Shown here piece after piece: positions 1 to 28,668 of a DNA stretch of 28,668 nt. The stretch comes from Ignavibacteriales bacterium (GTDB lineage Bacteria > Bacteroidota > Ignavibacteria > UBA10030 > UBA6906), in contig JBBIRR010000047.1 of NCBI GenBank assembly GCA_037441705.1, positions 1 through 28,668 on the forward strand, given 5' to 3'. The notes under the pieces are model-generated. The model was not told the DNA's origin, did not search any database, and saw only the letters and a program-made list of their open reading frames with translations. The position numbers and the translations under genes are program-made. How positions within the stretch are numbered: the stretch's first letter is position 1; every line of letters starts with the position of its first letter.

Positions 1-595
1 TCAAGAGTCTTGTGATGACTTCAAACGCTCGGTAATAGGTCCCAGTTTGCGTCGGTGTGTACGTGAAAGTGTAAGTGCGTGTGCTGTTACTTCCGATCGA
101 TAGCAGGCTTGAAGTCTGATCTGAATCATACGGAGGTGATTGGTTTCTATCGACGAGCAAACGCACTCGGGCATTCAGTGTCTGTGAGACTCTGTTTCTC
201 ACGACGATTTGAACTGTCACTTGCGTGCCCGGCTCAATTGTGCCGGAGGGGGAAATGTTGACACTCTCGACGTAAGGATAAATGCGGTTGATCTCGAGGT
301 TGGTGGTTTGCCCCGAATTGACATTTACAGGCCCGCCGTCTCCCCAATACTCTTCACCGAAAAATGTACCGGTGTAGTATGCTTCGCAAGTGTATGAGCC
401 AGTTGGGATATTGTTGAAGCAGTTCGGTGTGTATACAGACACGTTGCCAGGATAGCGAACCACACGTGCACCAGATATTGTTGAACCGCCAACATTGCGA
501 ACCGTAACACAGAGATTACCTGTTTGTCCTTCAGTTGGTGTCACCCCTGCCAAAGTTATGAATCCGAGCATTAAGAGGAGAAGCAATCTTGGCAT
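1..595 (-). CDS. Secreted beta-sandwich (Ig/CARDB-like) protein, 3'-truncated by window edge; gene of cassette 2
   Basis: Not in the ORF track; manual translation from ATG at 595 is open to the edge (198 codons): MPRLLLLLMLGFITLAGVTPTEG-QTGNLCVTVRNVGGSTISGARVV...SPSGTIEPGTQVTVQIVVRN...TRTYTFTYTPTQTGTY. Signal peptide, GAAAGGAG SD upstream, alternating beta-strand pattern. Confidence 0.85.
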   Translation of the reverse strand, partial: MPRLLLLLMLGFITLAGVTPTEGQTGNLCVTVRNVGGSTISGARVVRYPGNVSVYTPNCFNNIPTGSYTCEAYYTGTFFGEEYWGDGGPVNVNSGQTTNLEINRIYPYVESVNISPSGTIEPGTQVTVQIVVRNRVSQTLNARVRLLVDRNQSPPYDSDQTSSLLSIGSNSTRTYTFTYTPTQTGTYYRAFEVITRLL

Positions 596-650
596 ATCGG
601 CTCCTTTCTTTGTTGCAACGGCTCCCTTCAATCAGAGAGCGGGCAATTGC

Positions 651-798
651 ATATAACGTTTACCGTAGCAACGCAGCGCCGCACTCCACGCTTTTTATAA
701 TTGAGTGCGGCGTTGAGCGAGTTCTATATGTCGTGCTGCGCGTTGGCATGTGCGTTGACTTACCAAATGAACGAGCGTCGTTGCTACGGTTGTTGTGC
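651..798 (-). mobile_element. attC-like recombination site (non-canonical)
   Basis: On the minus strand GCACAAC-AACCG-TAGCAACG ... CGTTGCTA-CGGTAAAC-GTTATAT. AAC/GTT ends, perfect 12-bp stem (662-673 with 779-790), internal hairpin 677-686/703-712. Lies between two co-oriented ORFs next to an integrase. Confidence 0.8.
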
Positions 799-1421
799 GC
801 AGTGCGAGCACCGTTTCGTAGCTATTACTCATATCAGTTATTGCTGACTGTAAGGCTCGCAACCACATTGAGGGTTACCACCTTGGCAGAAGCATTTAGG
901 CTTTGTACCCGAAGGACAATTGATTGAACAGCTGCCAAACAGACAACTCACTTGACAGCTTCCACCGCCCGAACCACCACCTCCGATTGGAGCCGTTGGG
1001 CTTGAATCGAGAGATAGGGTTTGGAAGAACTGTTGCATATCCGTGGTCTCCTGTGCCCTTAATGCCGTGAGTGCGCTGTTCAGCCGATCGATTTCCTTCG
1101 TGTATGTAGGGTAATCGTTCTTCTTGAGCGCTGCGAATACAGCTTTGTAGGCACTCTGGAGATTGGTGTTTTGCTTTAGCGATGGATGTGCACTCAACCA
1201 TGCCATAAACGCATTGAAGTTTTGTTCCTGTTGAGCTGACACATTTAACGCCACTGCTACGGAGTCGGCACCCTTCGGGGGTGGTGGAGATGCATAAACC
1301 GAGATCTGGAACAAGACTGTAACCAGACCTAGGATCCACAAAACGAGGCGTGTCTTCATAAGTACCTCCTTCTGTATAATTGGTTGATGGTTTAGTTGAT
1401 TGGTGCGAGCATTGCGCACAA
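657..1421 (-). mobile_element. Complete gene cassette 1 (765 bp)
   Basis: Bounded by G^TT at 1422/1421 and 657/656. The start GTTGTGCGCAATGCTCGCACC (1422-1402) is an 18/21 inverted match to the R''-side sequence 792-812. Contains a single ORF. Confidence 0.75.
838..1359 (-). CDS. Secreted protein with helical domain, Gly/Ser linker and C-terminal 8-Cys domain (173 aa)
   Basis: Start moved from 1509 to ATG 1359: AGGAGGT SD directly upstream, signal peptide MKTRLVLWILGLVTVLFQISVYA. Ends GGGGSGGGS-CQVSCLFGSCSINCPSGTKPKCFCQGGNPQCGCEPYSQQ. Confidence 0.85.
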   Translation of the reverse strand: MKTRLVLWILGLVTVLFQISVYASPPPPKGADSVAVALNVSAQQEQNFNAFMAWLSAHPSLKQNTNLQSAYKAVFAALKKNDYPTYTKEIDRLNSALTALRAQETTDMQQFFQTLSLDSSPTAPIGGGGSGGGSCQVSCLFGSCSINCPSGTKPKCFCQGGNPQCGCEPYSQQ

Positions 1422-1483
1422 CATCTCTAACATCGTATTGCGTTTTTGTTTTGCTGTGTTCGTAGATCCGCATTTCGTTTTTG
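1416..1483 (-). mobile_element. attI-like site
   Basis: Core GTTGTGC (1422-1416) with no attC-type hairpin upstream, tandem GATGTT (GATGTTAGAGATGTTG), and 13/15 direct repeats at 1434-1448 and 1469-1483, all within 100 bp of the integrase stop. Confidence 0.6.
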
Positions 1484-1520
1484 CTCCGAGCTCTCGATAA
1501 TAGACGCATTAAGGGTGCGT

Positions 1521-2396
1521 CTATGACCCGTTTTTCTGAACGATTTGTTCAATCGGACTGCGGATGTTCGCCATAACACGCTTGCTCACGTGTGTATAGA
1601 CCTCGGTTGTCCGCAGACTGCTGTGCCCAAGCAGCTCCTGTATGTAACGAATATCGGTTCCCTGTTCGAGCAAGTGTGTTGCAAACGCATGACGCAAGGA
1701 ATGTATAGACACTTGTTTTGTGATTCCTGCTTTCACAACCGCCTGCTCAAACACCTTCTCTGCACTCCGCACAGAGTATGCCCTCCCTTCCTTCTGTCCC
1801 TCGAACAACCATTCCTTGGGTTTGTATGCTCTCCAATACTCCCTCAACATTTCAATGATTACGTCCGACAGCAACGTGTACCGATCCTTTTTCCCCTTGC
1901 CGGAGCGAATGTGTATCATTTTCCTCTGGCTATCAATATCTGCCAGTTTCAAATGCACAACCTCACCTACGCGTAACCCGGCGGAATAGACCAGCATCAG
2001 CATCGTCCTGTGTTTCAAGTTGCCCAAAGCATCAAACAACCTCTTGACTTCCTCCGAAGAGAGGATAACAGGTAGTGACTTTTCTTTCTTCGGCCGGGGA
2101 ATACTGCCGATGGCAAAGGGCAGCTTGTATAAGTCTACGTACAACAAACGCATCGCGTTGATCATCTGATTCACACTGGACGCCTTCCAATGTTCCTTCT
2201 CCAGAAGATGGAGAAGAAAGGAACGCAAGTCCTCACTCGACAATTCACGAGGATGTTTGGGCCAGTAGTGCCGGACCAATGTGCGAATGCAGCTTTGATA
2301 GGCCTTGACCGTCTTGTGTGAGTACCCCTTCAACCGCATTTCGCGGCGCAGGGTTTCGAAGAGTCCAGGCGTGGGCGGCTGGTGCGGGGTGTTCAT
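1521..2396 (-). CDS. Tyrosine recombinase, integron-integrase-like (N-terminal SAM-like domain), lacking the IntI-specific insertion
   Basis: Catalytic motifs GLRV, GKGKKDR, HSLRH, LLGH, TEVYTHV all intact. N-terminus 'MRLKGYSHKTVKAY' and 'RPKKEKSLPVILS' resemble IntI. 291 aa. Confidence 0.93.
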   Translation of the reverse strand: MNTPHQPPTPGLFETLRREMRLKGYSHKTVKAYQSCIRTLVRHYWPKHPRELSSEDLRSFLLHLLEKEHWKASSVNQMINAMRLLYVDLYKLPFAIGSIPRPKKEKSLPVILSSEEVKRLFDALGNLKHRTMLMLVYSAGLRVGEVVHLKLADIDSQRKMIHIRSGKGKKDRYTLLSDVIIEMLREYWRAYKPKEWLFEGQKEGRAYSVRSAEKVFEQAVVKAGITKQVSIHSLRHAFATHLLEQGTDIRYIQELLGHSSLRTTEVYTHVSKRVMANIRSPIEQIVQKNGS

Positions 2397-2614
2397 TGCG
2401 TTCTCCAGAGGAGTTCGAAAGAAATACCTCCCCCTACTTATATAAACTCAAACAGGTAACAGCTCCGGAGCGGGTGATGTGCACCAATCCGACGGCGTCG
2501 AGGAGGGGCGCGGGGATGGGGTGGGATACGCGCTCACGAACCACTCCTTACATTGGTGTGCGTTCGGATTCCCCGTTGAAGCTGAGGATGGCTTGAGGTG
2601 CAGCTGGTTGCACG

Positions 2615-2643
2615 AAGATAGCACAGGCATGAAAGAAAGTCAA
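2615..2643 (-). promoter_or_regulatory. Putative sigma70 promoter upstream of the integrase
   Basis: TTGACT-N17-TATCTT on the minus strand, about 220 bp upstream of the integrase ATG. Confidence 0.5.
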
Positions 2644-2781
2644 GACCTCCGCGCTTGCTGCTCAAGAAACTACCCGCAGGGAAGAGAAGTGGTGATGAGG
2701 TTTTCAACGGGGGGTGTCATCTTCACTCCCAACGTGCTTTGCCCGCCGGGAATGTAAACAACAAAGCAATCTGGCAGGCAG

Positions 2782-4020
2782 TCAGGGATTCCGGAATCCC
2801 CCCAACCGATGCTTCACATACGCAAACGCTCCGAAGGCTCGCACGGCTTCGGCCTGGGCATGCACGGTGCCGATATCGCCGACCTTGTAGCCATCCTCGC
2901 CGCCGTGCGGGTTCCAGCCGTTGCGGATACCGTGATCGCTTTCGCGATGCAGTGTCACCGTCGCTTTGCCGTGGGCGTTCGTCCAGACGTGGTCCAGCAT
3001 TCTCTCGATCTTCGCCGGCAAATCGGATAACTCGTCGGGGGCGATCAGGTAGGCATCGATCAGAAAATTGACGAACGCACCGTTGCCGTCCATGTGAATC
3101 TGATAGAAATCCACCGGATCCACCCATCCCGTTGCCGGATCCATAATCCGTCTCGCGGTTGCAACCACGATCTTTTTGTATTTCTCATCCTTCGTTACAT
3201 TATACAGCGCCGCGCCGATGGAACAATAGCCGGTCCCGTTCCAGGGCAGTTCTTTTCCGAAGGCCGCCCGCCCGTGGCGTCCCTCCCATCGTCCGTTGCC
3301 CTTGTACAGCGCCCGCTCCACGCCGGGAAACTGCGCGTCACCGTTCCAGACGAGCAAGGCGTCGTCGAGGTACTGCCGCTCGCCCGTGGCTTCGAACAGC
3401 ATGCATGCAACGGTGGCCATCTGGTTCATGTTCGTGTTGGTAAAGATGGGCTCGTTCACGCGCGCCTTCGGCGGCCAGTTGTACCACGTCCAGTACCCTT
3501 CGTGATTGGAGAGCCTGCCTTCGTTGCGCGCTTGCATGTAGCGACGGACAGCATCTTGCACGAGCGCGGTGTTCCAACGGCCGGAAACATCCCACCACTT
3601 CAATTCCGCAATGCACGCCCATGCGCGGTCATCAACCCAATAGCCGTTATCCAACCGCAGCAAACTCCGCTCGATGGTGTGGAAGCGCAGCAACATGGAA
3701 TCGTGCGTCACGGCAAACATGAACGCGTTGCCGATTGCCCCGTAGGCTCCTTCCCAGCCGGGAGTGTACACGCGCTGAAATTGCTGGTTGATGGCGTATG
3801 CACGCTGCATCCATAGTTCTTGCGGCCGGTAGGTCGGCGTCGTGGCGGGAGTTTCAGCCTCTGCCGTCTTGCGCTCACCCGCTGGGTTGCGCGTCAGCAG
3901 GAACACTGCTGCAGCGCTCGCCGCCACCAACAGAGCTGCGGCAAGGCGCCCGCGCGCCGATAGCGGTGTTCTGTGGCTTTCCGCCGAAGAGTGTTCCTTT
4001 TTTTTCTGGGACTTGCGCAT
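2782..4020 (-). CDS. Glycoside hydrolase family 76-like protein, membrane-anchored
   Basis: YWVDDRAW matches the GH76 adjacent-Asp catalytic motif; (alpha/alpha)6-type repeats; N-terminal basic stretch plus TM helix. Start taken at MRKSQ (4020) rather than 4104. Confidence 0.65.
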   Translation of the reverse strand: MRKSQKKKEHSSAESHRTPLSARGRLAAALLVAASAAAVFLLTRNPAGERKTAEAETPATTPTYRPQELWMQRAYAINQQFQRVYTPGWEGAYGAIGNAFMFAVTHDSMLLRFHTIERSLLRLDNGYWVDDRAWACIAELKWWDVSGRWNTALVQDAVRRYMQARNEGRLSNHEGYWTWYNWPPKARVNEPIFTNTNMNQMATVACMLFEATGERQYLDDALLVWNGDAQFPGVERALYKGNGRWEGRHGRAAFGKELPWNGTGYCSIGAALYNVTKDEKYKKIVVATARRIMDPATGWVDPVDFYQIHMDGNGAFVNFLIDAYLIAPDELSDLPAKIERMLDHVWTNAHGKATVTLHRESDHGIRNGWNPHGGEDGYKVGDIGTVHAQAEAVRAFGAFAYVKHRLGGFRNP

Positions 4021-4172
4021 CCTACACGTGAGGAAAGGGCAAATGAACAGCCGTAAGCTAAGAATGCATTCTCCGAAACACAAGTCAGATACCGCCACGC
4101 ACATTCACGGTCTGTACTTTTTCAGAGTTTTCTCGTATCATTCTCGGCAGCGTTCACAATAATGAGGTTTGA

Positions 4173-4985
4173 ATGCGTGCTCTCGTTCTCTGCATCCTCG
4201 TCATGCATGCTGCGTATGCCGAAGGACCCGCCCCTGCCGAGCAGCCCTCGCATGGCTCAAGTATCGAGCATGATCTTTCCTTATTCTTCCGACTCACCAG
4301 CCGCGGGCTTACGGCTCCGCTGCACTGGGAACAGGATGACTGGAGGAACGCCGCCGGAACAGTTTTCTTCACCGGCCTCTCCGGCTTGCTCGATGAAGAA
4401 GCCTACACAACCGCGCTGAGGAATCGCTCCGCCACTAACGACAAGCTCGAGCGTGTCTTTGAAGCATACAGCAACGGCCTCACGGGCATTATGTTTTCCG
4501 GCGTGTTCTACACCTCGGGACTCCTGTTCGACAGCGAGTGGCTCCGCGGAACAGGCCTGGTCATCGCAAGCGCACTCACCATCTCTGCCATTACCCAAAC
4601 GACGTTCAAGTACATTGCCGGGCGCGCGCGACCGTACACCGGATTTAGCAACTCTAAGTTCCGTCCGTTTTCGTTCAACTCCGATTTTGTCGCCTTCCCT
4701 TCCGGGCACACCATCGTTGCGTTCACCGTTTCCACCGTGCTGTCCAAACGGATCGACAACATCTACGCCTCCATTGCGCTGTACTCGGCCGCGGCGCTCG
4801 GAGGATTCTCGCGCATCTACTCGGGCAATCACTGGTTGTCGGATGTGGTGTTCGGAGGCGTGCTCGCGGTTTATGTTTCCTCATGGGCGGTGAGGCAGTA
4901 TGAAGGCGAACAGCACAGCGACGACAACTCCGGCCTGAAGATTTTCCCTCATGCCAATGGACTGCGGATAGTATGGAAGTTTTGA
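4173..4985 (+). CDS. PAP2 family phosphatase
   Basis: Motifs KYIAGRARP, FPSGH, SRIYSGNHWLSDV. Confidence 0.92.
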   Translation: MRALVLCILVMHAAYAEGPAPAEQPSHGSSIEHDLSLFFRLTSRGLTAPLHWEQDDWRNAAGTVFFTGLSGLLDEEAYTTALRNRSATNDKLERVFEAYSNGLTGIMFSGVFYTSGLLFDSEWLRGTGLVIASALTISAITQTTFKYIAGRARPYTGFSNSKFRPFSFNSDFVAFPSGHTIVAFTVSTVLSKRIDNIYASIALYSAAALGGFSRIYSGNHWLSDVVFGGVLAVYVSSWAVRQYEGEQHSDDNSGLKIFPHANGLRIVWKF

Positions 4986-5144
4986 TGTGAGATCCCACGC
5001 TCGCCGATCATCTTCCGTTGTAAGCACGAAGCCACCGACCGCGGTGAACGCTGTATCGAATTCGATGCGCGCGTTCCAACTTCCGAGTGAATGTCGTATA
5101 TTGGAACCGAACGCAGATTATCCTCACATACAGAGAGCGGCCTC

Positions 5145-6452
5145 ATGGCAAAAGCATCCGTTGCAGGATTGAGACAACGTTCGGCTGAACCGAACATCCG
5201 ACGCGCGTCGTCAATGGCAGACACGCTTATTGGTTCGGAGATTCTGAAGATTGCAACGGATATCCGCGCAATGATTGCCGACGGACGGACCATCTGCAAT
5301 CTTACCGTCGGCGATTTCAGTCCTGCCGAGTTTCGCATCCCGAGATTTCTGGAGGAGAATATCCTCGATGCACTGCAGCGCGGCGAAACCAACTACCCGC
5401 CCTCCGACGGCATGCTTGTGCTCAAGAAATCCATCCTCGCCTTCTACGAACGGTGGCTCGGTCTGCGCTATCCGCTCGAGTCGGTTCTTGTCACCGGCGG
5501 TTCCCGTCCGGGAATCTACGGCACCTATCGCACATTGGTTGATCCGGGCGACGTGGTGGTGTACCCCGTTCCGTCGTGGAACAACAACCACTACTGCCAT
5601 CAGGTGGGAGCCGAGGGTGTTGCCGTGCAGTGCAGCAGCGAAGAGGCGTTCCTTCCTACGCGCGCGCTGCTTGCGCGGGCGATCCGCGGCGCACGCCTTC
5701 TTGCCTTGAACTCGCCGCTGAACCCAACCGGCACGGCGTTCACACGCGACGCGCTGGAGGGCATATGCGATCTGGTGTTGGAAGAGAATGCGCGACGGGC
5801 GCGCAGCGAGCGCCCCCTGTATCTTCTCTACGATCAGGTGTACTGGATGCTGACCTTTGGCGCGACACGCCATTACACGCCTCTTGAGCTGCGCCCGGAA
5901 CTGGAGCCGTTTACGATTTTCATTGATGGCATCTCCAAGGCGTTTGCCGCAACCGGCGTGCGTGTGGGATGGGTACTCGGTCCGCCGGACATTGTGCAGA
6001 AGATGTCCAGCATCATAGGCCACGTCGGTGCGTGGGCGCCGCGCGCCGAACAGGTCGCCGTCGCCAAACTCCTGAGCGCCACCGATATCATCAAGGCGTA
6101 CCAGCGCGAGATGAAAACAAAGCTTCAAGCGCGCCTCGATGCCCTCTACAAAGGTCTCACCACATTGCGCAAAGAAGGCTTGCCCGTTGATGTCATTCCG
6201 CCGATGGGCGCCATATATCTTGCCGCACGCTTTGCACTGAACGGGAGACGAACTTCTGCAGGAACACTGCTCACAACAAATGAGGACATCCGCACCTTTC
6301 TTCTGCACGAGGCCGGACTTGCCATCGTTCCCTTTCAAGCTTTCGGCATGAAGGAAGACACCGGATGGTTCAGGCTTTCGGTCGGTGCTGTGTCACTCCG
6401 GGAACTTGAGGAGGTGATGCCGAGACTGAGGAAGGCTCTCGCATCGGTATAG
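5145..6452 (+). CDS. PLP-dependent class I/II aminotransferase (aspartate aminotransferase-like)
   Basis: NSPLNPTG, YDQVY, SKAFAATGVRVGW (PLP lysine), FRLS. Start uncertain (5091 or 5145). Confidence 0.92.
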   Translation: MAKASVAGLRQRSAEPNIRRASSMADTLIGSEILKIATDIRAMIADGRTICNLTVGDFSPAEFRIPRFLEENILDALQRGETNYPPSDGMLVLKKSILAFYERWLGLRYPLESVLVTGGSRPGIYGTYRTLVDPGDVVVYPVPSWNNNHYCHQVGAEGVAVQCSSEEAFLPTRALLARAIRGARLLALNSPLNPTGTAFTRDALEGICDLVLEENARRARSERPLYLLYDQVYWMLTFGATRHYTPLELRPELEPFTIFIDGISKAFAATGVRVGWVLGPPDIVQKMSSIIGHVGAWAPRAEQVAVAKLLSATDIIKAYQREMKTKLQARLDALYKGLTTLRKEGLPVDVIPPMGAIYLAARFALNGRRTSAGTLLTTNEDIRTFLLHEAGLAIVPFQAFGMKEDTGWFRLSVGAVSLRELEEVMPRLRKALASV

Positions 6453-6455
6453 TAG

Positions 6456-6760
6456 AGGCAGGATGCGGTTTGGGGTTCGACGATCGGATGCAGGATGTGG
6501 GTTCAGGATGCACGATGAGAATCCGTCATGCTGAGCGCTGCTTTCCAAGCGCGAAGCATCCAGAACCGAGGCGCGGGTTTTATGTTCAATCCCGGACGGG
6601 GTTCGAGGTTTGGGGTTTGAGGTTTGGGGTTCGATGCGGGAGGGATGCAGAGGATGCAAGATTCAGGATGATTCTCGTTCTGGATTCTTCGCCCGGTTGC
6701 GCCGAGCACCCTTCGACTCCGTCCCGCTGAAAGGCGGCGGGACTGCGCTCAGGGTGATAC
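6456..6760. repeat. Intergenic composite repeat: heptamer runs plus REP-like inverted repeats
   Basis: GRGGTTY x5 at 6598-6632; several (CA)GGATGC units; inverted pair GTCATGCTGAGCGC (6525-6538) / GCGCTCAGGGTGAT (6745-6758); inner hairpin GTCCCGC/GCGGGAC (6721-6743). Confidence 0.7.
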
Positions 6761-6885
6761 CGGCGTTCGGACGTCACGGCTTACGCGCCCCACACGCGCG
6801 CCGTAATGGAAAGGCAGGCGATGTGAGCCTGCCGCGGCGCGGGCAGATCAACATGTGATACCACCGAAGTTTCGCCTCAACCGGC

Positions 6886-8130
6886 TTGCCGACTTTCAAA
6901 CGCATACTTGCAGAGGTCATTCGCTCACGCGCAATTCCGCCACGACAACTTCAGCCGGGCGAATGCCAATCACCGACCGGCCAACGCTGCGGGCTGTGTT
7001 ACGCCGTCGCGCTCGACTACGAATCGGAAATCGCAGCAAAACAGCAGGCGCTGCAGCAGTTCTGGCACTCGCTCAGAATCCCTTCCACACTCAAGCCGCT
7101 GATCGCGTCTCCGCTCGGCAGGAACTATCGCACGACGACCAAACGTCGCGCGTTCTTCTCTCGTGACTCCGTCCGGCTCGGCCTCATCAATCCCGATGAA
7201 GAAGGCAGGCTGCACCCCCTTCCCGTCGAGCAATGCGCTATCGAGCCTGTGCGGCATTGCGCAATCTACAACCGCATTCAGGAAACCATCGCAAAACCCT
7301 ATGCGAGAAAGCTCGCGCAGCACTTGAACTACGTCGTCATCAAAGGAAACTATCACGAAGAGACGATCATCTTGAACATCAACGATCTCTCTCCGGAGGT
7401 GGTGCGCGCAGCAAACACGCTCTCGAAATCGCTCACACGCTCGTTCAGCACGATTATCGGCATGTTCCTGTACGAAGATGTTTCTCGTCCACAGTATTAT
7501 TTAGGTTCGCAATCGAGAGCGGGAAGGCTGCCGTTCAGAAAGCTGTTCGGCAAAGCGACGGTGTTTCATCGGGTGGCGGGACGAAGCTTCCTCTTCTCGC
7601 CTCTCTCGTTCTCGCAGGTCAATCAGTCTATTCTCGATCAGACGATTGATACCGCGCGAACACTCCTGAAGCCGTCGAAGGAGCAAAGGCTGTTCGATCT
7701 GTACTGCGGATACGGATTGTTCGCTTTGTGTCTTGCAGGCGAATGCAAAGCGGTTGTCGGTGCCGAGGTTTCAGCCGCTTCGGTTGCTTCCGCTGTGGCC
7801 AATGCACGCCGGCAGAACGTGGCCAACGCGCGCTTCATGCTCACCGACATCAACGAGCAAACCATCGAGCGAATCATGCACACGACTCGGCCCGACGATC
7901 TCGTTCTTCTTGATCCGCCACGCAACGGAACCGCCGACGGCGTCATTGAGCACATTGCCGCACGACGTCCGGCGCGGGTCGTTCACATCTTTTGTGAAAT
8001 CGATCTCCTGCCCAAGGAGCTGAAGCGCTGGAAAGAATCGGGGTACCGACCAACACGTGCCGTTCCGTTGGACATGTTTCCCGGGACTGCAGGCGTGGAA
8101 ACGATGGTGGCACTGGAGCCGATGGCGTAA
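6886..8130 (+). CDS. RNA (uracil-C5)-methyltransferase, RlmD/TrmA family
   Basis: FSQVN, DLYCGYG, LDPPR, catalytic Cys in HIFC, DMFPGT..VE; Cys cluster CQSPTGQRCGLC. TTG start. Confidence 0.88.
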   Translation: MPTFKRILAEVIRSRAIPPRQLQPGECQSPTGQRCGLCYAVALDYESEIAAKQQALQQFWHSLRIPSTLKPLIASPLGRNYRTTTKRRAFFSRDSVRLGLINPDEEGRLHPLPVEQCAIEPVRHCAIYNRIQETIAKPYARKLAQHLNYVVIKGNYHEETIILNINDLSPEVVRAANTLSKSLTRSFSTIIGMFLYEDVSRPQYYLGSQSRAGRLPFRKLFGKATVFHRVAGRSFLFSPLSFSQVNQSILDQTIDTARTLLKPSKEQRLFDLYCGYGLFALCLAGECKAVVGAEVSAASVASAVANARRQNVANARFMLTDINEQTIERIMHTTRPDDLVLLDPPRNGTADGVIEHIAARRPARVVHIFCEIDLLPKELKRWKESGYRPTRAVPLDMFPGTAGVETMVALEPMA

Positions 8131-8260
8131 GCATCACCGTGTCGGTCCTGCCGATCGGCACACAACGCTTCGGTCGGGCGCGGTGAAGTACAGGCAATCG
8201 TTGAAACTCGTTCTGCATGCTGCTCCATGCTGCCCCACTCCACCGCCCCGAATGGACTTG

Positions 8261-8674
8261 CTATCGCCAAACTGCGAGAAGGCCTCCCATCAACAGCATG
8301 CTCACCAGATTGTATCCCATGTTCAAAACGTACAACCCCTGCTTCACGCCCTGAAACGTCACGGACTGATACGCCGTCGTGACGACCAAACCCACCCACA
8401 ATGCAAAGCCGATCTTCATTCCCTGGAGGAACGACATCGAGAGCGTGTAGTGAACAAAGTAGTCCATCACGTACGCCATGATGATGCACATGACGAACGT
8501 AACGCCGTACGTCTTTGCTGGATTGAAGTTCTTCCTGAGTTCCTCTTCCGTCGTACCCATCAGCGCAAGCCACTTCTTCGCGAAGAGAAGATTGGAGTAC
8601 CAAAGTCCTCCCACAACCATCGGAATGATCGCTGCAACCAGAATTGCAAGCCAGTTGATTCCTTCGTGAGGCAT
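8261..8674 (-). CDS. DUF1761-like membrane protein
   Basis: INWLAILVAA...GGLWYS..FAKKW signature, four TM segments; GGGAG SD before ATG 8674. Confidence 0.85.
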   Translation of the reverse strand: MPHEGINWLAILVAAIIPMVVGGLWYSNLLFAKKWLALMGTTEEELRKNFNPAKTYGVTFVMCIIMAYVMDYFVHYTLSMSFLQGMKIGFALWVGLVVTTAYQSVTFQGVKQGLYVLNMGYNLVSMLLMGGLLAVWR

Positions 8675-8729
8675 GGTGATTCTCCCTGGATTGTTCGTGG
8701 ATAGATGATGCTGCGACGCTGCGAACACA

Positions 8730-9206
8730 TCAGCGGCGGCGCTTGCGGGTTGCCTTCTTGCGCGCGGCAGGTTTTCTCCTTGCGGACTTCCGTGCGCGCA
8801 CTGCCCGTGCTTTCTTCGGCTGAGCTTTCGGCTTGGGTTTCGGTTCTTCCCCCTTCACCAATCCGATGATGTTCCCATCGGGATCGCGGAAGAGCGCGAA
8901 GGTTACCATGTTGGGTATCTCCGTCGGCGGTGCCACGACGCTTCCTCCGAGGGCGGTTATCTGATCGAGCGTTGCCTGCAGATCGCTGACCTGCACATAG
9001 AACGTCACCGGCGGCGGCGACATCGGCTGGCTCGGATCATTCTGCCCGATCCCGCCATTGGCTCCCAACGCGCTGCCCGTGTTGACCAATCCGTAATTCA
9101 TCGGATTGTTCGCATTCACCTCCCAACCAAACACCTTCGAGTAGAACTCGTGTAGCCGCTGCGCGTTGTTGGAATTGATCTCCCAGTGAACTACTGGCGC
9201 TCCCAT
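8730..9206 (-). CDS. VOC/glyoxalase family protein with Lys/Arg-rich tail
   Basis: VVHWEI...FYSKVFGW, FYVQV, FRDPDGNIIGL; AAAGGAG SD before ATG 9206. Confidence 0.9.
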   Translation of the reverse strand: MGAPVVHWEINSNNAQRLHEFYSKVFGWEVNANNPMNYGLVNTGSALGANGGIGQNDPSQPMSPPPVTFYVQVSDLQATLDQITALGGSVVAPPTEIPNMVTFALFRDPDGNIIGLVKGEEPKPKPKAQPKKARAVRARKSARRKPAARKKATRKRRR

Positions 9207-9388
9207 GAGTGAACTCCTTTTGAATGTGGTTGATGATGAGTTAAGGAAGTCGTGTGTGAAGCAGGATATGATGGTTCGATGGTACCCCCGTTGCCGTCTT
9301 GTGAGCCGGCGTTCATGTGTGGGACTTCCGGTGCAACAGACAAACGAAGAGCATTGAAGGTTGTCGAGAGATGTAAAACGCTCAGGCA

Positions 9389-9417
9389 ATAATACGAAGT
9401 TCACGTCTGCTTAGCAA
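9389..9417 (-). promoter_or_regulatory. Putative sigma70 promoter of the VOC-DUF1761 operon
   Basis: TTGCTA-N17-TATTAT. Confidence 0.5.
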
Positions 9418-9546
9418 GTCTCTGATGACCGAATGGACGACATGCCTGCCGCCGAATGAGAGTTCGTGCGCTGATGCGAGAGTTTTAATGCTCAGGGAGG
9501 TGTTGGGGTAACCGACGATGCGCAGGAGTGAGCCGAACGGTTGCAG

Positions 9547-10380
9547 TTACAGGCGCGGCGTCCCGACCATATAGATCTCGCCGGTCGGCTGCGGCATCCC
9601 GCCTTTCGGCTCGAGTGTAACGGCAAACGCGGCAATCTCTTTCGGATTGGTCACAGCGAGACTGTCAATGCGGAAAAAGCTGGCAGCCGTATCGTGCACA
9701 GCAAACACGCCGGCACTGATTTTTTTCCTTTCCTGAATGATCCAGAGCTGATAATCTTTGGTTTCGGGAACGGCCGGAAGGTTCGAGACGTGCAAGATGG
9801 CGCTCCGGCGGTCGGGGTCCCAGATGATTTTTCCGTAGGCCACGGGATTGACCGCCGACCCGCTCATGAGAGAAATGTGAATCTCCTTTGCGGAAAGCAC
9901 CCTGAGTTGTTCCTCTTTTCGCGTCAGCTCGTCTTCAAGGGCAACAAGCCGGGTCTGAAGCTGTGCCTTTTCCTCACGCAGCGCACTCAGTTCGGTGTTC
10001 TGCCGATCAACGACGCGCAGAATCTGAAGTACAAACAGCGCAAAGACGGCCGCCATCGCCACAGCCGCGGCAATGCCCCACGGCACCCAGCTCTGCTTCC
10101 GCATGACCGGCGGTCGTTCTTCCGCGCGTCGACGCACAGCTTCATGCGCGCGGGCGCTGAACGCTATCTTCTTCAGAAGCTGTTCCTTGAGTCGCGCAGG
10201 CGGAGCTTTCCGTTCCAGCGTCAGCGGCAGCAGCGAAGCCGTGCCCGTCAGCTCGCCGAGCAGTCGCTGTTCCTCCGGCGATGCATCACGCATGTAGGTT
10301 TCGAACCGACGGAGGTCCTCTCCTTCCAAAGCCCCCAACGCGTACAACGAGCAGTATTGTATGAATTCTTCCCTGTCCAC
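9547..10380 (-). CDS. Anti-sigma factor, RskA-like
   Basis: YALGAL N-terminus, single TM, coiled coil, C-terminal YQLW...FAVTLEPKGG.PQPTG; overlaps the sigma factor stop. Confidence 0.9.
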   Translation of the reverse strand: MDREEFIQYCSLYALGALEGEDLRRFETYMRDASPEEQRLLGELTGTASLLPLTLERKAPPARLKEQLLKKIAFSARAHEAVRRRAEERPPVMRKQSWVPWGIAAAVAMAAVFALFVLQILRVVDRQNTELSALREEKAQLQTRLVALEDELTRKEEQLRVLSAKEIHISLMSGSAVNPVAYGKIIWDPDRRSAILHVSNLPAVPETKDYQLWIIQERKKISAGVFAVHDTAASFFRIDSLAVTNPKEIAAFAVTLEPKGGMPQPTGEIYMVGTPRL

Positions 10381-11003
10381 TACCGCAGTCGTTCTTGTAA
10401 AATATCCCGCAGCTTCATCAATCCCTGCCGCATCCGGGTCTTCACCGTTCCCAACGGAATGTTCAATCGCCCGGCGATTTGCTCTTGCGTGTAGCCCTCG
10501 TAGTAGCTCAGTTCGATCACCTGGCGCTGATCGTCGCTCAGGCTCATCAGTGCCGAGCGCATCATGCCGTCGTACTCGGCGCCGATGGCGACGTTCAGAG
10601 GATTCGCCATGTAGGCCGCATCGGGAATCGTTCCTGCCGTGTCCTCGTCGATCCGCTCACGCCGGTTCATCATCTCCCTGGAGCGAAGACGATCGATCGC
10701 TTTGCGCCGTGTAATGGTTACGATCCAGGTGTACACACTTCCTTTTTCTTCATTGAACAATAACACTTTGTTCCAGACGGTCAGGAAAATCTCCTGCACT
10801 ACATCTTCGGCCTCCGCCGTCTCCTGTACAATCCTCACCACCATCGAGAACACAAGAGGAGCGTAGCGATCATACAGCTCCGCAAATGCCGCCTGGTCGC
10901 CGTTCTTCACACGCAGCAGCAGGCGAAGATCTTCCTCATTGCGCAGAGGGGACTGCGCAATCATCGCCAGAAGGATTACCACATCGTTGAAGAACAGACT
11001 CAT
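10380..11003 (-). CDS. ECF sigma factor (SigK-like)
   Basis: AEDVVQEIF, WIVTITRRKAIDRLR, YYEGYTQEQIA...PLGTVKTR. Start may be 10964. Confidence 0.92.
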   Translation of the reverse strand: MSLFFNDVVILLAMIAQSPLRNEEDLRLLLRVKNGDQAAFAELYDRYAPLVFSMVVRIVQETAEAEDVVQEIFLTVWNKVLLFNEEKGSVYTWIVTITRRKAIDRLRSREMMNRRERIDEDTAGTIPDAAYMANPLNVAIGAEYDGMMRSALMSLSDDQRQVIELSYYEGYTQEQIAGRLNIPLGTVKTRMRQGLMKLRDILQERLR

Positions 11004-11018
11004 GTGCTGCTCTCATGA

Positions 11019-11044
11019 TACGAAAGGAACGACGGGATCGGATT
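11019..11044 (-). promoter_or_regulatory. Putative ECF-type autoregulatory promoter
   Basis: AATCC-N17-CGTA just upstream of the sigma gene, resembling ATCC/CGTA promoters of SigK-like ECFs. Confidence 0.45.
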
Positions 11045-11094
11045 ATCGCCAGGACCTGCACTGTGCTGCGTAGAACACTGCGCGGCGGCTCGCA

Positions 11095-12282
11095 CTACGG
11101 CAGATAGAAGCCCGCGGAGCTTCCGACCCAGGCCATATTCTTGTTATGATCTACCCCCATCATCTTTCCTCTGCCCATGCGGACAAGGTTCGTCACCGGC
11201 GTGAGTTCATCGTTCCAGATGAACATGATGCGGACCTCTGCTTTTGTTCCGCCGTACGGAGTGTCGACGAACGAGCCGTACTCGACTCTTTCCTGAAGCA
11301 CATAGTTTTGTCGTTGGGCTTCGGGCACTGCGTCGAGTTGCGCGCGCGTCGGCCCGATGATCACGCCGCTGCCGGCAAACGAGAACAGCGGCTTCAACAC
11401 CCAGTTCTCCAGGTCGTCCGGCGGAGTCGTCATCTCATGGAGAAAGAATGTTCGGGGCACGAGTGCATGACGGATGAACGGAAGCGAGAATTTGCTGAGA
11501 CGGAAGAACCAGTTGGGATGGCCGGCCCATTCCACATCAAGCTCATCACGAAAACTGAACGGCAACTGAGCGCCGGTTCGCAGAAGCTCGTCGGCGATGG
11601 CGCGATTGTAGATCCGCCGAATGGGTGTCAACTCGCCATCGCGACGATAGAAGAGCTGCCTGCCGTTCTTTACCACGTCGCGGATATTGACCGTTTTGAT
11701 GCCGCAGAAGCGTTCGGTGAGCAGAAAGTCGGGACGGGTTTTCTGCTTCTCCGGATCCAGCTCCATCAAGACGACATGCTCGGGGTCGTGGCTGCCCAGC
11801 ACGGCACGGCGAAAGATCATCAGGTACTGCTCGAAGTCGAGGTCCCCCAAGAGAAAGCGACACTCACGCGGCAGCCCGAATGTTTCTTTGAAGAGGATGG
11901 ATTGGATCGGCTGAAACGCGAACAGCGTGGGAAAGCCCTGCAGCTCGATCAGGCGCGGGGCGAGCTTGCCGTCTGCCTCCTGCACGATCCCGAAGTCTAC
12001 GGCTACAAACAACGGATGAGAGGTTTCGTTGGGGACGTTGAACTGCGGCGGGATTGTGCGCGTGGCCTGCGCGTAGTAGTCGGGATTGTGTACAAGCTGC
12101 AGAATGATTTCCTGCCCCGCGGCAACCATCGTGTGCATCAGCGCCGTCGGAATGAAGACGGGCGTTTCTGAAACTCGAAACTCGATGTGCATCCCGCAGA
12201 CGGCATCGAGGCGTTTGAGGAAGAGCTGGTACTTCTGCTCGGAGAAGTTCTTGTTGAAGTATGTGCGGAGGTGGGGAAGCAT
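11095..12282 (-). CDS. Atypical (circularly permuted-type) ATP-grasp ligase
   Basis: VDFG...PRLIELQG, RRIYNR, WVLKPLFSFAGSGV, YVLQERV; context of other peptide ligases. Confidence 0.7.
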   Translation of the reverse strand: MLPHLRTYFNKNFSEQKYQLFLKRLDAVCGMHIEFRVSETPVFIPTALMHTMVAAGQEIILQLVHNPDYYAQATRTIPPQFNVPNETSHPLFVAVDFGIVQEADGKLAPRLIELQGFPTLFAFQPIQSILFKETFGLPRECRFLLGDLDFEQYLMIFRRAVLGSHDPEHVVLMELDPEKQKTRPDFLLTERFCGIKTVNIRDVVKNGRQLFYRRDGELTPIRRIYNRAIADELLRTGAQLPFSFRDELDVEWAGHPNWFFRLSKFSLPFIRHALVPRTFFLHEMTTPPDDLENWVLKPLFSFAGSGVIIGPTRAQLDAVPEAQRQNYVLQERVEYGSFVDTPYGGTKAEVRIMFIWNDELTPVTNLVRMGRGKMMGVDHNKNMAWVGSSAGFYLP

Positions 12283-12302
12283 GATGACTCTGAAGATCAG
12301 CC

Positions 12303-13322
12303 TTACCCAAAAAGAAATTCCCCCCGTTCCATCACCTGCACATCGTCAATCCAAATATCAAACTTTGTCCCCACAACATCAATGTGTGTGGACGACGTCC
12401 AGTCGGCGCCGGTGTGCTCGGCGTACGGATGACCGAAGGCAATGTGCACGCCCGGGATTTTCTCGTCCTGCAGGATATGCCCGATCACATGCTGAATCTG
12501 AATGTTGGTGCCGATCGCGAACTCGCCTACGCGGTCGCTGTTCTTGTCCGTATGGCAGTACTCCCAGAATTCGCGTTCCAACTCCTTGTTCGCACAGGCG
12601 GCGCTCAGCATGCGGCTGTTCTGGATTTCGATCGTGAGGGGCGTTGACCTCAAGTCACCGTACTTGCTGCACAGGTAATCTCCTACCACACCATCAACGA
12701 CGAATGTGCCGTTGAGGGTCTGCGGACAGGTGAAGACTTCGCCGCCCGGGAGGTTGCCCCATTTGTCCGGACTGATGATGCCGCTAGTCTTGAGCCACTT
12801 CAATCGGGGGTTGAATTCGGCAGTGATGTGCGTGCCTGAGGGCGTTGAGCACACAATGCGGTGTGCAACCCGGGCGAGGTTCCAGATGCGTGTGCTGATC
12901 TCGTCCACCTTCCTGAAATCTGCACGCATTCCCTCCATCATGATCTGGCGATTGATGTTGATCATGTGGGCATGACGGATGCGACGTTCGGTGATCACCC
13001 GGGTCAGTTGCATGCGTGTGCGCAGTTCGCCGGTTTGTCCCCACGCCGCATAGATGCTGACCTGACTCGAGGCAAGCTCGTCGAGAATCGGCTGAGGCAT
13101 GTCGGTATGCGGACGGGGACCGAAGTCTTCCAGCATGAATGTGGTGCACGGCGCGCCTGCCCGCGCAACTTCCTGTGAGAGGGCTGCAGCAATCTCCTGA
13201 GTCCGATCGTCCGTAATGATCGTGACTTTCTCGTCAGGCTTCACGCCGAGACACACATGCACGGCATTGTACGCGCCTTCCACCAAGTCTTCATCTACCG
13301 TTATGACGCCCATATTTTTCAT
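12303..13322 (-). CDS. Aminopeptidase, M29 (thermophilic metalloprotease)-like
   Basis: NLPGGEVF, GEFAIGTN, DEKIPGVHIAFG, HID. Start at 13322 or 13313, avoiding overlap with the upstream gene. Confidence 0.88.
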   Translation of the reverse strand: MKNMGVITVDEDLVEGAYNAVHVCLGVKPDEKVTIITDDRTQEIAAALSQEVARAGAPCTTFMLEDFGPRPHTDMPQPILDELASSQVSIYAAWGQTGELRTRMQLTRVITERRIRHAHMININRQIMMEGMRADFRKVDEISTRIWNLARVAHRIVCSTPSGTHITAEFNPRLKWLKTSGIISPDKWGNLPGGEVFTCPQTLNGTFVVDGVVGDYLCSKYGDLRSTPLTIEIQNSRMLSAACANKELEREFWEYCHTDKNSDRVGEFAIGTNIQIQHVIGHILQDEKIPGVHIAFGHPYAEHTGADWTSSTHIDVVGTKFDIWIDDVQVMERGEFLFG

Positions 13323-13327
13323 ACGTC

Positions 13328-14461
13328 TCACGCGTGCGCAGGGATGTCGAGTCCGACACACGTCTCTTCGATAATGTAATCGACGACGGCCTTTAGATCG
13401 TGTGTCCGCTCCCATACGCGCAACTGCCGCTCGGCTCCTGGTCCCATCTCCAGAATAGTGTGAATATACTTGATCTCTTCGCGGCTTCCTAATTCGTCGA
13501 CCACGTCATCAACGAACTGCAGCAGCTCGTGCATGAGGTCTTTCGCAGGAAGTTCGGCCTGTCTGCCGAAGTCGATGAGCTTGCCCTGAATGCCGTAGCG
13601 GCTTGCGCGCCACTTGTTTTCCATGATCAAGGCGCGACGGTAGAGGCGAAAGCCCATGTTGGCCGCGTAGAGGTTATACAGTTTCACGACGATCGCCTGC
13701 ATGAGCGCAGCGAGTGCCACGGTCTCGGCGGCGCGCATCGGAATGTCGCACACGCGAAACTCTAACGTGCCGAAAAACGGATGCGGGCGTATGTCCCACC
13801 AGATTTTCTTTGCGTTATCAATACAATTGGTCTTGATCAAGAGGTTCACGAAGCTCTCATACTCCCCGTAACTCTGGAAGTAGTCCGGGATGTTGGTGCG
13901 AGGAAACTTATCGAACACCTTGCACCGGTAGGACATCAAGCCGGTGTTGCGTCCCATCCAGAACGGCGAGTTGACCGAGAGAGCAAGAATGTGCGGAAGA
14001 AAGTATCGCGCGGCATTCATCAGATGGATCATCGCCTCACGATCCTCGATGCCGATGTGCACATGCAGCCCGAAGATGAGATTGGCGCGCGCCACCTGCT
14101 GCATGTCTTCGACGATCGTTTCGTACCGTTTATCGGGGAAAATGGCCTGACTATACCAATCGGCGAACGGGTGTGTGCCCGCAGCGGCAAGGCGAAGACC
14201 GTGTTCGCGCGCGAGCTGCACCATACTGCGGCGCAGTTCAAACACTTCCTCCTTCGCTTCTTTGATGTTCTTGCAAATACCCGTTCCCACTTCGACGACC
14301 GATTGATGCATCTCGGGCTTCACGCGCTCCTGCAGACGAAGTTTCCCCTTCGCAATGATTTCGGTATTGATATGCGAACGCAGATCGCGCGTCTCCGGGT
14401 CGACCGTCTGAAACTCCTCCTCAATGCCGAGCGTAAAACTTGGTCGCATGGCGGTACTCAT
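13328..14461 (-). CDS. ybdK: Carboxylate-amine ligase, YbdK/GCS2 family
   Basis: TLGIEEEFQ, GTHPF, FGLHVHIG, NSPFW, WWDIRPHP.FGTLEFRVCD, ENKWRASRYG. Confidence 0.93.
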   Translation of the reverse strand: MSTAMRPSFTLGIEEEFQTVDPETRDLRSHINTEIIAKGKLRLQERVKPEMHQSVVEVGTGICKNIKEAKEEVFELRRSMVQLAREHGLRLAAAGTHPFADWYSQAIFPDKRYETIVEDMQQVARANLIFGLHVHIGIEDREAMIHLMNAARYFLPHILALSVNSPFWMGRNTGLMSYRCKVFDKFPRTNIPDYFQSYGEYESFVNLLIKTNCIDNAKKIWWDIRPHPFFGTLEFRVCDIPMRAAETVALAALMQAIVVKLYNLYAANMGFRLYRRALIMENKWRASRYGIQGKLIDFGRQAELPAKDLMHELLQFVDDVVDELGSREEIKYIHTILEMGPGAERQLRVWERTHDLKAVVDYIIEETCVGLDIPAHA

Positions 14462-14524
14462 CCATTGTTGCTGACGGGGATCGGTTGCGTGTGCAATGCA
14501 AAAGGAAAGCGATAAACCTGAGGC

Positions 14525-14553
14525 ATGATAGAGAAAACCGCATCGAGAGTCAA
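14525..14553 (-). promoter_or_regulatory. Putative sigma70 promoter (copy 1)
   Basis: TTGACT-N17-TATCAT upstream of the YbdK-like gene. Confidence 0.7.
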
Positions 14554-14585
14554 GGAAGGTTGCTGCACGAAGACCATCCGCGATC

Positions 14586-15569
14586 CTAACGCTCCTTCTT
14601 CGCAGAAACTCTCGCTTTCTTTCCTACGGGTTCATCATCGCCGCCGTTGAGGAATCGCGCCCACCGATAGTCCTTCACCTGGCGGGTATTGGCAAGAGCT
14701 TTCTCGATGGCCATCTCGGCCATCGCATTCACAATCCATTCAAAGTTCTCGGCACCGACGGAGTAGTAGTCCGCATCGGGGGCCGGGTTGAGGAAGTCGA
14801 TGGCATACGGCACACCACCTCGCACCGCAAACTCAATCGTGTTCATGTCGTACCCGAGCGTTCGGCAAATGGTCAGACAATCGTTGACGATGCGCTGCTC
14901 AAGCTCCGGGTGAGGCGGAACGTTCGGCTTCACGTACCGATGCTCGAACGTTTGCTTCGGATCGTAGCGCATGATGTGAACCTTCTCCTGCCCGATGCAG
15001 TAGCAGCGGAAGTATTCTTCGAACTCGATGCCCTCCTGTAACGTCATCACGATGTCGCCTGTTTGATGATAATAATGGAAGAAATCGCCTTCATTATGCA
15101 CCTTGTACACATGCTTCCATCCCCCGCCGCTGTGCGGCTTGAGAAATGCCGGAAAGCCAACATAGTCGAACACCTCCTTCCATTCCAACGGATAACGCAA
15201 GTTCCGGAACGATTGCGACGTCGTCTCCGGGGGATGCTTGTAGGAGGGAAGCAACACAGTCCTGGGAATAGCCACACCGAGCTTCGACATCAAGGCGTAG
15301 TTGAAAAACTTGTCATCGGCACTCCACCAGAACGGGTTATTGATGACGGTCGTTCCGCCGATCATCGCGTTCTTCAGGAAGGAACGGTAGTAGGGGACAT
15401 CCTGCGAGATACGATCGATGATCACGTCGTACTTTGCAGGCTGCGCCATAAACGTGACGCCTACTTCCACAGCCTCTGCGACGACGCCGCGATTCATTGC
15501 GTTGATGCGTTCGACGAGGGCGCCGGGAAACGTGTTTTCCATGCCGAACAGAATGCCGACGCGCTTCAT
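14586..15569 (-). CDS. ATP-grasp ligase (RimK/glutathione synthetase-like)
   Basis: INNPFWWSADDKF, FPAFLKPHSGGGW, LQEGI, YAIDFLNPAPD. Confidence 0.88.
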   Translation of the reverse strand: MKRVGILFGMENTFPGALVERINAMNRGVVAEAVEVGVTFMAQPAKYDVIIDRISQDVPYYRSFLKNAMIGGTTVINNPFWWSADDKFFNYALMSKLGVAIPRTVLLPSYKHPPETTSQSFRNLRYPLEWKEVFDYVGFPAFLKPHSGGGWKHVYKVHNEGDFFHYYHQTGDIVMTLQEGIEFEEYFRCYCIGQEKVHIMRYDPKQTFEHRYVKPNVPPHPELEQRIVNDCLTICRTLGYDMNTIEFAVRGGVPYAIDFLNPAPDADYYSVGAENFEWIVNAMAEMAIEKALANTRQVKDYRWARFLNGGDDEPVGKKARVSAKKER

Positions 15570-15626
15570 ACGTAACTCCGGTTATCGTGATTGGGTGATC
15601 AGGGACACGAGGTACAGGGTGCTTCC

Positions 15627-15655
15627 ATGATAGAGAAAACCGTCGCGAGAGTCAA
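15627..15655 (-). promoter_or_regulatory. Putative sigma70 promoter (copy 2)
   Basis: TTGACT-N17-TATCAT upstream of the ATP-grasp gene; 28/31 identical to copy 1. Confidence 0.7.
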
Positions 15656-15692
15656 GCAACGGAGCTGGAGCAAGATGAAGTCTCGCGAACAC

Positions 15693-16016
15693 TCACGCGG
15701 CATCTTCCACGACGACGGCCGTTCCGTACACAAGAATCTCCGCCGCGTTGGCCATGATGTAGCTGGTAGAGAAGCGCACGTTCACAATGGCATTGCCGCC
15801 GAGCGCTGTCGCCTCTGCGATCATGCGATCGATGGACTGCTCACGAGCCTCGGCGAGCAGCTTGGTGTACTCTTCGATCTCGCCGCCGACCATGTTCTTC
15901 AGGACGGCCAGAATATCCTTGCCGATGTGGCGGGCACGGACGGTATTGCCGCGGACGATGCCGAGCGTTCGAACAATGCGTTTACCTGCAATATCGCTTG
16001 CGGTTGTAACGATCAT
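15693..16016 (-). CDS. YbjQ (UPF0145) family protein
   Basis: MIVTT...LGIVRG...GGEIEEYTKLL..ARE...YGTAV. Confidence 0.93.
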   Translation of the reverse strand: MIVTTASDIAGKRIVRTLGIVRGNTVRARHIGKDILAVLKNMVGGEIEEYTKLLAEAREQSIDRMIAEATALGGNAIVNVRFSTSYIMANAAEILVYGTAVVVEDAA

Positions 16017-16465
16017 CGGATGACCTCTCTATACTTGTCGGATTTTCGTGCAAACCACTTCTCGCGGAAAACGGAGACGACCAGAACCGCAACGCCGAGC
16101 AGCAATGTCGCGATGCCGAGCTTGACCCAGCCGGGCATCGTTGCATCCGCAATCAGCGTGGCGAGGGCATGATACGCGGCGTAGGCCAGCACCACCGCAG
16201 CACCGATACTGACCAGCAGCCAGGCAAGCCCGCGCTCGATACGCGCGTACACTCCCGCCCAGTATCGGTCCCAGGTCTCCTCCGGCGGCTTTTTCAGTGT
16301 GAACCCCATGGTGACCTCCTTTAGTGATTGTTGTGCAGCAAACTCCTCCCGTAGAGCGCTATCGGTTCTGAGGAGTTCGTTCCATTCCACCTTCTCCTCG
16401 TCGGACAGTTCGCCGTCCACGGCTTTTGTCAGCAGCTGCTGCTGTCGTTCGGACAACACACTCAT
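16013..16465 (-). CDS. Putative anti-sigma factor with two TM helices
   Basis: DGELSDEE N-terminal motif, two TM segments, ATGA overlaps with both neighbours; start MSVLS at 16465. Confidence 0.75.
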   Translation of the reverse strand: MSVLSERQQQLLTKAVDGELSDEEKVEWNELLRTDSALREEFAAQQSLKEVTMGFTLKKPPEETWDRYWAGVYARIERGLAWLLVSIGAAVVLAYAAYHALATLIADATMPGWVKLGIATLLLGVAVLVVSVFREKWFARKSDKYREVIR

Positions 16466-17028
16466 GGCCGCTCCTTCCCCAGTTGCGCCCGCAGTTTGCG
16501 CCGAGCGTAGTACAATCGGGACATGACCGTGCCGACAGGACACTCGAGCAGCTCGGCTAACATTGCATACGATGTCCCGAGCATATCGCGCGCCACGAGC
16601 AACTCACGATCCTCCGGATCGAGCTTCCAGAGGGCATCCCACACGGCACGCCTCATCTGTTCACGTTCCATCATTTCATCACGGGACGGTTCATCAGCAA
16701 GGACACTGTGGGCCTCTTCAAGCAGGGTCGAGACAGCAACGGGCGCTCTTTTTTTGCTGCGCAGCGTATTCAGACAATGATTCTTCAGAATGCGGTAGTA
16801 CCACGTATAAAATCTCTTTCCGGAATCGAATGTATGAATCGCTCGGAAGGCTTTTGCGAACGCTTCCTGCGAGGCGTCGAGTGCATCATCGTGCCCGCCA
16901 AGAATGCTCAGCGCCGCATAGTATCCCTGCCTCATGTACCTCTTCACCAACAACCCAAACGCCTCCTTGTCCCCGCTTTGACAGCGGCGAATCCACTCTG
17001 TTTCCGTGCTCAGGTCGCTCTCATCCAT
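16462..17028 (-). CDS. ECF sigma factor
   Basis: DALDASQEAF, FYTWYYRILKNHCLN, SYAMLAELLECPVGTVMSRLYYAR. Confidence 0.92.
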   Translation of the reverse strand: MDESDLSTETEWIRRCQSGDKEAFGLLVKRYMRQGYYAALSILGGHDDALDASQEAFAKAFRAIHTFDSGKRFYTWYYRILKNHCLNTLRSKKRAPVAVSTLLEEAHSVLADEPSRDEMMEREQMRRAVWDALWKLDPEDRELLVARDMLGTSYAMLAELLECPVGTVMSRLYYARRKLRAQLGKERP

Positions 17029-17049
17029 GCAATGTCCTTCTGACTATGA

Positions 17050-17074
17050 TACACCGAAGCGGGCGGTATATTCA
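17050..17074 (-). promoter_or_regulatory. Possible ECF-type autoregulatory promoter
   Basis: TGAATA-N15-TGTA upstream of the sigma gene, loosely SigW-like (TGAAAC/CGTA). Confidence 0.3.
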
Positions 17075-17213
17075 ATTCCGTGTCCCGCCCGCCAACAGAA
17101 GCTTTTTGCCTGCCATACGTGTGCGGTGCTTCACGGGATGGGTTTTTCTGTTGCCCTTTCGGCCGCTTCCTCGTACATTGGCTACCAATAGTTCCGAGAC
17201 CAAGGGTGGCCCG

Positions 17214-19118
17214 ATGCGTGCGCAACGTTCGATGTTCTTACCGATGAATATTCAATTCCATACAACATCCTCCACAAAGATCTCTGTGCTGGAGCGAGAT
17301 CGCTCGAAGATTCCGGATCGGTACAAATGGGATTTGACCGACATTTACCCGAACGATGAGGCGTGGCTCGCTGCAAAGCAACGGCTCGTTGCCGAGATCC
17401 CCTCGGTGGCGGCCTTCCGCGGAAAGGTTGCCGAATCACCCCAATCACTCCTGGCCTGTCTCGACCTGACCAGCAGGCTGGATAAGGAACTGAACCGCCT
17501 GTACTGCTACGCCGGCTTACAGTCCGATCTCGACACACGCAATGCAAGCTCGATGGCGATGAAGCAGGAAATGAGCGCCATTGAAGCGGACTTCGCCGCG
17601 GCTGTGTCGTTCATCGAGCCGGAGATTCTCACGATGAGCAAGGAGACGATCGACGCCTTCATCGAGCGCGAACCGGGCCTGGCAATCTACCGCCATCTGC
17701 TCTACGAAAAGCTTCGACGCAAAGAGCACACCGGCACCGAGGGAGAGGAAAAGATCATCGCCGATGCCGGACTGATGGCCGATAGCCCGATGATGCTCTA
17801 CAGCGTGCTGGCGAACGCCGACTTTCCCTTTGCCGAGGTGGAGCTCAGCGACGGAAAAAAGGTGAAGCTCGATCAGGCGGCGTTTGCACTGCACAAAAGC
17901 TCACCGATTCGTGAAGACAGAAAGAAGGTTTTTTCCGCCTACTTCGGCAAGCTGCAGGAGTTCCGCAGAACCTTCGGCGTGAATCTCTATGCAGAAATTA
18001 AGAAGAACCTGTTCTACATGCGAGCGCGCAAGTACGCCTCCTGCCTTGAACACGCGCTCGACGCAGGCAACATCCCCCTGCCGGTGTACACCGGGTTGAT
18101 CGAGAACGCCAACGCCCATCTTGATACGTTTCATCGCTACTTAAAGCTGCGGCGACGGATGCTCGGCGTTGAGCAGCTGCATTATTACGACCTCTACGCT
18201 CCGCTGGTCAAGGACATCGACCTCAAGTACACGTTCGAAGAGGCGTGTGAACAGGTGTTGGCCTCGCTGGCGCCGCTGGGCGAGGAGTATGTCGCCGTCT
18301 CGCGCCGCTGCTTCACAAACCGATGGGTGGATGTGTATCCGAGCGAGGGGAAAATTGCCGGCGCGTACAGCAACGGCGGGGTGTATGACGCGCATCCCTA
18401 CATCCTTCTCAACTTCAACGGCAAGTACGACGACGTGAGCACGCTGACGCACGAGCTCGGGCATACGATGCACAGCTACTTCTCCAACAAGCATCAACCC
18501 TACCCGACATCACATTACTCCATCTTCGTCGCGGAAGTCGCCTCCACCTTCAACGAGGCACTGCTGATGCATTACCTGCTGAAGACGATCACGGACGACG
18601 ACATACGCCTTTCGCTTCTCGGTAACTATCTGGATGGCGTGCGGGGAACGGTGTTCCGTCAGGTGCAGTTCTCGGAGTTTGAGCTGCAGATACATCAAGC
18701 GGCCGAGAGAGGCGAGGCGCTGACGGGCGAGCGATTCAGCGCCATGTACGACGCACTCGTGAAGCGCTACTACGGCCATGAGAAGGGCGTGTGCGTGGTG
18801 GATGATGAGATCAAGGTCGAGTGGGCGCACATCCCTCACTTCTATTATCGCTTCTACGTGTATCAGTACGCAACATCGTTCACCGCATCGGTTGCTCTCT
18901 CGGAACAGGTGCTTGCCGGCGATCGCGCCGCAACCGCACGCTACCTCGATCTGCTCGCATCCGGCGGTTCGGATTACCCCATCGAGCTGTTGAAGCGAGC
19001 CGGCGTGGACATGACGACATCCTCTCCCTTCGAGTTGACCATCACGAAGATGAATCGTGTGATGGATGAGATCGAAACCATCCTTGCTCGAAAAGAGAAC
19101 GGCAGCGGGAAGAAGTAA
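17214..19118 (+). CDS. pepF: Oligoendopeptidase F (M3B)
   Basis: RSKIPDRYKWDL, GAYS, HPYILLN, HELGH zinc motif, AEVASTFNE, FYVYQYA. Start among 17214/17232/17244, not 16563. Confidence 0.95.
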   Translation: MRAQRSMFLPMNIQFHTTSSTKISVLERDRSKIPDRYKWDLTDIYPNDEAWLAAKQRLVAEIPSVAAFRGKVAESPQSLLACLDLTSRLDKELNRLYCYAGLQSDLDTRNASSMAMKQEMSAIEADFAAAVSFIEPEILTMSKETIDAFIEREPGLAIYRHLLYEKLRRKEHTGTEGEEKIIADAGLMADSPMMLYSVLANADFPFAEVELSDGKKVKLDQAAFALHKSSPIREDRKKVFSAYFGKLQEFRRTFGVNLYAEIKKNLFYMRARKYASCLEHALDAGNIPLPVYTGLIENANAHLDTFHRYLKLRRRMLGVEQLHYYDLYAPLVKDIDLKYTFEEACEQVLASLAPLGEEYVAVSRRCFTNRWVDVYPSEGKIAGAYSNGGVYDAHPYILLNFNGKYDDVSTLTHELGHTMHSYFSNKHQPYPTSHYSIFVAEVASTFNEALLMHYLLKTITDDDIRLSLLGNYLDGVRGTVFRQVQFSEFELQIHQAAERGEALTGERFSAMYDALVKRYYGHEKGVCVVDDEIKVEWAHIPHFYYRFYVYQYATSFTASVALSEQVLAGDRAATARYLDLLASGGSDYPIELLKRAGVDMTTSSPFELTITKMNRVMDEIETILARKENGSGKK

Positions 19119-19292
19119 AAGGCGACGCGGTACCTGGCGTTCCTGCAGGCCGGCGGGTCGGATTATGCGATCGCGCTTCTCCGAAATGCAGGGGTGGATA
19201 TGACAACCTCGAAGCCGTTCGAGGTGACGATGAACAGGATGAACGCGGTCATGGGTGAAATGGAACGCCTCCTCACGACGTTGAACCGATAA
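19119..19292 (+). pseudogene. Start-less C-terminal fragment of a second pepF paralogue
   Basis: KATRYLAFLQAGGSDYAIALLRNAGVDMTTSKPFEVTMNRMNAVMGEMERLLTTLNR*; 31/49 aa identical to the PepF C-terminus. Confidence 0.85.
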
Positions 19293-19344
19293 CAATCAGG
19301 CCGCCGGTCGCGATCCATCTGACGGGACCGGACGAACAACGGTA

Positions 19345-19383
19345 TCGCTCCGTCCTCTATCTCTTTCCGGAGAGGCGGAGCGA
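19345..19383. terminator. Hairpin between convergent genes, possible terminator
   Basis: TCGCTCCG(T)CCTCT ... AGAGGCGGAGCGA; no clear U-tract. Confidence 0.35.
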
Positions 19384-19395
19384 GCCGGGGGGATT

Positions 19396-20526
19396 TCACC
19401 TCACCACACTCTCCAGCTTTTTCTCGGGGGCGCGCAGTTTCTGAAGCACTTCTCTCGCCTTCTGCCTTCCCATTTCAAACGTCTGCCCGAGCTTAGGCTG
19501 AACAAACTCCGTGTCCTGCACCGGCAGCTCCTCGTCCGGCGCGATGATGACGGGATGCACAATGTGTTTGTTGCCCTGCTTGAAGGTGAAGTTCTTCTCC
19601 TCCTCGGCGAGAAGTTCCTCCAGTTGCGCGCGTGTCCGGTCGTTGGAGACGGCGCTGAGGACTCTGCTCTTGAGCCGTTCCCATGTTTCGATGTCGTTGT
19701 TGACGTCCTGCACCGTTTGCATATCGCGATGGAAATAGAGATTCGGCAGAAGCTCCACTGCGGTACGAATGAGCATGGAGAAAACGTTGGGGAACGTGGC
19801 CTTGATGCTCTCTTCCGTCTTGTTGGGATAGGTGGGATACGTGTTCACGACATACAGTTCGCTGATATCTCCGGTTTGCAGAATGGTTTTCAGCGGCGTT
19901 TTGTTCGAGATGCCTCCGTCGGCATAGAGCTGGGGCGTGTTCTGCAGGTGTTCGGGAATTTCCGGGTCCATCACCACGGTACGCACGGGAGGGTACGCGA
20001 CGGTGGTAATGGTGGAGGCCATGATGTACTCTTTCGCCTTCTCGCGATCGGGTTCGGTGGTCAGGCACTGGAGATACGCCGCACCGGTGTTCAGCGACGT
20101 CAGGGACACGAAGAAGTCATCAACCGTACGCCGCGAGCGGATGGCATCGAGGTCGAGATAGTTCTCGACGTACTTCGTGTAGAGCGGAGTGTTATCGAAG
20201 AGAGAATTGACGCCTTTCAGCGAGGGCCACTTCTCGAGCCGATGGAAGGCGAACGTGACGAAGAGTTTGAAAATCTCCCACCCCCGCACTTTGTAAATAT
20301 CGTCGTTGCTCAGCCGTTTCCAGTGGTATTCAATTTCGTGGCGGGCGTCTGCCAGCGACGGCGCCTGTGCGATGCTCATACCGTTGAGCGCGCCGACGGA
20401 CGTACCCGAGAGGATGTTGATACGCTTCCCCGTCTGCTCGAAGTACTCTAACAACTCAACCAGCGCTCCGGCCTGAAACGCGCCTCGCGCACCGCCGCCC
20501 GAAAGAACCAACGCAAGCTTACCCAT
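19396..20526 (-). CDS. Patatin-like phospholipase
   Basis: GGGARG, GTSVG, DGG motifs. Confidence 0.92.
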   Translation of the reverse strand: MGKLALVLSGGGARGAFQAGALVELLEYFEQTGKRINILSGTSVGALNGMSIAQAPSLADARHEIEYHWKRLSNDDIYKVRGWEIFKLFVTFAFHRLEKWPSLKGVNSLFDNTPLYTKYVENYLDLDAIRSRRTVDDFFVSLTSLNTGAAYLQCLTTEPDREKAKEYIMASTITTVAYPPVRTVVMDPEIPEHLQNTPQLYADGGISNKTPLKTILQTGDISELYVVNTYPTYPNKTEESIKATFPNVFSMLIRTAVELLPNLYFHRDMQTVQDVNNDIETWERLKSRVLSAVSNDRTRAQLEELLAEEEKNFTFKQGNKHIVHPVIIAPDEELPVQDTEFVQPKLGQTFEMGRQKAREVLQKLRAPEKKLESVVR

Positions 20527-20613
20527 AACGAAACGTCACCGTGACATGTTATCGAGAAGGTCGATGGAGCATGAACTAAGATAGAAAAGTTTTGAAGAGT
20601 TACAAACATCCTT

Positions 20614-21303
20614 TCAGTGTTTCGACAGAATCTTTCTCGCCTCGGCAAACACCTGATCGAACATCGGCTCAGTCAGACGGCGCGTGAACGTGTTTTGCTG
20701 GCTGGGATGGAACGAGGCGATGAACGTCAATCCGCCGAAGCGGTAGACAGCACCGTGGGCGAACTTCGGACGCGCTGCGAATGCAATCCTGCCCAATGTA
20801 CGATAGGCATTCAGCGCCGCATCGAAGCCGATCTTTCCCAAGCCGATGACGACGCGGATGTTCTTCAACAGAGCAATTTCCTCCAGAAGATACGGCCGGC
20901 AGTTGGCAATCTCCCTGGAGGTCGGCTTGTTCAGCGGCGGTGCACAGCGCAGCGTGGCCGTGATGTAGCAGTCGGTCAGCTTCAACCCATCGTTGCGATG
21001 GACCGACTCCGGCTGGTTAGCGAAGCCTGCTTTATACAGCGCGCGGTACAGCCAGGTGCCGCTGTTGTCGCCCGTGAACATCCTTCCGGTGCGGTTGCCT
21101 CCGTGTGCCGCGGGCGCAAGTCCCACGAGAAGCAATCGTGCTTCGGGATCGCCGAAGCTGGGGACGGGCTTGCCCCAATACTCGTCGTCGGCATAGCGCT
21201 TCACTTTCTCTCGTGCAACGCGTTCGCGCCAGCGCACCAGACGCGGGCAGCGGCGGCATGCAACGATCGTAGACTGGAGAACAACGATAGGGAGACGCTT
21301 CAT
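20614..21303 (-). CDS. Uracil-DNA glycosylase, family 5 (UdgB-like)
   Basis: CRRCPRL, GLAPAAHGGNRTGRMFTGD, RCAPPLNKP, HPSQQN. Start taken at 21303. Confidence 0.92.
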   Translation of the reverse strand: MKRLPIVVLQSTIVACRRCPRLVRWRERVAREKVKRYADDEYWGKPVPSFGDPEARLLLVGLAPAAHGGNRTGRMFTGDNSGTWLYRALYKAGFANQPESVHRNDGLKLTDCYITATLRCAPPLNKPTSREIANCRPYLLEEIALLKNIRVVIGLGKIGFDAALNAYRTLGRIAFAARPKFAHGAVYRFGGLTFIASFHPSQQNTFTRRLTEPMFDQVFAEARKILSKH

Positions 21304-21341
21304 CGTCCGACGGCATTGGAACGGTTGAGCATCGAACGCGC

Positions 21342-22076
21342 TCACACGAATCGCGTTCCTAACACATGCGGCAGCATCTTTTTCCATGTCGGCCAATCAT
21401 GAGGAATGTCATGCCCCCACAGATCCACCACATGGGGAATGCCTTTCGCTTCAAGAATTTTGCCAAGCTGCACGGACCGTTCGGGCGCTTCCCACGCACC
21501 CTGACCGCTGAGGATGTAAATGTGATGCTTCGAGCGAAGACGGCTCAGGTAGTACTCGTCGGTAAGATTGGGAAGATAATCCACCGGCGAGTTGAAGTAG
21601 CAGTTGTCGTCGTAGTAGCCTTTGGTGTAAGATTTCAGGTCGTACGTCCCGCTCATCGCGATCGTTCCTTCGAATACATCGGGCCGTCGGAAGAGCATGT
21701 TGGCGGCGTGCAGCGCGCCGAAGCTTGCGCCGGTGGTAACGATCGGCGTTTCGGCGCTCGTCATGGCGCGGATGAACGGCACGACCTCCTCGACAATATA
21801 CTCGTTGTACTGTTGATGACGAATGGCGCGATGCGGCGGAGGGATGTGATCGTTCAGCCAGCTTTCGTTGTTGATGCTGTTGACCGAGAAGACCTTCACT
21901 TTCCCGGCCTCGATGAACGGCGCGATGGCATCTATCAACCCGAACCGCTCATACTCCAAGTAATCAGCCGCAGCAGTCGGAAACATCAGCAGCGCAAAGC
22001 CGTAATGGCCGTACACAGCGATCTCCATGTCCTTGTTGAGATGCGGACTGTACCAGCGATGGATTTCACGGTGCAT
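21342..22076 (-). CDS. Alpha/beta-hydrolase, putative esterase
   Basis: YGHYG...FPT, GASFG nucleophile elbow, HDWPTW. Confidence 0.9.
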   Translation of the reverse strand: MHREIHRWYSPHLNKDMEIAVYGHYGFALLMFPTAAADYLEYERFGLIDAIAPFIEAGKVKVFSVNSINNESWLNDHIPPPHRAIRHQQYNEYIVEEVVPFIRAMTSAETPIVTTGASFGALHAANMLFRRPDVFEGTIAMSGTYDLKSYTKGYYDDNCYFNSPVDYLPNLTDEYYLSRLRSKHHIYILSGQGAWEAPERSVQLGKILEAKGIPHVVDLWGHDIPHDWPTWKKMLPHVLGTRFV

Positions 22077-22148
22077 AGAGGGGTACTCACGCTATGAGGA
22101 TATTTCTTCTACACTCCGATGAGAGAAATCGCTGTTGAGGGTCTGGGT

Positions 22149-23456
22149 TCATTCCTTATCGCTGCGCGCCTTTTGTAGTCTCATTCTATATACAACACCA
22201 TCCTTCATAACGAACGTCACACGTTCCAGCACCGTCACGTCGCTCAGCGGATCGCCTTCCACGGCGATGATATCGGCGAGCTTGCCCGGCTCGATGCTGC
22301 CCAGCTCGTGGTGAACATTGAGTGCTTCGGCGGAGATGATGGTTGCCGAGCGGATCGCCTCCATCGGTGTACGTCCCGCCATCACATGCAGCCGAAACTC
22401 CTGCGCCGAAAGACCGAGCGGCATCGAAACCATGTCGCTGCCGAAAGCGATCTTCACGCCCCGCTGCGCAGCCTTGCGGATGTTTTCGAGCATTGTGCCG
22501 AAGTGTTTTCGCGAAAGCTCGTAGGCTTTCCGTCTCCCCGGCGACGCCTTCGGCCCCGGATCCTCCGCCAGAACCTCGATTGTACGCATGGTGGGAACGA
22601 GGAACGTGCCGTGCTTCTTCATCAACTCAATTCCTTCATCGTCAATGAACGTGCCGTGCTCGATCGTCCGCACACCTGCCTTTACCGCGGCCTTGATTCC
22701 CTGCGCGCCGTGTGCGTGCGCGGCGACGAATTTGCCCAGCCGCGTCGCTTCTTCTACGGCAACACGCATCTCCTCATCCGAGAAATGCTGCTGCGTCGGA
22801 TCGTCGCCGGCCGAAAAGAATCCGCCTGTGGCGTACAGCTTGATCCAATCGCAGCCGTACTTCGCATCGCGGCGCACCGCCTTGCGCATCTCCTCGACAC
22901 CGTTGATGATGTTCTCGAATTCCGTCTCCCGTTCCGGCGGTGCGAGATTGTTATCCGCGTGGCCGCCGGTGATGGAGAGGAAGCGTCCGCCGACAAACAT
23001 GCGCGGGCCCGGAAACCAGCCGCGGTTGACCGCGTCGCGCACGGAGCAACCTGCGTAGTTCGGCCCGCCACCGCCGGGATCGCGGATGGTCGTAAAGCCC
23101 GAACGCAGGATCTTCTCGGCGTTGCGCACGCCGCTCAACGCATTGTCCGCCGCCGAGCCGCGCGTTCCCCCTTCGATGTTGTCAAGAAAATGGCAGTGCA
23201 GGTCGAACAGTCCCGGAAGCACGGTAGCATTCGACAGATCAATCACCTCTGCACCGGAGGGAACCGCGGTGCCGACGGACGCAATGCGGTTTCCTTCGAC
23301 CACAACCACTGCGCGCGGGATGGCCCTTGCATTCTTCACATCGATCAGCCTCCCGCAGGTGATGGCGATGAGCTTCGCCTGAGAGAAGCTATTGGCGGAA
23401 GCTAATCCTGCCAGAAGAACCAGAATGATACCGCCGTGCAACGGTTGAGTTTGCAT
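22149..23456 (-). CDS. Secreted metal-dependent amidohydrolase (Xaa-Pro dipeptidase-like)
   Basis: Signal peptide, PGLFDLHCH, WIKLY, AAHAHG, IEHG, FGSD, GKLADII. Confidence 0.9.
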   Translation of the reverse strand: MQTQPLHGGIILVLLAGLASANSFSQAKLIAITCGRLIDVKNARAIPRAVVVVEGNRIASVGTAVPSGAEVIDLSNATVLPGLFDLHCHFLDNIEGGTRGSAADNALSGVRNAEKILRSGFTTIRDPGGGGPNYAGCSVRDAVNRGWFPGPRMFVGGRFLSITGGHADNNLAPPERETEFENIINGVEEMRKAVRRDAKYGCDWIKLYATGGFFSAGDDPTQQHFSDEEMRVAVEEATRLGKFVAAHAHGAQGIKAAVKAGVRTIEHGTFIDDEGIELMKKHGTFLVPTMRTIEVLAEDPGPKASPGRRKAYELSRKHFGTMLENIRKAAQRGVKIAFGSDMVSMPLGLSAQEFRLHVMAGRTPMEAIRSATIISAEALNVHHELGSIEPGKLADIIAVEGDPLSDVTVLERVTFVMKDGVVYRMRLQKARSDKE

Positions 23457-23467
23457 TTCATCTTCAC

Positions 23468-23977
23468 CTACGCCGGCGGCTGATAGGGGGGTTGTACCAT
23501 CTGCTGCTTGGGCTTGAGCACGGCGTAGCCGATGAGACCGCCTACCAGGCCGAAAATCACGTCAATGATGATGCCGATGATAAGATTGAACACCGAGATC
23601 TCCCCCTCGCGAATGCCCTGTTCCATCTGATCCCAGGCTTCCGGAGGAATGTTGTCCTTGAATCCTTCCATGAACTTCAGCATCATCTCGCCACCCACAT
23701 TGCCCGCTACTTGCATGATGATAATGGTGAGAAGTCCGCCGATGATTCCGCCGAAGACACCGGCAAGCGCTCCAAGCTGAATGCCATCGCTGCTCGTCAG
23801 AGCCGGCATCTCAGGCGTAAGCTCTTTCTTATAAAAGAAGACTGCCATGAAGCCGCCGAGCATCACGCCCGCACAGCACAGGCAGTTGATGAGATTCAAT
23901 CCGGGCACGGCACTGATGACTGCCATGATGATTCCGCCGTACAGCGCCGGCATGAGCATACTGGGTTTCTCAGGCAT
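23468..23977 (-). CDS. Hypothetical membrane protein (about four TM segments)
   Basis: AAGGAG SD before ATG 23977; hydrophobic Gly-rich helices; NCLCC motif. Confidence 0.8.
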   Translation of the reverse strand: MPEKPSMLMPALYGGIIMAVISAVPGLNLINCLCCAGVMLGGFMAVFFYKKELTPEMPALTSSDGIQLGALAGVFGGIIGGLLTIIIMQVAGNVGGEMMLKFMEGFKDNIPPEAWDQMEQGIREGEISVFNLIIGIIIDVIFGLVGGLIGYAVLKPKQQMVQPPYQPPA

Positions 23978-23991
23978 GGGGAGGCTCCTTT

Positions 23992-24492
23992 CTATTGTTT
24001 GTTGATGGTGGAGAGCAGCGTCGGAGATTTGCGTGGAACAAGTTGCTGCACACCCTCGATTGCCGTCGGGAAAAGGATCAGCGACACAACATACCCGAAC
24101 ATTCCGCCGGTGATTGCGCGCGTCCAAACGGTGCTGGTATACAATCCCGCCCACTCTGCAGCAACCTCGAAGACAATGGGCAGCAGTGCGAGGATGAGGA
24201 TCGCTCGCGACGGTGTTCGCCTCGTTCCCCATTTGCGCGTGAGTGGAAAAAGACACCCGCCGACCAGAAATGCAAAGTACATCGAGGAACATCGCACACA
24301 GACCGCCAGCTTTTGGCCGAAGAGAAAGAACGAGCGTTCGGGACGCTGGTGGCAAATCGGCTGAAAGAATCTATAGACGTACTCTGCAAGCGGTGACGAG
24401 GAGGCTGCAAGCAGCGGTGCAAAGAGAATCGCCGCACACCAAAGGAGGGCACCGGTGAGGATGACGGCGTATGTTGCTCGGGGAAGATTCAT
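23992..24492 (-). CDS. DUF2085-like membrane protein
   Basis: ICHQRPERSF...VCVRC signature, RAITG. Confidence 0.85.
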   Translation of the reverse strand: MNLPRATYAVILTGALLWCAAILFAPLLAASSSPLAEYVYRFFQPICHQRPERSFFLFGQKLAVCVRCSSMYFAFLVGGCLFPLTRKWGTRRTPSRAILILALLPIVFEVAAEWAGLYTSTVWTRAITGGMFGYVVSLILFPTAIEGVQQLVPRKSPTLLSTINKQ

Positions 24493-24536
24493 CGGGGATT
24501 GCAGCAACGAGCCTGACGTGGTCAGCAACCGCACGT

Positions 24537-24565
24537 AACTTAGCCGAAAAAGAATGGAGAGTCAA
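24537..24565 (-). promoter_or_regulatory. Putative sigma70 promoter
   Basis: TTGACT-N17-TAAGTT upstream of the DUF2085 gene. Confidence 0.5.
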
Positions 24566-24645
24566 GTGTGAACAGGGTTACGCTGCATCTGGCATCGTGA
24601 TCTCCTTCTGTTTATCTTTGATTGAATACTTTCTAACGAACTCGA

Positions 24646-25638
24646 ATGACGCCTTCATCAAATTTTGCATTACAGAAACAGGCCGCGCTGATTTCTCTCC
24701 TCGTCGGATTTCTCATGCTGACCATCAAAACCGCGGCGTATTTCATCACGCACTCGACGGCGATCCTCTCCGATGCGCTCGAATCCATCGTTCACGTTGC
24801 CGCCACCGCGATGGCATTCTACAGCGTCATCCTCAGTGCGCGGCCCGCCGATGCGTCGCATCCGTACGGACACGGGAAGGTGGAGTTTTTTTCTGCGGGA
24901 ATTGAAGGCGTGTTGATCGTGATTGCTGCCGTTGCCATTCTGTATGAAGCAGTCCGCGCCATCCTCTTCGGACGGGAACTTGCAGCACTGGACACCGGTA
25001 TGGCTCTCACGCTTGCTGCGTCCATCATCAACCTTGTCCTCGGTTGGTTCCTCATCCGGCGCGGGAGAGCCACCCGTTCCCTGACACTCGTCGCCGACGG
25101 CAAACATGTCCTCACCGATTCGTGGACAAGCTTCGGCGTCGTGGCAGGACTTCTGTTAGTGCGTTTGACGGGGATTCAGATTCTCGATCCGCTGGTCGCG
25201 TCGGCCGTTGCGCTAAACATCCTCCTCTCGGGCTATCAGCTGATGCGCGTGTCGGTTGGTGGTTTGATGGATGAGTCGGATCGGACGACCCTGCAGCACG
25301 TGGTGGCAATCATCAACAACCACCGAACGCCAGAGTGGATCAATGTGCATCATCTGCGGGTGATGCGCTCGGGACAGATGCGCCATGTGGATTTTCATCT
25401 CACCATTCCGTATTACTGGACCGTCCAGCAAGCGCATGCGTTTCAGGGAACCGTCGAGCATCATCTTCGCAGCGGCCTGGACCATCAGGCGTCGGTGCTG
25501 ATTCATCTCGACCCGTGCGTCCCATCGTGCTGTGCCATGTGCAACCTGAGTGCATGCCCCGTTCGGTCGGCGCCGTTCACGGCGCCACCGGAGTGGGATG
25601 TTGCAGCGCTTGTAGGGAAGCCGCCGTACACGTCGTAG
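24646..25638 (+). CDS. Cation diffusion facilitator (FieF-like) transporter
   Basis: SDALES, HPYGHGKVE, ADGKHVLTD, IHLDP. Confidence 0.93.
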   Translation: MTPSSNFALQKQAALISLLVGFLMLTIKTAAYFITHSTAILSDALESIVHVAATAMAFYSVILSARPADASHPYGHGKVEFFSAGIEGVLIVIAAVAILYEAVRAILFGRELAALDTGMALTLAASIINLVLGWFLIRRGRATRSLTLVADGKHVLTDSWTSFGVVAGLLLVRLTGIQILDPLVASAVALNILLSGYQLMRVSVGGLMDESDRTTLQHVVAIINNHRTPEWINVHHLRVMRSGQMRHVDFHLTIPYYWTVQQAHAFQGTVEHHLRSGLDHQASVLIHLDPCVPSCCAMCNLSACPVRSAPFTAPPEWDVAALVGKPPYTS

Positions 25639-25648
25639 GGCTTCTTGC

Positions 25649-26263
25649 TCACACATCTCCTCTGTATCGCTCCTCCTTCCACGGATCGGCGGACATGCTG
25701 TAGCCGTTCTCTTCCCAGAAGCCGGGCCTGTCGTCGGCGAGAAACTCCAACGCATGAATCCACTTCGCGCCTTTCCACGCGTAGCGCAGCGGCGTGAAGA
25801 CGCGCACCGGGCCGCCGTGTTTGCGGGGCAGCGGCTCGCCATTGAATGTGTGGGCCAACATCACATCTTCCTCGATCATAACGCTCAGCGGAAGATTCGT
25901 CGTGTATCCACCGTAAGCATGCTGCATGACAAATCGTGCCTCGGGCCTGAGCGGGATGTGCTTCACGAGGTCGCGAAACAAGACGCCTGTCCACCTATCG
26001 TTGAAACGGCTCCACGTCGTAACACAATGGAAGTCGGCATTGATCGTCGTCTGCGGCAGACGCATAAACTCCTCCCACGTCCAGACCATTTCCTGCGCAA
26101 CACACCCAAAGGCACGCAGTCGCCAGTCTGCTATCGCAACGTCCGGCGTTACGCCGTGCGTAAGAACGGGGAACTTTGCCGTGGCAATCTGTCCGGGCGG
26201 AAGTTTGGGCTTGCCGTAGGAGTTGGTTCCGGATATGCTTGGTGCACCTTCGAAGAGTTTCAT
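25649..26263 (-). CDS. Sulfite oxidase-like molybdopterin oxidoreductase (YuiH-like)
   Basis: LPPGQ, DFHCVTTWS, YTTNLPL, HGGPVR, YAWKGAKW, GFWEENGY. Confidence 0.92.
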   Translation of the reverse strand: MKLFEGAPSISGTNSYGKPKLPPGQIATAKFPVLTHGVTPDVAIADWRLRAFGCVAQEMVWTWEEFMRLPQTTINADFHCVTTWSRFNDRWTGVLFRDLVKHIPLRPEARFVMQHAYGGYTTNLPLSVMIEEDVMLAHTFNGEPLPRKHGGPVRVFTPLRYAWKGAKWIHALEFLADDRPGFWEENGYSMSADPWKEERYRGDV

Positions 26264-26313
26264 CGTTTCGATCTCTGATCGCCGATGCGCGAAGTTGTAG
26301 AGCGCGTTGTGCG

Positions 26314-27303
26314 CTACCCGCCGATCTGGCTCATCGTTCGTTCCGGACGAACGAACCCGGGACGGTTGATGAGATGGCCTTCTTCTTTCTTCCAGACTGC
26401 TGCGGTGATCGTTTCTGCGATTTCGTCATCGCTTGCCCCGCCGCGCAGCAGCGCGCGCAGATCGGTTTCCACAAGCGAGAACAGGCAGGTGCGGAACTTT
26501 CCGTCGCTGGTGACGCGCACGCGGTCGCAATCCGCGCAAAAAGGCTGGCTGACGGAACTGATAAAACCGATTTCGCCCGAGCCGTCGGCAAACACAAAAC
26601 GTTCGGCCGGCACTTTGCCGTTGACCGAAGGAGCAGCCACGAGGGGAAAGTGGTGGTTGATTGTTTCCAGCACTTCATGCGTCGGCACCACTTTGTCCAT
26701 CGTCCAGCCGTCATCCTTGCCGATAGGCATGAACTCGATGAAGCGGATAATGAAAGGGCGGGTTCGGGCAAGCCGTGCGAACGCGAGAATCTCGCCATCG
26801 TTCACGCCTCGGATAAGCACGACGTTGAGTTTAATAGGCTTGATGCCGGCTCGTTCGGCCGCTTCGATGCCCTCCCATGTTTGCGTGAAGTAATCGCGCC
26901 GCGCTATCTCGGCAAACAAACGCGGATCGAGCGCATCGAGGCTGACGTTGATGCGGTTGAGACCTGCCCCGGCCAGCTCACGCGCTTGATCCTTCAGGAA
27001 GAAACCGTTGGTCGTCAGGGCAATGTCTTCGATGCCCGGAATCGGCTTGAGCATGGCGATCAGCCGCCAGAGTTCTTTGCGCATCAGCGGCTCGCCGCCC
27101 GTGAGGCGAATCTTTCGAACTCCAAGCGCGGCGAAGATATGAACGAGCCGCACGATTTCTTCGTACGTAAGCAGCCTGTCGCGTTGCAGCCACTGCATAC
27201 CTTCCTCGGGCATGCAGTACGTACATCGGTAGTTGCATCGGTCCGTCACCGAGACGCGCAGATTCGTCACCACGCGGCCAAATGTATCAATGAGCGAGGG
27301 CAT
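26314..27303 (-). CDS. moaA: GTP 3',8-cyclase MoaA
   Basis: LRVSVTDRCNYRCTYC, TGGEP, FCADCDR...CLF, C-terminal MSQIGG. Confidence 0.97.
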   Translation of the reverse strand: MPSLIDTFGRVVTNLRVSVTDRCNYRCTYCMPEEGMQWLQRDRLLTYEEIVRLVHIFAALGVRKIRLTGGEPLMRKELWRLIAMLKPIPGIEDIALTTNGFFLKDQARELAGAGLNRINVSLDALDPRLFAEIARRDYFTQTWEGIEAAERAGIKPIKLNVVLIRGVNDGEILAFARLARTRPFIIRFIEFMPIGKDDGWTMDKVVPTHEVLETINHHFPLVAAPSVNGKVPAERFVFADGSGEIGFISSVSQPFCADCDRVRVTSDGKFRTCLFSLVETDLRALLRGGASDDEIAETITAAVWKKEEGHLINRPGFVRPERTMSQIGG

Positions 27304-27738
27304 CTATCCGTTTCTTACATAATCGACATCATGTTGTCCCACAACCCACTCCGTTCCTTCCTCGAAGTGTTCCTTCTTCCAGATCGGCACATCGGCTTTG
27401 ATGCGGTCGATGGCATAGCGGCATGCTTCGAAGGCCTCTTTCCGATGCGCGGCGGCAACGGCAGTCACCACCGCAACATCGCCCAGGGCAAGTGTACCGA
27501 TGCGATGCACAAGCACAACGTTGTGAAGTGGCCATTGCTTTCGCATCGCGTCCTCAATCTCCATCATCAGCTTTTCCGCCATCGGAACGTACGCGGAGTA
27601 GTCCAACGCCTTCACACGGCGGCCGTGGGAGCGATCGCGCACCGTGCCGACGAAGATGTCGATCCCGCCGGAATGCACGGACCGCACGGCATTATAGATG
27701 GCGTTGACGTCAATCGGTTGTGTGGTGATGGATACCAT
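27304..27738 (-). CDS. moaE: Molybdopterin synthase catalytic subunit MoaE
   Basis: FVGTVR, HRIG, HRKEAF, PIWKKE. Start 27738 or 27747. Confidence 0.95.
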   Translation of the reverse strand: MVSITTQPIDVNAIYNAVRSVHSGGIDIFVGTVRDRSHGRRVKALDYSAYVPMAEKLMMEIEDAMRKQWPLHNVVLVHRIGTLALGDVAVVTAVAAAHRKEAFEACRYAIDRIKADVPIWKKEHFEEGTEWVVGQHDVDYVRNG

Positions 27739-27836
27739 GGGGTGCAATCTGGTCCTTTATCTTTCTTCTTCCAAGCTCAAGGTGGACGAGAAACCTTTTC
27801 TCGACAGCGAAGGTGATGTTGAACGACATCCGAGGC

Positions 27837-28085
27837 TCACCCTCCACTGACGGGCGGAATGAAGCTGATCTCATCGCCGGGCTTGAGCACGTGATCGAAC
27901 GACGTGTATTCGAAGTTGACCGCAAGCCGAACGCTCAGTCGCCACTCCCGCAGCTTCGGATGGGAGGCGGCAAGCACATTGAACGCCGCTTCGCCGGTGA
28001 AGGGAGGCGGAACGTCCATGCGCAGCTCATCGGTTGCGAGAATGTCTTTCAGCGGTCCGAAGACTTTGACGTTGACGGTCACCAT
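27837..28085 (-). CDS. moaD: Molybdopterin synthase sulfur carrier MoaD
   Basis: AVNFEY...GDEISFIPPVSGG. Confidence 0.95.
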   Translation of the reverse strand: MVTVNVKVFGPLKDILATDELRMDVPPPFTGEAAFNVLAASHPKLREWRLSVRLAVNFEYTSFDHVLKPGDEISFIPPVSGG

Positions 28086-28088
28086 CGG

Positions 28089-28668
28089 CTACTCCTTCAT
28101 CAGGGCATAATGGGCCGCGCCGTGAAGAGCAATCTTGTCATTCAGCACAACGTACACGGGCATCGCTTTTACGAGATCGGAGAGGCGCCCCTTCGTCGTA
28201 AACGCGTCGATGAATGTTGCCTGCTGCAGGAGAGGAAGGATCTTCGGGGCAATGCCGCCTGCAACATAGACGCCCCCTGCCGCAAGAAGCTTGAGCGCAA
28301 GGTTCCCCGCTTCGGCGCCGTAGAGGGAGACAAACAACTCCATCGCTCGCACGCACGCCTCGTCCTTGCCGGCGAGTGCCGCATGCGAGATTGCCGCCGC
28401 CGGGTCGCCCGTCATCATTTCATCGGTCAGCCATTTGGGTTCGGGCGAGGACATCCTCGCACGGAAAAAGTGGTAGAGATTCACGATGCCCATGCCTGAA
28501 ACCACCCGCTCATAGCTGACGCGTTTGTACTTCGTGAGCAGGTACCGAAGCAGATCGATTTCCAGATCGTTGCGCGGGGCAAAGTCGGTGTGCCCGCCTT
28601 CCGAAGCAAGCGCCTGGTAGCGCCGGCCGTTCCAGATCAACCCCGCCTCTCCCAGTCCGGTGCCCGCC
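28089..28668 (-). CDS. glk: Glucokinase, 5'-truncated by window edge
   Basis: AGTGLGEA at the edge, SEGGH, VSYERVVSG, GGVYVAGGIAPKI, KGR. Confidence 0.93.
   Translation of the reverse strand, partial: AGTGLGEAGLIWNGRRYQALASEGGHTDFAPRNDLEIDLLRYLLTKYKRVSYERVVSGMGIVNLYHFFRARMSSPEPKWLTDEMMTGDPAAAISHAALAGKDEACVRAMELFVSLYGAEAGNLALKLLAAGGVYVAGGIAPKILPLLQQATFIDAFTTKGRLSDLVKAMPVYVVLNDKIALHGAAHYALMKE

Follow-up and report, generated by a model that had tools for sequence, protein, structure and literature searches.

An integron-like gene-cassette platform beside a tyrosine recombinase without the integron-specific insertion in an Ignavibacteriales bacterium

Integrons are defined, by the field and by detection tools such as IntegronFinder alike, through the additional domain of the integrase IntI. 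Whether gene cassettes may also be captured beside an integrase that lacks this insertion is the question raised by one end of a contig from an Ignavibacteriales bacterium (G000:C47), the whole of which, 28,668 nucleotides, is the window analysed here. A sequence-only reading of positions 1-2396 had described, on the minus strand, an integrase followed by an attI-like site, a first cassette, an attC-like site and a second cassette, within an AT-richer segment. The positions of the open reading frames and features reproduce this order, and the G+C content is 49.4% in the segment against 57.2% in the remaining window. One complete cassette lies inside the window; the reading frame of the second exits at the contig end. 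The main features are the following:

1521-2396, minus strand: integrase (IntX), a 291-aa tyrosine recombinase
1500-1524, no strand assigned: perfect inverted repeat (9-7-9), ATAGACGCA-N7-TGCGTCTAT, which overlaps the stop codon of the integrase
1360-1520, minus strand: intergenic region with the attI-like site
1409-1422, minus strand: attI-like core GTTGTGCGCAATGC
657-1421, minus strand: cassette 1, 765 nt, running from TTGTGC... across its own attC-like site and up to the G of the core that follows
838-1359, minus strand: reading frame of cassette 1, 173 aa, with the ribosome-binding site GAAGGAGG upstream
596-837, minus strand: intergenic region with the AAC...GTT hairpin
1-656, minus strand: cassette 2, partial, ending at the contig edge; reading frame 2-595, at least 198 aa

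IntX carries the Pfam domains Phage_integrase and Phage_int_SAM_4, the latter being a family against which scoring had been suggested. Its match to the integron integrase model TIGR02249 reaches 223 bits, under the cut-off of 265, and is split in two stretches that skip the insertion. In the alignment with the genome's own canonical IntI (C73:50-1132; 35% identity), 43 gap positions fall at IntI residues of about 223-277, around LREYWRAYKPKEWLFEGQ, and the claimed lack of the IntI insertion is therefore borne out. The closest sequence matches in the PDB are XerA (5hxy, 138.5 bits), IntI4 (2a3v, 136.8) and XerD (1a0p, 110). In a quick-search tree with SH-aLRT as its measure of support, IntX lies outside the IntI clade (30 rows, SH-aLRT 99), so that the integrase belongs, as proposed, to another clade: the IntX proteins of this order form a group of 18 rows (98) within an insertion-less clade of 67 rows (91), and the genome's own two Xer-like genes split from IntX with a support of 98. 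The branching order of IntI, the insertion-less clade and the archaeal XerA-like rows is not fixed by this tree.

The attI-like region opens with the inverted repeat at 1500-1524, its first palindrome, which may serve as a binding site. Palindromes of the ACGCA..TGCGT type likewise lie 3' of the integrase stop codon in relatives, and homologues hold the same type of core (GTTAnnnGCCATTG) 26-127 nt past that codon, the arrangement of integrase, palindromes and core being kept down to about 44% protein identity. The core in the window is recognised by the matching core in homologues, by the R'' of cassette 1, which is its exact complement, and by the divergence of public contigs at this point; the crossover would fall between G1422 and T1421. 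The boundaries given for cassette 1 follow from the same match between R'' and core.

The attC-like site between the two cassettes is composed as follows:

651-798, minus strand: attC-like site, 148 nt; 131.9 bits with model R1, 90.8 bits with model R2
792-798, minus strand: R'', GCACAAC
782-790, minus strand: L'', ACCGTAGCA
674-686 and 703-715, minus strand: central stem
662-670, minus strand: L', TGCTACGGT
658-661, minus strand: 4-nt spacer, AAAC
651-657, minus strand: R', GTTATAT

R2 is a covariance model built solely from sites of other genomes, and it matches the window at 643-801 on the minus strand with an E-value of 4.9e-21 and nowhere else in the 28.7 kb; it also finds five further sites in this genome. 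In the alignment of 18 sites from five genomes, 27 of the 31 proposed pairs show changes on both sides. Paired cells amount to 89.8%, against 62.8% in shuffled alignments (0/500 reach the real value) and 31-46% with slid partners. Sites of the first alignment were picked by requiring complementarity of L'' and L', and the support for that helix is consequently in part circular; the other two variable helices played no part in the selection. Folding of the single hairpin sequences gives z-scores of -0.89 and -1.65 (equally good folds are reached by 36 and 11 of 200 shuffles, respectively), and Rfam has no match to the hairpin. It is thus the comparative evidence, and not single-sequence folding, that places the hairpin far beyond chance and sustains its initial description as attC-like. 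The site family shares with attC sites the R''-L''...L'-R' layout, the AAC/GTT ends and the conservation of structure over sequence, its members measuring 140-190 nt with an extra branch; the R' core is followed by another conserved 7 nt (GCGCCAT-like).

A more specific trace of recombination is found at the cassette junctions. If crossover took place between the G and the TT of the core, the cassette would carry along the six bases after the G, and these would remain complementary to its own R''. Of 35 cassettes in seven arrays, 25 have an R'' whose reverse complement is identical to the core at the 5' junction of that cassette; identity with the cassette's own 3' core is seen in only 5. Thirty cases are informative: the upstream core is the better match in 27 of them, the cassette's own core in 2, and 1 is a tie. 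None of 10,000 permutations reaches the observed value. First cassettes match the neighbouring attI-like core perfectly in 6/6 instances tested, five of these cores adjoining an integrase and the sixth (L003) lying on a contig without one. Insertion at the integrase-proximal attI by a G^TT crossover is therefore present as a sequence signature, which fits the crossover points put forward at the outset and points to G^TT recombination at the junctions.

Public sequence data vary at the same positions. The data consist of assembled contigs, not of raw reads, and other strains or organisms may be represented among them. One run (X1) yields a 786-nt Logan contig that covers exactly 637-1422; breaks in the contigs of this run fall at 637 and 1420-1422, and loose ends are seen at 637, 1409 and 1427. 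Contig 9 of a second run (X2) follows 1420-2308 with 13 differences and continues with 95 unlike letters left of 1409, and contig 18 of a third (X3) follows 1415-1525 with a single difference and at least 255 unlike letters to its left. Public contigs thus part from the window sequence at 1409-1427, and such alternative junctions at the cores would be an indirect sign of integrase-dependent cassette excision and integration. The comparison of loci bears out the expectation that co-oriented genes downstream of the homologues are variable.

The further attC-like sites anticipated beyond this locus were found as well: seven in this genome, and sites in 34 of 41 genomes of the order. IntX occurs in 18 of the 41, with about 60% identity within the genus. 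All 20 genomes with IntX or IntI hold sites, and none of the 7 genomes devoid of sites has either integrase. Sites are also present in 14 of the 21 genomes without IntX or IntI at E <= 1e-40, one of which (G032) has 26. As to orientation, 39 of 43 model matches share the strand of the integrase or, on two contigs without an integrase, that of the array genes; the other four are weak echoes over strong matches.

With respect to cargo, the protein of cassette 1 has, by eye, a hydrophobic signal-like N-terminal segment and a Cys/Gly-rich C-terminus, and it matches no Pfam or NCBIfam family at E <= 0.01 (best E 0.026-0.07, far under the cut-offs). The protein of cassette 2 combines a signal-like N-terminus with a CARDB/Ig-like domain (CARDB 24.5 bits, cut-off 22.7; Ig_CFAP65_4th 28.1, cut-off 27). 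No immunity family of Pfam or NCBIfam was matched by the window cassettes. Cassettes elsewhere in the genome encode SEFIR/TIR, DUF3800, GmrSD_N and methyltransferases, so that defence-type genes (SEFIR/TIR, GmrSD_N, DUF3800) are among them, and a relative (G040) carries arrays with Rhs_assc_core proteins (3/3 tested pass the cut-off) followed by small reading frames.

Taken together, our findings confirm that the contig end is a gene-cassette capture platform resembling an integron, beside an integrase without the integron-specific insertion. The observation of the sequence-only reading is in this way confirmed and its interpretation supported, the role of IntX in recombination being the part that we infer. 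We consider it probable, at about 0.7, that positions 1-2396 are the head of an integron-like cassette platform with an insertion-less integrase and its own attI-like site. In the model that we propose, an insertion-less tyrosine recombinase from the neighbourhood of IntI and XerA would be followed, on the same strand, by an attI-like site made of palindromes and a conserved GTTGTGCGCAATGC core; beyond it would lie promoter-less-looking single-gene cassettes, each closing in an attC-like element of about 150 nt with the layout R''(nnnnAAC)-L''...L'-4 nt-R'(GTTnnnn) and covarying stems. Cassettes would be gained and lost in circular form, through site-specific recombination at the G^TT point of the core. 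The anatomy, the covarying site family, the junction signature and the variation of cassettes behind a kept integrase and attI are observed directly. Adjacency and co-occurrence suggest IntX as the catalyst of the array, and the attC-like site may work as a folded single strand, by analogy with integrons.

The most serious competitor holds that these are ordinary integrons driven by the canonical IntI of C73, while IntX, at the head of the array, does other work such as platform moving or dimer resolution. A canonical IntI is indeed present in C73 and in 14 of the 41 relatives. The C73 gene is also followed by a simple site and the contig end, its closest relatives by ...cagta|GTTAGG and a contig end, with the core type found behind IntX, and the IntI of the related G040 by ...agtaGTTAGG at a contig end. 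Two genomes with IntI and without IntX (G006 and G011) hold 9 and 2 R1 sites, so IntI could service the same sites in trans; R1 further matches two sites on a Pseudomonadales contig (L080; E 1e-7 and 8e-7), where they lie upstream of a canonical IntI in divergent orientation. The sites in genomes with neither integrase count against the reading with IntX as the driver. Work by Escudero in 2016 and 2020 is said to credit the I2 helix with making a single-strand attC recombinase out of a double-strand one, which would favour IntI as well. However, five genomes that are 94-100% complete (G033, G003, G010, G028 and G035) have IntX together with 15, 6, 18, 4 and 4 sites, respectively, and in 0/5 does TIGR02249 score over its cut-off. 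In G033, the ten sites listed are all on one contig (C6), immediately downstream of IntX, and the locus of this array (L189) shows 14 integrase-strand matches. Moreover, 5/5 IntX-proximal arrays open with a cassette whose R'' fits the core immediately following IntX; an attI site is as a rule specific to the integrase beside it, and the conserved position of palindromes and core behind IntX likewise argues against a foreign driver. We therefore regard an IntI-driven array as unlikely.

Much less probable is the notion that IntX is an island integrase, an IS91-type recombinase or a Xer paralogue and that the repeats are att sites, REP elements or terminators. IntX passes the cut-off of the XerA model NF040815 (225.7 bits against 220), but two other Xer-like genes of the same genome do so too, and the model is hence not specific; IntX is, besides, patchy and divergent within the genus. 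An IS91-family transposase gene lies within 600 nt downstream at 56 of 174 homologous loci, whereas tblastn finds none in the 600 nt behind the window's integrase, and there is no tRNA near the IntX locus. The 13-mer GATAATAGACGCA has only four exact copies in the genome, of which two lie at contig ends beside defence genes, and at first looked att-like; however, such readings do not predict what is found, namely a direct site for each gene, stems that covary and a signature at the junctions, and they are largely refuted by it. As for a chance hairpin between two unrelated small genes beside a Xer-like gene, the ordinary folding energies and the lack of an Rfam match would suit it, but the R2 match, the covariation controls, the junction permutation and the contig breakpoints at cores refute it, leaving it a negligible probability.

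Returning to the platform headed by IntX, we tentatively propose, at somewhat less than even odds, that a recombinase without I2 carries out integron-type exchange of folded attC sites, by single-strand G^TT recombination resolved through replication. If so, it would represent a second Bacteroidota-wide integron lineage, sister to IntI rather than derived from it, of which the gut rAID-1 elements would be one branch; within this order, the cassette pool and the core sequence would be common to the IntX lineage and the co-resident canonical IntI integrons; and the I2 insertion would be dispensable for cassette capture, making the system a living model of integron origin. An I2-less integrase beside canonical-looking attC sites, in genomes that also bear IntI, makes the role of the insertion and the evolution of single-strand recombination directly testable: with two enzymes on the same sites, one may ask what is gained by the insertion and by which route single-strand attC recombination arose. 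In practical terms, arrays of the IntX type would pass as orphan attC clusters beside a "Xer-like" gene, and such filing would hide much of the cassette-based gene flow in Bacteroidota.

Compared with classical integrons, the system shares the AAC/GTT ends, the covarying inner boxes, the asymmetric spacers (1 nt against 4 nt), one gene per cassette, the G^TT junction signature, a first cassette at the integrase-proximal site, and toxin-antitoxin (TA) and defence genes among the cassettes. It differs in that IntX, by TIGR02249 and by alignment with IntI, is without the additional domain that defines integron integrases and falls outside the IntI clade, in that the array is downstream and co-oriented instead of upstream and divergent, the placement that in the IntI-based definition goes with expression from Pc, and in the length of its branched sites, at or above the usual attC range. 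In integrons of the spirochaete type, intI is likewise co-oriented with the array. IS91-associated recombinases belong to the same insertion-less clade and have the same two Pfam domains, but they carry a Y2_Tnp/Zn_Tnp_IS91 transposase directly 3', which is absent from the window, as are IS91 ends. XerA, XerC and XerD resolvases are of the same fold family; unlike a housekeeping Xer, which is conserved, single and vertically inherited, IntX is patchy, mobile-looking and tied to a cassette array instead of a dif site.

[quoted passage not shown] As defined in that preprint, it has a 5' XerD-like recombinase >44% identical (E about 1e-100) to BF9343_RS08045, at least two co-directional downstream genes with a G+C content <= 41% (a threshold set for Bacteroidales), motifs 3' of the recombinase stop and between the reading frames, and orphan immunity genes against interbacterial toxins as cargo. 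The likeness extends to the 5' XerD-family tyrosine recombinase, the at least two co-oriented short downstream genes (here 838-1359 and 2-595, both on the minus strand), the low G+C skew and contigs that often break within arrays. Conserved motifs 3' of the stop and between reading frames are present at IntX loci. Bacteroidales homologues share the insertion-less clade of IntX at 43-50% identity (L007 50, L017 45, L014 44, L031 43), serving as proxies for the rAID-1 reference (of the best 120 proteins in a search seeded with L007, none bore the label Bacteroides fragilis), and L017 shares the core type and has an array of low G+C. Clade and architecture are thus already described in outline (bioRxiv 10.1101/471110), and the system is less new than the sequence-only reading assumed; what stands of that novelty is a different variant, with a host of 57% G+C from another order, found in subsurface and bioreactor metagenomes, a cassette 1 of 49.7% G+C, not <= 41%, some 8 points lower than in the remaining window, and a cargo of putatively secreted proteins without known function in the window and of the SEFIR/TIR, DUF3800, GmrSD_N and methyltransferase genes elsewhere. 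The biogenesis of rAID arrays is called an open question in a 2025 paper (PMC12247911), and the match of R'' to the upstream core suggests a concrete mechanism for it. The element described here is a member of a family found across the Bacteroidota, of which the branch in gut Bacteroidales bears the name rAID-1, and its design, an array beside an insertion-less integrase, had earlier been seen only in outline in that branch.

ORF calling places three minus-strand ORFs at the left of the window, which is contig C47 in full, so that base 1 is a contig end (the assembly comprises 3.83 Mb in 92 contigs), and the G+C content of the segment 1-2396 is 49.4% vs 57.2% in the remaining window. The gene order, the orientation and the AT-richness that the sequence-only reading had given for this segment are therefore correct.

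Features of the IntX locus
1521-2396, minus strand: ORF of 291 aa (ORF calling), IntX, a tyrosine recombinase lacking the additional (I2) domain of the integron integrase IntI
1500-1524: first palindrome, ATAGACGCA-N7-TGCGTCTAT (9-7-9), overlapping the IntX stop codon
1409-1422, minus strand: attI-like core GTTGTGCGCAATGC, of the same type as in IntX homologues
1360-1520 and 596-837, minus strand: intergenic stretches (ORF calling)
838-1359, minus strand: ORF of 173 aa, cassette 1 (ORF calling)
792-798, minus strand: R'' of the attC-like site, GCACAAC
782-790, minus strand: L'' of the attC-like site, ACCGTAGCA
674-686 / 703-715, minus strand: central stem of the attC-like site
662-670, minus strand: L' of the attC-like site
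658-661, minus strand: spacer of the attC-like site, AAAC
651-657, minus strand: R' of the attC-like site, GTTATAT
2-595, minus strand: ORF running off the contig edge, cassette 2 (ORF calling)

When leftward extension was attempted, the first 300 nt overlapped no other contig of the genome. An Rfam scan of 1-3000 (E <= 10) returned only MIR399 and ssnA, both at chance level. A tRNA-linked island was ruled out because no tRNA was found in the five loci searched.

Directly 3' of their stop codon, IntX homologues carry one or two palindromes of the ACGCA...TGCGT type and then a core with the consensus ...agta GTTAnnnGCCATTG, a layout that is kept down to ~44% IntX protein identity; the lower rows of the post-integrase core alignment are false positives within IS91 transposase genes. 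The 9-7-9 palindrome and a 13-mer common to contigs C45, C49 and C59 of the same genome were also considered as island or dif-like att sites, a reading that was dropped because relatives show the identical layout as a post-integrase attI-like region. In this regard, a 104-nt attI-like stretch with two palindromes and the core is common to C45 (28725-28828, locus L002) and C49 (26664-26767, locus L003) at 99% identity, the two contigs diverging right after its GTTA, and C45 has no integrase gene upstream; the arrangement resembles either a set of alternative first cassettes or a second platform that lacks an integrase in cis. The single-gene cassettes of the C49 array (21808-26672) encode a SEFIR/TIR protein, a methyltransferase and a DUF3800 protein, and on C59 (19832-20411) genes for a GmrSD_N protein and a DNA methylase adjoin sites; genes of defence type are thus present in arrays elsewhere in the genome.

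The inter-cassette element, 140-190 nt long, consists of R'' (nnnnAAC), 1 nt, L'' (9 nt), a conserved ACGACGCTC-like stretch and the central stem, followed by CTGCGT, L' (the complement of L''), 4-5 nt (ACAC-like) and R' (GTTnnnn). Single-sequence folding energies of the window hairpins are insignificant (z -0.89, -1.65 and -1.77), and comparative evidence was therefore used. For the 18 alignable sites, from five genomes, RNAalifold predicts 27 pairs, all with compensatory changes. In the proposed 31-pair structure 89.8% of cells pair vs 62.8% in shuffles (0/500 reach the observed value), sliding the partners lowers pairing to 31-46% of cells, and 27 of the 31 pairs show both-sided changes across the 18 sites. 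Since these sites were picked by L''/L' complementarity, the support for that helix is partly selected-for; the other two variable helices played no part in the choice. The covariation of the stems argues that the folded form of the site would be under selection.

Two covariance models of attC-like sites, R1 and R2, were used to search for further copies. R2, built from 14 sites of other genomes only, matches the window once, at 643-801 on the minus strand (90.8 bits, E 4.9e-21), and also detects five further sites in the genome. R1 matches seven sites in the genome, and sites in 34 of the 41 genomes of the order, in keeping with the expectation that more attC-like sites lie beyond the window. 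In a Pseudomonadales contig, R1 additionally matches two sites that lie upstream of a canonical IntI and diverge from it, and the architecture is therefore close to that of classical attC; on Bacteroidales and Flavobacteriia loci it found no matches. An inversion system was excluded because all strong model matches (39/39) are co-oriented with the integrase or with the genes of the array.

The strongest evidence for an integron-type insertion is the signature left at the cassette junctions. A crossover at G^TT predicts that the six bases after the G pair with the cassette's own R'', and this was scored in 35 cassettes from seven arrays. Reverse-complemented, R'' is identical to the 7-mer of the cassette's own upstream junction in 25 of the 35, and to the core at the cassette's downstream end in 5; in the 30 cassettes whose two cores are not alike, the upstream core is favoured 27 times and the downstream one twice, with one tie, and 0/10000 permutations reach the observed match. 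This pattern is what the proposed recombination at G^TT would leave behind. First cassettes match the adjacent attI-like core in 6/6 cases, including that of the window (GCACAAC vs GTTGTGC), and the bounds of cassette 1 are thereby fixed at 657-1421. By eye, the same relation of R'' to the core, here GTTG, is seen at the Bacteroidales and Flavobacteriia sites. Two Flavobacteriaceae loci (L019, 8250-11754; L009, 7780-11823) carry co-oriented, low-G+C cassettes behind a 375-aa IntX homologue, and their intergenic R'' (TGCCAAC, ATACAAC) match the upstream cores (GTTGGCA, GTTGTAT), again by eye.

Variation at these positions was observed in Logan contigs from four public sequencing runs aligned to window 1-4200: X1, probably the sample of origin; X2, another sample from that study; X3, from a different study; and X4, whose table is identical to that of X3, so that both were counted as a single data set. 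Uncovered parts in X2-X4 were given no weight. The X1 contigs break at 637 and 1420-1422, one of them being exactly 637-1422, and others keep the attI/integrase side or the cassette side and become unlike the window at 1409, 1427 and 637. A contig of X2 covers 1420-2308 with 13 differences and is unlike the window left of 1409, and one of X3 covers 1415-1525 with one difference and continues leftward with at least 255 unlike letters; in a second X3 contig the attC-like site recurs (701-799), and the sequence past 799 and ahead of 643-653 is unlike that of the window. A single joint in X2 (1147->3322) was discarded, one of its sides being just 22 letters. These contigs, which may derive from other strains, show variable sequence behind a conserved integrase and attI region, and the breakpoints fall at the cores.

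Two other stretches of the window deserve mention. At 2381-2660, upstream of IntX and single-copy in the assembled genome, the summed contig word depth in X1 is 2-3x that of the flanks, with loose ends at 2335 and 2655; this stretch is common to other community members. The stretch 6697-6818 belongs to a dispersed repeat family (~50-130 nt, 86-98% identity to many contig ends, among them those of C7, C9, C79 and C87) that appears to break the assembly in many places.

The IntX family is very large, 7953 of 8000 scored candidates matching at E <= 0.001. Its best non-self matches are 60-72% identical to IntX, many of them on 1-3-kb contigs and the named ones labelled Bacteroidota, and in genome and metagenome contig scans the closest homologues among the matches listed are 55% and 58% identical. 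Within the order, 18 of the 41 genomes hold a homologue at E <= 1e-40, with a within-genus identity of only ~60%. Most of the best homologues have a contig end 60-1100 nt past their stop codon; the long contexts (two loci of G040, and G033, G025 and G027, all genomes of the order) continue into runs of co-oriented, diverse, mostly small genes, which agrees with the variable downstream genes anticipated for homologues. The runs of G040 contain repeated three-part modules of a transglutaminase-like protein, a ~240-aa Rhs-associated-core protein and a small ORF; the ~240-aa proteins pass the NCBIfam Rhs_assc_core cut-off in 3/3 cases tested, and a Pfam search of them gave no match. These arrays (L186, L187) extend over at least 30 kb, with transglutaminase-like proteins of ~440 aa, and the modules look like stockpiles of orphan toxins and immunity proteins. 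In L186 (contig C2 of G040), an IntX gene and its cassette array are separated by an inserted IS91-family element (6104-8125) that encodes a Y2_Tnp/Zn_Tnp_IS91 transposase and a tyrosine recombinase of its own, which at 264 aa looks truncated. On two metagenome contigs (L108, 3202-5667; L109, 1800-2698), R1-like sites lie upstream of an integrase that by alignment has no insertion, and on the opposite strand, which would be a classical divergent layout with an insertion-less enzyme.

IntX itself combines Phage_int_SAM_4 and Phage_integrase domains (Pfam). It narrowly passes NF040815, 'site-specific tyrosine recombinase/integron integrase' (NCBIfam, 225.7 bits vs a cut-off of 220), a model that is not specific, since two further Xer-like genes of the genome pass as well. 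It fails the integron integrase model TIGR02249 (223 bits vs 265), to which it aligns in two separate stretches with the insertion left out, and against the IntI encoded on contig C73 it shows 35% identity and 43 gap positions at IntI residues ~223-277, the ALERKYPNA...WQWVFP region, which we take to be the IntI additional domain. The absence of the IntI insertion, read from the sequence at the outset, is thus borne out. Compared with solved structures, IntX scores 138.5 bits with archaeal XerA, 136.8 with VchIntIA (in two stretches) and 110 with XerD; by sequence it is thus equally distant from the former two and further from XerD.

A tree of 106 rows (quick IQ-TREE search, SH-aLRT support only, rooted on the genome's two Xer-like genes) sampled 14 of 56 IS91-associated rows, 34 of 65 other insertion-less rows and three insertion-less archaeal rows. 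Insertion-bearing rows fall in one clade (30/31; SH-aLRT 99), the outlier being one long branch. The IntX proteins of the order form an 18-row clade (98) within a 67-row insertion-less clade (91) that also holds Flavobacteriia, Bacteroidales, Cytophagia-type and Spirochaetota rows, with IS91-associated recombinases nested inside. IntX thus belongs, as suspected, to a different tyrosine recombinase clade, and its position outside the IntI clade rejects a recent IntI that lost its insertion. The tree leaves the branching order of IntI, the insertion-less clade and the archaeal XerA-like rows undecided; a sister relationship between the IntX and IntI clades is possible.

As the genome also encodes a canonical IntI with the additional domain (L005, C73:50-1141, minus strand, 46 nt from the contig end), the sites may be served by that enzyme, or by neither, rather than by IntX. 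The C73 gene is followed by a simple site, GTTAGAT-ggaaacc-ATATAAC, and the genes most closely related to it, in G040 and G006, also have a simple site behind them and then, ~160 nt downstream, a ...cagta|GTTAGG core near the contig end. Co-oriented downstream arrays seem to accompany these IntI genes as well. Two genomes with IntI only still hold R1 sites, as do 14 of the 21 genomes in which neither enzyme was found. Against this, every genome with IntX or IntI (20/41) has sites and all seven site-less genomes lack both; six genomes hold IntX without IntI at E <= 1e-40, and in the five of these searched TIGR02249 exceeds its cut-off in none, its best matches being the IntX genes, split in two. 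Moreover, in G033 (L189), 14 integrase-strand matches lie directly behind IntX. We put the probability that IntX is the array's own recombinase at about 0.7; the evidence being mixed, IntX and IntI may both act on one site pool. G032, a 99% complete relative with 26 R1 sites in which neither enzyme was found at E <= 1e-40, has either orphan arrays or a more distant recombinase.

Taken together, an integron-like cassette platform with an insertion-less integrase is well supported as real. From the sequence-only reading, the cassette platform (sites, junctions, variation) and the non-IntI clade are upheld, and its operation by IntX is probable. Differing neighbouring cores after GTT argue against a classical double-strand exchange across a common overlap, and together with the covarying stems they would favour an integron-like single-strand exchange at the folded site. 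The crossover would fall between the G and TT of the core, and the six bases after the G would travel with the cassette. The I2 helix is regarded as the innovation that made single-strand attC recombination possible (PMC4792948; PMC7790495), a view that draws also on the VchIntIA-attC structure. If the I2-less IntX proves to recombine folded attC sites, the system would be of much greater interest.

Among known systems, the gut Bacteroidales rAID-1, described in 226 of 423 Bacteroidales genomes (Ross et al., 2019; bioRxiv 10.1101/471110), shares its architecture with the window, but the window cassettes lie above the 41% G+C threshold of that definition. At the Bacteroidales locus L017, an IntX homologue comes with the same core as the window and with a low-G+C array whose first genes are a Phd/YoeB pair, and a protein search seeded with another (L007) returned no B. 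fragilis-labelled protein in the best 120. In the main texts of the open literature searched, insertion-less recombinases with attC-type arrays were found only in the rAID work (Ross et al., 2019, and a 2025 follow-up); Fig. S4 and the tables of the former may already give motif details. With classical integrons the window shares sites that R1 cross-matches beside canonical IntI, and it differs in an integrase without the IntI insertion; complete integrons are listed in the IntegronFinder 2 paper for Chlorobi, Ignavibacteriae and one Bacteroidetes genome (PMC9024848). The platform is of a kind already sketched as rAID-1, and what is new is the host lineage, the cargo, the canonical-looking attC sites and the canonical IntI alongside.

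What the first reader, a model, noticed from the sequence alone, without database searches (positions are those of the whole stretch)
651..798. attC-like site with altered architecture: no extrahelical base in the L box, asymmetric 5/8-nt spacers
Seen: L''-like TAGCAACG and L'-like CGTTGCTA are perfectly complementary; the R-L spacers are 5 nt (AACCG) and 8 nt (CGGTAAAC), giving a 3-nt asymmetry next to R'; the 148-bp site has a branched interior (10-bp hairpin 677-686/703-712). Established: canonical attC sites have an extra base in L'', 5/5-6-nt spacers and are about 57-141 bp. Inference: loss of the extrahelical base matches the absence of the I2 helix in the neighbouring integrase, suggesting a different strand-selection rule.
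Basis: partly seen in the sequence, partly recalled or inferred. Interest (0 to 1): 0.8.

Follow-up and report, generated by a model that had tools for sequence, protein, structure and literature searches.

The report
Cassette site of an I2-less integron
This 148-base palindromic element is a gene-cassette recombination site of an integron-like gene-capture system whose integrase lacks the protein segment held to be essential for such systems, so it may show a second way in which bacteria capture genes.

Summary
Window 651-798 (read on the - strand) is the first cassette recombination site after a 291-aa tyrosine recombinase (1521-2396, -). That protein is the nearest relative of integron integrases but lacks their specific insert, the I2 region. 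A covariance model built only from sites of four other genomes finds the site at exactly these coordinates (88 bits).

I collected 127 distinct sister sites. They share one geometry: R'' (xxxTAAC), 1 nt, an 11-12 bp stem without bulges, a three-way junction, the stem's other arm, 4 nt, then R' (GTTAxxx). Stem pairs covary strongly.

Cassettes behave as mobile units. Identical cassettes have different neighbours, with identity breaking at ACG|TTA. Each cassette's first ~18 nt pair with the flank of its own R''.

Arrays start 23-216 nt after the integrase stop, behind a conserved attI-like block. All 44 model hits in 80 homologous loci lie downstream on the integrase strand. Ten genomes have the short integrase and arrays but no canonical IntI found.

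The link between integrase and site rests on adjacency only. Use of the folded bottom strand and a new strand-selection rule are inferred. Eight genomes have such sites with only a canonical IntI, so cross-use is not excluded. I found no paper describing this system.

The parts
1521..2396 (-). Short IntI-like tyrosine recombinase, 291 aa, without the integron-integrase insert (I2 region)
   Evidence: Pfam PF00589 6e-42 and PF13495. NCBIfam NF040815 scores 225.7 bits against a cutoff of 220. TIGR02249 integron integrase scores 223.3 against a cutoff of 265, in two stretches. Against VchIntIA (2a3v), query 15-186 aligns to 8-179 and query 213-284 to 248-319. Gaps of 31 and 10 aa versus the contig-C73 IntI and IntI1. 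Catalytic R142, K167, H232, R235, H258 and Y267 are kept. AF2 mean pLDDT 87.7; residues 192-208 form strands only, no helix. Best PDB fold match is 2a3v.
1501..1523 (.). Small hairpin (8-bp arms, 7-nt loop) overlapping the integrase stop codon
   Evidence: Read directly. Orthologous loci show similar short palindromes just after the stop. Function not tested.
1419..1466 (-). attI-like block ending at the inferred crossover (G1421 | T1420 on the - strand)
   Evidence: A conserved block (short palindrome, TTACA-like, 3-4 nt, then GTTA) precedes the first cassette in 28 of 34 loci of this integrase clade. It lies 23-216 nt after the stop, 98 nt in the window. Contigs of 4 of 4 runs laid diverge from or end on the window at 1403-1422.
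657..1420 (-). Cassette 1 as a unit: from TT of the attI junction to the G of R' of its own site
   Evidence: Boundaries inferred from the G|TT rule seen in repeated cassettes and from the end complementarity of this cassette.
1400..1420 (-). 5' end of cassette 1, complementary to 792-812 (R'' plus 14 nt of flank)
   Evidence: Inverted repeat I1, 779-812 versus 1402-1435. The same own-cassette complementarity holds in 105 cassettes, with a conserved mismatch at position 11.
838..1359 (-). Cassette 1 ORF: 173 aa, signal-peptide-like N-terminus, Cys-rich C-terminus, own GGAGG ribosome-binding site
   Evidence: No Pfam or NCBIfam family.
651..798 (-). attC-type site of cassette 1 (the finding)
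   Evidence: R2 88 bits. R1 103.3 bits, though this site was in R1's seed alignment.
792..798 (-). R'' box (GCACAAC)
   Evidence: Family R'' is [G/A][C/G][A/C]TAAC followed by A in 124 of 124 sites. In the window position 4 is C, matched by G in the cassette's own start.
779..790 (-). 5' arm of the outer (L-equivalent) stem
   Evidence: repeat I13. The pairs covary in the family.
703..715 (-). 5' arm of the inner hairpin (helix 3)
   Evidence: repeat I10. Helix 3 is 90.4% paired over 127 sites.
674..686 (-). 3' arm of the inner hairpin
   Evidence: repeat I10.
662..673 (-). 3' arm of the outer stem
   Evidence: repeat I13.
658..661 (-). 4-nt unpaired stretch (AAAC) beside R', opposite the single A at 791
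   Evidence: The two bases before GTT are A in 112 and C in 122 of 124 sites.
651..657 (-). R' box (GTTATAT). The G belongs to cassette 1 and TTATAT to cassette 2.
2..595 (-). Cassette 2 ORF (partial; runs off the contig start): secreted Ig-like/CARDB-like protein
   Evidence: The window is G000:C47:1-28668, so the array is cut by the contig end.

Best explanation
Window 651-798 is the recombination site (attC equivalent) of the first gene cassette of an integron-like platform.

Layout, all on the - strand: a short IntI-like tyrosine recombinase gene, an attI-like site about 100 nt after its stop, then promoterless cassettes. Each cassette is an ORF plus a structured site.

Most likely mechanism. 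The recombinase excises cassettes by site x site recombination and inserts circular cassettes at attI. The crossover lies at G|TT of R', which is AA|C on the bottom strand. The substrate is most likely the folded bottom strand. In the free cassette this strand forms a nearly continuous hairpin with these parts:
- an R arm of about 18-19 bp (R box plus about 12 bp of cassette-specific extension, with a conserved mismatch at position 11);
- a 1 x 4-nt internal loop next to the cleavage point;
- a bulge-free 11-12 bp L arm;
- a three-way junction.

A Xer-like enzyme without the I2 helix could read such a duplex-like hairpin as an ordinary core site, with two arms around an irregular centre. The asymmetric loop, rather than extrahelical bases docked on I2, would mark polarity and could block the second strand exchange.

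Shown: the anatomy, the covariation, cassette mobility with G|TT junctions, the conserved attI-like block, and the systematic adjacency to an I2-less integrase.

Inferred: that this integrase is the catalyst, that the substrate is single-stranded, which strand is used, and the role of the loop.
For: Family and structure.
- RNAalifold on a MAFFT alignment of 26 sites gives an 11-bp outer stem in which 10-17 of 26 sequences keep each of 10 pairs (1-3 for the two innermost) through changes on both sides, plus a covarying inner hairpin.
- On 127 distinct sites, 92.0% of cells pair, against 54.9% in shuffles and 35-43% when partners are slid. The covariation score is 0.865 against 0.218.
- Geometry: 108 of 124 sites have 3 more nt on the R' side ((1,4) in 66, (2,5) in 34, (5,8) in 5, (3,6) in 3). 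94 of 124 have a perfect 11-12 bp run. Bulges occur in 1-2 of 127.
- The independent model R2 finds the window site.

Mobility.
- Nine groups of near-identical full-length cassettes occur at several array positions.
- In the five groups printed, the left and right neighbours differ and identity breaks at ...ACG|TTA....
- In 105 cassettes, the first ~18 nt after G|TT are complementary to the flank of the cassette's own R'' (0.66-0.97 per position, except position 11). Unrelated pairs and the actual array neighbour give 0.24-0.5 at the non-conserved positions.
- 96 of 99 cassettes have their longest ORF on the integrase strand.

Link to the short integrase.
- All 44 R1 hits in 80 homologous loci are downstream of the integrase and on its strand.
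- My hairpin scanner gives 108 hits in 199 kb downstream against 20 in 388 kb upstream.
- The attI-like block is present in 28 of 34 loci. Two contigs end exactly at its GTTA.
- In a one-contig genome (G184), the short integrase at 4168-5007(-) precedes, across the record's origin, an array at 3564785-3602660(-). The canonical IntI lies 70 kb from that array.
- In a 151-genome sample of the class, R1 sites occur in 16 of 18 genomes with a close (E <= 1e-90) short integrase. They occur in 10 of 15 genomes with a short integrase but no canonical IntI found, and in 6 of 108 genomes with neither.
- R1 gives 0 hits in 245,669 nt around 13 canonical-IntI loci plus a class 1 integron.

Population data. 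Contigs of 4 of 4 runs that carry the integrase side diverge or end at 1403-1422.

Strand. The bottom strand folds better in 104 of 127 sites, mean -27.1 versus -25.1 kcal/mol. Position 11 of the R arm is C.A on top, hence G.T on the bottom strand, in 68 of 94 cassettes.

Protein. See the parts list. The tree places the short clades and canonical IntI together (SH-aLRT 99) apart from the genome's XerC/D-like genes. Canonical IntI, including IntI1, is monophyletic (100) and the short forms lie outside it.
Against: - No experiment. The integrase-site link rests on adjacency and co-occurrence among related genomes, which are not independent.
- 14 of 30 genomes with R1 sites have no short integrase at E <= 1e-70. 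Eight of these carry a canonical IntI. Canonical IntI might therefore use these sites, or the arrays may be orphaned.
- Of 8 such arrays inspected, only 1 had a remnant of the short integrase within about 8 kb upstream.
- Within the helices there is no strand bias of wobble pairs: 56 G.T on top against 70 A.C, and 55 against 53 without the first pair.
- The energy difference between strands is only about 2 kcal/mol.
- Position 11 is G.A in 21 of 94 cassettes, a mismatch on both strands.
- The tree is a quick search with SH-aLRT support only. The three clades form an unresolved trichotomy and the outgroup is three Xer-like sequences.
- Alignment A2 was fitted to the model, which favours the structure, although the MAFFT alignment A1 gave the same helices.
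- I could not score the site with IntegronFinder's attC model, so it may pass there as an ordinary attC.
- Cury et al. 2016 (PMC4889954, section 18 read) examined recombinases lacking the insert near attC sites and concluded that they are not IntI.
Confidence: 0.65

Rival explanations
1. The sites are ordinary attC sites served in trans by the canonical IntI of the same genome (contig C73, 55.6% identical to IntI1). The short recombinase is a bystander or a decayed relative.
For: G000 has a canonical IntI. 8 of 20 sampled genomes with a canonical IntI but no short integrase hold R1-type sites, against 6 of 108 with neither. IntIs are reported to accept diverse attC sites (PMC2095811, abstract seen in the listing).
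Against: - Ten sampled genomes (95-100% complete) have arrays and a short integrase but no canonical IntI found. So does G033.
- No R1 site lies next to a canonical IntI in the better-assembled genomes: G184 is 70 kb away, G137 is 585 kb away, G047 is about 400 kb away with a broken IntI, and G088 has an IntI but no sites.
- R1 gives 0 hits around 13 canonical-IntI loci.
- The conserved attI-like block with a cassette junction sits directly behind the short integrase.
- The short integrase is intact and conserved: 44 aligned homologues keep all catalytic residues.
- The sites lack the L-arm extrahelical bases that I2 docks (PMC7790495 passages).
Confidence: 0.13
2. The short integrase does recombine these sites, but as double-stranded DNA by the classical two-strand-exchange route. 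On this reading the hairpin potential serves another purpose, such as transcription termination between cassettes or cassette genesis.
For: The enzyme lacks I2, which the literature holds to be what allows single-strand recombination and blocks the second exchange (PMC7790495). The long, bulge-free arms look like duplex binding sites. There is no wobble strand bias in the helices.
Against: - The arm sequences are not conserved but covary. This fits recognition of a fold rather than of a double-stranded sequence.
- In double-stranded form, the two halves that pair are about 100 nt apart.
- Complementarity between a cassette's two ends has meaning only if they pair within one strand of the circular form.
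- The bottom strand is more stable in 104 of 127 sites.
- XerCD already acts on a folded single strand without I2 in CTX phage integration (as described in PMC7790495).
Confidence: 0.17
3. The palindromes are REP-like or terminator-like intergenic repeats with no role in recombination.
For: They lie between convergently read ORF ends and the next ORF and form stable hairpins.
Against: - Identical cassettes occur in different contexts with breaks exactly at G|TT.
- Each cassette's end is complementary to its own start.
- Hits are confined to the stretch downstream of one recombinase family.
- Contigs break at the attI junction.
Confidence: 0.03

Closest known systems
Classical integrons: IntI with the I2-containing insert, attI, and attC sites (class 1 IntI1; Vibrio VchIntIA with VCR sites, PDB 2a3v)
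   Same: - Tyrosine recombinase of the Xer-like group with an SP(L/I)(D/E) tail.
- Arrays of promoterless, co-oriented cassettes.
- Imperfect palindromic sites bounded by ...TAAC and GTTA... boxes, with the crossover at G|TT.
- Sequence-variable but structure-conserved sites with a branched interior, as in long chromosomal attC sites.
- The bottom strand folds better.
- Cassettes encode accessory or defence-like genes.
   Different: - The integrase lacks the 31+10 aa insert (I2).
- The sites have no extrahelical bases in the L arm.
- The unpaired spacer is 1 x 4 nt instead of 5-6 nt on both arms.
- The surplus bases lie beside R', on the cleaved arm, not on the L'' arm.
- The R arm of the free cassette extends to about 18-19 bp instead of 7, with a conserved mismatch at position 11 (canonical features from PMC5027507).
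Integrons with the integrase co-oriented with the cassettes (the 'inverted' group of Treponema and others) and archaeal integrons with attI just downstream of intI
   Same: attI and the array lie behind the 3' end of the integrase gene, on the same strand (PMC4889954 section 18; bioRxiv 10.1101/2022.02.06.479319 passages).
   Different: Those integrases are reported to carry the IntI-specific domain. This one does not.
CTX-phage type integration: XerCD acting on a folded single-stranded hairpin (IMEX)
   Same: A Xer-type enzyme without I2 recombines a hairpin that mimics a core site, with a single strand exchange. This is the scenario discussed in PMC7790495 (passages), and it is the closest precedent for how the present system may work.
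   Different: That is a phage genome integrating at the chromosomal dif site with host XerC and XerD. There is no dedicated integrase, no attI and no cassette array.
Xer recombinases at dif (XerC/D; archaeal XerA, PDB 5hxy and 4a8e)
   Same: Similar length and fold, with no insert. NCBIfam's XerA model is just passed at 225.7 against 220. XerA is the best sequence match in the PDB.
   Different: - The genome has separate XerC/D-like genes, which fall outside this clade in the tree.
- The gene is tied to cassette arrays, not to a single dif site.
- The best fold match is VchIntIA.

Membership tests
Integron (IntI + attI + attC cassettes, as defined by IntegronFinder and the integron literature) | Tyrosine recombinase catalytic domain (PF00589) with the catalytic residues | tested here: met
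   PF00589 6e-42. R, K, H, R, H and Y are invariant in the alignments.
Integron (IntI + attI + attC cassettes, as defined by IntegronFinder and the integron literature) | IntI-specific additional domain near patch III (I2 helix; profile intI_Cterm) | tested here: not met
   TIGR02249 scores 223.3 against a cutoff of 265, split in two stretches. About 42 residues of VchIntIA have no counterpart. Gaps of 31 and 10 aa versus two canonical IntIs. No helix at 192-208 in the model. The intI_Cterm profile itself was not available.
Integron (IntI + attI + attC cassettes, as defined by IntegronFinder and the integron literature) | Sites bounded by inverse core RYYYAAC and core GTTRRRY, with the crossover at G|TT | tested here: met
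   TAAC and GTTA are near invariant. Junctions of repeated cassettes fall at ACG|TTA. In the window the boxes are GCACAAC and GTTATAT.
Integron (IntI + attI + attC cassettes, as defined by IntegronFinder and the integron literature) | Extrahelical bases on the L'' arm (opposite AAC in the bottom strand) | tested here: not met
   1-2 of 127 sites have any bulge in the outer stem. A canonical control site shows two bulges on that arm. Two to three unpaired junction bases (GAC in 77 of 127) do lie on that arm at positions 20-22; their role is unknown.
Integron (IntI + attI + attC cassettes, as defined by IntegronFinder and the integron literature) | Unpaired central spacer of 5-6 nt on each arm | tested here: not met
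   1 nt on one arm and 4 nt on the other in at least 124 of 127 sites.
Integron (IntI + attI + attC cassettes, as defined by IntegronFinder and the integron literature) | Array of co-oriented, mostly single-ORF cassettes that move as units | tested here: met
   96 of 99 cassettes have their longest ORF on the array strand. Median spacing is 816 nt. Nine groups of repeated cassettes were found; in the five printed, the neighbours differ.
Integron (IntI + attI + attC cassettes, as defined by IntegronFinder and the integron literature) | attI next to the integrase gene as the insertion point | tested here: inconclusive
   A conserved block ending in GTTA is present in 28 of 34 loci, and contig breaks and divergence occur there. 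Insertion activity is not shown.
Integron (IntI + attI + attC cassettes, as defined by IntegronFinder and the integron literature) | Score above threshold with the published attC covariance model | not testable with these tools
   The model is not in Rfam (one search gave only two chance-level hits) and is not otherwise available here.
Xer/dif chromosome dimer resolution | Housekeeping recombinase acting at one dif site; not linked to cassette arrays | tested here: not met
   Separate XerC/D-like genes lie on contigs C16 and C4 and fall outside the clade. The gene is followed by arrays in homologous loci. dif itself was not searched.
NCBIfam NF040815 (recomb_XerA_Arch, 'site-specific tyrosine recombinase/integron integrase') | Score at or above the curated cutoff | tested here: met
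   225.7 bits against 220. The family name says nothing about cassette arrays, and the organism is bacterial judging by its relatives.

The most novel reading that the evidence does not exclude
Bacteria of the Ignavibacteriota/Chlorobiota/Bacteroidota group carry a separate lineage of integrons. Its integrase is a sister of IntI that never had, or does without, the I2 helix. It still captures and shuffles cassettes through folded single-stranded sites. These sites replace extrahelical-base docking by a duplex-like hairpin: a 19-bp R arm, a 12-bp L arm, and a 1 x 4 loop at the cleavage point. If so, single-strand cassette recombination is not bound to I2, and this lineage is the natural 'intermediate' that the integron field says is missing.
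Probability: 0.45. Interest if true: 0.9.

Novelty: new variant of a known kind. Interest (0 to 1): 0.82.

Why it matters
The I2 insert is used to define integron integrases. IntegronFinder requires it (PMC4889954, PMC9024848). It is presented as the innovation that made single-strand cassette recombination possible, and 'the lack of intermediates' is named as an obstacle to studying that step (PMC7790495, passages read).

A conserved, widespread clade of I2-less relatives sits directly in front of large cassette arrays whose site architecture has changed accordingly. That would have three consequences:
1. It would give the field a natural comparison for what I2 and the extrahelical bases really do.
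2. It would mean that many 'CALIN' arrays in this group of phyla are complete platforms missed by current tools.
3. It would enlarge the known reach of integron-type gene capture.

Homologous loci with arrays occur in cultured isolates, so the question is directly testable.

Tried and rejected
- Sequence similarity found no sister site in the genome. blastn-short gave only 13-21 nt chance matches. Structure-based search was needed.
- My first two scanners returned nothing because they were too strict. One search required 5 of 7 R-box matches. One search used a gapped score with a threshold of 11. Both were relaxed.
- Rfam has no attC family. Only two chance-level hits appeared, E 2.3 and 4.9.
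- I looked for arrays beside canonical IntI genes to compare geometries. My scanner found no clear array in 7 + 6 loci, and many such genes lie at contig ends. The attC type used by the canonical IntIs of this class therefore stays unknown.
- G006 has R1 sites, a canonical IntI and no short integrase. Its array contig ends 3 kb beyond the last site, so it decides nothing.
- The wobble-pair strand test gave no bias.
- An invertible-segment reading was considered at first, because inverted repeats 779-812/1402-1435 flank a gene next to a recombinase. It was dropped once the same complementarity proved to be a general property of cassette ends.
- Read laying showed no joints. Contigs cannot show rare excision products, and parts of the stretch without cover in X2, X3 and X5 say nothing.
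- Supplementary files of papers were not consulted. Those of PMC4889954 may list recombinases of this clade.
- No paper on I2-less integrases with cassette arrays was found in searches. The library lacks most subscription journals.
Full report
**Context.** The window is the first 28,668 bases of contig C47 of a 92-contig genome. Everything left of position 1 is therefore lost. On the - strand the left end of the window reads, in order:
- a 291-aa tyrosine recombinase gene (1521-2396);
- a 100-nt spacer;
- a 173-aa ORF with its own ribosome-binding site (838-1359);
- the finding (651-798);
- a second ORF (2-595) that runs off the contig.

**The observation.** On the - strand the site has the following parts:
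- an R''-like GCACAAC (798-792);
- one A (791);
- a 12-nt arm (790-779);
- a 105-nt interior with a 13-bp hairpin (715-703 with 686-674);
- the complementary 12-nt arm (673-662);
- AAAC (661-658);
- an R'-like GTTATAT (657-651).

The unpaired part is 1 nt against 4 nt, and the 3-nt surplus next to R' is real. Both strands fold into a branched structure: + strand -35.2 kcal/mol, z -2.98; - strand -30.5, z -1.62. A 12-bp inverted repeat alone is not beyond chance in a window of this size (47 of 200 resamples). The case rests on the family.

**Sister sites.** Sequence search found none. A simple scanner looked for AAC...GTT plus a stem at set distances. It found four more sites with the same geometry at the end of contig C49, and that contig stops inside a fifth. 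The scanner also found whole arrays downstream of orthologues of the recombinase in related genomes.

I aligned 26 sites with MAFFT. RNAalifold gave an 11-bp outer stem, a two-pair helix closing a variable arm, and an inner hairpin. All 27 pairs showed changes on both sides.

The covariance model R1 found 7 sites in this genome and 131 sites (127 distinct) in 24 held sources. On these 127:
- 92.0% of cells pair, against 54.9% in shuffles and 35-43% with slid partners (the alignment is fitted to the model);
- 1-2 of 127 have any bulge in the outer stem;
- 126 of 127 have one base, always A, after R'';
- 124 of 127 have four bases before R', the last two nearly always AC.

A second model, R2, was built from 21 sites of four other genomes only. 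It recovers 651-798(-) end to end at 88 bits, recovers the four C49 sites, and finds nothing else in the window.

**The sites are cassette boundaries and cassettes move.** Between successive sites lie mostly single ORFs on the array strand (96 of 99; median spacing 816 nt). Nine groups of near-identical full-length cassettes occur at several positions, some in two different arrays of one genome. In the five groups I printed, the left and right neighbours differ and identity stops within ACG|TTA. This places the crossover at R', as in integrons, and fixes the orientation: the top strand is the strand of the ORFs and of the integrase.

The first ~18 nt of each cassette are complementary to the flank of its own R'' (0.66-0.97 per position). 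They are not complementary to the neighbour actually adjoining in the array, nor to unrelated cassettes. Position 11 is a conserved mismatch: the cassette start has A in 92 of 94, opposite C in 68 and G in 21. The window's first cassette shows exactly this pattern (1400-1420 against 792-812). In the circular cassette the R arm would thus be about 18-19 bp long, not 7.

**The integrase.**
- It has PF00589 and an N-terminal SAM-like domain.
- It just passes NCBIfam's XerA model and fails the integron-integrase model. It matches the latter in two pieces.
- Against VchIntIA, about 42 residues (180-247) have no counterpart.
- Against the canonical IntI of contig C73 and IntI1 it has gaps of 31 and 10 aa, where those proteins carry the ALERKYP-type segment. 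The catalytic residues and the C-terminal SP(L/I)(D/E) motif are kept.
- An AlphaFold2 model (pLDDT 87.7) has only strands at 192-208. Its best fold match in the PDB is VchIntIA (E 5e-18), followed by XerA.
- In a quick maximum-likelihood tree, the short integrases of Ignavibacteriota/Chlorobiota, those of Bacteroidota, and canonical IntIs (monophyletic at 100, including IntI1) form one clade. That clade has support 99 against the genome's XerC/D-like genes. The three-way branching inside it is unresolved.

The same genome also encodes a canonical IntI (contig C73, 361 aa, 55.6% identical to IntI1).

**Link between the short integrase and the arrays.**
- Of 80 loci around homologues from public genomes, all 44 R1 hits lie downstream of the integrase, on its strand.
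- Hairpin hits are about ten times denser downstream than upstream.
- Directly after the stop codon, 23-216 nt away, 28 of 34 loci of the clade carry a conserved block ending in GTTA, followed by a cassette-type start. Two contigs end exactly there, and many others end within 50-300 nt.
- In the window this junction is at G1421|T1420. Contigs from 4 of 4 metagenome runs that carry the integrase side (roughly 91-100% identical) leave the window's sequence at 1403-1422. Two of those runs hold a related site in other flanks (contigs only, and one run may be the source of the assembly).
- In a one-contig genome, the short integrase precedes a 38-kb array across the record's origin, while the canonical IntI is 70 kb from that array.

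In one 151-genome sample of the class, R1 sites occur in:

| Genome group | With R1 sites |
|---|---|
| Close short integrase (E <= 1e-90) | 16 of 18 (the two exceptions are 81% and 85% complete) |
| Short integrase, no canonical IntI found | 10 of 15 |
| Canonical IntI only | 8 of 20 |
| Neither | 6 of 108 |

Related genomes are not independent, so these are descriptive counts.

**Evidence against.**
- Fourteen of the 30 genomes with sites lack a detectable short integrase. Of eight such arrays, only one had a remnant of it upstream.
- Use of these sites by canonical IntI is therefore not excluded.
- R1 finds nothing around 13 canonical-IntI loci and a class 1 integron.
- No well-assembled genome shows a canonical IntI next to such an array.

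**Comparison with canonical attC.** According to Nivina et al. 2016 (PMC5027507, passages read):
- canonical sites have 5-6 unpaired spacer bases on each arm;
- they have two or three extrahelical bases near L'', on the arm opposite the AAC of the bottom strand;
- site length is 57-141 bp.

The site of an aadA cassette on an E. coli plasmid showed just that: 5/6-nt spacers, an extra base in L'', and two bulges on the 3' arm of the folded bottom strand.

In the present family the L arm has no bulge. The spacer is 1 x 4. The surplus lies on the arm that carries AAC in the bottom strand, directly 3' of the inferred cleavage point. Two to three unpaired junction bases (GAC in 77 of 127) do sit on the L'' side at positions 20-22, a distance similar to the distal canonical extrahelical bases. 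Whether they are read is unknown.

**Mechanism proposed.** The arm sequences vary but covary, and a cassette's two ends pair with each other. Recognition of a fold is therefore more plausible than recognition of a duplex sequence. The bottom strand is the more stable in 104 of 127 sites, by about 2 kcal/mol. Position 11 can form G.T only on that strand in 72% of cassettes. Wobble pairs inside the helices show no strand bias.

I therefore propose that the short integrase performs a single strand exchange on the folded bottom strand, with the asymmetric loop as the mark of polarity. This is by analogy with integrons and with XerCD on the CTX phage hairpin (PMC7790495). I hold this with moderate confidence.

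**Literature.**
- PMC7790495 states that I2 acquisition made the step to single-strand recombination, that I2 deletion inactivates IntI1, and that natural intermediates are lacking (passages read).
- PMC4889954 found 50 recombinases without the insert near attC sites and concluded that they are not IntI. Four intermediate ones had fewer than three sites (section 18 read).
- PMC8138268 notes that the insert 'is not fully conserved' in its integron-like subgroup (passage read).
- PMC9024848 reports complete integrons in Chlorobi and Ignavibacteriae (passages read).
- Six searches found no description of cassette arrays run by an I2-less integrase.

**Verdict.** It is a new variant of the integron, with the integrase-site link and the strand rule still to be tested at the bench.

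Noticed in passing
G000 contig C73:47-1132 (-), locus L029: A canonical integron integrase (361 aa, with the IntI insert; 55.6% identical to IntI1) sits at a contig start with its 3' end facing the break. Just after its stop lies a small hairpin of the form GTTAGAT / 7-nt loop / ATATAAC. A similar hairpin is conserved behind its closest orthologues. In a closed genome (G088) the 85%-identical orthologue has no detectable array.
   Followed up: partly
G000 contig C49:20759-26767 (locus L028:8763-14768): The rest of the array: four complete sites and one cut by the contig end. The cassettes encode a SEFIR/TIR-domain protein, a methyltransferase, DUF3800, DUF5655 and an HSDR_N-domain protein. This looks like a defence-type gene set.
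   Followed up: partly
Loci L102 (7658-11559), L093 (11405-12311), L112 (7833-9369): More distant short integrases (42-48% identity) of Bacteroidota also have downstream arrays. Two of these are cultured isolates, Arundinibacter roseus and Aquiflexum lacus. Their sites have 14-16 bp stems and mostly 3 versus 5-6 unpaired nt, again with the surplus on the R' side. R1 does not detect them.
   Followed up: partly
Loci L003, L058 and many of L049-L128: Metagenome-assembled contigs very often end 50-300 nt after the stop of this integrase, twice exactly at the GTTA of the attI-like block. This suggests that the first cassette differs among cells of the sampled populations.
   Followed up: partly
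G040:C2:500130-500732 (locus L021, about 2131-2733): A second, partial copy of the short integrase (48% identity, residues 18-220) lies directly behind the full-length one, ahead of the array.
   Followed up: no
G135:C2:1447497-1447754 (locus L168:1498-1755, -): An 86-aa remnant of the short integrase (E 6.5e-26) lies just upstream of an array in a genome that otherwise scored as lacking the gene. Some 'orphan' arrays may thus have lost their integrase recently.
   Followed up: no
window 838-1359 (-) and 2-595 (-): The two cassette proteins in the window both look secreted. One has a Gly-rich linker and a Cys-rich tail and matches no family. The other has weak Ig-like/CARDB matches.
   Followed up: no
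window 2782-4104 (-): A 440-aa ORF just upstream of the integrase gene has no Pfam or NCBIfam family.
   Followed up: no
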